A stretch of 64,000 nucleotides of DNA from Candidatus Buchananbacteria bacterium (GCA_041665005.1 JBAYJR010000004.1:20669-84668), one strand, 5' to 3'. Shown: positions 1 to 64,000, counted from the stretch's first letter. The notes: a model not told the origin generated them from the letters alone. Program-made: numbers and translations.

Positions 1-984
1 ATAATTTTGTAAGGCCGCCGGATCTCTTAATAATTCTTTAACTAACTTAACCAACAACTGATCCGTTAAAAATTGTTGCATTATCACCAGCGCCGCATTG
101 TGTTTTTGGTAATACAAAGCATTGTCTTCTTGATGACTATCGGCAATCGGAATTAAAATAGTCGGTTTACCCAGCACCGATAACTCCGTCATAGTGCCAA
201 GCCCTGCCCGTGACACCACCACATCAGCGGCCGCCAACGCCTCGGGCATTTCGGTGCTTAAAAATTCAAAATTATGATACTGAGAATGCTCTATTCCTTC
301 AATTGTTTTACCGCGACCGGAAGAATGAATAATTTGACAAAATTGTAACAACTCAGGCAAGGCCTTAACTAACACCTCATTAATAAACTGCGCGCCAGTC
401 CCACCACCTAACACCAATAAAGTTGGTAAATCTGGCGACAATTGAAAAAAATCCAAGCCACGCTGTTTGGTACAATTCAAGATTTCTTGACGGGCTGGAT
501 TACCTAAACATTCCGTTTTGGCGGCCGGATAATACTTTAAAGAATCAGGAAAGGTAACCGTAATTTTATCCGCCAACGGGGCGCAAATTTTATTAGCTAA
601 ACCGGGCCGTAAATCTTGCTGATGAATTAAAATTTTTTTTCGCAATAAAAACGCCGCTATCACCACCGGCACCGAAACAAAGCTGCCAGCCGAAACTACC
701 ACCGTTGCCCTAAATTGCCAAATAATTTTTAAGGCTTGACCCAGGCCAACCAAAATTAAAAAAGGATCAACTAAATTATGCCAATCTAAATAACGTCGCA
801 ATTTACCGGACCAAATTGCCTTAAACTCAATTTGATATTTTTCAACTACCGCCTTTTCTGGCCCCGTCTTCGTCCCAATAAACAAAAATTCGGTAGCCAA
901 ATCAAGATTTTTTATTTCTTCATATAAAGCTAATAATGGACTAACCGAACCCATCGTACCGCCACCAGTTAAAATAATCTTCAT
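1..984 (-). CDS. murG: MurG undecaprenyl-PP-MurNAc-pentapeptide GlcNAc transferase (3' part runs off window start)
   Basis: Minus-strand reading frame with ATG at 982-984, absent from the supplied track because it is truncated by the window edge. Translation begins MKIILTGGGTMGSVSPLLALYEE... with the GT-B glycosyltransferase Gly-rich loop. It sits immediately downstream of ftsW, the normal dcw-cluster position. Confidence 0.8.
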   Translation of the reverse strand, partial: MKIILTGGGTMGSVSPLLALYEEIKNLDLATEFLFIGTKTGPEKAVVEKYQIEFKAIWSGKLRRYLDWHNLVDPFLILVGLGQALKIIWQFRATVVVSAGSFVSVPVVIAAFLLRKKILIHQQDLRPGLANKICAPLADKITVTFPDSLKYYPAAKTECLGNPARQEILNCTKQRGLDFFQLSPDLPTLLVLGGGTGAQFINEVLVKALPELLQFCQIIHSSGRGKTIEGIEHSQYHNFEFLSTEMPEALAAADVVVSRAGLGTMTELSVLGKPTILIPIADSHQEDNALYYQKHNAALVIMQQFLTDQLLVKLVKELLRDPAALQNY

Positions 985-1002
985 ATAAAATTAAAATAAT
1001 AA

Positions 1003-2169
1003 TTAACGAACATTGGTCTGCCGAGAAATATTAACTAAAATTCCCATCGCTGACAAGCCGGCTAACAAGGCGCTGCCGCCATAACTAATAAATGGCAGGG
1101 GCACGCCAGTTAAAGGCATTAAGCCAAGCATAGCGCTAATATTTAGAAAAGCTTGGCCGATTATCCAACTAATAATTCCCACCGCTAATAATTCACCAAA
1201 TTTATCCGGCGCCCGCCTAGCCACTTTAATGGCCCGAGCAAATAATACCAAGAAAGCTATAATTAAACCAGCGGAAAATAAAAAACCCATCTCTTCACCA
1301 ATTACCGCAAAAATAGAATCTCCCGTTACTTCCGGTAAATACTGAAACTTTTGGCGTGAATAACCTAAACCCCGACCCAACAGACCACCTGAACCAATGC
1401 CAATCATCGCCTGACGCAACTGGTAGCCTTGATCCTGACTCTCCACCGTGGCAGGATTTAAAAAAGTTTGTAGTCTTTGTTTAGCATGACTAGAGGTCAA
1501 CAATAAGCCCCCAACCAACACTAAGCCAACCGTCGCCAACACTGCCAAATGTCGATAACGAGCACCAGCCACAAAATATAAAGTAGCGCCCATTAACAAA
1601 AAAATTGACATAGTGCCAAAATCTGGCTGTAAAGCCACTAAACCTAGTACCACTAACAAAATAACAACCACCGGCAACACCCCCAGCCATAAATTCTTTA
1701 CGGCCTCGCCTTTTTGGGCCAAAAAAGCGCTAAAAAACAAAGCAAAAACTACCTTAGCCAACTCGGATGGCTGGACCGGTATGCCAAAAAGTTGCACCCA
1801 GCTTAAGGCACCTTTGTTTAAAGAAGTGCCCAAACCTGGAATAAAAACTGACAATAATAAGGCCAGCAAAGCCACTGCCACCCAGGTTTTAGCTTTAAGC
1901 CAAAAATGATAATCTAGGCGTGATAAAATAAAAAATAAAATTAGACCCGGTAAAAAGCCAACCAATAATTGATGCTTAATAAAATAAAAAGAATCACCAA
2001 ATTTTTGATACCCCACCGCCGAACCAGCCGAAGCCAGCATAAACAAACCGACAAAAACAATAAAAAATAACGAGCCGAGCAACCAATAATCCGGCCGATG
2101 CAAATAATTGCTGGCGGATAAATTTTGCGTTAAAAAACGCGAAGATGATCTGGTGCGACGTCTAATCAT
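1003..2169 (-). CDS. ftsW: FtsW/RodA (SEDS) family peptidoglycan polymerase / cell-division protein
   Basis: 388-aa polytopic membrane protein with a conserved C-terminal SEDS segment (...PLTGVPLPFISYGGSALLAGLSAMGILVNISRQ). Located between murD and murG as in dcw clusters. Confidence 0.8.
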   Translation of the reverse strand: MIRRRTRSSSRFLTQNLSASNYLHRPDYWLLGSLFFIVFVGLFMLASAGSAVGYQKFGDSFYFIKHQLLVGFLPGLILFFILSRLDYHFWLKAKTWVAVALLALLLSVFIPGLGTSLNKGALSWVQLFGIPVQPSELAKVVFALFFSAFLAQKGEAVKNLWLGVLPVVVILLVVLGLVALQPDFGTMSIFLLMGATLYFVAGARYRHLAVLATVGLVLVGGLLLTSSHAKQRLQTFLNPATVESQDQGYQLRQAMIGIGSGGLLGRGLGYSRQKFQYLPEVTGDSIFAVIGEEMGFLFSAGLIIAFLVLFARAIKVARRAPDKFGELLAVGIISWIIGQAFLNISAMLGLMPLTGVPLPFISYGGSALLAGLSAMGILVNISRQTNVR

Positions 2170-2171
2170 AA

Positions 2172-3590
2172 TTATTTTAATTTCTTAATATTTTTTAAAA
2201 ACTGCTGACCGCGATCAAATTCATTTTTAAACAAGCCAAAAGAGGCACAGGCTGGTGATAATAAAATTACCCCTCCCCGCTTAGCCTTTAGCCAAGCCAG
2301 CTTAACCGCCTCGGACATGCTGCTCACTTCAGCTAAACTGGAATAATTTTTTAAGTCAGCTTTAATTTTTTCCGTGCCCGCACCGGGCAATAATACTAAA
2401 TATTTAACCCGGCGCTTAATTTCTTTAGTTAATCCAGAAAATTCTAGTTTTTTATCAGCCCCCCCAGCAATTAAAATTATTTGCTGGGCAGTTTTGGTTA
2501 AGGCCTGCAAAGCAGCTAAGGTGGCATCTGGCGTCGTCGCCGTAGTGTCATTATAAAAATTTATACCGCGTAAACCTTTTACTAATTCCAACCGATTAGC
2601 TAGGCCCACAAATTTTAAACTTTGCTTGCGAACAATTTTTAAGGGCACTCCAAAAGCCAAAGCGGCCGTAGTGGCAATTAAAACATTTTTAACGTTGTGC
2701 TCACCTAAAACTTTTAATTGCTTAACGCGACAAATTTTTTGCTCTTGACCGAACCGTCTAAAATATAAAACTTGATTTTTAATAAACCCACCATTTTGTT
2801 CGGCAAAATATTTTTGACTAACCCAAAACCTTTGGGCTAAACAACGAATACCCATCGCTTTGGTAAATTTATTATCCAAATCAAACACTGCAATATCTGA
2901 TGGTTGTTGATAGCGCCAAAGATGTTCCTTGGCCGCGGCATATTCTTTAAGATTTTTATAAGTGTTTAAATGATCCGGCAAAATATTAGTAACGATTGCT
3001 AATTGCGGAGATTTTTTAAGATCAGCCAAGCTTTCTGCCATCCAAGAAGAAATTTCTAAAACTACCGGCGTGGTTGGTTTTAAATTTTTTAAGTGCAATA
3101 ATGGCGATTGCCCTAAATTACCCCCCAGTAAACTTTGCGGCTCCCAGGCTTTGATAATTTGGTAAAGTAAAGTAGCGGTAGTGCTTTTACCACGGGTGCC
3201 GGTCACGCCTAAAATTGGCCCGGCATAAAGTTTAATAAATAAACTAATATCGGTATAAATCGGAATTTTATTGGCCCGCGCCAACTTTAAAAAATTTGAA
3301 CTAGCTGGCACTCCCGGGTTGCGAATAATTATTTTAGCCGCGGCAAAATCTTTGGCCCGATGCTTGCCTAAAACAAAAGTTAATTTAGCCAAAGGATGTT
3401 GCTTAGCAAATTTTTGTAATTCCTTAACTGGTTTAGCAAGTTGTTTACTGGTTTTTAAATCGGTTATCAAAACTTTAGCTTGTTGCTCAATAAAAAATTT
3501 GGCCGCGGAAATACCGCTACCTTGTTCGTATAGGCCTAAGCCCATAATTACTACTTTTTGGCCAAAAAAATTGTTGGATTTTTCTACCAT
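2172..3590 (-). CDS. murD: UDP-N-acetylmuramoylalanine--D-glutamate ligase MurD
   Basis: 472 aa with a Mur-ligase P-loop (GVTGTRGKSTTATLL) and an N-terminal Rossmann segment (VVIMGLGLYEQGSG). Its position upstream of ftsW supports the murD call. Confidence 0.85.
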   Translation of the reverse strand: MVEKSNNFFGQKVVIMGLGLYEQGSGISAAKFFIEQQAKVLITDLKTSKQLAKPVKELQKFAKQHPLAKLTFVLGKHRAKDFAAAKIIIRNPGVPASSNFLKLARANKIPIYTDISLFIKLYAGPILGVTGTRGKSTTATLLYQIIKAWEPQSLLGGNLGQSPLLHLKNLKPTTPVVLEISSWMAESLADLKKSPQLAIVTNILPDHLNTYKNLKEYAAAKEHLWRYQQPSDIAVFDLDNKFTKAMGIRCLAQRFWVSQKYFAEQNGGFIKNQVLYFRRFGQEQKICRVKQLKVLGEHNVKNVLIATTAALAFGVPLKIVRKQSLKFVGLANRLELVKGLRGINFYNDTTATTPDATLAALQALTKTAQQIILIAGGADKKLEFSGLTKEIKRRVKYLVLLPGAGTEKIKADLKNYSSLAEVSSMSEAVKLAWLKAKRGGVILLSPACASFGLFKNEFDRGQQFLKNIKKLK

Positions 3591-3672
3591 ATAACTTGTC
3601 TAGTATAACAAAAATCCGCGGTTTTTTCAAACCGCGGAATAAAGTAAAAAAAATAAAATCAAAGACCAAAGA

Positions 3673-4737
3673 TCAAAGAATACTCACCAAAAAACGGCCA
3701 GCCTTGCTGGAATTGGGATTGCCCGGAGCGCCCTGAATCAAGTCGACCTGCGCAAAGTTACGATAGAAATAGACATACGGCACGCAGCCAAGTTTTTTTA
3801 AACAACTGCTAAGCAGATAACAAGCCTTGCTCGAACCTTGATAACCATCAATCACTTGGTTGGTTTGGGTTAAGTGGCTTAAGGCATAAATTAACCATGA
3901 TTCTGGGGTTAGACCTTGTTCACCTTTATACTGAGGGTCGGTTTGGAGTTGTTTAAGATAGTTATTGGGTGATTGGTTAGCTTCTGGTTGCTGGCGATGA
4001 GCGATGATTTTACCTTGGCCTTCGGGTGGAAGGTCGGGTAGGTCTTCAAGTAACAGGACTTGCCAGGCTTGGGTGGGTAAAAGTTCTTGTTTGGTTTTAC
4101 CTTGGTGATCAGTTTTGGAATATTCTTGGGGGAAATATGCTAAATCTCCTGTGGCTTCAGCTTCTACCAATCCAGCATCATCAAAAATAAACTTTGTGCC
4201 AATCTCTTTATTAAGCCCTAAGGGTTGATTTTGGGTATCTCGGAGCTCACCTCGCTGATGATGTTCTATTAGAGCCCTGTCATAAGCCTCTATTAGAGAA
4301 CCTATTGGTAAACCAAAAGGAACAAGGATTAGTTTAACAAAGCCTTGTTTAATTTTAGTTTCAAAAAACTTACGTTTTTCTAGCATTATTTCTTCAATCT
4401 GTTCTAGGGTGGGTATGGGGTATTCTTGCTTATCAATTGCTTCAATACCTAATTTGCCAGTGGAGAGGGTTTTTAGGAGGTTGTTTTTACGGAGAATGTC
4501 TACTTGGGCTTCATACTGGGCTTTAAGGTTTTCTGGGGTTAGTTCGGGGGTGTTGAGCCAGAGTTGGTCTTGGAGTTCTTGGAGGGTTTGTTCTAATTTA
4601 GTTTTAGCTTCTCTGATAAAGATAAGATCGTCTGACTTTCCTGTTTGCGGTAAACCGGCTAATTCTTGATTGAATGTTTGTTTTAGTTGTTTAAGAGACT
4701 CTAGTTCAAGGGTAAGTCTTTGACAGGATTGAGGCAT
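3673..4737 (-). CDS. Hypothetical protein, paralog family member 1: conserved N-terminal coiled-coil module plus C-terminal domain 'A'
   Basis: 354-aa ORF with a canonical ATG. N-terminus MPQSCQRLTLELESLKQLKQTFNQEL...; C-terminal ~290 aa are ~70-75% identical to ORFs 6049..7107 and 51558..52631 (shared LGIEAIDKQEYPIPTLEQI, ELLPTQAWQVLLLEDLPDLP, YLKQLQTDPQYKGEQGLTPESW). No signal peptide and no recognisable catalytic motif. Confidence 0.6.
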   Translation of the reverse strand: MPQSCQRLTLELESLKQLKQTFNQELAGLPQTGKSDDLIFIREAKTKLEQTLQELQDQLWLNTPELTPENLKAQYEAQVDILRKNNLLKTLSTGKLGIEAIDKQEYPIPTLEQIEEIMLEKRKFFETKIKQGFVKLILVPFGLPIGSLIEAYDRALIEHHQRGELRDTQNQPLGLNKEIGTKFIFDDAGLVEAEATGDLAYFPQEYSKTDHQGKTKQELLPTQAWQVLLLEDLPDLPPEGQGKIIAHRQQPEANQSPNNYLKQLQTDPQYKGEQGLTPESWLIYALSHLTQTNQVIDGYQGSSKACYLLSSCLKKLGCVPYVYFYRNFAQVDLIQGAPGNPNSSKAGRFLVSIL

Positions 4738-4762
4738 AAAATATTTTTAAAAAATATTATAC

Positions 4763-6037
4763 TTAAATCTGTTTATTTATTTCTAAATACTTAACAAAAG
4801 TTTTAAAATCAACCGGAAGATCTTGGGCTAATCTATCTAAAGGACTTTTGTCTGCAAAAAGACCCTTTCTGCTTGCTATTTTTTCAAATATTTCATTTCT
4901 AAAGCCCCAAGCCTGAGGAGAATCTAAACCAGCTAAACTTCTAACCAAGCCAAAAAATATATCAGTATTTATGGTTGAATTTTCAGTAGTGGCTAAGATT
5001 AGATTTCTTAAATTCCACGCCTCTGGGGAGTCTAATCCCGCCAAACTTTTGGCAAGCTCTTTATTATAATTTGTATTTAATAAATTCCTTCGCCACTCCC
5101 AAGCTTGCTCAGAATCCAAGCCGGTTAAACTTTCAATAGTATTAATTATATTTGCTCCTCCTACTGTTAAACCCAACTTTTTTCTAAACTCCCAAGCTCT
5201 GGCAGAGTCTAAACCGGCCAAACTGGACATAAGTTTGTTACTACGACTAATCTTATTTTGTTTTGTCGTAGCTTTTAAAATATCTCCCCTAAACTCCCAG
5301 GCGGCCGGAGAATCCAAACCTTTTACACTCTCAATTATACGATCCAAATCTACTTGCTGGTCAAATAATTCTGCTCTAAATTCCCAGGCGGCCGGAGAAT
5401 CCAAACCGACCAAGCTAAGGACTAACTCGGGTATATTTTCCTTTTGCTTTAACAATTTTTTTCGCCACTCCCAAGCCTGAGGAGAATCTAAACCATCTAA
5501 ACTACGAGCAATATAACCATTAGTTAATTCGTCCGACAACTTTTCTCGCCACTCCCAAGCTCTGGCAGAATCCAAGCCAGTCAAGCTAGTTGCTATAAAG
5601 CCTTTTCTTCCTACCTGGGCTAAAAGATTTTCTCGCCATTCCCAAGCTTTAGGAGAATCCAAACCAGTTAAACTGATTTCCAAACAACCTTCGGCTACTT
5701 TTTGTGCTAATAACCTTTCTCTTAATTTCCAAGCCGAATCGGAATCAAAATATTTTAATCCCAAGGCAATAAAATTTTGATCAAAATTTTCGGCTAAAAG
5801 TTGCTCGTAATATTCAAGACAATGTTGTTCAAATTCGGCATAAATAAATTCCGGCATTGACCGCTCAATTTTTTTTAAAGCAAATTTAAAATCTTCTTTA
5901 ATTTTCCTAAGCAAAGCTAAGTCCTCGGACTTTTTGGAGTCTAGATCTTTAATTTTAGTTAATTCCAAATCAAACTGTTGTTTAAGCGTTTTAAGGGATT
6001 CTAGTTTGGTAGTAAGTTCTGGGCAAAGTTGGGGCAT
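4763..6037 (-). CDS. Hypothetical protein, paralog family member 2: same N-terminal module fused to ten tandem ~30-aa helical repeats (motif sLxGLDSPxAWEWRxxLL)
   Basis: 424-aa ORF. The first ~35 codons are near-identical at the DNA level to the 5' end of ORF 6049..7107. The remainder is ten tandem repeats (GLDSPKAWEWRENLL, GLDSARAWEWREKL, GLDSPQAWEWRKKLL, GLDSPAAWEFRAEL, ...) resembling TPR/HEAT-like alpha-solenoid units. Confidence 0.6.
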   Translation of the reverse strand: MPQLCPELTTKLESLKTLKQQFDLELTKIKDLDSKKSEDLALLRKIKEDFKFALKKIERSMPEFIYAEFEQHCLEYYEQLLAENFDQNFIALGLKYFDSDSAWKLRERLLAQKVAEGCLEISLTGLDSPKAWEWRENLLAQVGRKGFIATSLTGLDSARAWEWREKLSDELTNGYIARSLDGLDSPQAWEWRKKLLKQKENIPELVLSLVGLDSPAAWEFRAELFDQQVDLDRIIESVKGLDSPAAWEFRGDILKATTKQNKISRSNKLMSSLAGLDSARAWEFRKKLGLTVGGANIINTIESLTGLDSEQAWEWRRNLLNTNYNKELAKSLAGLDSPEAWNLRNLILATTENSTINTDIFFGLVRSLAGLDSPQAWGFRNEIFEKIASRKGLFADKSPLDRLAQDLPVDFKTFVKYLEINKQI

Positions 6038-6048
6038 AAATATTTTAT

Positions 6049-7107
6049 TTAAGAAATACTTACTGCAAACCGGCCGGTACCGTCAGAACCGGAATCGTCC
6101 GGATCATACTGAACCAAGTAGACCCGAGCACGGCCACGGCCGAAGCCGGCGAACGGCACGCTGCCAAATTCTTTAAAACAACTACTAAGTAAATAACAAG
6201 CCTTACCCGAACCCTGATAATTATCAATCACTTGGCTAGTTTGTTCTAAATGACTTAGGGCATAAACTAGCCAGGATTCCGGGGTTAAACCTTGTTCACC
6301 TTTATATTGAGGGTCAGTTTGGAGTTGTTTAAGATAGCTATTGGGTGATTGGTTAGCTTCTGGTTGCTGACGTTTAGCTATGATTTTACCTTGACCTTCA
6401 GCTGGAAGGTCGGGTGAGTCTTCAAGTAGTAGGACTTGCCAGGCTTGGGTGGGTAGAAGTTCCTGTTTGGTTTTACCTTGATGAGTAGTTTTGGAGTATT
6501 CTTGGGGAAAATATACCAAGTCTCCTTTTTCATCAGCCTTTGCGTATTCAACCAAGTCATTAATAGGTTCTCCCTTAAGCTCTAAGGGTTTATTTTGGGT
6601 GTCCAAAAGTTTGCCTTGCTGGTGGTGTTCGGTTAGGGCATCGCCATAGGCCTCTTTCAGAGAGCTAATTGGTAAGCCAAAGGGAACAAGAACTAGCTTG
6701 ACAAAACCTTGATTGATTTTGGTTTTAAAGAATTCTGGTTTTTCTAGAATTGTTTCTTTAATCTGTTCTAGGGTGGGTATGGGATATTCCTGCTTATCAA
6801 TTGCTTCAATGCCTAGTTCACCAGTGGTGAGGGTTTTTAGGAGGTTGTTTTTACGGAGGAGGTCTACTTGGGCTTCGTACTGAGTTTTAAGGCTTTCTTG
6901 AGCTAGTTCAAGAGTTTCTATCCATATTTTGTTTTGAAAGTCTTGGAGGGTTTGGTTTAGTTTGGATTTTATATTTCTGATGAAAATAAGATCGTCTGAC
7001 TTTTTGGAATCGAGATTTTTAATTTTAGTAAATTCCAAATCAAACTGTTGTTTAAGCGTTTTAAGGGATTCTAGTTTGGTAGTAAGTTCGGGGCATTGAG
7101 AATTCAT
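6049..7107 (-). CDS. Hypothetical protein, paralog family member 3 (N-module plus domain 'A')
   Basis: The track ORF 6049..7128 opens with a TTG. The conserved family start MNSQCPELTTKLESLKTLKQQFDLEF... corresponds to the ATG at 7105-7107. The C-terminal domain is homologous to 3673..4737 and 51558..52631. Confidence 0.6.
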   Translation of the reverse strand: MNSQCPELTTKLESLKTLKQQFDLEFTKIKNLDSKKSDDLIFIRNIKSKLNQTLQDFQNKIWIETLELAQESLKTQYEAQVDLLRKNNLLKTLTTGELGIEAIDKQEYPIPTLEQIKETILEKPEFFKTKINQGFVKLVLVPFGLPISSLKEAYGDALTEHHQQGKLLDTQNKPLELKGEPINDLVEYAKADEKGDLVYFPQEYSKTTHQGKTKQELLPTQAWQVLLLEDSPDLPAEGQGKIIAKRQQPEANQSPNSYLKQLQTDPQYKGEQGLTPESWLVYALSHLEQTSQVIDNYQGSGKACYLLSSCFKEFGSVPFAGFGRGRARVYLVQYDPDDSGSDGTGRFAVSIS

Positions 7108-7151
7108 AAAGATAGCAATTAACAACAAAAACTATTAAATCAGTTAACCAA

Positions 7152-8195
7152 CTATATTTTATCCAACAAAAATATAATCAAGCCAATCGCCGCCATTACT
7201 CCGGAGATTACCCAAAACCGCATCACAATTTTTGTTTCCGGCCAACCAATCGCCTCCAAGTGATGGTGGATTGGTGCGGATAAAAAAACTTTTCGCTTAA
7301 ATACCTTTTTAGAAAAGACTTGGATGATTACTGATAAAGATTCAATTACAAACAATAAACCAATAATTGGCAACAACAAAACTTGATTAGTTAACATCGC
7401 CACAATTCCTAAAACCACCCCCAAAGACATTGCCCCAGTATCTCCCAAAAAGAATCTAGCGGGATTAATATTAAACCACAAGAAGGCTAATAGCGCTCCC
7501 GAAATCACCCCGCACAAAGTTGCTAAATCATATTTACCTTGAGCAAAAGCAATAATACCATAAGAAGCAAAAGCGGCCATTAAGGTGCCACCGGCCAAAC
7601 CATCCAAACCATCAATTTCATTGACCGAAAAAGCGGTGGCCACAATTACAAAAATAAACATTGGAAGATACCACCAGCCAATTTCATAATTACCCATAAA
7701 TGGCACATGAATAAAATTCCAACCCAATTTATAATAAAACCAATAAGCTCCTACGGTCGCAATTAAAGTGTAAGTTAACAAACGGGCCTTAACGCTTAAA
7801 CCGCCACCCTTAGGGCCCCAGCGCCAAACATTTAATAAATCATCAACTAATCCAACTACCGCCGCGGCCACCAAAGCACCCAAAGGCAACCAGGTTTGAC
7901 TACGACTTAAAAAATTTAAATCCGACCAAAAACCGTCAAAATATTGACTGAGGTAATAAACTGCCAAGGCTAAAACTAAAGTAGTCACCCACACCAACAA
8001 GCCACCCATCGTCGGCGTGCCGGATTTTTTTTGATGAATGGCCGACATAATCGGCGCGGCTTCGGAAGCGCGAATTTGCTTGCCTAGTTTATATTTATAC
8101 AAAAAGTGAGTCAACAGCGGCGTCCACATTACTGCCAACACAAAAGACAAAGTAGTTAAGAAAAAAGTTTTAGCAATTAACAAATTTAAACTCAT
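7152..8195 (-). CDS. mraY: Phospho-N-acetylmuramoyl-pentapeptide transferase MraY
   Basis: 347-aa polytopic membrane protein carrying the MraY/WecA signature (VNEIDGLDGLAGG) and the conserved C-terminal HHHLE motif (SAPIHHHLE). Confidence 0.9.
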   Translation of the reverse strand: MSLNLLIAKTFFLTTLSFVLAVMWTPLLTHFLYKYKLGKQIRASEAAPIMSAIHQKKSGTPTMGGLLVWVTTLVLALAVYYLSQYFDGFWSDLNFLSRSQTWLPLGALVAAAVVGLVDDLLNVWRWGPKGGGLSVKARLLTYTLIATVGAYWFYYKLGWNFIHVPFMGNYEIGWWYLPMFIFVIVATAFSVNEIDGLDGLAGGTLMAAFASYGIIAFAQGKYDLATLCGVISGALLAFLWFNINPARFFLGDTGAMSLGVVLGIVAMLTNQVLLLPIIGLLFVIESLSVIIQVFSKKVFKRKVFLSAPIHHHLEAIGWPETKIVMRFWVISGVMAAIGLIIFLLDKI

Positions 8196-8566
8196 ATATT
8201 GATTGAATAAATTAAACTAACCGCAATTAAAAAAATTATTTGAACAATCGTAGTTATTTGAATTAAAACTAAACTTAATAACTTTTCTTTAGTGTATAAA
8301 AATAAGGCTAAGCCAAAATTTAAAACTACCAAAAAACCCGCTAAGGCCGGATAAACCAGCAACCAGGTCCAAGGGCCTAAAAAATCTACGCCAAAATAGA
8401 TATTGTAATGCAAGACTAAAGAATGAGAAACTGGTTGAGCCAATAACAACACCAAAAACCACAGCACCGGATAAAGCACTAAACACAACCAAAAATTTAC
8501 CAGCACAAACAAGTCACGTCTGGCCGGATGATTAGCTAAATATTCTTTAGCGCGAGTGTAAAACAT
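8192..8566 (-). CDS. Hypothetical small membrane protein (about 4 TM helices)
   Basis: 124-aa hydrophobic ORF whose stop overlaps the mraY start by 4 nt. No recognisable family. Confidence 0.35.
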   Translation of the reverse strand: MFYTRAKEYLANHPARRDLFVLVNFWLCLVLYPVLWFLVLLLAQPVSHSLVLHYNIYFGVDFLGPWTWLLVYPALAGFLVVLNFGLALFLYTKEKLLSLVLIQITTIVQIIFLIAVSLIYSINI

Positions 8567-8640
8567 AAAAATATTTTACCAAAAAACCCAGGCTTTGTCC
8601 AATTAATTCAAACACTGACCTAGGTTAATAATCCCCTAAA

Positions 8641-8668
8641 TAAAGCAGGGACAAAATTATTTGTCCCT
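8641..8668 (-). terminator. Candidate intrinsic terminator downstream of ORF 8681..9100
   Basis: Perfect 10-bp inverted repeat CAGGGACAAA-tta-TTTGTCCCTG at 8641-8665. On the minus strand it is followed by a short U-rich stretch (CUUUAUUU). Confidence 0.4.
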
Positions 8669-8680
8669 GAAAAAAACTTG

Positions 8681-9100
8681 TTAAAAATTAAATTTTCTAA
8701 TCCGCTCAAGCAGTAATTCTAACTGCTTAATTAAATAATCATAATCTGGCTGACTTAAAGCTTCAGGCTTAACAATAACTCGAGCTAAGCCCGCGCTCAC
8801 TTTATTGGTCTCAAACTCCCAACAGTTCCTAACTACCTGACTGACAAACAAGGCCAACATACCCTCATCATCCTTATTTACCTCGTTGGTAGTTTCTTGG
8901 TTATGCTCATCGGCAAAAACCAAAAGATTACGCGTTTTAACAAACCAATGATTTTTTTCCTGCGCGACAGTTTTGTTGCCAAATTCATGACGAGCTAAAT
9001 CATGTAACCGAACAATGGTGTTATTCAGGATGTGCTCTAAGTCAGATTTATGTTGCAAAACTGGCAGTTGAACAATCCCAGCGGAGTTCTCGCCACTCAT
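8681..9100 (-). CDS. Hypothetical protein
   Basis: 139-aa ORF with no recognisable motifs, divergent from the pilus operon. Confidence 0.4.
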   Translation of the reverse strand: MSGENSAGIVQLPVLQHKSDLEHILNNTIVRLHDLARHEFGNKTVAQEKNHWFVKTRNLLVFADEHNQETTNEVNKDDEGMLALFVSQVVRNCWEFETNKVSAGLARVIVKPEALSQPDYDYLIKQLELLLERIRKFNF

Positions 9101-9180
9101 AATAATCCCTCCTTTAGTTTAGATTATTAATGTTTTAACAAAGAACGATGAAACAGTCAAGTTTTTAATTAATTGATAAA

Positions 9181-9210
9181 TTGTTTTACTCCTAATAATT
9201 ATGTTATAAT
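9181..9210 (+). promoter_or_regulatory. Candidate sigma-70 promoter with extended -10 for the pilus operon
   Basis: TTGTTT at 9181-9186, an 18-nt spacer, then TGtTATAAT at 9202-9210, about 28 nt upstream of the pilB ATG. Confidence 0.45.
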
Positions 9211-9237
9211 ATACTAAGTTTTAATCTCTCAAACTCC

Positions 9238-10971
9238 ATGCTTAACCAACATCATTTATCCAAAATAATTGTCCAAGCCAAAATCGTGACTGAGGACAAA
9301 TTAAAAGAGCTGGAAACTGAAGCCCAAAAAAGGCAACAAAGCCTGGAAGATTATATAATTTCCCAAAAAATGATTAGCGAGGAAGCCCTTTACGAAACCG
9401 CAGCCAAGTATTACCAAGTTCCTTTCATTAATTTAAAAAATCAAGTAATCCGTAAAGATATTCTTTTTTTAGTGCCGGATATAGTCGCACAAAATCAACA
9501 AATCGTTGCCTTTGAGGCGGATAATAAAAACATCAGCCTGGCCACTTTAGATCCAGTTAACCTAGAAATTTTTGAGTTTATCAAGAAAAAAGCCAATTTG
9601 GAACCGAAAATATACCTAACCACCCCGGAAAGTATCAAAGAAGTAATCAAGCAGTATCACAAAGGTTTACAGGCAGAATTTAAAGATTTAGCTAAAGAAG
9701 AGGAAGTAGCTACCCTTAGTGAAAAAGGGGCTAAAGATTTAAAACAACTCGCCGAAGATTTACCGGTAGTACGCATTGTTGATACTTTATTAGAATACGC
9801 TATTTTAGAAGGTGCTTCGGATATCCACATTGAACCCGCCGAAAAAGAAATTAATGTCCGCTACCGAGTTGACGGTATTTTACGCAACGTTATGACTTTG
9901 CCTAAAACCGTCCAGTCGGGAGTAATCGCTAGAATTAAAATTTTGTCTAACCTAAAAATTGATGAACATCGCCTGCCTCAAGACGGCCGTTTTAAAGTCC
10001 AAACCAATGAATATAAAATTTCCTTCCGGGTTTCCATTATTCCCACCTTTGAAGGCGAAAAAGTGGTCTTGCGTTTACTAAATGAGCAAGCCAGAATTTT
10101 AACCTTAGAACAACTGGGCTTGCAAACAAAATCTTTAGAGGTAGTTAAAAGAAATATTACTAAGCCCCATGGCATTATTTTAGTCACCGGACCCACCGGC
10201 TCCGGCAAAACCACTACCTTATATACCGTTTTAAATTTACTAAACACTCCTCAGGTTAATATCTCTACTGTAGAAGACCCTATTGAATACCGTATGAACG
10301 GCGTTAACCAAAGCCAGGTTAACCCCCGCATTGGCTACACCTTTGCTTTAGGCTTACGCGCCTTGATGCGTCAAGACCCTAATATCATTATGGTTGGAGA
10401 AATTCGTGATACCGAAACCGCTGATATCGCCATTAACGCCGCCATGACCGGACATTTAGTCCTAAGTACTTTTCACACCAACGACGCCGCCACCGCCCTG
10501 CCCCGCTTACTAGACATGGGCATACCTTCTTTTTTAATCGCCTCCACTATTAATATTATTGTAGCGCAACGTTTGGTACGCAAAGTTTGTCAAAATTGTT
10601 TAGAAAGTTATAACTTAGATAAAAAATCCGCCACCGAAATTACTCAAGAATTCGATATCCCCTCCTTAATAAAAATGTTAGAAAAAGAAAAACTGGCTAG
10701 TAGTAAACAAACCTTAGAAACCATGCTTTTTTATCGTGGCAAGGGCTGTAAACAATGTAACAACGAAGGTTTTAAGGGGCGCCTGGGTATTTACGAAGTC
10801 CTAGAAATTACTCCCGAAATTTCTGATTTAATTTTAAAACGAGGCAGTTCAGACGAAATTAGAAATAAAGCCATTGAGCAGGGCATGCTTACTTTATTAC
10901 ATGATGGTTTTATTAAAGCCAAAACTGGCTTAACCACCATTGAAGAAGTTTTACGTGTTAGTAAAGAATAA
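9238..10971 (+). CDS. pilB: Type IV pilus assembly / type II secretion ATPase (PilB/GspE family)
   Basis: 577 aa with Walker A (GPTGSGKTT), Asp/His boxes and the C-terminal tetracysteine motif (CQNC...CKQCNNEGFKGRLG). N-terminal GspE-N-like domain. Confidence 0.9.
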   Translation: MLNQHHLSKIIVQAKIVTEDKLKELETEAQKRQQSLEDYIISQKMISEEALYETAAKYYQVPFINLKNQVIRKDILFLVPDIVAQNQQIVAFEADNKNISLATLDPVNLEIFEFIKKKANLEPKIYLTTPESIKEVIKQYHKGLQAEFKDLAKEEEVATLSEKGAKDLKQLAEDLPVVRIVDTLLEYAILEGASDIHIEPAEKEINVRYRVDGILRNVMTLPKTVQSGVIARIKILSNLKIDEHRLPQDGRFKVQTNEYKISFRVSIIPTFEGEKVVLRLLNEQARILTLEQLGLQTKSLEVVKRNITKPHGIILVTGPTGSGKTTTLYTVLNLLNTPQVNISTVEDPIEYRMNGVNQSQVNPRIGYTFALGLRALMRQDPNIIMVGEIRDTETADIAINAAMTGHLVLSTFHTNDAATALPRLLDMGIPSFLIASTINIIVAQRLVRKVCQNCLESYNLDKKSATEITQEFDIPSLIKMLEKEKLASSKQTLETMLFYRGKGCKQCNNEGFKGRLGIYEVLEITPEISDLILKRGSSDEIRNKAIEQGMLTLLHDGFIKAKTGLTTIEEVLRVSKE

Positions 10972-10986
10972 ACTAATTTACCTTTT

Positions 10987-12054
10987 ATGAACTTAGAAAA
11001 AGCTTGGCAAAATTGGCAAAAAATTCCAGCGATGCAAAAAATTTTTATGGTCCAAAATTTGGCCGTCATGATTAAGGTCGGCATTTCTTTGTCAGAAGCT
11101 CTAAAAACTTTAGCCCTGCAAAGTACTTCTAAAAAATTAGCTAATATTTTGGTTGATCTACAACAAAAAGTAGAAAAAGGCAACGAACTAGGCAAATCTT
11201 TAGAAATCTATCAAAAAGATTTTGGCGAACTTTTTGTTAATATGGTTAAAGCTGGCGAAGCTTCCGGTAAACTGGAAGATGTTTTAAACCAACTTTATAT
11301 TCAAATGAAAAAAGATCATGAAATTTCTAGCAAAATAAAAGGAGCGATGATCTATCCCATTATTGTTGTCACCACCATGTTGGTAGTTGGTGTTTTAATG
11401 ATGATTTATGTTATTCCTAGCTTAACTGTAGTCTTTAAAGAGGTGGATGTAGAACTGCCTTTGGCTACTCGCATTTTAATTAACACCTCTGATTTTATGG
11501 CCGCCAATACTTTGTGGCTAGGCTTAGCCGGTTTGGTTTTAGTAGTTGCAATCATTAAATTCTTTAGTACCGAAACTGGTAAATTTTGGCTATCAAAATT
11601 TACCGTCTATGCGCCAATTATTTCCCCCGTGGCCAAAAAAATAAACTTAGCAAGATTTTCTCGTACTTTAAGCTCTTTATTAAAAACCGACATAGCCATT
11701 ATTCAAACTTTGCAAATTACTAGCCAAGTTATCACTAATCGTTTATACCGCCAAGCTTTATTAGAGGCAGCCGAAAAAGTAAAAAAAGGGGTCCGATTAG
11801 CAGAAATTTTTAATGACTACCCCCGACTATTCCCCCCCTTGATTATTCAAATGATTACGGTGGGCGAAGAAACCGGGGCAATTGATGATATTTTAGATAA
11901 AATTGCTAATTATTACGAAGAAGATGTTACTCAAACCATGAACACCCTACCTTCAATTATTGAGCCAGTTTTAATGGTAGTTTTGGGCGTCGCAGTCGCC
12001 GGCATGGCCGTAGCGGTAATTATGCCAATGTATACTCTAACCGAAACAATGTAA
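10987..12054 (+). CDS. pilC: Type IV pilus / T2SS inner-membrane platform protein (PilC/GspF family)
   Basis: 355 aa with a duplicated GspF domain and 3 TM segments. Immediately downstream of pilB. Confidence 0.85.
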   Translation: MNLEKAWQNWQKIPAMQKIFMVQNLAVMIKVGISLSEALKTLALQSTSKKLANILVDLQQKVEKGNELGKSLEIYQKDFGELFVNMVKAGEASGKLEDVLNQLYIQMKKDHEISSKIKGAMIYPIIVVTTMLVVGVLMMIYVIPSLTVVFKEVDVELPLATRILINTSDFMAANTLWLGLAGLVLVVAIIKFFSTETGKFWLSKFTVYAPIISPVAKKINLARFSRTLSSLLKTDIAIIQTLQITSQVITNRLYRQALLEAAEKVKKGVRLAEIFNDYPRLFPPLIIQMITVGEETGAIDDILDKIANYYEEDVTQTMNTLPSIIEPVLMVVLGVAVAGMAVAVIMPMYTLTETM

Positions 12055-12512
12055 TGCTAAATCAAAGCTTTCGTCACGGTTTTTCGCTAATTGAAATGGT
12101 GGTTTTAATTTCCATTATCGGCGTAGTGACCATGATAACTATGCCCCTAATTCAAAACTACCAACCAACCTTAAGGCTAAACACTGCTTCCCGAAATTTA
12201 GCCACTGATTTGCGTTACGCCCAGCAACGCACAGTTACCGAGCAAACCAACTACCAAATTGCTTTTGATTTACCTAATCGCACTTATCAGGTTATCAAGA
12301 AAGCCACTGGCCAAATAATAAAAACCGTTACTATTAGCAACGACTTAAATTGGTCCATTAATCAACCGGGCTTTACTAATGATCGCGTGGAATTTGTAAT
12401 AACCGGAGCCGCCTTACAAGCCGGCCAATTAGTAATTACTAATCGTCAAAATCGTTTTTTAACTATTGAAATAAAACCTTCTGGTTATGTTAAAATTTCC
12501 CAAACCAACTAG
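12054..12512 (+). CDS. Prepilin-type N-terminal cleavage/methylation domain protein (pseudopilin)
   Basis: Class III signal ...RHG|FSLIEMVVLISIIGVV. The start overlaps the pilC stop (TAATG). Confidence 0.7.
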   Translation: MLNQSFRHGFSLIEMVVLISIIGVVTMITMPLIQNYQPTLRLNTASRNLATDLRYAQQRTVTEQTNYQIAFDLPNRTYQVIKKATGQIIKTVTISNDLNWSINQPGFTNDRVEFVITGAALQAGQLVITNRQNRFLTIEIKPSGYVKISQTN

Positions 12513-12921
12513 ACCCGGCTTTACTTTAATCGAAGTGGCAATTTCTATTTTTTTAGTTTCTGCCATTGCCACTACTATTTTAAGTATGTTCCCGTTTATT
12601 CTAAGAATTGGCAAAAATTCCGAAATGAATTCTTTAGCCACTGCTCTAGCTCAGGGAAAAATTGAAGAGCTATCAACCGGTGACTACGACAGCTTAACAA
12701 CCGGCACTTTGGAAAATCATGTTCGTGTATCCACCAATCCTGAAAGTTTTTTTTACAACTACTGGCGCACTACTACCATTAATTACCTTGACACCAACTT
12801 AATAACTTCGGCTAGCGACCAAGGTTTAAAAAAAGTGGCCGTTACTATTTATTGGAAAATTGCAATTTCTTTACCGATCGAAAAAAGTCTAACTATTCAA
12901 TCAATAATTGCCAAAAAATGA
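12487..12921 (+). CDS. Type IV pilin-like protein
   Basis: Canonical prepilin motif KPTRPG|FTLIEVAISIFLV. Confidence 0.7.
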   Translation: MLKFPKPTRPGFTLIEVAISIFLVSAIATTILSMFPFILRIGKNSEMNSLATALAQGKIEELSTGDYDSLTTGTLENHVRVSTNPESFFYNYWRTTTINYLDTNLITSASDQGLKKVAVTIYWKIAISLPIEKSLTIQSIIAKK

Positions 12922-13487
12922 AGCTAGCTTACAAAAACCTAGGATTTACTTTAGCCGAAACCATCGTCGCGATTGGTCTTTTAGCCTTATTAGTTTTACT
13001 GGTACTTTCTGTTTTTATGTTAGCCCAGAAAGCTTATTGGCAAAATGATAACCGCGCGGAATTAATCCAAAATGGTCGCGTAATTTTAGATCGCTTAGAA
13101 AGAGAACTAAGACAAGCCAGCGATATTGTAACCGAAATCCCTCCAGACGATAGCAACTCGCTCTTAATACCCCATGAAATTATCTTCCAAGATGGTCATG
13201 ACTCTACCACTATTCATTATTTGCGTTATTACCTAAATGGCCAAAATTTAAAAAGACAAATAATTGCTTATTACTTCAGCGAAAGTCCTAACACCTATGT
13301 CAAACATGACTCCGTGGATATCTATAGCAACCCGCCCCAGAAACTAATCCTAGAAGACAACATTGTGGGTGAATACCTAGACAATATTAGTTTCTATGGT
13401 AATGACATTATTTATATTTTTTTACAACTGAGCAACAAAAATAAACAAATTAATTTACTAACTGGATTTTATGCGAGAAATTTATAA
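12918..13487 (+). CDS. Type IV pilin-like protein
   Basis: The internal ATG at 12918 gives MKLAYKNLG|FTLAETIVAIGLLALLVLLV, a prepilin signal. The track ORF starts earlier (12852), overlapping the previous gene. Confidence 0.6.
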   Translation: MKLAYKNLGFTLAETIVAIGLLALLVLLVLSVFMLAQKAYWQNDNRAELIQNGRVILDRLERELRQASDIVTEIPPDDSNSLLIPHEIIFQDGHDSTTIHYLRYYLNGQNLKRQIIAYYFSESPNTYVKHDSVDIYSNPPQKLILEDNIVGEYLDNISFYGNDIIYIFLQLSNKNKQINLLTGFYARNL

Positions 13488-14715
13488 AAAAATAGACTCC
13501 AAGGGTTTTGCTTTAATTGCTTCCATGGTAGTAATGACGGCCTTAATTCTGTTAGGAGTTTACGCTTTAAATTTTACTATCGGCGAACATGGTATTTCAC
13601 AAAGCCAAAGCCAGGCCACTAAAACTTACTACTTTGCCGAGGCCGGAATTAATGAAATGATTCATAAAGTCAAAAGTGATTACAATACTACTCAAGCTTT
13701 TTTAAACGGCTCACTTAATTCTAGCTTTACCATCAACCGAAGTGATGTCTTGGCTGATCCCAAAGCTTCTTACTTAGTAACTATTATTAGCACTGGCCCC
13801 GCTACCGCACAAATTATCGCTACTTCCACCTACCAAATCGGCAACACTGTCGCCCGCCGCGTTATTAAAGCAGATATTAATAAGGCTACTAACAGCACCG
13901 AAACCTGGCCCAGTGGTTTGGTAGCTGGTGGACTCGATGGTTATATTAAATTTACCGGCAACAACGGCAACTATACTGAAACCGGCGGAAAAATTCATGC
14001 TAACGGCTTTATCCAAGTTACCGGCAACAACACTACCGTTAAAATTAACAACGGCTCACTTTCTGCCAAACAATCAATCACCGTTGCTGGCAATAATAGC
14101 AGTATTGCAACTCCCCCGCCCTCCTACCAATCAACTCCCACCTCTACTACTATAAACCTACCACAAATTGATTTTAACTCGGCCGCTACTACCTCCTGGT
14201 ACAACCGGGCCAACACTAAAATGACTTGTACCGAATTTCGTAATTTATTTGGCAATAACCAAACCATCAATTTAACCGGCGTTACTTATGTTTCCAACTG
14301 CACCGGCTTAACTATTAGCGGCAATAACAATACTTTGAACATTAAGGGTATTTTAGTAATCTATGGCGGTATTACTTTTGGTGGTAATAATTTAATTTTT
14401 AAAATTTCTCCTGAAACCGATCATCCGGAAAACGGCGCCGGAATTTTAGTTAGTGGTAACCTGACGATTAACGGCAATAATTTGAGCGCTAATGTTAACG
14501 GCTTAATATACACCGCTGGTAATTTAAACATTGGCGGCAATAATCCAATTTTAGCTTTCAAAGGTGGGATTGTTTGTAACTCAGCCGACTTTGGTCATAA
14601 CAATTCTACTTTAAATTTAATTTACGATGAATCAGTAATCTTACCGCCTTTAGCGCCCGCCCTAAATACTGATTCACCAATCATCAGAATTAACCATTGG
14701 GAAGAACAATATTAA
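13471..14715 (+). CDS. Large pilin-like protein (PilX-N-like N-terminus plus Gly-Asn-Asn repeat beta-solenoid-like region); possible pilus tip or minor pilin adhesin
   Basis: N-terminus KG|FALIASMVVMTALILLG is a degenerate prepilin signal lacking Glu5. The body contains about 8 repeats of x(T/S)GNN (TGNNGNYTETGG, VTGNNTTVKINNG, SGNNNTLNIKG, NGNNLSANVNG, GGNNPILAFKG). Confidence 0.5.
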   Translation: MREIYKKIDSKGFALIASMVVMTALILLGVYALNFTIGEHGISQSQSQATKTYYFAEAGINEMIHKVKSDYNTTQAFLNGSLNSSFTINRSDVLADPKASYLVTIISTGPATAQIIATSTYQIGNTVARRVIKADINKATNSTETWPSGLVAGGLDGYIKFTGNNGNYTETGGKIHANGFIQVTGNNTTVKINNGSLSAKQSITVAGNNSSIATPPPSYQSTPTSTTINLPQIDFNSAATTSWYNRANTKMTCTEFRNLFGNNQTINLTGVTYVSNCTGLTISGNNNTLNIKGILVIYGGITFGGNNLIFKISPETDHPENGAGILVSGNLTINGNNLSANVNGLIYTAGNLNIGGNNPILAFKGGIVCNSADFGHNNSTLNLIYDESVILPPLAPALNTDSPIIRINHWEEQY

Positions 14716-14717
14716 CT

Positions 14718-15788
14718 ATGTCTTTTTTAAACCCTTCGCCTCAAGCTTTTGGTTTAGACATTAACGATTTTTCCTTAAAATTAGTTAAGTTGGTTAAGCT
14801 TGGCAAAAAAATTGAACTAAAGTCCTACAACCTAATAACAATTCCCCCGGGAGTAGTTAGTAATGGCGAAATTAAAGATCCACTAGTTTTTATTACTAGC
14901 CTACAAAAACTAATCAAAACCCGACACGGTGGTGGTTCCTTAGGCCGCGAAGTAATAACTGTTTTGCCAGAAACTAAAACTTTTCTTAAAAATATCATCA
15001 TTGATAAACCAGACAACAATGAAGACTTGGAACCAAAAATTATTAAAGAAATAGAAAAAAATCTGCCTTACAATTTATTAGAGGTTTATTTAGACTGGCA
15101 AATTTTTAACCAACCCAACGAAAACAAAACGAATATTTTAGTGGGCGCCGCCCCCCAAAAAGTAGTTAACGAATATTTAGCCGTCTTACAACAAGCCGGA
15201 CTAGCTCCTTTAGCCTTAGAAATTGAAGCCGTAGCTCTTGGTCGATCTTTAATAAACCCTAAACAAGATTTAACTGACACCGCCTCAATTATTATTGATC
15301 TGGGAGCCACCCGTAGTGGTTTAGTAATTTATAATCAAGGCATCCCCCAAACTACCATCAGTCTACCCATTGCTGGCAATCAAATTACCCAAAAAATTAT
15401 CGATACCCTACAACTCAATTGGGAACAAGCCGAAAAGGCTAAAATAATTTGCGGTTTAAACAAAGCTAAATGCAGCGGCGCTTTAAATGAAATTTTGGAT
15501 CAAACTTTTACTGATTTAGCCGAAAAAATAAACCAAGCCGTAGAATTTTATTATGACCACTTTACTAACCCTAATAAAATTAAAGAAATTTTAATTTGTG
15601 GTGGTGGTGCTAATTTTTCTGAAATTGATGAGGTATTAACCCAAAAAACCGGTATTACCACTAAAATTGGTAACCCTTGGATTAATTTAGCCAATAACCA
15701 AAAAACTCCCCTACCCAACGACCAGGCTCTAATTTTTACCTCGGCGATTGGCTTAGCCTTAAGAGGTTTAGATTCAGAAAATATATGA
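14718..15788 (+). CDS. pilM: Type IV pilus assembly protein PilM (actin-like ATPase fold)
   Basis: Start MSFLNPSPQAFGLDINDFSLKLVKL... matches the PilM N-terminus. The protein has two sugar-kinase/actin-like lobes. The track start 14697 is a TTG upstream. Confidence 0.8.
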   Translation: MSFLNPSPQAFGLDINDFSLKLVKLVKLGKKIELKSYNLITIPPGVVSNGEIKDPLVFITSLQKLIKTRHGGGSLGREVITVLPETKTFLKNIIIDKPDNNEDLEPKIIKEIEKNLPYNLLEVYLDWQIFNQPNENKTNILVGAAPQKVVNEYLAVLQQAGLAPLALEIEAVALGRSLINPKQDLTDTASIIIDLGATRSGLVIYNQGIPQTTISLPIAGNQITQKIIDTLQLNWEQAEKAKIICGLNKAKCSGALNEILDQTFTDLAEKINQAVEFYYDHFTNPNKIKEILICGGGANFSEIDEVLTQKTGITTKIGNPWINLANNQKTPLPNDQALIFTSAIGLALRGLDSENI

Positions 15789-16318
15789 TGATTACTTTAA
15801 ATATTATTTCTCCTCAACAAAAAGAAGATTTAAAACTAAAAAAGCTTTACCATGAAGCCCGAAATTTAATTACTATTATTTTATTGTTTACTATTATCGC
15901 CGCGATTATGGTTTTAGTCGCCCGTTACATTTTACAAAAAGAATTTTATGAGCTAGTCAAGCAAAACACCCTAGTTTCGCAGAGTAACCAAAAAATTAAC
16001 CGTCAAATCAGAACTCTAAACCAACAAGTAACAACTGTGGATAAAATACAAACTCAATACAAAGACTATCATGCTTTTTTGGGAAATTTTTTTCAACTCG
16101 TACCATCAGGAATACAGCTTTACTACTTTAAAATTAACTCCGAACAAATAACAGAGCTTAAGGGCCGAGCCACTACTCGTGACGCCTTGCTGACTTTTAA
16201 GCAAGCTTTGGAGAAAAATCCCGGCCTCAGCAACATCAACTTACCCGTCAGTAACCTTTTAGATCAAACTAATCTTAATTTTTCTTTAACTTGCAAAATA
16301 ACTACTTGGCTAAAATAA
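15785..16318 (+). CDS. PilN-like bitopic membrane protein
   Basis: 177 aa with a single N-terminal TM then a coiled region. The start overlaps the pilM stop (ATGA). Position and topology match PilN. Confidence 0.5.
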   Translation: MMITLNIISPQQKEDLKLKKLYHEARNLITIILLFTIIAAIMVLVARYILQKEFYELVKQNTLVSQSNQKINRQIRTLNQQVTTVDKIQTQYKDYHAFLGNFFQLVPSGIQLYYFKINSEQITELKGRATTRDALLTFKQALEKNPGLSNINLPVSNLLDQTNLNFSLTCKITTWLK

Positions 16319-16319
16319 T

Positions 16320-16883
16320 ATGACTTGGATGAAAAAAAAGGTTTTTTTAACTCTCGGCGGCTTAATTATCTTTTTGCTGATAATTTTTGAATTTTTTATT
16401 GTCCAGGCCGTTACTGATATAAAACAGATTAATCAAGAAGTTTATCGTCAGCGCCAAGAATTGGAAGAAAAATTTTTAGCCGGCCAAAACTTACGCAAGA
16501 CCACTGAGGATTTAAAAAAATTAGAGGAAAAAATACCCGAACTAAATTTTATTTTTGTTGAAGAAAATAAAGAATTAGAGTTTATTACCGCCTTAGAAAA
16601 AATTGCCAAAAATAATTCTTTAACCCAAAAAATAGAACTGGATAATAACGCCGAAATTATCTCGGCCAACATCAAAGCCTTGCCTTTACGTCTCTATTTA
16701 TCTGGTAGCTTTAATAAATTTACAAACTATCTAACCGACTTGCAAAAATTAAATTACTATATTAACTTTGACACCCTAACTGTCAACAACGCCCAAGGCA
16801 CCAACAAAAGCCAAGAACTATCCGGAGAAACCTTAGAGTTTTTTATTGGGGGAAAAATCTTTTGGCGCAAACTTAATATTTAA
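16320..16883 (+). CDS. PilO-like bitopic membrane protein
   Basis: 187 aa with an N-terminal TM and coiled-coil (EELEEKFLAGQNLRKTTEDLKKLEEK), immediately after the pilN-like gene. Confidence 0.45.
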   Translation: MTWMKKKVFLTLGGLIIFLLIIFEFFIVQAVTDIKQINQEVYRQRQELEEKFLAGQNLRKTTEDLKKLEEKIPELNFIFVEENKELEFITALEKIAKNNSLTQKIELDNNAEIISANIKALPLRLYLSGSFNKFTNYLTDLQKLNYYINFDTLTVNNAQGTNKSQELSGETLEFFIGGKIFWRKLNI

Positions 16884-16895
16884 TTGCAAATCCCT

Positions 16896-17231
16896 ATGAA
16901 CGAACAACTAAGAAAAATTAAACAACTAATTGCGCAAGCACCACTTTACAAAATAATTCGCTTTGGCTATTTATTTACTATTATTTTAATTATTACCTGC
17001 TTAGTCGGTTTATTTTATTTTTTGTACAATAATTTTTATGAGACTTTATCACAAACCAAAAAAATTGAACTACTCCGAAAACAGGTTCCCTTAGAAGCAG
17101 TAAATACTAAACTATTTCAAATCGTAGAACAGCGCTTACAACAAAAAACTAACAATACCACTACCACTGAAATCAGCAACCCCTTTACTAAACCAGCTGA
17201 AATCGCCACTTCTACCAAAAAAATTAAATAA
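16896..17231 (+). CDS. Hypothetical membrane-anchored protein (last gene of the pilus operon)
   Basis: ATG at 16896 (the track uses TTG at 16884). It has a single TM helix and is followed by a terminator. Confidence 0.35.
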   Translation: MNEQLRKIKQLIAQAPLYKIIRFGYLFTIILIITCLVGLFYFLYNNFYETLSQTKKIELLRKQVPLEAVNTKLFQIVEQRLQQKTNNTTTTEISNPFTKPAEIATSTKKIK

Positions 17232-17249
17232 CCTTTTCTTTAGCTAATA

Positions 17250-17281
17250 AAAAAAGCGTGGCGTAAGCCACGATTTTTTTA
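17250..17281 (+). terminator. Bidirectional intrinsic terminator
   Basis: Hairpin GCGTGGC-gtaa-GCCACG flanked by an A-run upstream and TTTTTTT at 17274-17280. It lies between the convergent pilus operon and the nfu-like gene. Confidence 0.65.
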
Positions 17282-17291
17282 TTCTACAAAA

Positions 17292-17516
17292 TTAAACTGC
17301 CACAACTTCTTTAACTTCCGGTAATTCTTCCTTGATCCGACTTTCCACTAAAGATTTTAAAGTAATCTGTGCCATTGGACAATGTGCGCAAGCACCAATT
17401 AATCTAACTTCCAGACGACCCTTGGCCTGATCAAAATTAACCAATTCAATGTCGCCACCATCCTGTTGAATCTGCGGACGAATTTTGGCCAACACTTTTG
17501 TTATTTTAGCTTGCAT
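17292..17516 (-). CDS. NifU-like (Nfu) Fe-S cluster scaffold domain protein
   Basis: 74 aa with the Nfu C-terminal-domain signature GACAHCPMAQITLK. Confidence 0.8.
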   Translation of the reverse strand: MQAKITKVLAKIRPQIQQDGGDIELVNFDQAKGRLEVRLIGACAHCPMAQITLKSLVESRIKEELPEVKEVVAV

Positions 17517-17540
17517 AATATCAAAAATTATTTTTTAAGT

Positions 17541-17580
17541 TTTTTTTAAAAAAAGGGGGGTTATTTTTAGCCTTAACCCC
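17541..17580 (-). terminator. Intrinsic terminator for ORF 17584..17850
   Basis: Minus-strand hairpin GGGGTTA-n10-TAACCCC followed by UUUUUUU (the plus-strand A-run at 17548-17554). Confidence 0.5.
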
Positions 17581-17583
17581 ACT

Positions 17584-17850
17584 TTACCAAAATCTAATCT
17601 TGCCAATCACCCAACTTATTGTTTCATTACAATTTTCAGCTAAATGATAAATCGGATGAAATCCGTACTTAATTAATTTCCTACCAAAATCATAAGAAAT
17701 TAACTTTTGGTACAATCGGGTCTTAGTTAAATTATTTCCTTGTTTAACTAAAAAAGCCGGAAAAAATCTAATTAGGACCATAAAGCCTAAAAGATAGATG
17801 AGTTTGGACAAAACAAACCCACCTACTGAAAAAATTAATAACTTAGTCAA
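17584..17850 (-). CDS. Hypothetical small membrane protein
   Basis: 88-aa ORF with one hydrophobic helix. Weak coding evidence. Confidence 0.3.
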   Translation of the reverse strand: MTKLLIFSVGGFVLSKLIYLLGFMVLIRFFPAFLVKQGNNLTKTRLYQKLISYDFGRKLIKYGFHPIYHLAENCNETISWVIGKIRFW

Positions 17851-17907
17851 GTTACGCCCTCCTTTGATTTTTTACTAGTCTACCTTAAAAACTTAAAAAA
17901 ATCAAGT

Positions 17908-18663
17908 CTATTTCAATAAACCAGAAACCACAATTATTACCGCTTGGCCATTGGAGACCTGGCCTTGATTCCAGTCATGAATTGCCTCAATTAATCTTTG
18001 ATACAAATACTGATAGCCCGAGCCATTTTTGGTACCCGGATCATTAGTAATAAAACTTTTATCATTATAACCACGAATTACTAACATATGATACAGTGGC
18101 CCGGGATTACGAAAATTAGGATTACCTAATTCCCGACCGGCTACTGGTATAATAATCGGATTACCCTTAAGCAACTCGCCTTTAATCAACTCCGGAGTGA
18201 CTGTCTTGACAGCTCTAGCATTAATTGAGAAATAATCCGCTAAAATTTTTACTACTTCTGAGGCCGTTAAATCAATGGCGTAACCTTGTTTTTGCTCCCA
18301 AGCTACTAGCTTTAAGATTTCTTCGTTCATTATCGCAGCCGAAAGCGTTTCCTGTTTAAAATACTTAGCCACCATAATCATTGAGGCCTCTTCGCAGGCC
18401 TCATTATAGAGTGGCCGCCAATCTCCCAACGGTGCCTGGGAGGCAAAAGGAACCGACAACAAATGGCTTACAGGTATCTTAGAATTATCACTATCTAAAA
18501 CCACCATCTCAGAATTTAGCTTTGGCGCGTTTTTGTTCGCTAACTCTTGATTAATAACCGGCGCAACGATGCCTATTTGAGTAGGTTTGGTTGCCAACTT
18601 AGCCTGGTTAGTACAGCCAAATAGAAACAAGGGAATAATTAAAATTTTTAAGATTTTAGTCAT
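17908..18663 (-). CDS. Putative lipoprotein, possibly a papain/C39-like peptidase fold
   Basis: N-terminal lipobox MTKILKILIIPLFLFGC. The C-terminal region has His/Asn-rich motifs (HMLVIRGYNDKSFITNDPG) reminiscent of the C39-like peptidase family. The family assignment is tentative. Confidence 0.45.
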   Translation of the reverse strand: MTKILKILIIPLFLFGCTNQAKLATKPTQIGIVAPVINQELANKNAPKLNSEMVVLDSDNSKIPVSHLLSVPFASQAPLGDWRPLYNEACEEASMIMVAKYFKQETLSAAIMNEEILKLVAWEQKQGYAIDLTASEVVKILADYFSINARAVKTVTPELIKGELLKGNPIIIPVAGRELGNPNFRNPGPLYHMLVIRGYNDKSFITNDPGTKNGSGYQYLYQRLIEAIHDWNQGQVSNGQAVIIVVSGLLK

Positions 18664-18687
18664 TTTAATAAAGTTAAGGCTAAATTC

Positions 18688-18716
18688 TTGACTTATTTTA
18701 GCAAATAGTTTATAAT
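18688..18716 (+). promoter_or_regulatory. Consensus sigma-70 promoter for rpmA
   Basis: TTGACT at 18688-18693, a 17-nt spacer, then TATAAT at 18711-18716. Confidence 0.6.
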
Positions 18717-18783
18717 ATGGGAAGTTAAAAAATAATCAAGTTAATTCCGCCAAAACGGAATTACTTCTTTTGTTAAAAATTAT

Positions 18784-19065
18784 ATGGCTCATAAAAAAGC
18801 AGGTGCTTCTACTTCACTTGGTCGCGATTCACAAAGTAAACGACTAGGCGTTAAATTATACGGCGCTGAATACGCTAAAGCTGGCAGTATTATTGTCCGT
18901 CAACGAGGCAGTAAAATTCGTCCCGGTAAAAATACATTACTTGGTAGCGACGATACTATTTTCTCTACCATAACCGGTAAGGTCAAATTTACCACCAAGA
19001 CTAAAATTAATTTTGACGGTTCTCGAAAAAAGCGACCGGTTGTTTCTGTTGAACCCTTAACTTAA
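18784..19065 (+). CDS. rpmA: 50S ribosomal protein L27
   Basis: [50 protein letters not shown]... is a near-canonical L27. Confidence 0.95.
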
Positions 19066-19085
19066 TTTAAAAAATACTACTAGAC

Positions 19086-19118
19086 CAAAAACCCGAGTTT
19101 GCTCGGGTTTTTGTTTTA
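19086..19118 (+). terminator. Intrinsic terminator (bidirectional) between rpmA and rplI
   Basis: ACCCGAG-tttg-CTCGGGT hairpin at 19091-19108 followed by TTTTTGTTTT. Confidence 0.7.
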
Positions 19119-19134
19119 AAATATTTACTAAAAA

Positions 19135-19575
19135 TTATTCAGTCACGATAACTGTTACCTCGCTTTCTAAATTGTGCGGTAATTTAATTAGTACCCGATA
19201 GTCCCCCACTTCTTTAATTGGCTCCATAATAAATACTTGCTCTTTTTTTATAACACAACCTTGCTTCTTTAATAAACTAGCAATTTGTCCCGGTAAAATT
19301 TTGGCATACAAAGTACCGACTTCGTTAGTTTTACCCTTAATTACTACTTCGACGGTTTGTAATTTTTCGGCCAACTCTTGGGTTTGCTGTAAATCCGCTT
19401 CGGCCCGGAGACTTTTTTGTGCCTGTTGCTTTTTTAATTCTAATTCCAAGCCCGGCGTGGCTAAAGCAGCTAAATTTTTTGGCAACAAAAAATTACGCGC
19501 ATAACCATCAGAAACTTCTTTGGTGGCGCCTTTAACACCTAAGGCTGGCACATCTTTTAATAAAACTACCCGCAT
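19135..19575 (-). CDS. rplI: 50S ribosomal protein L9
   Basis: MRVVLLKDVPALGVKGATKEVSDGYARNFLLPKNLA... is a canonical L9 N-domain. Confidence 0.9.
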   Translation of the reverse strand: MRVVLLKDVPALGVKGATKEVSDGYARNFLLPKNLAALATPGLELELKKQQAQKSLRAEADLQQTQELAEKLQTVEVVIKGKTNEVGTLYAKILPGQIASLLKKQGCVIKKEQVFIMEPIKEVGDYRVLIKLPHNLESEVTVIVTE

Positions 19576-19599
19576 ATTAAAAAATATAATTACAATAAA

Positions 19600-19851
19600 T
19601 TAACTAACCTTAAAAACTTCTACCCCTTCTTTTACTAATTGATCTATTTTTAATCCCGCACTTTCACCGGCCTGCACTTCCGTTACTGGTGCATGATCTA
19701 CTTGCATTGAACTTATAACTTGTGAAAAATCTATTCCGTGACCAACCAAATGAATAGTATCACCAACTTTAATAGAACCCGTGGTTACTTCCAGCACAGC
19801 AATGCCGATTTTACTAAAAAAGTGAGTAATTTTACCAATTTTTTCTTCCAT
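19600..19851 (-). CDS. Small beta-barrel protein resembling a stand-alone EF-Tu domain-2 fold
   Basis: 83 aa; the KVGDTIHLVGHG...QVISSMQVDHAPVTEVQAGESAGLKI pattern resembles translation-factor domain 2. Weak, composition-based call. Confidence 0.4.
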   Translation of the reverse strand: MEEKIGKITHFFSKIGIAVLEVTTGSIKVGDTIHLVGHGIDFSQVISSMQVDHAPVTEVQAGESAGLKIDQLVKEGVEVFKVS

Positions 19852-19875
19852 AATTCACCCCCTTTCTTAGGGTAA

Positions 19876-21129
19876 TTATTTTAATAATTCTAAAGCCTTA
19901 GTTAATTGTGGGTCATTACCATTTTTAATATCGCTATCTAACAATTTTACCTCCAAATTTGGCTTTATGCCAACTTCATCAATCGTCCGACCCAAAGGAG
20001 TCAACCATTTAGCAATGGTCAATTTAACCGAAGAACCATCGGGTAGTTTATTCAAATCTTGAACCGAACCCTTACCAAAAGTTTTTTCACCAACCAAAGT
20101 AGCTAATTTATAATCCTGTAAAGCACCGGCCACTATCTCAGAAGCCGAGGCACTACCACCATCAACCAGTACTACTGTTTTTGTTTTGCCTAACCGGGGT
20201 TCTATTGCCGAATTATAAATTTCTTGGCGCTGATCAGAAAATTTTTCAATCACCGCTGGCTTGCCATCCAGCCATTCCCCTGCTACATCGATAGCTACAT
20301 CTAAAAATCCACCGGGATTACCTCGTAAATCCAAAATTAAACCACGCGGTTTTTCTAATAAAATATCGGCCACCGCCTGGCTAAATCTTTCTTTGGTGTC
20401 TTCATTAAAATGAGAAATTTTAATGTATGCTATTTTGTCTGCCTTAATTTCCCAACTAACACTAACAATTTTAATAGTGTCTCGCATAATTGAAAATTCC
20501 AATGGTTTATCCTGACCCTCTCTAATTATGACTAACTTAACTGTAGTACCACGTTTACCCCGAATTATGTTAACTGCCTGGTCCACCGCCATACTAGTTG
20601 TATCGATATTATTAATCCCAGCAATTACGTCACCAGACTTTAAACCAGCCTTAGCCGCCGGAGTTTCCGGCAAAGATGAAATTACTGTTAAACGATTTTG
20701 GCGAATGCCAATTTCTGCACCAATCCCCTCAAAACTACCACTCAAATCTTCCGTAAATTTTTTAGAAATTTCTGGTGGTAAAAAAACCGAATAAGGATCC
20801 GCTAACGAGGCCACAATACCAGACAAGGCCCCATAAAACAATTGCGTGTCAGGAATATCTTTTTTATAATAATTTTGCTTAATCAAAGTAACTACTTTAT
20901 TAAACAAAGAAAAATCTACATCTTTACTTAAATAGTCAGGACGTTGAACGGGAGTATTTAATACTTGACCATTAATCATCTCGCTGCCATTTAAATTGAC
21001 CGAGGTTTCGACTTTATGACCAAAATAAAAACCAATCACAAAAGTTAACAACAGCAAAACTGCCGAAATATATAGACTTAAATACTTACTCCAAACAAAG
21101 CCCTTCATTCTCTCTAATAATTTAATCAT
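19876..21129 (-). CDS. ctpA: Carboxyl-terminal processing protease (S41 family, CtpA-like) with PDZ domain
   Basis: N-terminal TM anchor, a PDZ segment (GIGAEIGIRQNRLTVISSLPETPAAKAGLKSGDVIAGINN) and an S41 catalytic region (LVDGGSASASEIVAGALQD...GEKTFGKGSVQ). Confidence 0.85.
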   Translation of the reverse strand: MIKLLERMKGFVWSKYLSLYISAVLLLLTFVIGFYFGHKVETSVNLNGSEMINGQVLNTPVQRPDYLSKDVDFSLFNKVVTLIKQNYYKKDIPDTQLFYGALSGIVASLADPYSVFLPPEISKKFTEDLSGSFEGIGAEIGIRQNRLTVISSLPETPAAKAGLKSGDVIAGINNIDTTSMAVDQAVNIIRGKRGTTVKLVIIREGQDKPLEFSIMRDTIKIVSVSWEIKADKIAYIKISHFNEDTKERFSQAVADILLEKPRGLILDLRGNPGGFLDVAIDVAGEWLDGKPAVIEKFSDQRQEIYNSAIEPRLGKTKTVVLVDGGSASASEIVAGALQDYKLATLVGEKTFGKGSVQDLNKLPDGSSVKLTIAKWLTPLGRTIDEVGIKPNLEVKLLDSDIKNGNDPQLTKALELLK

Positions 21130-21257
21130 AATTAGTTAAATAATTGTTTCAATTTAATACTAATATTTTAACAAATTTAACAAAAATAGGCAAAATATTA
21201 AAGAAAAGTAAAACCTTATTTATTTTTTAATAACCATTTTTTTATTAAATTTTAACC

Positions 21258-21286
21258 TTGTCAATACCAAGTTATAATGCTAGAAT
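21258..21286 (+). promoter_or_regulatory. Candidate sigma-70 promoter for murA
   Basis: TTGTCA at 21258-21263, a 17-nt spacer, then TAGAAT at 21281-21286. Implies a ~140-nt leader. Confidence 0.45.
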
Positions 21287-21431
21287 ACTCAAAGAAAACA
21301 TGTCCATCACAAGCAATTTAGAGGCCCGCTGTGTATAGGCAGGACAAAAACCAAAAGATAACATTTTTTATAAGAAGCAAAACAACAACTTAAAAAATAA
21401 TCAAAAAAAATTATTAAATTTTCTACGGAGT

Positions 21432-22688
21432 ATGGAAAAATATCAAATTATTGGTGGTAATCAATTAACTGGCGAAATACCAGTAGCTGGAGCCAAAAAT
21501 GCGGCTTTAAAAATTTTAGCCGCCAGTTTATTATCCACCAAACCCTTGACAATTACCAATTTACCAGTTATTGAAGATATCAATCGCATGAAAGATTTAT
21601 TGCTAGATTTGGGTGCAAAGATTTCGAATACTACCACTAGTACCATCATTGACACATCAACAGTAGCTAAAACTTCCCCCACCCCAGAGCTAGTACGTAA
21701 ACTCCGTTCTTCGGTAATGCTAGCTGGCCCATTATTGGCTAGATTTGGCGAGGTAACCCTAGTTCATCCCGGTGGTTGTATTATCGGCAAACGACCGATT
21801 GACCTGTTCTTGGAGGGTTTTAAGGCCTTAGGCGCTGAAGTAGTTGAACAAGCCGACGGCTACCAATTAAAGGCTAAAAAACTAACTGGTGCAAAAATTA
21901 TTTTACCAAAAGTCAGCGTTACCGTAACCGAAGCTATAATGATGACTGCCACCTTGGCCAACGGTACAACTAGAATAATTAATGCGGCAATGGAGCCAGA
22001 GATCCCGGCCTTGGCTGATTATCTAAACAACCAAGGAGCCAAAATTTCTGGAGCCGGCACTTCTGAAATTATCATTGAAGGCGTACAAGAATTATCCGCC
22101 GGCGAATTTACTTTAATCCCCGACCGTATTGAAACCGGTACCTTTGTTATCCTGGGTGCCCTGACTAATAGTGAAATTACCGTTACTAATTGCCAACCGG
22201 CTCACTTGGAAATTTTATGGTCGATCTTACAAAAAATTGGCGTGCCCTTAGAAATTGGAACAAATCAGATAACCACCAAACCTTGGAAAAAATTACAAGC
22301 CAACGATTTAATTACTCATGAATATCCGGGTTTTCCTACGGATCTGCAAGCACCGATGACGGTATTGCTAACCCAGGCCCAAGGCCCTAGCTTAATTCAT
22401 GAAACAATTTTCGAAGGTCGGCTATTTTACACAGACATTTTAAACCAAATGGGTGCTAATATTATTATGTGCGACCCACATCGGGTAGTGGTTAATGGCC
22501 CAACTAAATTATTCGGCCGCCATTTAACTAGCCCTGATTTACGCGCAGGCATGGCCTTAGTCTTGGCCGCCTTAATTGCTGAAGGTAATTCGGAGATTGA
22601 AAATATTTATCAAATTGATCGCGGTTATTCTAATATCGTTTCGCGTTTAGGAAAACTGGGGGCAAAAATTAACAAGATTACTGAGTAA
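21432..22688 (+). CDS. murA: UDP-N-acetylglucosamine 1-carboxyvinyltransferase MurA
   Basis: 418 aa beginning MEKYQIIGGNQLTGEIPVAGAKNAALKILAASLL with the EPSP-synthase-like fold, including the active-site Cys region LVHPGGCIIGKRPID. Confidence 0.9.
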   Translation: MEKYQIIGGNQLTGEIPVAGAKNAALKILAASLLSTKPLTITNLPVIEDINRMKDLLLDLGAKISNTTTSTIIDTSTVAKTSPTPELVRKLRSSVMLAGPLLARFGEVTLVHPGGCIIGKRPIDLFLEGFKALGAEVVEQADGYQLKAKKLTGAKIILPKVSVTVTEAIMMTATLANGTTRIINAAMEPEIPALADYLNNQGAKISGAGTSEIIIEGVQELSAGEFTLIPDRIETGTFVILGALTNSEITVTNCQPAHLEILWSILQKIGVPLEIGTNQITTKPWKKLQANDLITHEYPGFPTDLQAPMTVLLTQAQGPSLIHETIFEGRLFYTDILNQMGANIIMCDPHRVVVNGPTKLFGRHLTSPDLRAGMALVLAALIAEGNSEIENIYQIDRGYSNIVSRLGKLGAKINKITE

Positions 22689-22693
22689 AGTTT

Positions 22694-24019
22694 ATGACCC
22701 TTTTACAAAAGAGATTTATCTACAGTGGCTTCTTTCTATTATTTGCTATTTCAACTCCTCTATTAATTTTTTACACCGCCGGCTATAGCTACAATACCAA
22801 ACGCGGTGCTTTACAGAATACTGGTTTAATTATGGTTGAAGCAAAACCAAAAAGCTTAAATATATTATTAAATAATATCCTGGTTGCACAACAAACGCCA
22901 GCCCGTATCAAAGATTTAACGCCAGGAAAGTATTTGCTGACCTTAGCTAAAGACAACTATTACCCCTGGGAAAAAAATATAACCATCACTGCTGATCAAG
23001 CTAATTTTATCCAAAATATTACTTTAATTAAAAAAAACATACCCCAACAATTATTTGAAGCTGAAGAATCAAATATTAAACCTTTATTTAACGCTAATAA
23101 AATCCTTTATTTGGCCAAGGCCAAGACTGCTCCAGAACTAATAATTTATGACCTGACAAATAATCAAACACAAAAAATTTATACCTTTAAAACAGGTGAA
23201 AAAATAGAACTACTAGCAGTGGCGCCTAGCGAAAATAAGATACTACTTAAAAATTCTCTCAATAATTACTCCATTTTTAATTTAAGTACAAACGAAATCT
23301 TTAACTTAACCACCTTAATTGGCAAAACTTCAACCATTAAGTGGCATTTGTCTGATGACAATATTGTTTATTTTACTAACTCCCAAGGCTTGTGGCAAGC
23401 CGATTTATTTAATGGTAAAAAAATCTTAGTTGAATCAGTAACCAACTTATCGGATTTTTGGCTAACGGAAAAACAAAAAATTACAATCTTTAAAGTAAAT
23501 GACCGAAACTTATTTAAATACCAAGATTTGCTAACCAACTGGCAGCAAGTTGGCACCATAAAAAATAATCTAAAAATTTGGGGGGTATGGCAAAATAAAA
23601 TTATTTTCAAAGACCCAATAAATCAAGAAGTTTTAGTTGCTGATATTTTTTCTACCGAAAAACAACAAAGACTAATGGCTAAAAATTTAATTTGGTGGGA
23701 CGACCACACCTTACTAACATACACTGACTGGGAGATAAGCTTTTACAGCTTAACCGAGGAAAAATCCTATTTGATTAATCGCTATGGCGAAAAAATTCAG
23801 GCTCTGACTACATTAGATCAAAACCGCCGACTGGTTTTAGTTTTAAACAACAACCTACAACTCATGGAATTAGCTGACACCGAAAGACTAAATAATTTAG
23901 ACTTACTAAAAACCGAGAAAATTAGTAATCTCTCGGTTGACTTGACCGGCAAAAACTTGTTTTTCTCAGCCCAAATTGGCCAACAAAGTGGTTATTACTT
24001 ATTAAATTTACTTGACTAG
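22694..24019 (+). CDS. Hypothetical membrane-anchored protein with PEGA-like domain and a probable beta-propeller/TolB-like C-terminus
   Basis: N-terminal TM, a PEGA-like segment (LTPGKYLLTLAKDNYYPWEKNITI), then repetitive beta-rich sequence. Confidence 0.45.
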   Translation: MTLLQKRFIYSGFFLLFAISTPLLIFYTAGYSYNTKRGALQNTGLIMVEAKPKSLNILLNNILVAQQTPARIKDLTPGKYLLTLAKDNYYPWEKNITITADQANFIQNITLIKKNIPQQLFEAEESNIKPLFNANKILYLAKAKTAPELIIYDLTNNQTQKIYTFKTGEKIELLAVAPSENKILLKNSLNNYSIFNLSTNEIFNLTTLIGKTSTIKWHLSDDNIVYFTNSQGLWQADLFNGKKILVESVTNLSDFWLTEKQKITIFKVNDRNLFKYQDLLTNWQQVGTIKNNLKIWGVWQNKIIFKDPINQEVLVADIFSTEKQQRLMAKNLIWWDDHTLLTYTDWEISFYSLTEEKSYLINRYGEKIQALTTLDQNRRLVLVLNNNLQLMELADTERLNNLDLLKTEKISNLSVDLTGKNLFFSAQIGQQSGYYLLNLLD

Positions 24020-24421
24020 CGCCTGTTTAATTTTTTCTTGATACTGAGCTATTTCTTCTGGTTGATAGACCTTACTTGGCCAATTAGTCAGACCATCATT
24101 TTTTTTACGCGGAATCAAATGAAAATGTAAATGCTCAATTACCTGCCCAGCAACTGCACCATTATTTACTCCTAAGTTAAAGCCCTCAGCCTGGCTGCCA
24201 GCTACCACAGCAGGAGCAATTTTTTTAATAACCGCCAAAACCGCTGCTAAATCAGTTTCCTCGGCTGCAGGTAAATCAAGATAATGCTTTTTAGGAATAA
24301 CTATTGTGTGACCTTTGGTGGTGGGATTGATATCTAAAAAAGCTAAAACCGAGTCATCTTCATAAATTTTATAGCTGGAAACTTCGCCGGCCACAATTCT
24401 ACAAAAAACACAATTTGACAT
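24008..24421 (-). CDS. HIT-family (histidine triad) nucleotide hydrolase
   Basis: 137 aa with the HIT motif HLHFHLIP plus HTIVIPKKH. Confidence 0.85.
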   Translation of the reverse strand: MSNCVFCRIVAGEVSSYKIYEDDSVLAFLDINPTTKGHTIVIPKKHYLDLPAAEETDLAAVLAVIKKIAPAVVAGSQAEGFNLGVNNGAVAGQVIEHLHFHLIPRKKNDGLTNWPSKVYQPEEIAQYQEKIKQALVK

Positions 24422-24425
24422 AAAT

Positions 24426-26027
24426 TTAGGGATTTATTTTATATAAGTAGCCCAGCTGAGCGAAAGAGCCTACCAACTTAGCCGTCAACTGAGAATTTTT
24501 AGTTAAATAATCTATCTCGGTTTGATTAGAGCTATAAAAATAAACCGGTACGGCCTTGGCCAGTAAACTGATGTTGGCCAAAAATCTTGGCTCCTGCCAA
24601 TAAAAAATTACTTTACGAGTGGGGAAAAATATTTTATCACTATAGCTACTTATAATAATAGAATTTTCCTCAGTCAACAACCTAACTTTTTGGTTAATTT
24701 GTTGATAACCGCCAATGGTTTGCTTAATCGCCGCTAAACTTTCAGGGCCAATTTTCACCACCGTTTGATAAGCACAAAAAAAACAACCAATTAATAAAAC
24801 AATTAAAATAATATTCTGCCAAATAACTTTTTTAAACAGCAAGGCTAGCCAATCTATAAAATAGGCAGCCCAAGGTAACAAACTAAGATAAAAAGGCAAA
24901 AAATAGCGAACCTGGGAAGAACCGATTGAAACTTGCTGCATAACATTGTCATAAAAAAACCAACTACCATAAAACAACCAAATTAAAACGCTAACCATTA
25001 AACTGCCCACCAAATACTGCTGCTGACTTTTGGTTAATCTTTTTTGGCGGTGGTAAACAACTGCCAAGACTAATCCGGCCAAAACTAAACTGGCTGGCAA
25101 CCAAAAAATCTTTAGCCAATAACCATAAAAATTATACAGAATATTTTTTAAAACTAAGCCGTGTGGTAAAATAATTTTTTGCAGCAAAGACCAAATTCCG
25201 CCACCCGCCGCTATTTTGCTTAGACCCTCTGGTACATAACCGGTAACAAATGGGCTATTAAACAACTGCTGTTGGCCAATTAGCACTGGCACAAAGCAAA
25301 AAAAGACTAGCAATCCCGCTAAGGCAAACTTAACCAAATTATTAGTTTTAGTTCGCCAAAGCAGCAAACCAATCAGCAAAACCCCTACCCAAAATATTTC
25401 TGAAGTTCTTAAAATTAAGGCTAGACCAAAAGTAAAATTTGCCAATAAAAAATAAACCACTTGTTCTTTCAAAAAATATTTCTGAAAAAAATATAAACCG
25501 ATAATTATTAAATCTATAAATAAAATATTATTAAACAAAGCTCGGGCGTTATAATACCAAAAGGCCGGAAAAATAATCAACAAAAAAGTGGCCACCAAAG
25601 CCACTCTTTCTCTAAAAATATTTTTTAACAGCAAATAAAAGCAAACAATAGCCAAGCCGGAAACGATTGGCGTAACTACCGGAATAGCCCAAGCACCAAA
25701 GATTTGTCCAATCAAGCCTAATAACAAAATAAAACCCAACCAACTACCGGGCACAATACTTTTATTAACTACCGTCGTACTACGCGGATGAACTAAATTT
25801 AATTCCCCCGAAAGATAATTCAAAGGCTCTAGTTTGGCTAAACTCTGACCTTGCGCTAAGCGACTGCTAAAAAAATAATTAGCCGTTTCATCCGGAGTGT
25901 TAAAAATAAAAATATCACTGCCAAACTGCGCCGGTCGCAAAAACCAATAAAAAGAGGCATAAGCAACGCTGGCCAGTATAGCCAAAATTATCACCCAAAA
26001 AATATTTTTTTTAAGTAAATCCAACAT
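24426..26027 (-). CDS. Polytopic membrane protein, possibly a GT-C type glycosyltransferase (ArnT/PMT-like)
   Basis: 533 aa with more than 10 predicted TM helices and a loop/TM architecture similar to GT39/GT83 enzymes. No catalytic motif confirmed. Confidence 0.4.
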   Translation of the reverse strand: MLDLLKKNIFWVIILAILASVAYASFYWFLRPAQFGSDIFIFNTPDETANYFFSSRLAQGQSLAKLEPLNYLSGELNLVHPRSTTVVNKSIVPGSWLGFILLLGLIGQIFGAWAIPVVTPIVSGLAIVCFYLLLKNIFRERVALVATFLLIIFPAFWYYNARALFNNILFIDLIIIGLYFFQKYFLKEQVVYFLLANFTFGLALILRTSEIFWVGVLLIGLLLWRTKTNNLVKFALAGLLVFFCFVPVLIGQQQLFNSPFVTGYVPEGLSKIAAGGGIWSLLQKIILPHGLVLKNILYNFYGYWLKIFWLPASLVLAGLVLAVVYHRQKRLTKSQQQYLVGSLMVSVLIWLFYGSWFFYDNVMQQVSIGSSQVRYFLPFYLSLLPWAAYFIDWLALLFKKVIWQNIILIVLLIGCFFCAYQTVVKIGPESLAAIKQTIGGYQQINQKVRLLTEENSIIISSYSDKIFFPTRKVIFYWQEPRFLANISLLAKAVPVYFYSSNQTEIDYLTKNSQLTAKLVGSFAQLGYLYKINP

Positions 26028-26866
26028 TATTTAAGTTTAAATAATTGATTAGCGTTTTGCCAGGTTTGCGCAACTACCTGAGCTAATTCTAACTCTTTTA
26101 ACTCCGCAACCTTTTTGGCCACAAATTCTACATGCAACGGCTCGTTACGCTGGCCGCGAAAAGGCTCAGGCGCTAAATATGGCGCGTCAGTTTCAATTAA
26201 CATCTTCTCGGCTGAAATATTTTTAATTACCGCTTGCAGCTTGTCAGTTTTAGAAAAAGTAATCACCCCGGTAAATCCTAAGCTTAAATTCAAGTTTAAA
26301 AAAATTTCTGCCAAGGACCAATCCGCGGTAAAACAATGCACTACTCCCCTAATCTCACCAAACCCCTTAACCAAGCTAATTAGATCTTGATACGCCTTGC
26401 TCGGATTATCTTTAGCACCTCTGACGTGGATAATTACTGGCAAATCAAAATCTTTGGCTAATTGTAAGTGCTGCAAAAAAACCTCACTTTGAATTTTTTT
26501 CGCCGATTCTAGATCCGATTGTAAATGAAAATAATCTAGACCAGTTTCACCAATCGCTACTATTTTTTCGTTTGGCAACATCTTTTTAAATTCTTTAATA
26601 ACTTCCGCCGCGCTTAATTTGGCTTTTTCTTCGACAATTGCTTCTTCATGATCAACTTCAGAATCAGTAACATGAATTGGGTGTAACCCTAAAGAAGCAT
26701 ACAGACCAGGATATTTCTGCGCCAACTCCAAAGCCATACGAGAAGTTGGTAACTGTGAACCGACATTAACTACTCGCATACCAGCCGCCAAGGTCCGCAA
26801 AATAACCGCTTCGCGATCAGCGGCGAAACCCTGAAAATTTAAATGAGCATGACTATCAAACAGCAT
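26027..26866 (-). CDS. tatD: TatD-family metal-dependent hydrolase (DNase)
   Basis: MLFDSHAHLNF... N-terminal HxH motif and TIM-barrel amidohydrolase pattern. Lies next to metG as in many bacteria. Confidence 0.85.
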   Translation of the reverse strand: MLFDSHAHLNFQGFAADREAVILRTLAAGMRVVNVGSQLPTSRMALELAQKYPGLYASLGLHPIHVTDSEVDHEEAIVEEKAKLSAAEVIKEFKKMLPNEKIVAIGETGLDYFHLQSDLESAKKIQSEVFLQHLQLAKDFDLPVIIHVRGAKDNPSKAYQDLISLVKGFGEIRGVVHCFTADWSLAEIFLNLNLSLGFTGVITFSKTDKLQAVIKNISAEKMLIETDAPYLAPEPFRGQRNEPLHVEFVAKKVAELKELELAQVVAQTWQNANQLFKLK

Positions 26867-26936
26867 AATTTAAAATTTAAAAAGCAAAATGTAAAATTAT
26901 AAATTAAAAATTATAACTTATTATCTACTCCGATTT

Positions 26937-27455
26937 TTATATTAAAGCCTGTAAACGACGCACTGCTTCTGGCACTAACCACAACACCACGTTAGTTAAC
27001 GAAACTACCCAAGCGGCCACTGGTGAGGCTACAATTTCGCTACTTAGCCACTCATTAACCGGGTAACGGGCACTAATAAAAATTAACAAACCACAAATTA
27101 AGGCTCCTTCTACTAGTCCCAAGACTGCGCCAATCAAGCGATTAAAAGTTTTTAAAAACGGCACAAAAGAAATTAAATCATACGCTTTGTTTAACAAGGC
27201 AAAAATTATTGCCACTACCCGATCAATGATAATAAAAATTAAAACAAAAGCTACTATCAAGGCCCAATTATCCGCCCCCATAAAAAATGGACTAAGCCAA
27301 CCAGCCACCACCTCATACCATTGGCCAGCGGCAAAAACCCCCAAGGCTAGGCCAACAATCCCACCAAAAGTTTGAATGGCCCCGACGGCATAACCAAAAC
27401 CCACAAAGAAAAAAACAATCACCATTAGAGCTACGTCTAAAATTGTAAATGTCAT
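26937..27455 (-). CDS. cvpA: CvpA-family membrane protein
   Basis: 172 aa, 4 TM; the N-terminus MTFTILDVALMVIVFFFVGFGYAVG is typical of the CvpA/colicin V production family. Confidence 0.65.
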   Translation of the reverse strand: MTFTILDVALMVIVFFFVGFGYAVGAIQTFGGIVGLALGVFAAGQWYEVVAGWLSPFFMGADNWALIVAFVLIFIIIDRVVAIIFALLNKAYDLISFVPFLKTFNRLIGAVLGLVEGALICGLLIFISARYPVNEWLSSEIVASPVAAWVVSLTNVVLWLVPEAVRRLQALI

Positions 27456-27490
27456 AAATTTAAACTTAATTTTAAAATTATTTGATCTTT

Positions 27491-28921
27491 TTAATTTAGC
27501 CGGGGAAATAAATTGCTAATTTTTTCAATTTTATCCACCGTTAAACCTTGAATAATTTTTTCGGCTGTTTGTGGTAAAAATGGTTGCAGCTGATACGCCG
27601 CAGTTAGAATCTGGCTGGTATAACTACTGAGAGCCTCTGCTAATTCCTGTTGCTTCCCCTCTTTAGCCAGCGCCCAAGGCTTATCGGTATTAATTTGGCC
27701 ATCCACCGCGCTCAAATTGCGCCAAATTTTAGCCAACGCTTCGTTGAATTGATAATTGTCTAACTCAGTCTTAATTTCACCTAGCGCCTGACCGCCATCA
27801 ACTCTCAACTCAAGCTTAATATTATTACTAGCGATCAAGTTAGTCACCCGCGAAACTAAATTACCCAAGCCATTAGCCAGGTCTGCGTTGTAACGTAAAC
27901 TAAATTTTTCTTGCGTAAAATCACCATCTTCAAATGGTGGTATTTCACTTAATAAGTAATAACGCACTGCGTCCGTACCAAATTTTTCTACCAAAGTAAA
28001 AGGATTAACTACATTACCTAAGGATTTACTCATTTTTTGGCCACCAGACGTAATAAAACCATGAATTAAAACACGACTGGAATTTGGCAAATCCGCCGAC
28101 ATTAACATCGCTTGCCACATGGCCGTTTGATGACGTAAATTATCCTTACCGGCCGTTTGAACACCGGGCCAAAATTCCTTAAACTTTTTTTCATCGTCTG
28201 GCCAACCTAAACACGAAATATAATTAATCAAAGCATCAAACCAAACATACATTACCTGTTCTTCGTCACCAGGTACTGGGATACCCCAAGGCATTTTATT
28301 TTTTAGGCGGGAGATAGAAAAATCTTGTAAACCATTTTTAACAAAATTAGTAATTTCAGTTTGCCGATGTTTGGGCCAAACAAAATCCGGCTGCTTGGCA
28401 TAAAAATCTAGCAACGGCTGTTGATATTTAGAAAATTTAAAAAAATAATTTTCTTCCTCAATAATCTGTATGGCCAAATTTGGATGAATTGGACATTCGC
28501 CTTCTACTAACTCAGAATCAGTTTTTTCCATTTCGCAGCCCACACAATATTTAGCTAAATAATTTTTTTTGTAAATATCACCCTTTTTATCGCAAAGTTG
28601 CCAAAATTCTTGCGCGGCCAAAATATGCGCGGGATCAGTGGTACGAATAAAATTATTGTATGACAAGTTTAAATTTGCTTTTAGCGCATCAAACTTGGCC
28701 GCGTATTCGTCGCAATAAGCTTGCGGTTCTTTCCCCTCTTCCAGCGCTTTCTGATAAATTTTTAACCCGTGTTCATCGGTGCCGGTGTTAAAAAATACTT
28801 CCGCGCCAAAAAAACGTTGCGCCCGGGCAATAACATCGGCTTGCACGATTTCTAAAGCAAAACCAATGTGTGGTTCCGCATTAACATATGGCAAGGTGGT
28901 GGTAAGATAAAACTTAGACAT
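27491..28921 (-). CDS. metG: Methionine--tRNA ligase (class I)
   Basis: HIGH-region variant PYVNAEPHIGF and KMSKS motif (KMSKSLGNVV). 476 aa, no C-terminal Trbp111 domain. Confidence 0.9.
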   Translation of the reverse strand: MSKFYLTTTLPYVNAEPHIGFALEIVQADVIARAQRFFGAEVFFNTGTDEHGLKIYQKALEEGKEPQAYCDEYAAKFDALKANLNLSYNNFIRTTDPAHILAAQEFWQLCDKKGDIYKKNYLAKYCVGCEMEKTDSELVEGECPIHPNLAIQIIEEENYFFKFSKYQQPLLDFYAKQPDFVWPKHRQTEITNFVKNGLQDFSISRLKNKMPWGIPVPGDEEQVMYVWFDALINYISCLGWPDDEKKFKEFWPGVQTAGKDNLRHQTAMWQAMLMSADLPNSSRVLIHGFITSGGQKMSKSLGNVVNPFTLVEKFGTDAVRYYLLSEIPPFEDGDFTQEKFSLRYNADLANGLGNLVSRVTNLIASNNIKLELRVDGGQALGEIKTELDNYQFNEALAKIWRNLSAVDGQINTDKPWALAKEGKQQELAEALSSYTSQILTAAYQLQPFLPQTAEKIIQGLTVDKIEKISNLFPRLN

Positions 28922-28956
28922 AACAAAGGTAAAATTTAAATATCAAAATGTAAAAT

Positions 28957-29631
28957 TTAATTTTCAATTATAATTACAAATTCCCCTTTTTCATTCTTTT
29001 TGTCGCTGAGTATCGTTTGTTTAACTTCCGCAACTGTTCCGCGATAGATAGTTTCAAACATTTTAGTTAACTCGCGGCCGATAATAACTGGGCGTTCCGG
29101 AATTAATTTGGCTAAAGCTTCTAAACATTTAACCACGCGATGACTAGATTCGTAAAAAATGACCGGAACCTCACTAGCCACAATTTTTTTATACATCGTT
29201 TCACGACCCTTTTTATGCGGCAAAAATCCCAAAAATAAAAAATTATCTAAAGAAATACCGGCTACACTAATTAAGGTGGCTAACGCCGTAACTCCAGGAA
29301 TGGGCACAATTTGTACTTCTGGCGCCTTTTGTAAGACCTGACTGACCAAATAGCCACCCGGATCACACAGCCCGGGCGTGCCCGCGTCGGATACTACCGC
29401 AATATTTTTACCACTCTGCAACTGCTCTACTAAATAATCAATTTTTTGTACTTTAGAATGCTGATGATAAGAAATAGTCGGCTTGGAAATTTGATAATAA
29501 GCCAACAATTTTTTAGTCTGGCGCGTGTCTTCGCAGGCAATCAAATCCACCTCTTGCAACGTCTTAACCGCGCGAAAAGTAATGTCGGCTAAATTGCCGA
29601 TGGGCGTTGCAATAAGATAAAGATTGGCCAT
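28957..29631 (-). CDS. rsmI: 16S rRNA (cytidine1402-2'-O)-methyltransferase RsmI
   Basis: MANLYLIATPIGNLADITFRAVKTLQEVDLIACEDTR is the canonical RsmI N-terminus with a tetrapyrrole-methylase fold. Confidence 0.85.
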   Translation of the reverse strand: MANLYLIATPIGNLADITFRAVKTLQEVDLIACEDTRQTKKLLAYYQISKPTISYHQHSKVQKIDYLVEQLQSGKNIAVVSDAGTPGLCDPGGYLVSQVLQKAPEVQIVPIPGVTALATLISVAGISLDNFLFLGFLPHKKGRETMYKKIVASEVPVIFYESSHRVVKCLEALAKLIPERPVIIGRELTKMFETIYRGTVAEVKQTILSDKKNEKGEFVIIIEN

Positions 29632-29738
29632 AAAACTGTTTATATTTTAACACTTTTTAACAATTCTGACAAATAAAAGACCTCTTGACATTATTAATAA
29701 AAACCTATAAGCTACGGCTATAAAAGGAGGTGGCAAAA

Positions 29739-30236
29739 ATGCCCGAAAAAAATGTAATATGTAAAATTATAGCTACTGCGCAGTTAAAAAAATTTTTTCC
29801 TGAACTAACCTGCGTCAGCGATTATGTGTGCATCCCACTATTTGATGCAGTTTACGAAAAGTTTTGCAACGAAATCAACAAAACAGACAATCCCTACGAC
29901 GTCACTGACATTTGTTATGATGACGGAAGTCAAAAGTACTCCATGCATGGATCCTCACACAGTTACACGTTAGTAATTAAAGGGAAGATCGTCAAACTCA
30001 CGGTACGTGAAAAAAACCTTGACAACTATCGTGAAGATAGCGACTTTATCTGGCAAAAGGATTTGGTTGAATTTGCTGGAAGAGAATCTCTAACCCAAAA
30101 TTTATGCAATCAATTTATTGATTTCATAAAGCAACAGAGGTTGGAAGAGCTACGAGAAGCGGCAAGCAAAAAATTACAAGAAAAAAAGACCCACCACCTA
30201 GCTCCAGAACTTCAATCATATTTCGATCTAGTATAA
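29739..30236 (+). CDS. Hypothetical Cys-rich protein
   Basis: ATG at 29739 preceded by GGAGG 8 nt upstream (the track uses GTG at 29730). 165 aa with no recognisable family. Followed by a terminator. Confidence 0.45.
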   Translation: MPEKNVICKIIATAQLKKFFPELTCVSDYVCIPLFDAVYEKFCNEINKTDNPYDVTDICYDDGSQKYSMHGSSHSYTLVIKGKIVKLTVREKNLDNYREDSDFIWQKDLVEFAGRESLTQNLCNQFIDFIKQQRLEELREAASKKLQEKKTHHLAPELQSYFDLV

Positions 30237-30252
30237 GAGACTATTTCTCAAC

Positions 30253-30281
30253 AAGGAATTAACACAATTCCTTGTTTTTTT
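30253..30281 (+). terminator. Intrinsic terminator
   Basis: CAAGGAATT-aacac-AATTCCTTG perfect 9-bp stem followed by TTTTTTT. Confidence 0.7.
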
Positions 30282-30331
30282 ATCTAGTAATTTTTCTGCT
30301 TTTTGGTAAATTGAAACGCCAATATTATTCA

Positions 30332-30610
30332 CAGAAAGCCTGGGGGTTTGGGGGAACCAATTGAACCCCAGGGATTACTTATAAAAATAAACAAATTATC
30401 AGCTAGTAGCGTGCCAGCCCTAGGCTGGTCCGCCTTGGGCGGAAATTTGTGCCCCCAAAACTTTTGCCTGCCCCGCATGGCGGTGGGTCCTTTTGGTTAC
30501 AAAAGGACAAGAATATTAAGGATGACATTCTACTGAAATTTAATCACTTTGAGAGTAAAAGTGACAACACAAATTAATCTGGATTCTGGGCCAAGCCCGG
30601 AATGACAAAA
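30332..30610. repeat. Structured GC-rich intergenic repeat element, copy 1 (putative ncRNA or MITE-like element)
   Basis: About 280 nt sharing conserved blocks with 53974..54312: ...AAACAAAyTATCAGCTAGTAGmGyGCCAGCCCyAGGCTGGTCCGCCtGGGGCGGAAATTTGT... at the 5' side and ...AGTGACAACmyAAATTAATCTGGATTCyGGGyCAAGCCCGGAATGACAAA at the 3' side. It contains a tandem double hairpin at 30414-30443 and a long-range pairing TTTGGGGG / CCCCCAAA. Confidence 0.6.
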
Positions 30611-30617
30611 ATAAATA

Positions 30618-32192
30618 CTATTTCACCATCCCCTGACTTCTCTTTAACCGATGAAAACTGATCGCAAAACGATGAGCTTCGTCGCGAAGGCGTTGCACTA
30701 ATTTTAAGGCTGGTGATTTTTTATTTAATTTAACCGGATATTGCGAACCAAAAGTATAAAGTTCTTCTTCTCGCTTAGCTAGCGCCACCACCGGCAAAGC
30801 CAAACCTAAATCACGCATGACTTGCAAGGCTGCGGATAATTGCGGCCGGCCACCATCTACCATCAGTAAATCTGGCAAAGGTTTTTTTTCGGCCAACAAC
30901 CGGCTGTAACGACGATAAATTATTTCTTTCATCATGGCAAAATCATTTTGCCCGGTCACCGTTTGAATAATAAAGTGCCGATAATTATTTTTATCCGGCC
31001 GGCCGGCCTTAAAATTAACCATCGAACCAACGGCGTTAGTTCCTTGAATTTGCGAAATATCAAAACATTCAATCACTTCTGGCAAACGCGGCAATTGCAA
31101 AGCATTTTGTAATTCTAGTAAAGCCGGCTCCCCTAATTGCGCGGAAATTAAAATATTCTTTTTTACTAATTCCAACAAGGCCAACTTATCCCCCTTTTCC
31201 GGCACAATTATTTTTACTTTTTTCTGCGCCAACTGACTTAAATACTCGGCAATCAATTCTTGTTCAATCAACATTTGTGGCACAATTACTTCACTAGGAA
31301 TTTCTTGTTGAAAATAATATTGCTTAATAAATTCACTAAATTTTTCTAAAGCCAACTCTTTGGTGGCAGTTAAACGATACTCCCGGCGGCCGGAAACTAG
31401 CCCATGAAGCACGTTAAACAATTGAATTACTAATTCCGGGCCAATGACTTGATAATTAATAACATCCTGATTGTAACCTTTAGGTAAAGAGACACGCTGT
31501 TTTTCTGCTAAATTGGTCAGCGTCAAAATTTGGTCGCGACGAATTTTAGCACTTTCATAATTTTGTTGCTGAGAAAAAATTTTCATCTCACGCCGAAGTT
31601 CTCTAATTAATTCCGGAGTTTGTCCTTTTAATAAACTTTCGGCCTTTTTAACATTAGTCTGGTAATCAACGGCACTAATCTGGCCAATACAAGGCGCCGA
31701 GCATTGCTTAATATGATAAAGTAAACAGGCAATTTTAGGTAAACGTTTACAAACACGCAACTTAAATAAGGTATTAGCCAAATAAATTGCCTGACGCCGA
31801 GTTTCACCCGAGACGAAAGGTCCAAAAACTTTTTCCGTGGTTTTAAATTCGCGCACACTAACTAGACGCGGAAATTTATCCTCAGTAATTTTAATATAGG
31901 CATAACGCTGTCCTTCTTTTAATAAAATATTATAAGGTGGCTGATGATCGCGAATTAACTTGGCTTCCATAATCAACGCTTCCACTTCGGTATTAGTCAA
32001 GAAAAAATCAAAATCCGCCACTAACCTGACCAAAGCTCGCGTTTTGGGATCGTGATCTTTTTTTTGCCAGTACGAAGACACGCGCTTGCGTAAATTCTTA
32101 GCCTTACCAACATAAACAATCTTACCTTTTTTGTTTTTAAAAAGGTAACAACCGGGGCCATTGGGAATAATTTTTAATTTATTGCTCAACAT
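30618..32192 (-). CDS. uvrC: Excinuclease ABC subunit C
   Basis: N-terminal GIY-YIG (GCYLFKNKKGKIVYVGKAKNLRKRVSSY), a UvrC central domain and C-terminal RNaseH-like/HhH regions. Confidence 0.9.
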   Translation of the reverse strand: MLSNKLKIIPNGPGCYLFKNKKGKIVYVGKAKNLRKRVSSYWQKKDHDPKTRALVRLVADFDFFLTNTEVEALIMEAKLIRDHQPPYNILLKEGQRYAYIKITEDKFPRLVSVREFKTTEKVFGPFVSGETRRQAIYLANTLFKLRVCKRLPKIACLLYHIKQCSAPCIGQISAVDYQTNVKKAESLLKGQTPELIRELRREMKIFSQQQNYESAKIRRDQILTLTNLAEKQRVSLPKGYNQDVINYQVIGPELVIQLFNVLHGLVSGRREYRLTATKELALEKFSEFIKQYYFQQEIPSEVIVPQMLIEQELIAEYLSQLAQKKVKIIVPEKGDKLALLELVKKNILISAQLGEPALLELQNALQLPRLPEVIECFDISQIQGTNAVGSMVNFKAGRPDKNNYRHFIIQTVTGQNDFAMMKEIIYRRYSRLLAEKKPLPDLLMVDGGRPQLSAALQVMRDLGLALPVVALAKREEELYTFGSQYPVKLNKKSPALKLVQRLRDEAHRFAISFHRLKRSQGMVK

Positions 32193-32194
32193 AC

Positions 32195-35056
32195 TTACTT
32201 ACTATATTTTTTAGCGCCAATCACGGACTTTAAATATTTACCGGTCGCACTCCATTTAGCACATTTAACAATTTTTTCCGGCGTACCTTCGGCGATTACC
32301 CGCCCCCCCTTATCACCGCCACCTGGACCCAAATCAATCAGCCAATCGGCAGTTTTGATAACATCCAAATTATGTTCAATTACCAAAACAGTGTTTCCTT
32401 TTTCTACCAAGCGTTGTAATACTTCTAATAATTTAGCTACATCGGCAAAATGTAACCCCGTAGTAGGTTCATCTAAAATATACAAAGTGTTGCCCGTAGC
32501 GCGACGAGATAATTCGGTCGCCAATTTAATTCTTTGGGCTTCACCGCCAGACAAAGTAGTTGCCGCTTGACCCAGCTCAATATAACCTAAACCGACTTCC
32601 AACAACAAATTGAGTTTATTGGCCAAGCTAGGAATATTAACAAAAAATCGAGCCGCCTCTTCAACATTCATCCGCAAGACTTCCGCAATATTTTTTCCTT
32701 TGTAGGTAACGGCTAAAGTTTCTTGATTATATCTTTTGCCTTTACATTTTTCGCATTCCACATAAACATCCGGCAAAAAATGCATCTCAATTTTAATCAA
32801 ACCATCCCCTTGGCAATGTTCACACCGACCACCCGCCACATTAAAGCTAAAACGGCCTACTTTATAACCCCTAATTTTTGCCTCTTTAGTGCTGGCAAAC
32901 AAATCTCTGACTTCGGTAAAAAAACCAACATAAGTCGCGGGATTAGACCGCGGGGTGCGACCAATCGGCGACTGATCAATAATTACCACTTTATCCAAAT
33001 TGCCAAATCCTTTAATTAATTTGTGGGCGCCCGGTTTTTCAGTTGCGGCATTTAACTTTTGCGCCAAAGCTTTATACAAAACATCATCTACTAGCGTGCT
33101 TTTGCCACTACCAGACACCCCCGTAATACAAGTAAAAGTGCGCAAAGGAATCCGCACGTCAATTTCTTTCAAATTATTCTGCTTGGCACCCATAATTTCT
33201 AACCAATCAAAAGCCTTACGTCTGACTTCTGGTACCGCAATTTTTTGTTTACCACTTAAATACTGACCGGTAATCGAAAGTTTATTCTTCATCAATTGCT
33301 GGGCCGTGCCTTGAGCCACCACTTGCCCGCCGTGTACTCCCGCTCCCGGACCCAAATCCACTACATAATCAGCCGCCATAATAGTTTCCGCATCATGTTC
33401 TACCACAATTACCGTATTGCCCAAATCACGTAAACGTTTTAAAGCCTCAATTAGTTTTTCATTGTCTCGTTGGTGCAAGCCAATTGATGGCTCGTCCAAA
33501 ATATACATCACTCCCCGCAGTTCTGAGCCAATTTGAGTTGCTAAACGAATACGCTGTGCTTCCCCACCGGACAAAGTTCCGGCTTGACGACTTAAAGTTA
33601 AATAATCTAAACCGACATTCAACAAAAACTGTAACCGTGACAGTAATTCTTTCAACACCAACTTGGCAATTAATTTTTCCTTGGCTGTTAATTCTAAATT
33701 GGCAAAAAACTTTAATAATTGATCAATTGATAAATTAGTTATTTCATAAATACTCTGTTCACCAATAGTCACCGCCAAAGCCTCCGGTTTTAATCTTTTT
33801 CCCTGACAAGCTGGGCAAGGATTATTGGACATATATTTATGCATGTCTTCTTTGCGCCATTCCGATTCAGTTTGATGATATAAACGTTTTAAGGTTAATA
33901 AAACACCTTCAAATTTACCCTGAAAAGAATAACTACTATGATCACCTTCCATTTTAACTGGAATAGCGTCAGTTGAACCATAAAGTACCGCCTGCACAAA
34001 AGTTTTAGGCAAATCTTTAAAAGCCAACCAAGGATCAACTTTATAATGTTTAGCCAAGCTTTGTAAATACTGACCGCGCCAACCATCAACCTGGTTACGC
34101 CAAGGAGCAATCGCCCCTTCCATTAAAGATTTATTTTTATCCGGAACAACCAAATCAACATCAAATTCCATTAAAGCCCCTAAACCATGACAGGTAGGGC
34201 AAGCGCCAAATGGCGAATTAAAACTAAACAACCGTGGTTGGATTTCGGCAATTGAGATATTACAATGGGTGCAGGCATTATGCTGAGAAAAAGTTTTAAC
34301 CTTACTTTTTTTACCAGTCCCAAATTTAACCATCAACAAGCCTTCGGCTAACTGCGCCGCTTGTTCAACCGAACCAGTTAGCCGAGCCATAAAATCTTCA
34401 CTTTTGGCTTTAATGCTCAAGCGATCAACAATTACTAAAATATCGTGGTTATATTTTTTATCTAACTTAATTTTTTCCCAATCCGTTAACTCATATTCCC
34501 GACCATCAACCTCAACCGCCACAAAACCTTGCTCTAGCCAAGTTTGAAATTGTTGTTCATAACTCCCCTTGCGACCACGCACCACCGGCGCTAAAATAAT
34601 TATTTTAGTACCGATTGGTTCAGTTAATAAATTTTCCACAATACTTTCCAAGCTTTGTTGCTTAATTACCCGGCCACAATTGGGACAGTGTGGTATACCA
34701 ATCCGCGCGTAAAGCAAACGTAAATAATCATAAACTTCCGTCACAGTACCAACCGTAGAACGGGGATTTTTGGAAACAGTTTTTTGTTCAATAGAAATTG
34801 CCGGCGATAAGCCATGAATGCTGTCTAAATCCGGTTTATGCATTAACCCCAAAAATTGTCTAGCATAAGCCGACAAACTCTCAACGTATCGTCGTTGACC
34901 TTCAGCATAAATAGTATCAAAGGCCAAGGTTGATTTACCCGAACCAGACAAACCGGTAAATACCACCAATTTATCCAACGGTAAATCTATATCAATATTT
35001 TTTAAATTGTGCTCGCGGGCTCCTCTAATGCTCAAATATTCCTTTTTTTCTGTCAT
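32195..35056 (-). CDS. uvrA: Excinuclease ABC subunit A
   Basis: 953 aa with duplicated ABC ATPase modules ([25 protein letters not shown]), zinc-finger Cys clusters and LSGGEAQR signatures. Confidence 0.95.
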
Positions 35057-35067
35057 ATAATATATAA

Positions 35068-37026
35068 TTAATGATCAAATTTTTCTTTAAACTTAGCGAT
35101 TTTTTCTCTTAACTCAATCGCTTTTTCAAAATCCAAATTTTCGGCCGCCACCAACATTTGGCCCTCTAAATCAACTAGCACTTTTTCTAATTCCAGTTCT
35201 TTTCCTTTAAATTCTGGCAAGACCGCTGCTTCTTCCGCTTTAATCGCCTTAATAATACTTTGCGGGGTAATTTTATGTTTTGAATTATAAGCAAGTTGTC
35301 GCTCTCGACGCCGATCAGTTTCCCAAATTGCCTCTTTAATACTTTCAGTTTTTTTGTCGGCATACATAATTACTCTAGAATCAATATTACGCGCCGCCCG
35401 GCCAATCGTTTGAATCAAGCTACGGGCATTGCGCAAAAAACCTTCTTTATCCGCATCTAAAATGGCCACTAAAGCTACTTCCGGCAGATCTAAACCTTCT
35501 CGCAATAAATTAATACCCACCAAAATATCAAATTTGCCTAAGCGTAAATTTTTAATAATTTTACTCCGCTCTAAAGTTTCTATTTCGCTATGCAAATATT
35601 CCGCCCGATGACCATGTTGACGTAAATAGCTTTGTAGTTCTTCGGCCATTTTTTTAGTTAAGGTGGTAATTAACACCCGATAACCTTTAGCCACTGTTTG
35701 CTTAATCTCTTTGGCTAAATCCTCAACTTGCCCGGCGGTTGGTCGAATAATTATTGGTGGCTCAACAATGCCGGTCGGCCGAACAATTTGTTCAACCACC
35801 TGCTGGGAATTTTGCAATTCATAATCTCCGGGTGTGGCTGAAACATAAATTACCTGCTTTAAATATTTTTCGAATTCAGCAAACTTTAGTGGACGATTAT
35901 CATAAGCGCTAGGCAACCGCCAACCGTAATCAATTAGATTTTTTTTACGTGAATGGTCGCCTTCATACATACCCCGCACCTGTGGCGTAGAAGCATGACT
36001 TTCATCAATAAACAAAGTCCAACCAGTTGGTCCAGCAGCATAATTAAAAAAATCTAACAAGGTATAGGGTGGGGTGCCGGGCTTACGACCATCAAAGTGA
36101 CGCGAATAGTTTTCAATCCCCTTGCAGTAGCCCAACTGCTCAATCATTTCTAAATCATATTTAACCCGTTGACTTAAACGATAGGCCTCTAGCGTGCCTA
36201 ATTCTGGTAAACGTTGTGCTAACTCGGCCCGAATACTTTTTAAAGCATTAAAAATTTTGTCTGGCGGCACCACGAATGGTTTGGCTGGAAAAATTCTAAC
36301 CTCGGTTAAACTATTAGTCTTTTTTCCGGTTAATTTATGAACATCGCTGATCGCCACCAAATGCTCATCTGCAAACTGTAAACGCACCATATTACTGTTG
36401 GCCGAACCTTGAATTAAATCAACCACGCCGCCCCGCACCCGAAAACGTCCTGGCCGTAATTCTAAATCATTACGCTGATACTGAATATCAATTAATCGAC
36501 TAATAACTTCGCGCTGAGTAATTTTGGTGCGGTTATTTTTAGCTAAAGACAAAGCAAAAGATTCTTGTTTAAAATCTTCCGGTTGGCCAAAACCATAAAT
36601 GCAAGAAACTGAGGCAATTACAATTACATCTTTTCTGGACATTAAAGCAGCGGCAGTTTCTAAACGCAACCGTTCAATTTCTTCATTAATCATGGCATCC
36701 TTTTCAATAAAAGTATCAGTTTGCGGCAAATAACTTTCGGGCTGATAATAATCATAATAAGAAATGAAAAAACAAACTTGGTTTTCGGGAAAAAAACTTT
36801 TGAACTCATTATACAATTGCGCGGCTAAAGTTTTATTATGCGACAAAATTAAGGTTGGCTGGCCAATTTTTTCAATTACTTTAGCCATAGTAAAAGTCTT
36901 GCCTGAGCCGGTTACGCCCAACAAAGTTTGTTGTGAATATTTTTGATAGCCCGTAATCAATTTTTTGATGGCTTGCGGTTGATCACCGCGCGGCTGATAA
37001 TTTGCCACTAACTTAAACTTGTCCAT
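35068..37026 (-). CDS. uvrB: Excinuclease ABC subunit B
   Basis: 652 aa with a helicase Walker A ([10 protein letters not shown]), beta-hairpin region and C-terminal UVR domain. Confidence 0.95.
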
Positions 37027-37239
37027 ATATACTGCAGACTTTGTTATTGAGTGTTTATTAATAGCACAAAATGACCCCGCTAAGCACTTTTTGGCCTATT
37101 TGGGGCTTATAATTAAACTTTGTCTATTATATCGCAAAAACTAGTCATTGACAACTCTTGACAACTTAACAAAATAGTGATAAAAATCTTTCACAGCTGG
37201 CACCTTACAACGCAACAAAAATTTAAGAAGGAGGAAACC

Positions 37240-38286
37240 ATGGCTACCAGAAAAGCAATCTGCAAATACTGCCAACATCCAAATTATTTTGACATCGGAA
37301 ACTTTGATACAAGTAGTCGGCCGGGCGGTTTTGAAAATAAACTCCACCGGCATTGTGCAGTCTGTAAAGCCGAATATCATTTATTAAGCAACAGTCAAAA
37401 TCCGTATTGGCACCAAACTTGTGCCACTGTTAAATATTTAAGGGAGCGTCAACGACAGACAGCAATTTTAATTGCCAGACTCTCCCCTGCTTTACAGAAA
37501 GAACTGCAACAATTAAAGCAAGAACTAAAAAAACTTAGTAAAGAAAAAATAGCTAGTTTTAATTTACCACTTGTAGAACTGGCTAAATTGAATGAAAGAA
37601 TAAGGGAACTGAAATCGCAAATAACAACAATTATTGACTCGGCCAAAGTAATCAAGGTTAATGCCAACCAAATTACGCCTACCCCCGAAAAAATTAAGGC
37701 CAAAAAATTAATAATAGTTTGCGACGTGGACGGGGTGATGCGGGATATTATTAATCCCCTTGTTGACTACTGCAACTCAAGATGGCATCTAAACTATGAT
37801 CGCAAAAACTTTGTGGGCTATGATAGTATTTTTGATCATCCCAAAATGCCCGTTGATGCCAAAAAAACTATTTTTTCGGATATCAACTTTTGGCAGGGCC
37901 GAACACCTTATCTGGGTGTGGAAGTTTATCTGCCAAAGATTATTGCCAATGGCATAATCACTTACGCCTGCACTCATCAAGACCAGGCCGTTGAACATTT
38001 AGTACCAAAATGGTTTAAGCAATTTAATCTGCCAATTACCGAAGATAAAATTATCTTCGCTAAACCGGAAGAAAAAATTGCGGTTTGCCAAAGACTAAAT
38101 ACTGATTGGCTGGTTGAAGATAATCCTCAAACTGTTTTACAGGCTGCTCAGGCCGGCCTAAAAGTAATAGCGGTTATCAGGCCCTATAACCGCGAAATCT
38201 TAAAATTTAAAAGTGAGTTTATCTTTCCCGTTAAAAACTGGAAAGAAATCTATAACCTCATTGAACAAAAACGACCAACTGTTTAA
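37240..38286 (+). CDS. Hypothetical protein: N-terminal Cys4 zinc-ribbon, coiled-coil, and C-terminal HAD-like 5'(3')-deoxyribonucleotidase (NT5C-like) domain
   Basis: ATG at 37240 with AAGGAGG 8 nt upstream (the track start 37177 is further upstream). Contains CKYCQ...CAVC and the HAD motif I IIVCDVDGVMRD. Confidence 0.5.
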   Translation: MATRKAICKYCQHPNYFDIGNFDTSSRPGGFENKLHRHCAVCKAEYHLLSNSQNPYWHQTCATVKYLRERQRQTAILIARLSPALQKELQQLKQELKKLSKEKIASFNLPLVELAKLNERIRELKSQITTIIDSAKVIKVNANQITPTPEKIKAKKLIIVCDVDGVMRDIINPLVDYCNSRWHLNYDRKNFVGYDSIFDHPKMPVDAKKTIFSDINFWQGRTPYLGVEVYLPKIIANGIITYACTHQDQAVEHLVPKWFKQFNLPITEDKIIFAKPEEKIAVCQRLNTDWLVEDNPQTVLQAAQAGLKVIAVIRPYNREILKFKSEFIFPVKNWKEIYNLIEQKRPTV

Positions 38287-38297
38287 ACAGTTGGTCT

Positions 38298-38645
38298 TTA
38301 ATTTGCTCTAATTATTTCGCAATTAGCAGTTACTTCCACCAAATGCTCGGCGGTAGACCCGTAAGCTGAGCACTGATTTGCTAACTTTTCATCAACCGCC
38401 TGTCGCGGATCGTGAGCGATGTCACACACCCAACCAGGCTTGATACTATTAGCCAAACAGGGTCCTTGGCTTAAATCAATTTCTTGTTCTAACTTTTTTT
38501 GACACAACTTAACGCACAAATTTTTAGCTTGACTTTTGACTAAAAAAATTTGGTTGGCGGTTTGTAGAATATCAGTTCTAAAATAGATAAACAATAAAAC
38601 AAAAACAACCACCAATAAGCCGGCGATTGTGAATTTATTAAACAT
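38298..38645 (-). CDS. Hypothetical membrane-anchored Cys-containing protein
   Basis: 115 aa with an N-terminal TM helix and 6 Cys. No family recognised. Confidence 0.35.
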   Translation of the reverse strand: MFNKFTIAGLLVVVFVLLFIYFRTDILQTANQIFLVKSQAKNLCVKLCQKKLEQEIDLSQGPCLANSIKPGWVCDIAHDPRQAVDEKLANQCSAYGSTAEHLVEVTANCEIIRAN

Positions 38646-38656
38646 AACTTTAACAA

Positions 38657-39643
38657 TTATTTTTTACGCCGAATAACTTTTTTGGCTTGCGCAATTATTT
38701 GTCTGGTATTAATCTGATACTTATCCAATAACTCTTGAGCCTCTCCTGATTCACCAAATTTATCTAGCATCGCCACCGCTTCTATCGGCACCGGAAACTT
38801 TTGCGCCAACAATTCTGCGACCGCGCCAAATAAACCACCATTGATTTGATGTTCTTCAACTACGACCACGGCTCCAGTTTTCTGAGCCGCCTTAATGATG
38901 GCCAGTTGGTCTAAAGGTTTAATAGTGTGATTATTAACCACCAAACTGTTTATTTTTTTCTGAGCCAAAGCCTGCGCGGCCAATAAGGCTGAATAAACTA
39001 CTGGTCCACCAGCAATAATGGTAACTTGCGGGTTTTGACCAGTCCAAAAAATTTCCGCCCGGCCAACCTTAAAAGGTGTTTTAGTAGTAGTAAAAACCGG
39101 CGTAGCCTGGCGCGTTAAACGGAGATAAACCGGCCCCTTAATTTTAGCCGTCGCTAATACTGCCTGTTTTGTTTCTTCGTAATCGCTCGGAGCAATAACC
39201 GTTAAATTAGGCAACACCCGCATTAAAGCTAAATCTTCCAACGCTTGATGAGTGGCGCCATCCGGACCAACCGAAAGACCACTATGGCCACCAATAATTT
39301 TAACATTAGCCTTGTTGTAAGCGATACCAACCCGAATTTGTTCCCAATTACGGCCCGGAGAAAAAACCGCATACGAAGAAATAAAAGGTATCTTGCCCGC
39401 TAACGCCAAACCCGCAGCCAGACCGGCCAAATTTTGTTCGGCTACCCCCACTTCAAAAAAACGTTCAGGAAATTTCTGAGCAAAAGCTTCACAACGAGTT
39501 GATTCAGTTACATCCGCGCACAACACTACTACTTGCTTATTTTTTTGACCTAATTCCACCAAAGCTTCACCAAACCCATCGCGCGTGGCTTTAGTAATAA
39601 TTGACTTAGTAAAAATATTTTTAGCTAAACTTTTTTCTAACAT
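38657..39643 (-). CDS. tktB: Transketolase, C-terminal subunit (pyrimidine-binding + C-terminal domain)
   Basis: 328 aa with Pyr-binding and C-terminal domain motifs (GPDGATHQALEDLALMRVLPNLTV). Split-transketolase arrangement with the upstream gene. Confidence 0.85.
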   Translation of the reverse strand: MLEKSLAKNIFTKSIITKATRDGFGEALVELGQKNKQVVVLCADVTESTRCEAFAQKFPERFFEVGVAEQNLAGLAAGLALAGKIPFISSYAVFSPGRNWEQIRVGIAYNKANVKIIGGHSGLSVGPDGATHQALEDLALMRVLPNLTVIAPSDYEETKQAVLATAKIKGPVYLRLTRQATPVFTTTKTPFKVGRAEIFWTGQNPQVTIIAGGPVVYSALLAAQALAQKKINSLVVNNHTIKPLDQLAIIKAAQKTGAVVVVEEHQINGGLFGAVAELLAQKFPVPIEAVAMLDKFGESGEAQELLDKYQINTRQIIAQAKKVIRRKK

Positions 39644-39644
39644 A

Positions 39645-40502
39645 TTATAAAAATTTACCGGCTAATTGTTTACCCAATATTTGCAACTCAGCTAAAGCTT
39701 TCTTGGCCTCAACTTCGTTTGGCGCTTTACCGTGCCATTGATAATTATTTTCCATAAAACTAACCCCTTTACCCGGAATAGTTTTGGCCAAAATTACCGT
39801 TGGCTGTTTAAGATTAACTTTGGCTTGCTGACCAGCCTCAATAATTTTTCCTAAATTGTTGCCGTCAATTTCTATTACCTGCCAACCAAAAGCTCGCCAT
39901 TTATCCGCTAACGGCTCTAAGGGCATTACCTGTTCAGTTGGGCCGCCAATTTGAATATTATTACGATCAACAATAGCTGTTAGATGCGTTAATTTATGTT
40001 TGGCGGCAAACATTATCGCTTCCCAACTTTGGCCCTCATCTAACTCACCGTCGCTCATTAAACAATAAACCCAATAATCTTGTTTATCCAGCTGTCGCGC
40101 TAACGCTAGACCAATCGCCTGCGACAAGCCCTGACCCAAAGGACCACCAGAAGTTTCAATACCCGGCAAGCCGTGATTAAAAGTAGAATGTCCTTGCAGT
40201 CGCGAGCCTAATTTTCTTAAGGTGACTAATTCTTTCTTAGAAAAAAAACCACGTTCAGCTAAGGTGGCGTAAAGTACTGGGCAAATATGAGCATTAGATA
40301 AAACCAAGCGATCACGTTCCGACCAATGTGGCTTTTTCGGATCAACTTTTAAAAGATTAAAATACAAAGCCGTAAAAACATCAGCCATCCCCAAAGACCC
40401 AGCGCTATGACCAGACTTGGCGGCTAACAACATTTTGATGACTTCTTGTCTAATATTATTAGCCGTTACGGCTAAGTTTTGATAATTAATTTGCTCTGAC
40501 AT
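39645..40502 (-). CDS. tktA: Transketolase, N-terminal subunit (TPP-binding)
   Basis: 285 aa with the TPP-binding motif (GHSAGSLGMAD...CLMSDGELDEG). Confidence 0.85.
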   Translation of the reverse strand: MSEQINYQNLAVTANNIRQEVIKMLLAAKSGHSAGSLGMADVFTALYFNLLKVDPKKPHWSERDRLVLSNAHICPVLYATLAERGFFSKKELVTLRKLGSRLQGHSTFNHGLPGIETSGGPLGQGLSQAIGLALARQLDKQDYWVYCLMSDGELDEGQSWEAIMFAAKHKLTHLTAIVDRNNIQIGGPTEQVMPLEPLADKWRAFGWQVIEIDGNNLGKIIEAGQQAKVNLKQPTVILAKTIPGKGVSFMENNYQWHGKAPNEVEAKKALAELQILGKQLAGKFL

Positions 40503-40552
40503 TTGACAATTTAATAAATTAAGAGTTAACTTAGTTAAAAGGAGGGTATTAT

Positions 40553-40909
40553 ATGAAACGAGTTTTAGTAATTGCCAATGACTTAGATGTTTTGGCTACT
40601 TTAAACCTATTACTAGAAAGTAATAAGTATAAGACGGTGTGTACTCAAGACCCGGATCAAGGTTTATCTTTGTTGAAATACTGCCAAGACATATCCAGGA
40701 CTAAATTTGATGCAATAGTAGTTAATACTGAGAATAACTATGACGACTATCTAGAGAAATTTCTGGTTTCAGCTGATTCGGCCAAAGTAATTGCCCTGGA
40801 CTGCGATTACATCAAAAAAAGACCGAAGGAATTAATTATTATTAATTCCATATTAAATTATACCGAAGAACTACTAAACCAATTGCAACAACTCACCCCT
40901 TCTCAATAA
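40553..40909 (+). CDS. CheY-like receiver-domain-like protein (stand-alone)
   Basis: 118 aa, MKRVLVIANDLDVLATLNLLL...FDAIVVN, with a GGAGGG RBS at -10. The acidic pocket is only partly conserved, so this is a low-confidence call. Confidence 0.35.
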   Translation: MKRVLVIANDLDVLATLNLLLESNKYKTVCTQDPDQGLSLLKYCQDISRTKFDAIVVNTENNYDDYLEKFLVSADSAKVIALDCDYIKKRPKELIIINSILNYTEELLNQLQQLTPSQ

Positions 40910-40919
40910 AGGGGTGATT

Positions 40920-41555
40920 TTATTTTGCCAGCTGTAATGAACTTAACCTTGATTGATTGTCCAAATAATTACCAATCGCTAAAATATCCACCCCGGCTTT
41001 TACTATTTTTGAAGTAATTTCAAGCTTAACTCCCCCATCAACTTCTATTATAGCACGAGGAAATAACTGACGTAACTGCATAATCCGAGCTAATTGTTTA
41101 GGATCAAATTTTTGCCCACCGCGGCCCGGCGCTACCGACATTACCAAAATTAAGGGTTTAGTTTGTTGTTTTAAATAAGGAATGATCTTGATTAAATTAG
41201 TCTGCGGATTAATTGCCAAACAAAACTCTCGCTTATTTTTTTGCAACAATTCTTGTAAAGCTAAAAATTTTGCCTGATTTAAAGTTTCAACGTGAATAAT
41301 AAATTTTAAAACCTGTTTAACTGCTAGCCATTGTTGCACATAAACCATCGGATTTTTTACCATTAAGTGCACCTCCCATTTAAACCCGGCAATGTTTTTG
41401 ACCGCCTGGGGTTTAAGCCAAGTAACCGGCTTAGTAAACTTACCGTCAACAATATCTAATTGTGCTGTAGCTAGCCTTAATTTTTTTAAAACCACTAACC
41501 GATCTAAAAAATCTTTTTGGCTCCTGGCTAAAATTGTTGGCACAATTTTTACCAT
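40920..41555 (-). CDS. rpe: Ribulose-phosphate 3-epimerase
   Basis: VPTILARS, QLDIVDGKF and EVHLMV motifs of the Rpe TIM barrel. Confidence 0.75.
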   Translation of the reverse strand: MVKIVPTILARSQKDFLDRLVVLKKLRLATAQLDIVDGKFTKPVTWLKPQAVKNIAGFKWEVHLMVKNPMVYVQQWLAVKQVLKFIIHVETLNQAKFLALQELLQKNKREFCLAINPQTNLIKIIPYLKQQTKPLILVMSVAPGRGGQKFDPKQLARIMQLRQLFPRAIIEVDGGVKLEITSKIVKAGVDILAIGNYLDNQSRLSSLQLAK

Positions 41556-41557
41556 AT

Positions 41558-41995
41558 TTATTTTTCTAAGTCAGCAATTTGCGCTAAACGACGACGATGC
41601 CTAGCCTCACCAGAAAATTTAGTTTGTAACCACTGTAAAACTAATTTAATGGCTAATTGTTGATCAAATTGACGCGCCCGTAAACTGGCAATATTAGCAT
41701 TGTTATGTAAACGCGACATTTTGGCGGTATAAGCATCATAAATTGGCGTCGCCCGTGCTCCTTTAACTTTATTAGCCGCAATCTCCATACCTTCGCCACT
41801 GCCACAAATTAAAACACCGCGATTATTTTTATTTTTAACTACCGATTTAGCCACCGCCGCGGCCACTAAGGGATAATCTACGGATTGAGTAGTATTAGTA
41901 CCTAAATCAACAAATTTAAGTTTTTTTTGCTCCAAAACTTTTTTTAATTTGGCTTTCAATTGGTAACCGGCATGATCCGCACCTAAATAAATCAT
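41558..41995 (-). CDS. rpiB: Ribose-5-phosphate isomerase B
   Basis: MIYLGADHAGYQLK...GVLICGSGEGMEIAANK is a canonical RpiB/LacAB fold. Confidence 0.85.
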   Translation of the reverse strand: MIYLGADHAGYQLKAKLKKVLEQKKLKFVDLGTNTTQSVDYPLVAAAVAKSVVKNKNNRGVLICGSGEGMEIAANKVKGARATPIYDAYTAKMSRLHNNANIASLRARQFDQQLAIKLVLQWLQTKFSGEARHRRRLAQIADLEK

Positions 41996-41996
41996 A

Positions 41997-43493
41997 TTAT
42001 TTGATGGTATAAATTTTTAATTTTTTAATGGCCGCTAAAGCCATATTAATCCGTTCTTGATTGGCGGCATACATAGTAAAGATTCGGTCGCCTTTTTTAA
42101 TTTTTTGACCCAATCGCACATTTAAATAAAGTCCCGCCAACTTATCCAACGGTGTTCCTAAAATTCTAGCAATTTCGGAAATCCGCTTATTATCAACTAT
42201 TCTTACTTTACCCGTTTTATCAGCATTGACATAAGATTTAACTGCCGACAAAGTAATCTTTTCCGAATCAATTTGACCATTGCCGCCCTGAGCAGTAATA
42301 ATCTCTTGCATCTTTTTCCAAGCTTGGCCGGATTTCAAAGCCGCGGTAGCCATTTTGATTCCCTGACCCTTTTTGGCCTTACCACATAATTCTAACAACT
42401 TACCGGATAGAAAAATTGATTTTTTTTCTAAGTCCAGTGGCCGATTTTCTTTTTGTTGTAATACCCGCAAAACATCGCGGGCTTCTAACGCCGGACCCAC
42501 TCCCCGCCCAATCGGTTCTAAGGCAGCGGTAAACACCACTTCACATTTAATATCAAACTTTTTGGCTAAAAACAAAAATTTTTCTCTAATCATCTTGGCT
42601 ACCTTTAAATTTGGCACCTTAGCTGTTGGTCCAACCGGCACATCAATAATTAAATATTTAATATCGCAGGCCACTTTTTTAGCCATAATTGACACTAACA
42701 TTTTACTGTAAGGTTCTAATGACAACGGATAAGATACTTGAATAATTTTATCATCAGCGGGTGCTAAATTTAAACCACCACCCCAAACAATACAGCTATG
42801 ATGTTCTTGCACGATACTTTTAATCCGACTGGTTTTTAAGGCGACTGGCGCTAAAACCTCCATCGTATCTGCGGTCCCCGCTGGTGAAGTAATGGCTCGC
42901 GAAGAAGTTTTGGGAATCGTTAAACCTAAACTGGCAATAATTGGAATCGTCACCATCGTAGTGCGATTACCCGGCAAACCGCCAATTGAATGTTTATCTA
43001 CCACCACGCCCCTAAATTTTAAAGTTTCTCCGGTTTTCGCGGTGGCTTTAGTTAAATAAAAAAGTTCTTCATTAGAATAATCATGAACAAATCCCGACGC
43101 CACAAAATAGGCAATTTCGGTCATGGACAGACGATTATTAACAATATCTTTAATAATATTTTCAATTTCTTCGTAAGATAAAGAATGCCCTAATAACTTT
43201 TTTTTAATTGCTTCAATGGATGGTGGGCGCGAAACAAAATGCATTTCTACTAATTCACTGGCCTCGACCGGATAATTTTTCCAAACTTCTTTATAAAAAC
43301 CAATTTGCCCCCGCTTGACTTCTTCGCGCGATAAATTAGCTGAAGCCACCACATTTTGGCCGCGCCAATTTATCTTAATGCGATCGCCCGCCTTAATACC
43401 CAAGTGCCAGGCTTCGTCAGTATTTAAAACCACCACCAAGTGTTCTTGCCCGACTGTAATATCTAATTTTTTTGCTTTAAGAAAAAAAGCCAT
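41997..43493 (-). CDS. AMP phosphorylase / thymidine phosphorylase family protein with N-terminal extension (DeoA-like)
   Basis: 498 aa with glycosyl-transferase family 3 motifs (DKHSIGGLPGNRTT, SRAITSPAGTADT) plus a ~90-aa N-terminal domain, as in archaeal-type AMP phosphorylases. Confidence 0.7.
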   Translation of the reverse strand: MAFFLKAKKLDITVGQEHLVVVLNTDEAWHLGIKAGDRIKINWRGQNVVASANLSREEVKRGQIGFYKEVWKNYPVEASELVEMHFVSRPPSIEAIKKKLLGHSLSYEEIENIIKDIVNNRLSMTEIAYFVASGFVHDYSNEELFYLTKATAKTGETLKFRGVVVDKHSIGGLPGNRTTMVTIPIIASLGLTIPKTSSRAITSPAGTADTMEVLAPVALKTSRIKSIVQEHHSCIVWGGGLNLAPADDKIIQVSYPLSLEPYSKMLVSIMAKKVACDIKYLIIDVPVGPTAKVPNLKVAKMIREKFLFLAKKFDIKCEVVFTAALEPIGRGVGPALEARDVLRVLQQKENRPLDLEKKSIFLSGKLLELCGKAKKGQGIKMATAALKSGQAWKKMQEIITAQGGNGQIDSEKITLSAVKSYVNADKTGKVRIVDNKRISEIARILGTPLDKLAGLYLNVRLGQKIKKGDRIFTMYAANQERINMALAAIKKLKIYTIK

Positions 43494-43498
43494 AAATA

Positions 43499-44122
43499 TT
43501 ATTTATTTTTTAACTTAGAATTTTTAAAATATTTAACCGCTAAAGTTTTACCGGCTTGATTTAAAATTAATTGATAAACATCACCTGTTTCTAAGGGCCA
43601 ATGATGCAACTGGTTCAGATCCTTTTTCTGCCAAGCCAGCAAACCATAACGAATGGTGTCGGCATGAGAAACTACCACAATATTCTGACCGACGTGTTTT
43701 TTGGCTACCAATTTAATAAATTTAACTACCCGTTTAGCTACTTGGATAGCCTTTTCCCCAGTAATTTGCTTGGCCGGATTTTTAAGGTGAATCTGCCAAT
43801 TAATTGGGTCTTGTTTAATTATTTGTTTAATATACAAACCGGCCCAAGGATGATTCCATTCATTTAACAAATTATTTTTTACCGCTTTGGCTAAACAATA
43901 ATCCCCAATAATTTTAGCAGTTTGAGCGGTACGTAACAACGGACTGGTATAAATTTTACTAATCTCTTTGAACGTTAACCAACGCCCTACTCTTTTAATT
44001 TGTTTAACGCCGGTTTGACTTAAAGGATAACCAGGCAGACGACCGTATAAAAAATCGCTACGACCAATCACGTCGCCATGGCGAACCAGATAAACATTAG
44101 TTTTTTTAAGCAGGCTTTTCAT
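43499..44122 (-). CDS. Histidine phosphatase (phosphoglycerate-mutase-like) family protein
   Basis: Start at the internal ATG (the track ORF 43499..44197 overlaps trxB). Contains the RHG motif (VYLVRHGDV) and downstream His (VVSHADTI). Confidence 0.65.
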   Translation of the reverse strand: MKSLLKKTNVYLVRHGDVIGRSDFLYGRLPGYPLSQTGVKQIKRVGRWLTFKEISKIYTSPLLRTAQTAKIIGDYCLAKAVKNNLLNEWNHPWAGLYIKQIIKQDPINWQIHLKNPAKQITGEKAIQVAKRVVKFIKLVAKKHVGQNIVVVSHADTIRYGLLAWQKKDLNQLHHWPLETGDVYQLILNQAGKTLAVKYFKNSKLKNK

Positions 44123-44123
44123 A

Positions 44124-45044
44124 TTACCAGGCAGTCGTTTTACCCAAAACCAATTCGGTAGCCGACATGGCCGCCTTAGCTCCTTCCCCAGCCGCAATTA
44201 CTGTTTGTTTATAAGGTGTGTCGGTAATATCACCGGCGGCAAAAATTCCTGGCACCGAAGTAGCATTCTTTTCATTAATTTTTATTTCTCCCTTATCGTT
44301 TAATTCAACAATTCCTTGCAACCACTCCGTCGCCGGGACATAACCAATTTCCACAAACACCCCGTTAACGGCCAAAGTTTTGGTCTGCTGTTCGTGTTCC
44401 ACAACAATTCCTTGAACTATTCGATCGCCGATAATTTCCTGTACCTTGGCGCCAGTTAAAACCTGAATATTTGGACTATTCAAAACCTGTTCCTGACGAA
44501 CTCTTTCTCCCCGCAAATCCGGTAAGGCTTCAATTAAATACACCTGGGGACAATAAGCCGCTAACTGCAAAGCGGCGGCTAAACCAGAATTACCTCCCCC
44601 GACTACCGCCACCGGTTTATTCTTAAATAACGGGCCATCGCAAGTAGCACAATAGGTAACTCCTTTGCCATAAAATTCTTTTTCTCCCACCGCATTTAAT
44701 TGTCGGGAATTTTTACCAGCCGCAATAATAACTGTTTTAGCTAAAAAATTAGTTTGGTCAGCTAAAGTTAGTTGATAACCTTCGGCCAGCGCTGAAATTT
44801 TTACCGCTTCTACGGCAATCTTTATTTCTACGCTAGACAAAGCCTTAACCTGTTCTAGCATTTTTTGACTTAAAATAAGTCCAGAAACTTCTAAAAAGCC
44901 TGGAAAGTTTTGAATGCAATGCGACAAAGCTGTTTGTCCGCCAATATTTTTGATTAACAACAAAGTTTTTAATTGTTGCCGACCACAATAAATTGCCGCC
45001 GTTAAACCGGCTGGCCCACCGCCTAAAATTATCACTTCGTACAT
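44124..45044 (-). CDS. trxB: Thioredoxin-disulfide reductase
   Basis: FAD GxGxxG (ILGGGPAGLTAA), redox-active CATCDG and an NADPH site. Confidence 0.9.
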   Translation of the reverse strand: MYEVIILGGGPAGLTAAIYCGRQQLKTLLLIKNIGGQTALSHCIQNFPGFLEVSGLILSQKMLEQVKALSSVEIKIAVEAVKISALAEGYQLTLADQTNFLAKTVIIAAGKNSRQLNAVGEKEFYGKGVTYCATCDGPLFKNKPVAVVGGGNSGLAAALQLAAYCPQVYLIEALPDLRGERVRQEQVLNSPNIQVLTGAKVQEIIGDRIVQGIVVEHEQQTKTLAVNGVFVEIGYVPATEWLQGIVELNDKGEIKINEKNATSVPGIFAAGDITDTPYKQTVIAAGEGAKAAMSATELVLGKTTAW

Positions 45045-45097
45045 AGAATTTAGTTAATATTTTCACTCTTATTATAGAGGATTTTGACAATTTTGGC

Positions 45098-45130
45098 AAA
45101 GAAAAAAGACGGGTTTTAAATTACCCGTCT
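45098..45130 (-). terminator. Intrinsic terminator for the fabZ-like gene
   Basis: AGACGGGT-n8-ACCCGTCT 8-bp stem, followed on the minus strand by UUUUUUCUUU. Confidence 0.6.
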
Positions 45131-45140
45131 ATAACTATTC

Positions 45141-45596
45141 CTATGGCTGTTCAACTAAGGCCCCGGTGAATTCACCGAAAGCCACTAGCTGACCATTACA
45201 ACGAACCTCCCCCTTAAACTTATAAATATTACCCCGGCTCTTCAGTAGCCAGACCTTTGTCTCCAAAAATCTAGTTCTGACCGGAAGCAACCAACGCATT
45301 TTTTCAGCACTGGCCAAAGCCGGCATTATAGCCTTACCATGGCTAGTCTGACTAATCCTTAGTGACAACACCGCGCCAGCCTGGGCCATAGCCTCAGCCA
45401 TTAAATACCCAGGGAATACCTTAAAGTGATCCGAAAACAGCTTTTCCGACAACCCAACCTGACAAATAATATAAGGTTTGCCATTGTCAGAATCATCTTC
45501 GGTAAAAATTTCTGCCGACTGCAACAGGGCCAAATCGCCACGATGCGGTATCAGGTTATAAATCATCTCCTGATTACCAAAAAAAATGTAGGCCAT
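45141..45596 (-). CDS. FabZ/FabA-like hot-dog fold dehydratase
   Basis: 151 aa with IPHRGDLALLQ (compare LPHRYPFLLVD) and a hot-dog core. Confidence 0.55.
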   Translation of the reverse strand: MAYIFFGNQEMIYNLIPHRGDLALLQSAEIFTEDDSDNGKPYIICQVGLSEKLFSDHFKVFPGYLMAEAMAQAGAVLSLRISQTSHGKAIMPALASAEKMRWLLPVRTRFLETKVWLLKSRGNIYKFKGEVRCNGQLVAFGEFTGALVEQP

Positions 45597-45699
45597 AGTC
45601 TTCCTCCTTTTAAATAGTTGCTTAATTTATAGCAAAGATTAAGCTTTTTGTCAATCCACCAAAGTAACTAAACTTACTGGCGAAGCAAAAAACACCCAA

Positions 45700-45733
45700 C
45701 CAAAAAACCGCCCAAAATTTGGACGGTTTTTTT
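45700..45733 (-). terminator. Intrinsic terminator for hup
   Basis: AAAACCG...CGGTTTT inverted repeat with an internal CCAAA/TTTGG and a flanking T-run. Confidence 0.55.
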
Positions 45734-45744
45734 AGTGCTAAAAA

Positions 45745-46029
45745 CTATAAAATAGCTTCTTTGGTAGCTTTAGCCACGCGGAACTTAACTACAGTCTTGG
45801 CGGGAATTTTAATTTGTTCACCCGTCGCTGGGTTGCGACCCATTCTGGCATCGCGATGCTTTTTGACCAGCTTACCTAAACCGGGAACCGTAAATTCGCC
45901 AGCGCTTTTAACTTGCGCATAAGCGACTTCAGTCATTGCTTCTAAAACGGCGGCCACATCTTTCTTGGCTTGACCAGTCTTTGAGGCAATGGCTTCCAAA
46001 ATTTGAGCTTTGGTTAAACCTTTAGCCAT
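45745..46029 (-). CDS. hup: DNA-binding protein HU
   Basis: 94 aa, MAKGLTKAQILEAIASKTG...GEFTVPGLGKL...RNPATGEQIKIPAKTVVKF, a canonical HU/IHF fold. Confidence 0.9.
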   Translation of the reverse strand: MAKGLTKAQILEAIASKTGQAKKDVAAVLEAMTEVAYAQVKSAGEFTVPGLGKLVKKHRDARMGRNPATGEQIKIPAKTVVKFRVAKATKEAIL

Positions 46030-46262
46030 AGGCTTATGTAAATTAATTATTAATCTTGCTTTTGAGGCACCTTCATTATAGCAGATTCCTTAACAAACAT
46101 TAAGAAAGTGTCAATACCGACCGAACCAAAATCAACTTTAATGATTTGTTACAACTGAAAAATAGCAATCACCAACTTAAAAAATATCTCTAAAAAATAA
46201 AATTGCTAGGTTAATATTATCTAATTTCTTGGCTAAATTAAGCCTTTTTGTTCCTAAAAAAC

Positions 46263-48311
46263 TTACAAAGCCAACTCTTTTACTTTCTCCCAAGTAGCTT
46301 CATTTATAACTATAATTTTTTGCTGACCAATTAAATATAAATAATCATTAAGATATACTGCTCGGGAAATCGCCTCCCCGCTAATAGCTTTAGTTAGTTG
46401 CAACTGATCTTTAGCATAAGAGAAAATATAGCCACCCTGACCACCCGGCAAGAAAAATACCTCTTTTTTTTCATCCTGCAAAAAAGCATGATGATTATTA
46501 ATCGCCTCAGAATAGTATTCATTTAACAAATATTTACTAACTTCCTGTGGCGCCTGCGGGTTGCTAACATCAAACAACGACAATTTTACTTGCGAACCTT
46601 CCTGACCCACCCCTAAAATTTTATGTTCCGCCAAAGGATGTAGGTAGCCGGAGTAACCTGGAATTTTTAACTCCCCGGACAAACGAGGTGCTTTAGGATT
46701 ACTTAAATCCAAAACATAAAATGGATCAGTTTGTCTAAAAGTAACCACATAGCCTTGACCAGCAATAAAACGCACAGCATAAATTCTTTCACTTAACCCT
46801 AAATCTTTAACAGCACCTAAAATACCCAAACTGCCATCCAAGACATAAACATCATTAGTGGATTTAACGCTGCCAACATTAACCGGAAAACCCCACCAGC
46901 CATTATTACCAATTGCCGTAGCAACCCGTAAATTACCTTGATACTCATCTAAAGAAAATTGATTGAGCGGATAACCCGGCACCACCCCAGTGGCCATAAC
47001 GGTAAATTTAGCTAAACTAATTTTCATAATGCCGGTTGATTCGGTCTGCCGTAAATTTGCTTGATAATAAACACTTAGTTGATTGGCTAAATCATTTTGT
47101 TTTTGTAATTTTTCATCGGCACCAAGACTATTAAAATATTTTTCCAAAATCGCCTGCATTTCTAAGCGCTTGGCTGGCGCGCTTAAATCATAGCTATTTA
47201 ATTTAACTAATTTTTGCAACACTTCGTTAGGAATAGTTTTTTGACCCGTGGTCTGAAAAAAATCCAGCAAAAAGGCTACCGTGTCTCCTTGATAAGAATA
47301 AGTCAAATACAAATTATCATTGGACATATACACCAGACTTTGAGCGGAGGAACCAGTCACTGCCGTCTTTTTATCAACCTGACCAGAAACCGGATCAATC
47401 GCTAAAATTGAAAAAGTAACATCGGTCGGTACCGCGGTAATTGGATGATAAATTTCCGTACACGGCAACACCAAAGATTTTTCCCCGAGCTTTAATAAAG
47501 GCATCGGACAAGGCTGGTTATAATTTATATAATTTTGCGTGATTAAATACAATTTACCGTCTTTTAAGCGCGCCGTTTTTAAACTAGTATTTTCCGCTAA
47601 ACTAATCTGCCATTTTTCTACTGGCGCTTGCGGATTATCAACCGCAAAACCAAAAATTTTCTGGTCAGCCAATACCACTAATATTTTTTTATCTTTAATT
47701 ACCAATAAATCTCCTGACTGTTTAATCTCTCCGGCCTTCGCTAAACTAGTGGGTGGCCAAGCGGTAATAATTTGAGTCAAACCAACTGGCGTTTGATAAG
47801 GCGGCATCGCTCTAATACTATCAACCGGAGCCATCATTGGCTGAACCTTTGAATAATATAATTGCTGACCAGAATAATAAATATTTTGGCCATCAGTTTT
47901 TACAATGTCCGGCTCATCAATGCCTAGCACTTGAACATTGGTTTCCGATACCCGCGCTGGTGTAGCTATGGCTTTATCACTACTAGGCGCGCTAACTGCC
48001 ATTCCTTCGGACCTCGCGTTAAGTGTTGCTATTCCGCCACTAACGCCAGAGCCACTACTCAAATCTTGGGTCAAGGTTAAATATTTTTTAAAATCATCAA
48101 CCGAGGCAAATTGCTTAATGGTCTCCGAAACCTTTTTTGACTGTTTGATTTCTTCGGCGCTCGGTGGCGGTAAAATACCATTTAAATAAATTACCGGCTG
48201 ATAAATTAAACTTAGTTGCCACCACATCATTAATAATACCGCCACAGCCAAAATGATAATTAACGGCACGGCTAATTTATCAGAAACTGATTTTTTAAAA
48301 GGATTTACCAT
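46263..48311 (-). CDS. Secreted/membrane-anchored beta-propeller domain protein
   Basis: 682 aa with an N-terminal TM/signal anchor (LAVPLIIILAVAVLLMMWW) and a long beta-rich repeat architecture similar to 'beta-propeller domain' proteins of Firmicutes/Archaea. Confidence 0.45.
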   Translation of the reverse strand: MVNPFKKSVSDKLAVPLIIILAVAVLLMMWWQLSLIYQPVIYLNGILPPPSAEEIKQSKKVSETIKQFASVDDFKKYLTLTQDLSSGSGVSGGIATLNARSEGMAVSAPSSDKAIATPARVSETNVQVLGIDEPDIVKTDGQNIYYSGQQLYYSKVQPMMAPVDSIRAMPPYQTPVGLTQIITAWPPTSLAKAGEIKQSGDLLVIKDKKILVVLADQKIFGFAVDNPQAPVEKWQISLAENTSLKTARLKDGKLYLITQNYINYNQPCPMPLLKLGEKSLVLPCTEIYHPITAVPTDVTFSILAIDPVSGQVDKKTAVTGSSAQSLVYMSNDNLYLTYSYQGDTVAFLLDFFQTTGQKTIPNEVLQKLVKLNSYDLSAPAKRLEMQAILEKYFNSLGADEKLQKQNDLANQLSVYYQANLRQTESTGIMKISLAKFTVMATGVVPGYPLNQFSLDEYQGNLRVATAIGNNGWWGFPVNVGSVKSTNDVYVLDGSLGILGAVKDLGLSERIYAVRFIAGQGYVVTFRQTDPFYVLDLSNPKAPRLSGELKIPGYSGYLHPLAEHKILGVGQEGSQVKLSLFDVSNPQAPQEVSKYLLNEYYSEAINNHHAFLQDEKKEVFFLPGGQGGYIFSYAKDQLQLTKAISGEAISRAVYLNDYLYLIGQQKIIVINEATWEKVKELAL

Positions 48312-48458
48312 AAAATTTTCGCTAAATTAAATTTTTAAGACTACCTGAATTATAGCAAAAAATCAGGGTTGATGCTATTACTGTAACAATTTAAGGGTTT
48401 TCACGTCTACTCAAGTGCCTGGCAATTTGGATAATTTTGTTTTAAGAAGGAGGATAAA

Positions 48459-48563
48459 ATGGGTATCTACCAAATTTTACAATTAAAATTACCTCAAGTA
48501 GATGCAGTACAGATTGGCATTTTGCTAATTGTGCTGGTGACCGTAAGATTATTTTTAAGATAA
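48459..48563 (+). CDS. Candidate small ORF (34 aa), Ile/Leu/Val-rich hydrophobic peptide
   Basis: Strong RBS AAGAAGGAGG 7 nt upstream of the ATG. Peptide MGIYQILQLKLPQVDAVQIGILLIVLVTVRLFLR; an intrinsic terminator at 48647-48673 follows. Either a micro-membrane protein or a branched-chain amino-acid leader peptide. Confidence 0.3.
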   Translation: MGIYQILQLKLPQVDAVQIGILLIVLVTVRLFLR

Positions 48564-48646
48564 AGGCCACCAAACCCAACAAGGAAAGACGCTGTCTAAG
48601 CCTTACTAAAATAAGACTTATACACCACTTTTCCTTAAAACTCAAA

Positions 48647-48673
48647 CCCCACAAATTTATTTGCGGGGTTTTT
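48647..48673 (+). terminator. Intrinsic terminator
   Basis: CCCCACAAAT-tt-ATTTGCGGGG (one mismatch) followed by TTTTT. Confidence 0.55.
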
Positions 48674-48680
48674 ACAACTC

Positions 48681-48709
48681 TTGACAAAGTTTTAGCCCCG
48701 CGCTATGCT
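48681..48709 (+). promoter_or_regulatory. Candidate promoter for the leu leader/leuA transcript
   Basis: TTGACA at 48681-48686, a 17-nt spacer, then TATGCT at 48704-48709. Confidence 0.45.
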
Positions 48710-48721
48710 TAATTTAAGTAT

Positions 48722-48805
48722 ATGTTTAAAATTATTAAACCAATCCAAACCGGACTAAACCTAAATTTGTTAGGCTTGTTGTTATCGCCGGCTAGGTTTG
48801 GCTGA
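48722..48805 (+). CDS. Candidate leucine-rich leader peptide (27 aa) of the leuA attenuator
   Basis: MFKIIKPIQTGLNLNLLGLLLSPARFG: 7 Leu codons among 10 consecutive codons (CTA AAC CTA AAT TTG TTA GGC TTG TTG TTA). The stop lies inside alternative stem-forming sequence. Confidence 0.45.
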   Translation: MFKIIKPIQTGLNLNLLGLLLSPARFG

Positions 48806-48834
48806 TAGTTTTTAAACACCGTTACGTGTTAGCC

Positions 48835-48862
48835 GCCTAGCCTCAGTCAGCTAGGTTTTTTT
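48835..48862 (+). terminator. Attenuator terminator hairpin immediately upstream of leuA
   Basis: CCTAGC-ctcagtca-GCTAGG stem followed by TTTTTTT, ending 36 nt before the leuA RBS GGAAGGAGGG. The upstream GGCTAGG (48790-48796) can alternatively pair with CCTAGCC (48836-48842) as an antiterminator. Confidence 0.5.
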
Positions 48863-48898
48863 GTACCTTACAATTAAAACAGGAAGGAGGGACATTAT

Positions 48899-50482
48899 AT
48901 GTCCAACAAAATTTACATTTTTGACACCACCTTAAGGGATGGTCAACAGTCAGCTTGTGCCAGACAATTAAGTCTGGAAGAAAATTTAATGGTAGCCCGG
49001 CAATTAGCCGCTTTAAACGTGGATATTATTGAAGCGGGTTTCCCGATCGCCTCCCCCAAAATTAAAGAGGCGGTTACGGCGATTGCCCAGACCATTCAAG
49101 GCCCCACCATCTGCGGTTTAGCGCGCGCCTTGGAACCAGATATTTCAGAATGCTGGGACGCCGTCAGATTTTCTACCGACCCCCGAATTCACACCTTTAT
49201 CGCCACCAGCGATATTCATGTGAACGAAAAATTTAAAAGTTGGGGTAATACTTTAGCCGCCAGACGTGACCGCGTGATCGCCCAAGCGGTGCTAGCGGTT
49301 AAGCTGGCTAAAAGTAAAACTGCTGATGTTGAATTTTCCGCGGAAGATGCTGGCCGTACGGATTTGGGCTATCTAATTGAAGTAGTCGCCGCCACTATTG
49401 CCGCTGGTGCGACTACGATTAACATTCCCGATACGACTGGCTTTTGTACTGGGATTGAAATGTATGAAAAAATTAAAATCCTCAAAGAACGTGTGCCAGG
49501 AATTAATCAGGTGGTATTAAGTGTCCACTGTCATAATGATTTGGGACAAGCCACACCGAATTCTTTGATGGCAATTAAAGCGGGGGCCCGGCAAATTGAA
49601 GGCTGTATTAATGGTGTCGGCGAACGCGCTGGTAACACTCCCTTAGAAGAAGTAATTGTCACTTTGATGACTCGAGCCGACTACTACGGGGTCGGTACAC
49701 AAATCAACACCGAACAACTTAAACAGACCAGTGATTTAGTCGCTAGACTTCTGGCCATCCCCGTCCAACCCAATAAGGCGATTGTTGGAAAAAATGCTTT
49801 TCAGCATGCCGCCGGTATTCATGTTCATGGCGTGACCCTTAATCCTGAAGTTTATGAAGCAGTTGACGCTGGTAAAATTGGTCAGCAAGCCGCGACGATT
49901 GTTTTGACCAGACAAACCGGTAAACATGGTGTACAAAACCGTCTGACCACCTTGGGTTATCAGAATCTTGGCGAAGAATTTATCAACCAATTCTACGAAC
50001 AAAAATTTCTACCATTGGCAGATAAAGTCGGCGAGGTTACCGATCAACATCTCCGCGCTTTAATGGATGAACCACTTAGTAATAAACCAACCGAAATGAT
50101 CATTTATGTTAATTATGACATTGCTAAACGGCAAAATGGTTGGAACGCCTGGTTAAAAGTTAAACTAAATCCCGCCGCTGACTTACTGGAAGAAGCTGGT
50201 CAGGGTGACGGACCAATTGATGCCTTGATTTCAGCTTTAACCAAAATTTCGGCTAAGTTAGATTTAAAGTTTAGCTTAACAAAATTTGAAACGGTTGGCG
50301 TGGCCCGCGGAGCCAATGACTTAGGTGAGGCGACGGTAGTTTTACAAGATAATGGCCTGACCGCTTTGGGTCGGGGTTCCTCAACGGATACCATTGAAGC
50401 GGCAATTAAAGCTGCTATCAATGCGGTCAATCAATTATTAGTGGCGCGGACTGAACCACCAATAATTAAAGACCGACTATAA
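48899..50482 (+). CDS. leuA: 2-isopropylmalate synthase (LeuA/CimA family, with C-terminal LeuA-dimer regulatory domain)
   Basis: IFDTTLRDGQQS N-terminal DRE-TIM motif, HCHNDLG metal site and a ~120-aa C-terminal regulatory domain. The Leu leader upstream supports leuA over cimA. Confidence 0.8.
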   Translation: MSNKIYIFDTTLRDGQQSACARQLSLEENLMVARQLAALNVDIIEAGFPIASPKIKEAVTAIAQTIQGPTICGLARALEPDISECWDAVRFSTDPRIHTFIATSDIHVNEKFKSWGNTLAARRDRVIAQAVLAVKLAKSKTADVEFSAEDAGRTDLGYLIEVVAATIAAGATTINIPDTTGFCTGIEMYEKIKILKERVPGINQVVLSVHCHNDLGQATPNSLMAIKAGARQIEGCINGVGERAGNTPLEEVIVTLMTRADYYGVGTQINTEQLKQTSDLVARLLAIPVQPNKAIVGKNAFQHAAGIHVHGVTLNPEVYEAVDAGKIGQQAATIVLTRQTGKHGVQNRLTTLGYQNLGEEFINQFYEQKFLPLADKVGEVTDQHLRALMDEPLSNKPTEMIIYVNYDIAKRQNGWNAWLKVKLNPAADLLEEAGQGDGPIDALISALTKISAKLDLKFSLTKFETVGVARGANDLGEATVVLQDNGLTALGRGSSTDTIEAAIKAAINAVNQLLVARTEPPIIKDRL

Positions 50483-50488
50483 CAAAAA

Positions 50489-50520
50489 GCCCAGAGAACA
50501 ATTCTCTGGGCTTTTCTATC
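50489..50520 (+). terminator. Bidirectional intrinsic terminator
   Basis: GCCCAGAGAA-caa-TTCTCTGGGC perfect 10-bp stem, with a T-run after it and an A-run before it. Confidence 0.7.
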
Positions 50521-50531
50521 TGACAAAAATT

Positions 50532-50846
50532 TTAGTAACGACTGCGGCCAAAACCTCTGCTGCTGCCGCTATTGCCACCAGCGCGAGGAGCGCGTGGCTC
50601 CATTGGTCTGGCTTCGTTGACTTTCAAGGCACGGCCTTCAAAGTCTTTGCCGTCAAGCATTTCAATGGCTTTGGCAGCTTCTTCATCAGAAGCCATTTCT
50701 ACGAAACCAAAACCTTTGGATCTACCTGACATCTTGTCAGTTATAATAGTAGCGGATTCTACAGCACCGGCCTGAGCAAAATAATCTTGCAAAGACTGTT
50801 GAGTGGTGCCATAGGATAAACCACCGACATATAACTTTTTTCCCAT
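50532..50846 (-). CDS. RRM-domain RNA-binding protein with Gly/Arg-rich tail
   Basis: ATG at 50844-50846 (the track uses an upstream TTG). RNP2/RNP1 motifs LYVGGL and KGFGFVEM; the C-terminal RAPRAGGNSGSSRGFGRSRY. Confidence 0.8.
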   Translation of the reverse strand: MGKKLYVGGLSYGTTQQSLQDYFAQAGAVESATIITDKMSGRSKGFGFVEMASDEEAAKAIEMLDGKDFEGRALKVNEARPMEPRAPRAGGNSGSSRGFGRSRY

Positions 50847-51041
50847 AAAATGTATATTTGACTTAATTAAATGCAAGTCGACCTCTTCTAAGTCGTTCCT
50901 CGCTTAAGCCCAAATAGATTATGGGCAAGACAAAGGAAAACTACTTAAAACTACTTACAATAAACAGTATAGCACAAAAAATAGTTAATGTCAAGCTGTA
51001 AATTAGTCGCTAATTAACAACTTTTTGTTACTTATTCACTC

Positions 51042-51443
51042 TTAAAACAAGCCGTGATCGTGAAAACACTTAACATATTTTTTGTCTTGAACACTCAAAT
51101 GATCAACCAACCAATCTTCCAAAAAATCTAACAGTTCTGTCGCCACCTCTTGGCCGGCTTCATAAGCTTTTTTTAAAGCTAAAACTTTGGTAGTTAATTT
51201 TTGATGTTCTGCCTTATGCTCAACCGAAAATTCATAATTAAACAAATCAAAATATTTTTCTTCGGTTGCAAAATGATTAGTTGCATAAACTACCAGATCA
51301 TTGATAATCTTTTCTATAGCTTGAGTTACTTGTTGCTCAGTAATTGCTGTATAGAGACCGTTTAAAATACCAATAAAATGTTGGTGCTGTTGATCAATTT
51401 CTTTAACCCCTACGCTATATTCTTCCTGCCAAATAATTGCCAT
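51042..51443 (-). CDS. Hemerythrin-like (bacteriohemerythrin) domain protein
   Basis: 133 aa, MAIIWQEEYSVGVKEIDQQHQHFIGILNGLY...HFATEEKYF...EHKAEH, the HHE cation-binding pattern. Confidence 0.75.
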   Translation of the reverse strand: MAIIWQEEYSVGVKEIDQQHQHFIGILNGLYTAITEQQVTQAIEKIINDLVVYATNHFATEEKYFDLFNYEFSVEHKAEHQKLTTKVLALKKAYEAGQEVATELLDFLEDWLVDHLSVQDKKYVKCFHDHGLF

Positions 51444-51557
51444 ACAAATTTTAGTTACTAATTAATAGTCTTATTATAGCATTATCTTTTAAAATTTTCA
51501 CTGCTAATTAATAAGCGGGCGGGGTGCCAGGAGCAAAGTCGGGGCATACAAATTTAT

Positions 51558-52631
51558 TTAAAAAATACTCACCGCAAAACGAACAGATTTTCTAGGACTA
51601 GAATACGTCGGCTCGTTCTCATCCAACTCGACCCGCGCATGACTACGGTAAAAATAGGCATACGGCACGCCGACGGGTTTTACAAAACAACTATTAAGCA
51701 GGTTGCAAGATTTACCTAAACCCTGACTATTATCAATCACTTGGTTAGTTTGTTCTAAGTGGCTTAAGCCATAAACCAACCAGGATTCTGGAGTTAAACC
51801 TTGTTCACCTTTATACTGAGGGTCAGTTTGGAGTTGTTTAAGGTACTCATCCGGCGTTTGATCGGATTCTGGTTGCTGACGATTAGCTATGGTTTTACCT
51901 TTACCTTTAAATGGAAGGTTTGGCAAGTCTTCAAGTAACAGGACCTGCCAGGCTTGGGTGGGTAAAAGTTCCTGTTTGGTTTTACCTTGATGATCATCAG
52001 AAAATTCTTTGGGGAAATATACTAATTCACCAGTGGCTTCGGCTTGGATATAATATTTAGTATCCTCATTATCAATAAACCTACCACCGACATATCCATC
52101 AAGCTCTAGGAGCTTACCTTGAGTGTCCAATAGCTTGCCTTGTTGATAATTTTCCATTAAAGCATTGCTATAAGCATCTATTAGGGAACTAATTGGCAAA
52201 CCAAAGGGAACAATAATTAGTTTAACAAAGCCTTGTGGTATTTTGGTTTCCAAGAGTTCTCGTTTTTCTAACATCCTTTCTTCAATCTGTTCTAGGGTGG
52301 GTATGGGGTATTCCTGCTTATCAATTGCTTCAATGCCTAATTCGCCAGTGGAAATTTTCTTTAGTAAGCCAGCCTTGATGAGAATTTCTTTCTGAAATTC
52401 ATATTGGGCTTTAAGGTTTTCTCGGGTTAACTCAGGAGTTTCTAGCCATATTTTGTTTTGGAGGTCTTGGAGGGTTTGGTTTAGGTTGGCTTTGATGTTT
52501 CTGATGAATATAAGATCATTAGACTTTTTGGAGTCTGAGTTTTTGACTTTAGACAATTCCAAATCAAACTCTACCTTGAGTTGTTTGAGGGAGGCTAGTT
52601 TGGTAGTGAGTTCGGGGCAAAGTTGGGGCGT
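51558..52631 (-). pseudogene. Paralog family member 4 (N-module plus domain 'A') whose ancestral ATG is ACG; possible pseudogene or non-AUG-initiated gene
   Basis: The reading frame continues upstream of the track start (TTG at 52560-52562) and encodes TPQLCPELTTKLASLKQLKVEFDLE, colinear with the MPQLCPELTTKL... starts of the paralogs. The homologous start codon at 52629-52631 is ACG. An in-frame TAA lies 2 codons upstream and the only in-frame near-cognate codons are ATT or TTG. Confidence 0.5.
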
Positions 52632-52641
52632 AGAAATTTAT

Positions 52642-53811
52642 TCAATCTACTTTATCACCATCCCAGATTTTAACAGCCTCATCCCAACTACCCGAAACAA
52701 TGCGGCCATCGGGGAGAACTTGGATGGCGGACACAGAATCAGTATGTCCTTTGAGGGTTTGAGTATTTTGATAGTTGCCTTGGCTATCTGGTTGCCAAAT
52801 CTTAATGGTGCTGTCAAAACTACCCGAAACAATGCGGCCATCGGGTAGGACTTGGAGGGTCCACACAGGGCCATTATGTCCTTTGAGGGTTTGGGTGTTT
52901 TGATAGTTGCCTTGGCTGTCTGGTTGCCAGATTTTGATAGTTTTATCAGAGCTACCCGAAACTATCCGGCCATCAAGGAGGACTTGGAGGGTAGGCACAG
53001 AATTAGCATGTCCTTTGAGGGTTTGGGTATTTTGATATTTGTTTTGGCTGTTTAATTCCCAAATTTTAATAGTGCTATCATCACCCGAAACAATGCGACC
53101 GTCGGGTAGGACTTGGAGGGTCCACACAGGGCCAGTATGTCCTTCAAGAGTTTGAGTGATTTGATAGTTGTTTTGTTTGTCTAGTTCCCAGATTTTAATA
53201 GTGTTGTCATTACTACCCGAAACAATACGACTATCAGGGAGGACTTGCAGAATGAACACAGAATCAGCATGTCCTCTAAGAGTTTGTGTATTCTGATAGT
53301 CGCCTAGGCTGTCTGATTTCCAGATTTTAATAGTTTTATCATCACTACCTGAAACAATGCGGCTATCGGGTAGGACTTGAAGGGTGAGCACAGAATCAGT
53401 ATGTCCTTTGAGGGTTTGTGTATTTTTATAATTGCCTCGTCTATCTAGTTGCCAGATTTTGATAGTGTCATCATGACCACCCGAAACAATCCGACCATCG
53501 GTTAGGGTTTGCAGAGCACGCACAGAATTAATATGCCCTTCGAGAGTTTTAATTTCGTGATAATTTATTTTCTTTTCTACCGTGGTTAGCTCTTGAGGAG
53601 AATTGGCATAAAACTTTTGCCATTCAATTAGCGTAATTTGTTTCCGAAGCTCTTTAAGGGCTTGGTTTAGTTTAATCTTAGCTTCTCTGACCAAAACTAA
53701 ATCCTCTGTCTTGCCTGTTTGGGGTAGACTGGATAATTCCAAATCAAACTGTTGTTTGAGTTGTTTGAGGGAGGCTAGTTTGGTGGTAAGTTCGGGGCAA
53801 AGTTGGGGCAT
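52642..53811 (-). CDS. Paralog family member 5: N-terminal module fused to a seven-bladed WD40 repeat domain
   Basis: 389 aa, MPQLCPELTTKLASLKQLKQQFDLELSSLPQTGKTEDL...WQKFY..., followed by 7 near-identical WD40 units (GHTDSVLTLQVLPDSRIVSGSDDKTIKIW ...). Confidence 0.7.
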   Translation of the reverse strand: MPQLCPELTTKLASLKQLKQQFDLELSSLPQTGKTEDLVLVREAKIKLNQALKELRKQITLIEWQKFYANSPQELTTVEKKINYHEIKTLEGHINSVRALQTLTDGRIVSGGHDDTIKIWQLDRRGNYKNTQTLKGHTDSVLTLQVLPDSRIVSGSDDKTIKIWKSDSLGDYQNTQTLRGHADSVFILQVLPDSRIVSGSNDNTIKIWELDKQNNYQITQTLEGHTGPVWTLQVLPDGRIVSGDDSTIKIWELNSQNKYQNTQTLKGHANSVPTLQVLLDGRIVSGSSDKTIKIWQPDSQGNYQNTQTLKGHNGPVWTLQVLPDGRIVSGSFDSTIKIWQPDSQGNYQNTQTLKGHTDSVSAIQVLPDGRIVSGSWDEAVKIWDGDKVD

Positions 53812-53973
53812 AGAAATATTTCAAAATTTAACTGATTTTTGACATCTAAACTATGCTTATCTTAACAAAAACCCATACTTTTTACAAACAATTTAACTTG
53901 GTTGGCCATCTTTAGTTCAACAACTAATCTTAGGTTCTATTGGGTGTTTTAATTATTATTTATTTTTAACCCT

Positions 53974-54312
53974 GTCAGAAGCACCCTGGGTCTGGGTGAC
54001 AATTGAGCGTCAAGGATTAAGAATGAAAAACAAACAAACTATCAGCTAGTAGAGCGCCAGCCCCAGGCTGGTCCGCCTGGGGCGGAAATTTGTCACCCAG
54101 CAGTTTTGGATACTTCCTGCCTGCCGGCAGGCAGGTTGCTGCCAAAAGTATCAAGAAATAATAAGGAGGGTGTTCTGCTGAGAAGTAGTCACTTCGGGAG
54201 TAATAGTGACAACCTAAATTAATCTGGATTCCGGGTCAAGCCCGGAATGACAAAGGGATTGGATCCTGAATCCGCCGCCGATGGCGGGGCAAGCAAACCA
54301 GGAATGACAAAT
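53974..54312. repeat. Structured GC-rich intergenic repeat element, copy 2
   Basis: Homologous to 30332..30610 at both ends. Double hairpin at 54057-54086; long-range pairing CTGGGTGACAAAT (53988-54000 region) with ATTTGTCACCCAG (54086-54100); an internal perfect palindrome CCTGCCTGCCGGCAGGCAGG; a ~55-nt internal duplication of the GGAATGACAAA end. Confidence 0.6.
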
Positions 54313-54363
54313 AAAAAAACACCTCACAATCCCCCGCCGCCAAAAGATCGTTTGGTGCTTTAT

Positions 54364-54795
54364 TTAAAGTTGCCCCGTGGAACCAAATTTACCTCGGCTA
54401 ATTTTATGGGCCTTGGTAATTTCCTGAAACTTAACTTTTTCGTAACGCAAAACCAACAACTGGGCGATTCTAACACCCCGCTTAATGACTACGGTTTTTT
54501 TAGTAATATTTAAAGCGGCTAACAAATATTCATCTTCATCTCCACAAAAATCGGCGTCACCAATGCCAATCGCGTTGGCCGGCATAATCCCTAATTTATG
54601 CGTTGAGCCACGCGCGGCCAATAACACAAAACAGTCTTTAGGAATTTTTAAAATAACATTGAGCGGAATATAACCAATTTTCCCGGGTAAAATTTTAACA
54701 TCAATTCTAGCGGACAAATCCAAACCCGCCGCGCCCTTAGTTTTATAGGCCGGTAAAGGCAAGTTTTTATCTACTCGTTTAATTTTGATTTGCAT
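54364..54795 (-). CDS. dut: dUTP diphosphatase
   Basis: 143 aa, MQIKIKRVDKNLPLPAYKTKGAAGLDLSA..., a dUTPase jelly-roll with conserved motifs. Confidence 0.85.
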   Translation of the reverse strand: MQIKIKRVDKNLPLPAYKTKGAAGLDLSARIDVKILPGKIGYIPLNVILKIPKDCFVLLAARGSTHKLGIMPANAIGIGDADFCGDEDEYLLAALNITKKTVVIKRGVRIAQLLVLRYEKVKFQEITKAHKISRGKFGSTGQL

Positions 54796-54880
54796 ACCTT
54801 AATATTATAGCAAACCAAGCAAAAATACCAAACTAATAAAAAAGAGCTATAAGTTTTTGCTTATAGCTCTGATAAAATTT

Positions 54881-55684
54881 CTAACTGGATTTTTTAGTAA
54901 GCATCAACAGACTTTCCTTGAAAATCTCCCCGGAGAATTCTCCTCCTCCGGCGATTTCTTCGGTTAATGCCTGGAAAAATCCAATCCCCTCAGCATGTTG
55001 GCGATCAAGCGCCTTCATATTCGCCAAGGCGGCCAAATTCTGGCCAGTCAGCCGAGCTTTCAAATATTCTCGGATGACCAATTCATAAAAATTCTTTTGG
55101 CGTTTATGTTCCTTAACAAACTCCAAAAGTTTCCGAATCTTTTCCTGACCAGCCGAAACGCTCTGGGCAACCGGCAGTTCACAAACTGCCGCAAAGAACG
55201 CCGCTACTTCATTGCTATCGCTCCCAAAAAAGTTGCCACCGAAGTCTCCGCTGTCACCGAAAAACTCCAATTGACCAGCGGGATTAATTCTGAGATGCCC
55301 ACCGACATAAACATACGGAGAAAAATAACTCTCCGTGAACTTATCGTCGTGCTCAACGGTAAGCTCTTTCAAAATCTTACCGTGTTCGTGGACAATATCG
55401 CGATGGTTTGGTAGGTCTAGACTGGCTAGATCGGCCAAAATCAGATCACCAAAGTTAGTGAATCTGATCCCCAGGACATATTTTTGATCTTTTGCAATAT
55501 TAGCTCCCTGCTCAATCAGGGTTCTAATATTCAAACAAGCAATCTTGTCCGGATTAAATGGTATATTACCTTCCGAACAAATTGCAAAACCGAACATCCG
55601 TTTTGCCAAATTACTCGCAGCCTCGATAAAGGCCCGATTAATTGGCATAATTAAACCAACTTCTTTATTGTTTAGTATATTCAT
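54881..55684 (-). CDS. Hypothetical protein
   Basis: 267-aa ORF with no recognisable motifs. Confidence 0.4.
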   Translation of the reverse strand: MNILNNKEVGLIMPINRAFIEAASNLAKRMFGFAICSEGNIPFNPDKIACLNIRTLIEQGANIAKDQKYVLGIRFTNFGDLILADLASLDLPNHRDIVHEHGKILKELTVEHDDKFTESYFSPYVYVGGHLRINPAGQLEFFGDSGDFGGNFFGSDSNEVAAFFAAVCELPVAQSVSAGQEKIRKLLEFVKEHKRQKNFYELVIREYLKARLTGQNLAALANMKALDRQHAEGIGFFQALTEEIAGGGEFSGEIFKESLLMLTKKSS

Positions 55685-55872
55685 TTTTCCCTCCTAATAA
55701 ATTGTAATTATAAGCTAAAAAGCTTATTTAAAATCCTAGCACTTTTTGGCCCTATTGTCAATAACCCAAAACATCAAACTTGATTACCTTGATAATAAAT
55801 TAAGCGTAAAATAAAAACCTCTTACTAAAAAACCGTTAGAACTGTTTTTAACAATTCTAACGGTTTTAAATT

Positions 55873-56655
55873 TTAATAAAATTTCTTATTATAGTAGGTT
55901 AGTTTTAACCTACCATTTTCTCCATGTTGTGGCATTCCAGAATACAGGGTAACTCCACAATTACAGGGTTTGTAGTTACGATCGAGTTCCATAAACTCTT
56001 TTTCCGACAACCGTTCCAAATTGGCTCTAATGCCCAAAATGGATAAATGATGAGTAATAACCAAAACTTTTTTGCTGTGGTAGTCCCGCACTAAAGAATT
56101 GATCCATGACCGTAAACGATCACGTAGCATCGGCACATTTTCGCCTTGAGGATAAGTGTACCAATATAATCCCTGCCTCTCATTCAGTAATCTCTGCTCG
56201 GGATGAAGCGTCTGAAAAACGCGCCAGTCATTATACAGAGAGCTGATCCCGTGGTCCTGCTCTCTAATACGCTCTTCTTCAAAAGTCTTAACATTAGCTA
56301 ACTCCGGCCAACCCGCTACTAAGCCTTTAAAAGTTTGGCGGGTTCTTAAATAGGGTGAACAGAATATCACCTCTGGTAGGTCAAACTTTTCTTTTAAGGC
56401 CACGCCAACAGTTTTGGCGTTTTTACTTTCAACATCTACTAACGAAGTGTTAGCATCGCTAACCTCTAAGGCATATTTGCGAGCTATCACCCTGGCTAAC
56501 TCTACAGTCGCCAAGCTTTCTGGTTCGGTTTCAAAGGCCTTAATAAACTGCTGATAAGTTGGATCTTTAGCCTTTTGATGTTTCAGAACATTATGTTCTG
56601 AAACATCATGACGAATCAAGACCAGCCACTGCGGCCATTTCATATATTTCTCCAT
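55873..56655 (-). CDS. Histidine-phosphatase superfamily protein (branch 1-like, divergent)
   Basis: Catalytic-like WLVLIRHDVSEHN and LVITHHLSILGIRA. Divergent RHD instead of RHG. Confidence 0.45.
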   Translation of the reverse strand: MEKYMKWPQWLVLIRHDVSEHNVLKHQKAKDPTYQQFIKAFETEPESLATVELARVIARKYALEVSDANTSLVDVESKNAKTVGVALKEKFDLPEVIFCSPYLRTRQTFKGLVAGWPELANVKTFEEERIREQDHGISSLYNDWRVFQTLHPEQRLLNERQGLYWYTYPQGENVPMLRDRLRSWINSLVRDYHSKKVLVITHHLSILGIRANLERLSEKEFMELDRNYKPCNCGVTLYSGMPQHGENGRLKLTYYNKKFY

Positions 56656-56769
56656 ATCTTCCTCCTTTTAATTTTATTTATTTTAATCTAACACAATCAG
56701 TCCGGCTTGTCAATCATAAAACGACCAAGAAATTTGTTGGCCGTCTAACAACAAAAAAAATAAGCTTCT

Positions 56770-56844
56770 TGGCTCTGCGAGCTGGACTCGAACCAGCAAC
56801 CTACCGGTTAACAGCCGGTTGCTCTACCATTGAGCTATCGCAGA
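56770..56844 (-). tRNA. tRNA-Asn (anticodon GTT), CCA encoded
   Basis: Manual fold: acceptor TCTGCGA/TCGCAGA, D-arm GCTC-AATGGTA-GAGC, anticodon arm ACCGG-CTGTTAA-CCGGT (GUU), T-arm GCTGG-TTCGAGT-CCAGC, discriminator G, CCA. Confidence 0.85.
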
Positions 56845-56967
56845 ACCAAAAAGCTTATCTTAAATTTTAAACAATCATCTTAAACAACGTACCTACCATT
56901 GCCAGCCCAAGGCTGGTCGGCCTCGGGCCGAAGCTATCGCAGAACCAAAAAGCTTATCTTAAATTTT
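56833..56967. repeat. Tandem ~97-bp duplication of the tRNA-Asn 5' end plus upstream flank, with a 30-nt GC-rich double-hairpin inserted in the D-loop of the fragment copy
   Basis: AGCTATCGCAGAACCAAAAAGCTTATCTTAAATTTTA occurs at 56833-56869 and 56931-56967. Between them CCAGCCCAAGGCTGGTCGGCCTCGGGCCGA (56902-56931) interrupts ...CAATGGTAG / GATAGCT of a tRNA 5'-fragment copy. Confidence 0.6.
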
Positions 56968-57007
56968 ACTCCCTGTATAATAACGAATTTTTTAAAAATC
57001 GTCAAGG

Positions 57008-58267
57008 TTAATAGTCTCTTAACTTTTCAATGCCTTTAAATTTTTCAATTTTTTCCAAGGCTTTGGCCTCAATTTGCCGAATCCGTTCGCGAGTGACGTC
57101 AAATTCTTTACCCACTTCCTCTAAAGTGTGCGAAACCCCATCCAATAAGCCAAACCGCATTTCTAGCACCTTTTGTTCCCGCGGCGTAAGCTCGCGAATT
57201 ACTTCTTTAACGTAATCACGCAACAATTGCAAAGCCGCCACTCGGTCCGGAGTTACGGTTTTAACATCCTCAATAAAGTCTTCCAAAGTGCTATCATCAT
57301 CGTCTTCACCAACCGAAGTACCCAAAGAAATAGTTTCTTGAGAAATTTTAATAATGTGATTGATTTTTTCTATATCTTCATTCATTTCCGAAGCAATTTC
57401 TTCGGGCAAAGGTTCGCGACCCAAATCTTGAATTAACTGCCGTTCAATCTGTTGAAATTTATTAATATTTTCTACCATATGCACCGGAATACGAATCGTC
57501 CGTGACTGATCAGCCAAACTGCGCGTAATTGCCTGCCTAATCCACCAAGTAGCATAAGTAGAAAATTTATAGCCCCGACGATAATCAAATTTTTCGACCG
57601 CCCGAAACAAACCGATATTACCTTCTTGAATCAGATCTAACAAGCTTAAACTTTTACCTACAAATTTTTTGGCGATTGAAACCACTAACCGTAAATTGGC
57701 CTCAATTAATTTATGGCGAGCCTCTTGATCCCCTCGCTCAATCCTTTTGGCTAACACCGTTTCTTCTTCCGAAGCCAATAATGGCACTTTGCCAATTTCG
57801 CGTAAATACATTTGAATTGAATCATCAGAAATTTCACCCAAATCTAACGGGGATTTTTCACGAAAGGCCACTTTGGCCAAAATTTCTTCCCGCGTTTTAC
57901 TGGTCAACAAAACGCCGCCCGGTTCAACAATGGAAACGCTGTTAAGCTGTAGCTTGTCTAAAAAATCTTCGTATAGTTCTAAATATTCCTCCACTTCGGC
58001 AAAAACCTTCATTACTTCTATCTCAGTCAAAAAACCGCGCGACCGGCCTTTGCGCAACAATTCTTTCAATTCTATTTCAGTTGGTTTAATAACTGGTAAA
58101 ACTACTTCCTTTTTAATTTTAACCTCGGCCTTAGACTTAGATTTTTTAAATCTAATTTTAGCCTTAGGTATTTTTTTTACCTTGGCAAATTTTTTAGCCT
58201 TAACTGATTTTTTAACTTTGAAAAGTTTTTTAAACTTTTTAATAATTTTAGATTTGGCTTTAGCCAT
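57008..58267 (-). CDS. rpoD: RNA polymerase sigma factor RpoD (sigma-70) with Lys-rich N-terminal tail
   Basis: Regions 2-4: [40 protein letters not shown], and region 4.2 [24 protein letters not shown]. Confidence 0.9.
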
Positions 58268-58268
58268 A

Positions 58269-60248
58269 TTAAGAAAGTAAAAGTAATTGTTCCGTTAAAC
58301 TATTAAATTCTTGCAATAGTTGGTTGGTACTTTCGCCTTTGTTTTCCAACTGTTGAATTAGACCAGTTAGCTCCTGTAGCCGAAAATGCAAAAATCCTTG
58401 TTTAATCAATTTGACGGTTTGTTTTAATTCTTCTTTAATTTCTTTGGCCGAAAAGTTTATTAAATCCCTTTCCGCCAATAATAAAAGCGCCCCGACTTGG
58501 GTCGTCATCTGCGTTTGTAACTCTTTGGTAAGGTATGAAGAATTGGCCAAGATCTCTTGTTTAAAGGCCTCGCTGTCAAAAATTAGCGGGCCGCTGGCCA
58601 AAGATGCATTATTATTTCTATTTTTAGTATAATAGATTATTAAGCTTTTGTAAAGCTCCTGCCAAAACTTATCTAATAAGATTTCGGGCGATAAATTATT
58701 AATCAAATACTCCTGATATTCCGGAAATTTAAACGCAATCATTAGGGCTCGTTCAGCCAAAATGGCAATTCGAGTTTTTACTAATGGCTGAAAAGGCTTG
58801 ACCGTTTTGTCATCTTTAGGCCTAACCGTCGCTTTAGCACCCGGTAAAATTTCCCGCAAAATATTTTCTGAAACATTTAGAGTTTCGGCTAATCTTTTTA
58901 ACCAATGTTCGCGTTCCAAAGGATTACCAAGCTTGGCAATTATCGCCAACAAAGTTTTGGCGATTTGTTTTTTGACCTGCGGAGAATTTAAATCCGCCCC
59001 CACCACATTTTTTTCCCAATAATACTGCATAATTTCTTTGGCTTCCTGCACCGCTTTAAGCCAAGCGCTGGCGGAAGTTTTGATGCACTCATCCGGATCC
59101 TTGCCAAATGGCAAAATAATTACCTTAACATCCGCTTCTTGCTGTAAGGCTAAATCAATCCCCCGCCGCGCGGCGGTCTCTCCGGCCAAATCCGCATCTA
59201 AAGCAATAATTAAATTATTAGTATAACGTTTTAAAATTTTTATTTGCTCAGTGGTTAAGGCGGTACCCGAAACTGCCACCACATTTTTGGTACCCGCCTG
59301 CCAAGCGGCAATTACATCCATATAACCTTCCACCAACACTACCGAATCAAGTTTTTTAATTTCTAGTTTAGCTTTATCCAAATTAAATAAAATCGCGCTT
59401 TTGTTATAAAGATCGGTTTGGGGAGTGTTCATATATTTAGCCGAGCTTTTGCTCTGCCCGGTCGGATCCCACAATCGTCCGCCAAACCCGACCACGTTAC
59501 CGTGTAAATCATTAATCGGAAACATTACCCGACTACGAAAGCGATCATAAAAACCCACTCCCCGATCCTGTTTAACGGTTAAGCCGGCCAAAAAAAGTTC
59601 TGATTCGCTAAAACCTTTTTTCTTTAAAAAATTTTGCAATAAATCTGAGCTATCTGGAGCAAAGCCTAATTGGAATTCTTCAATGGTCTGATTGGTTAAA
59701 CGTCGCTCCTTAATTAAATAATCTAAAACTGATTTGGCCGAGGCTGATTCCCATAAAATCTTTTGCCAAAATCTAGCCGTTAAATCTCCAACATCCAGTA
59801 AGCGATTTCTTTGACTGGTGGAAGCAGAGTCAAAACTGGCCAATTTTACTCCCGCCTTATTAGCTAAAATTTTTAAAGCTTCCGGAAATTCAATATTTTC
59901 CATTTTCATGACAAAAGAAAAAATATCGCCACCTTCGCCACAGCCAAAACAATGCCAAATTTGCTTTTCGGTAGAGACCATAAAACTAGGCGTCTTTTCC
60001 TGATGAAATGGACACGGCGCTTTAAAGTTAGTGCCCGCCGGATTTAGGCGGATATATTCCTGCACTACTTCCAAAATGTCTAGTTTTGATTTAATTTCGT
60101 CAACTGATGATAAGGCCATAAAATTCAAGACTTGGCTGATCAACTTAATAAAAAATACCATCAGCCAATCCTGCCTATACTCTACTGAAAAAAACGAGTT
60201 TTGTCTACTTATCCAGCCTTCGACTGACCGGCTAAAAATGGCTGACAA
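58269..60248 (-). CDS. dnaG: DNA primase DnaG
   Basis: Zn-ribbon [30 protein letters not shown] and a TOPRIM region (VLVEGYMDV...DADLAGE). The track start is a TTG; the likely true start is the internal ATG giving [19 protein letters not shown] (near 60118-60120). Confidence 0.85.
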
Positions 60249-60339
60249 AAATAGAGCCCCGAGCTCTGTTTTTACTAAACTGCTAAAACAATTACCAAAA
60301 CCTCATTGCTGAAGAGTTTTTATAATAGCTTTATGATCG

Positions 60340-60957
60340 TTAAAAATATTTTTTTAAAACATCGATCGCTCGGCGAAAAGCCTGACCACGATGATTAATA
60401 ACAATTAAATCTTTAGGATCAAGCTCGGCATTAGTTTTTTGGTAGTCAAAATCTTTAGCTAAAAAAATCGGAGCGTAGCCAAAGCTTTTATTACCCCGCG
60501 GAGTTAAGGCTATTTTACCTTCCCAAATTCCCGAAACTGTTTCCACAAATTTGCTTTGCGGATCATAAATGGCAACCGTACAATTATAATGGCAGTCACG
60601 CTGCTCAAATGGTATCTCTTTTAGCTCATTCAATAATTTTGTGTTGTTGGCTTGATCGGTTTTTTCTGGCGAATAACGGGCGGAAAAAACTCCCGGCTGA
60701 CCATCCAAAACATCAACGCACAAACCGCTGTCATCTACTAAGGTAACCAGACCGAGTAAATCACCGACGATAATTGCTTTAATCAAAGCATTCCCCTCAA
60801 AACTCTTAGCATTCTCTTTAATTTGTAAATCTTTTAATCGCTCAGAAAAATCAAACAAAAACTTAACAGTAAAATCCGTATCAGCAAAAATTTCTTGAAT
60901 TTCTCTAGCCTTGCCACGATTAGCAGTGGCAATTAATAATTCTTTATTTTTTATCAT
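60340..60957 (-). CDS. rdgB: Non-canonical purine NTP pyrophosphatase (RdgB/Ham1 family)
   Basis: LLIATANRGKAREIQEIF N-terminal motif and Ham1 fold. Confidence 0.75.
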   Translation of the reverse strand: MIKNKELLIATANRGKAREIQEIFADTDFTVKFLFDFSERLKDLQIKENAKSFEGNALIKAIIVGDLLGLVTLVDDSGLCVDVLDGQPGVFSARYSPEKTDQANNTKLLNELKEIPFEQRDCHYNCTVAIYDPQSKFVETVSGIWEGKIALTPRGNKSFGYAPIFLAKDFDYQKTNAELDPKDLIVINHRGQAFRRAIDVLKKYF

Positions 60958-61200
60958 AATATTTTATAACAATTCGGTTCGGACATTTCTGCTTTTTGCT
61001 ACCCCAAAACTCTTTCCATTAGTTAATGAATTGTGGAAATTATAATTTAGTAATCTGGCTTACTGCATCACGCCGAAGCCGAGCTACGGCGAAGCGAAGG
61101 CGGTGTAGTCGGGTTAAGTACCCGAGGTTACAAGTGTTATAAGGGTATTTTGACAGACTTTCAGAAATTTAATTGAGGTATGCGAGTCTCTATGTGTTGT

Positions 61201-61638
61201 TTAATTTTTTGGACGAGAACCTATTAAGTGAAATTTGAAACTGTCTATGTTATCACTATTGACCAACCCAATGTCTTTTCTAACTTCAATAACCAACTTG
61301 GTTAAAAGCTCATCGTGTCTACCAGGATTTTTTTGGTTATTAGAAAATTTAACATAATCATGAAATCCCAAAAGAGCTTTTATAACATCTTGAGAGGCAA
61401 TTAACGCTATGGAATTAAAGGCTTTTGAAAAACGTTGATTAGCATCTTCTTTGTCTGTGCCATCAATAGCTAAATCAGAAAGTGCGATAAATAGGTTTTC
61501 ATAATAAGATATCTTCCTCTTCCTCCATTCAGTTTTTATCTCATAACGTTTTGTTAAAAAGAAACCAAAAGCAGCAACTACTAAAGAGCCGAAAGTGCTG
61601 ATGATAACTACTACGATTTCTGTGCTTATTGTAGGCAT
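61201..61638 (-). CDS. Hypothetical membrane-anchored protein immediately 3' of tRNA-Ser
   Basis: ATG at 61636-61638 (the track ORF 61201..61764 runs through the tRNA gene). 145 aa with an N-terminal TM helix (IVVVIISTFGSLVVAAFGFFL). No family recognised. Confidence 0.4.
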   Translation of the reverse strand: MPTISTEIVVVIISTFGSLVVAAFGFFLTKRYEIKTEWRKRKISYYENLFIALSDLAIDGTDKEDANQRFSKAFNSIALIASQDVIKALLGFHDYVKFSNNQKNPGRHDELLTKLVIEVRKDIGLVNSDNIDSFKFHLIGSRPKN

Positions 61639-61664
61639 ATAGGTTGTACGATACTTAATTCTCT

Positions 61665-61753
61665 TGGCGGAGAGTGAGGGATTCGAACCCTCGAACCCTT
61701 GCGGGTTACACGCTTTCCAAGCGTGCGCACTAGACCAACTATGCGAACTCTCC
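61665..61753 (-). tRNA. tRNA-Ser (anticodon GGA), long variable arm, CCA encoded
   Basis: Manual fold: acceptor GGAGAGT/ACTCTCC, anticodon arm CACGC-TTGGAAA-GCGTG, long variable arm, T-arm GAGGG-TTCGAAT-CCCTC, discriminator G, CCA; 89 nt. Confidence 0.85.
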
Positions 61754-61805
61754 AAACAAAACAATTTTAGCCAAAATATTACTCTTTGTCCAGTCTTTAG
61801 TTTGA

Positions 61806-62189
61806 TTATTTAAGAAAATCTATATAAATGGCGTAGGCCATAGCAATAAATGAAAAAAAGAAAATAGCAATATAATTCCAACGAGCCAAACTAGTACTTA
61901 AGCTCTTGATGATATAAACTAACGCCGCTTTGTCTTCGGGGTTAAATTCCTGCGTGGCCGTCACCTTTTTGGTTAATTCTAACTTTTTAATTAACTCTTC
62001 CCGCTGGGTTTCTACCAACCAACGATGACCAAAATACCAAATAAAACCTACCGTGCCAACATACCAAGCCACCTCCACCCAAAACTGACTATAGTGATTT
62101 AAAACTACCACCAATCGATAAGCAATGGTGGCAATTACTCCCACCACAAAAATCCAAAAGCGATAAACTGAGTTACTTAACCGTACCAT
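61806..62189 (-). CDS. Hypothetical 3-TM membrane protein
   Basis: 127-aa hydrophobic ORF. Confidence 0.35.
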   Translation of the reverse strand: MVRLSNSVYRFWIFVVGVIATIAYRLVVVLNHYSQFWVEVAWYVGTVGFIWYFGHRWLVETQREELIKKLELTKKVTATQEFNPEDKAALVYIIKSLSTSLARWNYIAIFFFSFIAMAYAIYIDFLK

Positions 62190-62325
62190 ATACTTTAGTT
62201 ATTTTTAATTATTAACTTAATTATAGCATTTTTTAAAATTTTAAGCGGCTAGTCTAATTATCCTTAAAAAACTACTAAAAAGAGCGGCAAAACCTCGCCA
62301 CTCTTTTTATATTTATCCATCACTT

Positions 62326-62394
62326 TATACTTTTAACTTTCTACTTTCTGCTTTCTACTTTTTACTTTCAACTTTCTACTTTCCGTTTTCTATT
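62326..62394. repeat. Imperfect tandem repeat, ~14-nt unit (minus-strand GAAAGTAGAAAGTA x5)
   Basis: Plus strand ...AACTTTCTACTTTCTGCTTTCTACTTTTTACTTTCAACTTTCTACTTTCCGTTTTC..., immediately downstream of the stop of the DsbA-like gene. Confidence 0.5.
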
Positions 62395-63139
62395 TCAACG
62401 CCGCATCAATCGCGGTTTTAATCTGTTCAAATGGTACTGCCCCAGCAATTACTTGACCATTAATTACTACCGCCGGAGTTCCCTGAATCCCCGCCGCTAA
62501 GCCTTGCTGCTGATCCGCCTCCACCTTATCACCATATTTTTTAGCGGCATAGCATTCACTAAACTTATCCGTCGCTACCCCTAATTGTTTAGCTAGACTG
62601 GCATACAAGGTATCACTTAAAGCTGTTTGATTAGCAAATAACTTATCCACATACTGCCAATAAACTTCTGTCCCACTAATATTAGCGACGCATTCCGCCG
62701 CATTAGCTGCTGGCCGAGCGTTGGGATGAATTGAATCTAACGGAAAATTTTTAAAGACTACGCGAATTTTATTCCCATAAGTTGTTAAAGCTTGTTTAAC
62801 CGCGGGATGAAAACGGCCGCAATAAGGACATTGAAAATCTGAAAATACCACCATCGTAACCTTGGCATCAGGATTGCCAATAATATTATCGGCGCTGGTT
62901 ATTTTAATCTCCACCGGGCCAGTTACGGCCGCGGGTTGATTGACCGCCGCATTAACATTCGCCTTAACTACCGGTTTAGTGGTAGTACCGGTATTTTTGC
63001 CACCAACAAATAACACTAACAAAATGATAAAACCAACCGTGCTAATAACCGCTATACCGCCTAATAAACCCATAAAAAAACTAACTTGAGGCGTCGCCGT
63101 ACTTAAGCCACTATTGGCCTTTTTAAAAATGTTCCACAT
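62390..63139 (-). CDS. DsbA-family thiol:disulfide oxidoreductase, membrane-anchored
   Basis: N-terminal TM helix and a thioredoxin fold with a CPYC active site (FSDFQCPYCGRFHP). Confidence 0.7.
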   Translation of the reverse strand: MWNIFKKANSGLSTATPQVSFFMGLLGGIAVISTVGFIILLVLFVGGKNTGTTTKPVVKANVNAAVNQPAAVTGPVEIKITSADNIIGNPDAKVTMVVFSDFQCPYCGRFHPAVKQALTTYGNKIRVVFKNFPLDSIHPNARPAANAAECVANISGTEVYWQYVDKLFANQTALSDTLYASLAKQLGVATDKFSECYAAKKYGDKVEADQQQGLAAGIQGTPAVVINGQVIAGAVPFEQIKTAIDAALK

Positions 63140-63229
63140 AGAAAAATAAATTAATAATTAGTTAAATAATTATATCACAAAAATTATTGGCCAACAACTA
63201 GCCTAAAAATTTTGAGATTAAAAAGAAGT

Positions 63230-63955
63230 TTAAACAATTACCGCCCGGGCACCTAAAAGTATGCCCCGATTTCTGGCCACATAACTATTTATATAAGTTC
63301 CACCATTTATATTATTATAATAAATCCCTGGTACGACGCCACTCTTAAACTGAGAACCGTTACATAAAGTAATAGTATTAACATCTAAGTTCTGACCGGT
63401 TTCTTTTAAATACTTCAAACCATGAAGCAAGCGTTCTTCAAAAGTTTCCGTTGCTAACTTTTGATCTTTTATTTGTTCGCTAGATAAACCAGTTAATTCT
63501 TTATCGGGTTCTTGGCTATCACGCACCCAAATAGCATAAGCGGTTTTAGTGGTGCGATCAGAATAAATAGAATTAAACATAGCCGCCATATCAAATTCGC
63601 CATAAAGCTCTCCGCGATCAACACTTCTGGTTTTAGCCAAAAGCTGTTCAAAAGTAAGCCCTTGAGCCATAATCAGCAACCGATCAAAGCCCTCCTGTTT
63701 TTCAGGAATGGCCACATCAGAAAAGTCACACTCCAAATCCAAAACTTCTTGATAAAACTTTTCCCAGTCACCAAGGGGCAGACGTTCTCGAAGCTCTTTA
63801 AGGTTATGTTGTAATTTTAGTTTAAGTTCCCTAATAGAAACCAAATCCCCTGTCTTGCCTGTTTGAGGTAGACTAGATAATTCTAAATCAAACCCTGTTT
63901 TAAGCTGTTTGAGGGATTCTAACTTAGTAGTAAGAGTAGCACAATCTTTTTGCAT
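63230..63955 (-). CDS. Paralog family member 6: N-terminal module fused to an unrelated ~180-aa C-terminal domain
   Basis: MQKDCATLTTKLESLKQLKTGFDLELSSLPQTGKTGDLVSIRELKLKLQHNLKELRERLPLGDWEKFY... The 5' ~170 nt are conserved with the WD40 paralog; the rest has no similarity to other members. Confidence 0.6.
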   Translation of the reverse strand: MQKDCATLTTKLESLKQLKTGFDLELSSLPQTGKTGDLVSIRELKLKLQHNLKELRERLPLGDWEKFYQEVLDLECDFSDVAIPEKQEGFDRLLIMAQGLTFEQLLAKTRSVDRGELYGEFDMAAMFNSIYSDRTTKTAYAIWVRDSQEPDKELTGLSSEQIKDQKLATETFEERLLHGLKYLKETGQNLDVNTITLCNGSQFKSGVVPGIYYNNINGGTYINSYVARNRGILLGARAVIV

Positions 63956-63969
63956 AAAAATAAAATTTA

Positions 63970-64000
63970 AAAAACACTCACCGCAGTACGAACTCCAAAA
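63970..64000 (-). CDS. 3' end of a further paralog (domain-'A' type) running off the window end
   Basis: The minus-strand frame reads ...FGVRTAVSVF-stop (TAA at 63967-63969), matching the C-termini of the domain-A paralogs (GRFLVSIL, GRFAVSIS, VRFAVSIF). Only 10 codons are visible. Confidence 0.35.

Follow-up and report, generated by a model that had tools for sequence, protein, structure and literature searches.

The window, by which we mean the whole 64,000-nucleotide stretch that was analysed, lies on a contig of a metagenome-assembled genome (MAG) of Candidatus Buchananbacteria. It contains a gene string consisting of dnaG (58269-60248), rpoD (57008-58267) and, as the last gene, tRNA-Asn, which is followed by a histidine-phosphatase gene. 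The tRNA-Asn gene (anticodon GTT; 56770-56844, minus strand) was called by ARAGORN, matches the Rfam tRNA family (RF00005) with 74.9 bits and is the intact, functional copy. It lies 163 nt from the rpoD stop. Just past that stop, a consensus scan predicted a sigma-70-like promoter (56977-57005, minus strand; TTGACG-17-TATTAT, 10 of 12 matches), from which transcription would start at about 56970.

A partial copy of the tRNA-Asn 5' end was observed upstream of the intact gene. When the region is read in the tRNA orientation, the order is promoter, outer segment B (56932-56968), a hairpin insert (56902-56931), segment A' (56893-56901), spacer S (56870-56892), inner segment B (56833-56869) and then nt 13-75 of the intact gene. 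All segments are on the minus strand except the insert, to which no strand was assigned. Segment B consists of a 25-nt leader (56845-56869 in the inner copy) and tRNA nt 1-12 (56833-56844), and its two copies form a 37-nt direct repeat with 37/37 identical positions (100 %). The outer copy, which is the leader and 5' end of the dead fragment, begins 2 nt after the predicted start, directly downstream of the promoter-like site, and keeps the ancestral promoter-side flank. In other words, the hairpin-bearing copy is the one still attached to the predicted promoter. On the other side of the insert, tRNA nt 13-21 (ctaccattg) are repeated as well: A' is identical at 9 of 9 positions to segment A of the intact gene (56824-56832, minus strand; CAATGGTAG), and the base that follows differs. 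Because of this extra 9-nt repeat, the duplicated unit is 46 nt long with a period of 99 nt. It comprises the 25-nt leader and tRNA-Asn nt 1-21, placed 99 nt upstream of the intact tRNA-Asn.

Exactly 30 nt were inserted (CCAGCCCAAGGCTGG TCGGCCTCGGGCCGA), with unambiguous boundaries and no accompanying target duplication. The insert splits the fragment between tRNA nt 12 and 13, at the last pair of the D-stem 5' strand. Both of its hairpins are perfect, with a 6-bp stem and a 3-nt loop (12/12 stem pairs): hairpin 1 (56902-56916) pairs CCAGCC with GGCTGG around the loop CAA, and hairpin 2 (56917-56931) pairs TCGGCC with GGCCGA around the loop TCG. An earlier note on this DNA had placed the repeats at 56833-56869 and 56931-56967, of which the first is correct and the second is one base off. 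It had also counted about 24 nt of tRNA and 22 nt of flank in the fragment, instead of 21 and 25 nt, and had given the right length for the insert but located it in the D-loop.

The same note described the arrangement as a tandem duplication. This was rejected, because the unique 23-nt spacer S is not repeated after the second copy. No further copy of S was found in the window with up to 3 mismatches allowed, nor did S show similarity to the remainder of the tRNA (p = 0.36). Formally, the layout is that of an ancestral promoter-leader-tRNA gene into which 99 nt [module-A'-S-B] were placed precisely between nt 12 and 13. For an empty-site comparison, three of the closest RpoD relatives (72-77 % identical) were fetched. 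The rpoD-tRNA-Asn synteny was lost in two of the three (L120 and L122) and kept in L121 (RpoD 73 % identical), which has dnaG, rpoD, 73 nt and tRNA-Asn with neither fragment nor hairpin. Thus, the 99-nt unit was regarded as a derived gain. As the source is a MAG contig, the duplication might also be an artefact of assembly. We find this scarcely credible, as a read pair is longer than the 99-nt unit and the architecture is shared by dozens of assemblies that different studies made independently, one of them a single-cell genome.

RNase P discards the 5' leader of precursor tRNAs. By analogy with that processing, the fragment and its hairpins would probably form an extra 5' leader of the tRNA-Asn precursor that is removed by this enzyme. 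The copy in the window is therefore probably an inert part of the leader and a modest footprint, and the value of the locus is that of a thread leading to a wider family.

The double-hairpin module and its distribution

The 64 kb contain only three double hairpins (3 pattern matches versus 0 expected in 100 shuffles). The second (30414-30443) and third (54057-54086), again without assigned strand, are located inside two non-coding elements, E1 (about 290 nt) and E2, which are homologous by alignment. In both, stem 2 is TCCGCC/GGCGGA, and the compensatory C-G to G-C flip reported in the earlier note was thus confirmed as one case of covariation within the family. When the whole window was searched with Rfam at the gathering threshold, two tRNAs and nothing else were found, and E-value searches of E1 and E2 returned chance-level matches only. 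In a comparison of an E1/E2 profile with all loci, the 30-nt module was the sole matching part; thus, E1/E2 were not considered the parent of the module elsewhere.

For the analysis of covariation, 40 distinct 30-mers were taken from loci picked by the GIY-YIG protein (see below), which avoids circularity, and were chosen for at least 11/12 Watson-Crick pairs. Across them 99.8 % of cells are paired, a percentage that is inflated because of this choice, whereas the covariation is not. In the two-hairpin fold, 9 of the 12 pairs change on both sides, giving 78 compensatory cells, a number that was reached by 0/500 shuffles. A single long hairpin, the fold preferred by RNAfold, was without covariation support and was not adopted. 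The stem pairs seen were CCAGCC/GGCTGG, TCAGCC/GGCTGA, TCGGCC/GGCCGA, TCCGCC/GGCGGA, TGGGCC/GGCCCA, CCCGCC/GGCGGG, TGCGCC/GGCGCA, TCATCC/GGATGA, CCGACC/GGTCGG and CCCTCC/GGAGGG. Each hairpin has a 6-bp G+C stem, of which the inner GCC/GGC pairs are invariant; the loops are likewise fixed, with CNA in the first hairpin and TNG in the second. The reverse complement of the module is again hairpin(CNA)-hairpin(TNG), and because of this pseudo-symmetry the orientation is set only by which stem comes first. The counts of G-U and C-A (4 vs 1) do not separate DNA from RNA.

A search for all occurrences of the pattern, as proposed in the earlier note, extended beyond the three copies in the window to a scan of one genome per species (pattern CCAGCCNNNGGCTGGTCNGCCNNGGGCNGA). 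Among the matches listed, the module is present in at least 119 contigs overall, nearly all labelled Patescibacteria (CPR), with a few TPA bins labelled otherwise. The labels among these matches include Parcubacteria, Moranbacteria, Saccharibacteria, Berkelbacteria, Falkowbacteria, Magasanikbacteria, Giovannonibacteria, Nealsonbacteria, Staskawiczbacteria, Wolfebacteria and Portnoybacteria, in addition to one single-cell genome. The same strict pattern gave 0 matches in 2.9 million viral contigs, and carriage by phages was rejected.

About two thirds of the copies among the matches listed (86/129) are within long open frames. Among these matches, 55 of the 86 coding copies share one of the six frames and orientations, which reads SAQGGPASGW (p = 1e-22; codons TCC GCC CAA GGC GGA CCA GCC TCG GGC TGG), and both orientations of the module occur inside proteins. 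From this strong frame bias, we concluded that the module is translated and not spliced. In CPR MiaA, the 11-residue insert SARGGPALGWK is found exactly where solved MiaA structures have a gap, and in L076 the trigger factor contains three 10-aa inserts derived from the module, versus one in the 60 %-identical ortholog of L114. The module is also carried by the G/F region of DnaJ in 11 loci and by ValRS in three (among the matches listed). Judged from such alignments, the module copies are true insertions.

The flanks of the 129 copies among the matches listed, set in the TCCGCC-first orientation, have T at positions -3, -2 and -1 in 85, 115 and 92 cases, respectively; position +1 is mostly G or C and seldom T, and +2 is A in 85/129. 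The preference is therefore TTT^(G/C)A (TTT^SA). Flanking direct repeats of 5-8 nt were observed in 23-31 % of these copies versus 3-8 % in the null, and do not fit any single clean insertion mode. Many intergenic copies sit amid tandem repeats of 7-8 nt.

tRNA fragments and GIY-YIG cassettes

In the fetched loci among the matches listed, 14/126 copies (11 %) are within 150 nt of a tRNA, compared with 3.3 % of bases (3.4-fold, p = 7e-5). The link between the hairpin and a tRNA rearrangement, drawn in the earlier note for a single locus, thus holds beyond it: the fragment-plus-hairpin architecture recurs in other genomes at tRNA-Lys, Glu, Pro, Met, Leu, Ser, Tyr and Cys. A check of other tRNA loci, suggested at the same time, revealed similar module-bearing fragment duplications at several tRNAs. 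The note had named a ubiquitous REP-like motif with no tRNA association as the outcome that would speak against its view. The module did prove to be ubiquitous in CPR and mostly located in protein genes, yet its association with tRNAs is strong.

Three kinds of module site were observed. The D-arm is used in the window (Asn), L103 (Lys), L090 (Glu), L012 and L047 (Ser); the anticodon loop in L072 (Glu, two tandem 104-nt units); and the T-loop in L010 (Met), L112 (Leu), L025 (Pro), L017, L113 and L042/L092. L103 shares both the nt 12|13 site and the module orientation with the window, and the B-module-A'-S-B-A topology is also found at Lys, Glu, Pro, Met and Leu. The module is without target duplication at the tRNA sites. 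When it is in the 5' part of the tRNA, the fragment is upstream of the intact gene, and when it is in the 3' part, the fragment is mostly downstream. On one side of the module, homology reaches as far as the tRNA end, and on the other it covers only 4-20 nt.

In-silico deletion of the module restored a complete tRNA in one of the 129 copies among the matches listed, a tRNA-Leu-like gene of 76 nt in L041. This case and the precise 30-nt insertion without target duplication would suit an intron-like intervening sequence that is removed from the RNA, leaving module-bearing tRNAs and mRNAs functional. However, the T-stem in L041 is imperfect, all the other tRNA-associated copies (about 20 in total) are truncated fragments beside an intact gene, and the reading-frame bias shows that the module is translated. 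An intron was thus considered exceedingly unlikely.

At the position of spacer S, an ORF of 79-94 aa (starting MYYVYILKS...) was found in L006, L036, L047, L054, L061, L064 and L092. All 12 of the 12 ORFs analysed belong to the GIY-YIG family (PF01541; best E-value 7e-17), and the catalytic domain covers them end to end. Among proteins of solved structure, the nearest are two of the UPF0213 type, BH0048 and EF2693, and SLX1, a structure-specific endonuclease. In the module-selected loci, 7-8 of the 12 ORFs abut a module, and in L006 modules flank the ORF on both sides. A search of the 64-kb window for the GIY-YIG ORF found none, and a comparison of S with the ORF start detected no relic (p = 0.87). 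Loss of an ORF from the window is thus an assumption, and the ORF-less form could instead be the primary product. The spacer of L103 resembles a decayed anticodon arm (p = 0.007); therefore, spacer origins may differ between loci.

We also fetched 80 metagenomic loci by two peptide patterns of the GIY-YIG protein alone. A tRNA was present within 250 nt, always on the same strand, in 59 of the 65 loci whose flanks were long enough; tRNA-Ser, at a distance of 4-45 nt downstream, is the most common, and Tyr, Cys, Asn and Glu occur as well. A two-hairpin 30-mer (at least 11/12 pairs) is located 7-38 nt upstream of the ATG in 47/80 loci, and at least 16 of these 47 fit the strict form of the module pattern. 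The hairpin is preceded by the 5' end of the tRNA that lies downstream and is followed by a few further nucleotides of tRNA sequence. Of 27 non-redundant cases, 15 have the module after tRNA nt 12-14, the modal site, and five have it after nt 35-38. In 15/27 cassettes the boundary of the repeat coincides with tRNA nt 1 (+0 or +1), and in the 3'-type cases with the CCA end. In L175 and L177, a GIY-YIG cassette with a different palindrome (CCTGCCTGCCGGCAGGCAGG) interrupts tRNA-Asn(GTT) at nt 11/12; L120 and L007 carry yet other double hairpins, and GIY-YIG genes downstream of an intact tRNA have a different hairpin pair (ACGCTNAGCGT type) in the same place. The cassettes are multi-copy and variable in presence. 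In L133, L127 and L144, the upstream fragment differs from the adjacent tRNA, which suggests import with the cassette and not local duplication.

Thus, the module is coupled physically to SLX1-like GIY-YIG genes in a stereotyped tRNA-splitting cassette. The arrangement in the window matches this cassette minus the ORF in site, topology and module type (TCGGCC first, CCAGCC second, as in L130 and L134).

Readings of the cassette and comparison with known systems

We favour, with moderate confidence, the explanation that the window contains an ORF-less copy of a selfish, tRNA-targeting hairpin/GIY-YIG cassette and that the module is a small mobile DNA element of the ultra-small CPR bacteria. The module is inserted precisely, with preference for TTT^(G/C)A, and its sites are in protein genes, between genes and in those parts of tRNA genes that encode loops. 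The cassette reads [outer flank]-[tRNA end to a loop]-module-[4-16 more tRNA nt]-X-[intact tRNA], in which X is usually the gene for the SLX1/UPF0213-type GIY-YIG nuclease of about 85 aa and, in the window, the 23-nt spacer. The promoter-proximal original 5' end would then be the dead, module-bearing copy, and the regenerated leader plus nt 1-21 would restore a functional tRNA-Asn 31 nt downstream. The structure-specific nuclease may act on extruded hairpins or on the loops of tRNA genes, and repair of the break by copying would spread module and cassette in a homing-like manner. An insertion into a single-copy tRNA gene would survive only where the product regenerates an intact gene. Nuclease and hairpin may thus be an enzyme-substrate pair, by analogy with RAYT and REP, and the copy in the window would have lost its ORF or would never have had one.

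Against this mechanism, an 85-aa protein that consists of the catalytic domain only has no obvious means of recognising a specific sequence. A further weak point is that the explanation does not account for where S and the regenerated B copy came from. The boundaries of the repeats at tRNA nt 1, at the CCA end and, in the window, at the predicted transcription start make an RNA-templated repair step conceivable.

The main competitor is a stand-alone selfish palindrome of the REP or RPE (Rickettsia palindromic element) kind without a functional tie to GIY-YIG. The tRNA duplications would then be side effects of replication stalling, slippage or illegitimate end joining caused by the hairpins, visible only where they rescued a lethal insertion, and the GIY-YIG genes would merely favour tRNA-adjacent sites. 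Consistent with this, 86/129 copies among the matches listed are solo 30-nt inserts far from GIY-YIG genes, the window itself is without such a gene, and ORF-less tRNA cases (about 11) are about as many as ORF-bearing ones (about 8). The flanking repeats and the 7-8-nt tandem repeats at intergenic copies also suggest slippage. However, 47/80 GIY-YIG genes have an upstream double hairpin at the tRNA positions that the ORF-less cases also use, a regularity beyond coincidence, and S is not templated from the adjacent flank, contrary to simple slippage. We therefore regard a purely selfish palindrome as unlikely, though still to be weighed.

The double hairpin, lying between tRNA sequence and ATG, could also serve the mRNA, e.g. 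as a 5' stabiliser, and not mobility. More generally, it may be a functional RNA element that stabilises the tRNA-Asn precursor or sets the timing of its processing and, in other genomes, does so for the GIY-YIG mRNA released from a tRNA co-transcript. In the window the module is downstream of the promoter-like site in the predicted tRNA-Asn leader, a region that folds well (z = -4.05, RNAfold); in the cassettes it stands 7-38 nt before the ATG, and GIY-YIG genes after intact tRNAs have other double hairpins at this place. Such a role is improbable for the family, since the same 30 nt occur in frame in dozens of unrelated proteins and in both orientations, the four G-U against one C-A give no strand-specific signal, no Rfam family was matched and the duplicated tRNA piece is left unexplained. 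For the tRNA-derived regulatory RNA that the earlier note had offered as an option, we found nothing in support.

Islands carrying tyrosine integrases reportedly target tRNA genes, as Williams is said to have described in 2002. They resemble the cassettes in the direct repeat of a tRNA end, the regenerated intact tRNA and the junctions in loop-coding regions. Unlike them, the cassettes are without an integrase, the inserted DNA measures between 23 nt and about 0.4 kb, the D-arm site at the 5' end is the predominant one, and the displaced fragment is itself interrupted by a hairpin with tRNA sequence on both sides. The repeat in the window might be an attL/attR-type scar of an integrase element once located in tRNA-Asn and then nearly all deleted, the hairpin being filler; direct repeats of a tRNA end do flank a short insert, and the anticodon-loop and T-loop positions of the module resemble integrase crossover sites. 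This is very unlikely. A Pfam search of eight neighbouring ORFs, among them dnaG, rpoD, histidine phosphatase and dUTPase, gave no integrase or transposase, cassettes elsewhere are about 0.4 kb with the GIY-YIG ORF only, nt 12-14 of the D-arm are the modal site, and the hairpin is inside the repeat with tRNA sequence on both sides. Among the options of the earlier note, a mobile-element footprint and a REP-like palindrome came closest, and the integrase scar was set aside. The module also differs from tRNA introns (bulge-helix-bulge and group I) in that, the L041 case apart, it is not in an otherwise complete, sole functional gene.

Rickettsia palindromic elements are reported to have been described by Ogata et al. 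in 2000. As in RPE, a short palindromic repeat without a transposase of its own is dispersed in a reduced genome and is found in frame in many unrelated proteins, with one frame predominant, and also in intergenic and RNA-gene DNA. The module is different in being 30 nt long (two 15-nt hairpins, versus about 100-150 nt for RPE), in its presence across the CPR superphylum and not in one genus, Rickettsia, and in its tie to partial tRNA duplications and a GIY-YIG gene. To our knowledge, its sequence shows no similarity to RPE. Passages of PMC1166351 and PMC1458961 mention these elements.

With REP/BIME sequences (the 20-40-nt palindrome class) the module shares a short G+C-rich hairpin, many copies and covarying stems, and with the REPIN-RAYT system a small nuclease-type gene that adjoins repeat copies or is flanked by them, as in L006. 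In contrast, the associated gene is of the GIY-YIG SLX1/UPF0213 type, whereas RAYT is a Y1 HUH transposase. Two thirds of the module copies are intragenic, unlike the extragenic REPs, and the module has no GTAG head but a TTT^SA flank preference. An association with Y1/RAYT was rejected: a Y1 probe gave a single matching ORF in 0.92 Mb, and this ORF was 3 kb away from the nearest module.

In the case of phage T4, SegB is a free-standing GIY-YIG homing endonuclease gene in a tRNA gene cluster (PMC2330249). The CPR cassettes resemble the T4 Seg genes as small GIY-YIG genes beside tRNA genes that are multi-copy, variable and presumably propagated by DNA cleavage and subsequent repair, in which the flanks are co-converted. 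They differ in that their proteins have about 85 aa and only the catalytic domain, without a C-terminal DNA-binding domain, in being cellular and not phage-borne (0 viral-contig matches), and in the hairpin module and the duplicated stretch of tRNA that accompany them, neither of which is present in Seg genes. A literature search of incomplete coverage, in which the literal sequence was also used, yielded no account of the module or of the CPR tRNA/GIY-YIG cassettes, and the cassette family is apparently undescribed.

Implications for CPR genomes

A further-reaching view, which we put forward only tentatively, is that the hairpin and the SLX1-like protein constitute a new class of nuclease-driven mobile system in CPR. 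A nuclease without a DNA-binding domain would recognise an extruded double hairpin or the cloverleaf-like DNA of a tRNA gene, and repair would copy the module to TT^SA sites genome-wide, in frame into essential proteins too. The nuclease would park its own gene behind tRNA promoters, the tRNA being regenerated.

In practical terms, the annotation of tRNAs and proteins in CPR MAGs will be confounded by 10-aa inserts and by pseudo-tRNA fragments that bear the module, and the module is a compact taxonomic marker for CPR DNA. CPR/Patescibacteria genomes are tiny and streamlined and had been regarded as repeat-poor. If the proposed explanation is true, a 30-nt element encoding a 10-residue peptide peppers essential genes (DnaJ, MiaA, ValRS and trigger factor) superphylum-wide and repeatedly remodels single-copy tRNA loci. 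Moreover, the bacterial UPF0213/SLX1-like GIY-YIG proteins, which are uncharacterised, would gain a candidate for their natural substrate and biological role.

Boundaries of the duplicated tRNA pieces

In the cassettes, in which a partial tRNA copy and the module (a 30-nt double hairpin) usually accompany an ~85-aa GIY-YIG gene and an intact tRNA, the duplicated tRNA piece had the mature tRNA end as its outer boundary. This was observed among the 80 metagenomic loci chosen by their GIY-YIG protein (L123-L202) and in L010, L112, L025 and L092 from other Patescibacteria (CPR). The boundary fell at tRNA nt 1 (+0 or +1) in 15 of 27 cassettes of the 5' type; in the 3'-type cases it lay at the discriminator or CCA. 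In the window, where the module (56902-56931) splits a partial copy upstream of tRNA-Asn (56770-56844, minus strand), the outer boundary of the duplicate and the predicted transcription start are ~2 nt apart. Such boundaries could be caused by an RNA-templated step; alternatively, homology between donor and recipient could have been confined to the tRNA.

In a single case (L041, ~3489-3560, minus strand), in-silico deletion of the module yielded a complete 76-nt tRNA-like gene, called as Leu-CAG, with the module placed in the T-loop, after nt 56. Because this gene has an imperfect T-stem, it may be a pseudogene, or the insertion may be a rare one that is tolerated or processed.

Large elements and further hairpin types

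Two homologous non-coding elements of ~290 nt, E1 (30330-30625) and E2 (53975-54300), also carry the module, at an internal and equivalent position in both (30414-30443 and 54057-54086, respectively). It is enclosed by a long-range helix (UUUGGGGG/CCCCCAAA in E1 and CUGGGUGACAA/UUGUCACCCAG in E2) whose pairing covaries between the two elements, and the fold z-scores were -3.6 for E1 and -4.2 for E2. Neither element was matched in an Rfam search, and their flanks were not found among 119 other CPR loci.

Inside E2 lies a 20-nt perfect palindrome, CCTGCCTGCCGGCAGGCAGG (54116-54135), which is also present in L094 (two copies), L175 (1463-1482) and L177 (870-889). In the latter two loci it is the hairpin that interrupts a tRNA-Asn fragment 5' of a GIY-YIG gene; thus, the genome of the window has more than one type of such hairpin module. 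A third hairpin type, CTGGATTCYGGGNCAAGCCCGGAATGACA, forms the terminal part of both elements (30577-30612 in E1 and 54222-54300 in E2), and in E2 it is followed by a related unit. No match to the exact CTGGATTCYGGGNCAAGCCCGGAATGACA pattern was found among the 202 fetched loci. In L105, the loop of a similar hairpin (GTCATTCCCGC...GCGGGAATCCAG) holds an inserted module.

Other settings of the module and of the GIY-YIG gene

Intergenic modules often lie within genome-specific tandem repeats of 7-8 nt, as in AAAATTG [module] AAAATTG AAAATTG (L011, L029, L034, L074, L086, L098, L099, L109 and L068), and in L070 and L089 modules are paired in tandem, 7-8 nt apart. A hot spot of the module is the glycine/phenylalanine-rich DnaJ linker, with modules at differing positions in 11 genomes (L031, L033, L044, L053, L057, L065, L083, L116, L117, L018 and L023), L083 having two copies.

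A second arrangement of the GIY-YIG gene was observed in L176, L194, L201, L190, L179 and L202. The intact tRNA comes first, the GIY-YIG gene follows 45-116 nt downstream, and a hairpin pair unlike the module (CAACGCTNAGCGTTG and GGGACGCTNAGCGTCCC) lies between them. No tRNA fragment was detected in these six loci.

Repeats near tRNA-Asn and repair genes in a relative

Just 3' of tRNA-Asn, the histidine-phosphatase ORF contains in its 5' part a perfect inverted repeat of 16 nt whose arms are 1 nt apart (56576-56608; TGATGTTTCAGAACAT A ATGTTCTGAAACATCA), and a copy with 77 % similarity is found in dnaG (58851-58876). At the start of the rpoD ORF there are three direct repeats at 18-nt spacing (58156-58227; TTTTAGCCTTAGGTATTT...), which presumably correspond to a repetitive N-terminal region of the sigma factor rich in lysine and alanine.

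A Buchananbacteria relative (L122, 4347-7260) has, after rpoD, RNase HII and a LigD-type ligase/primase-polymerase cluster. The latter is an NHEJ-type repair cluster, and it is relevant to whether these bacteria have filler-containing end joining.
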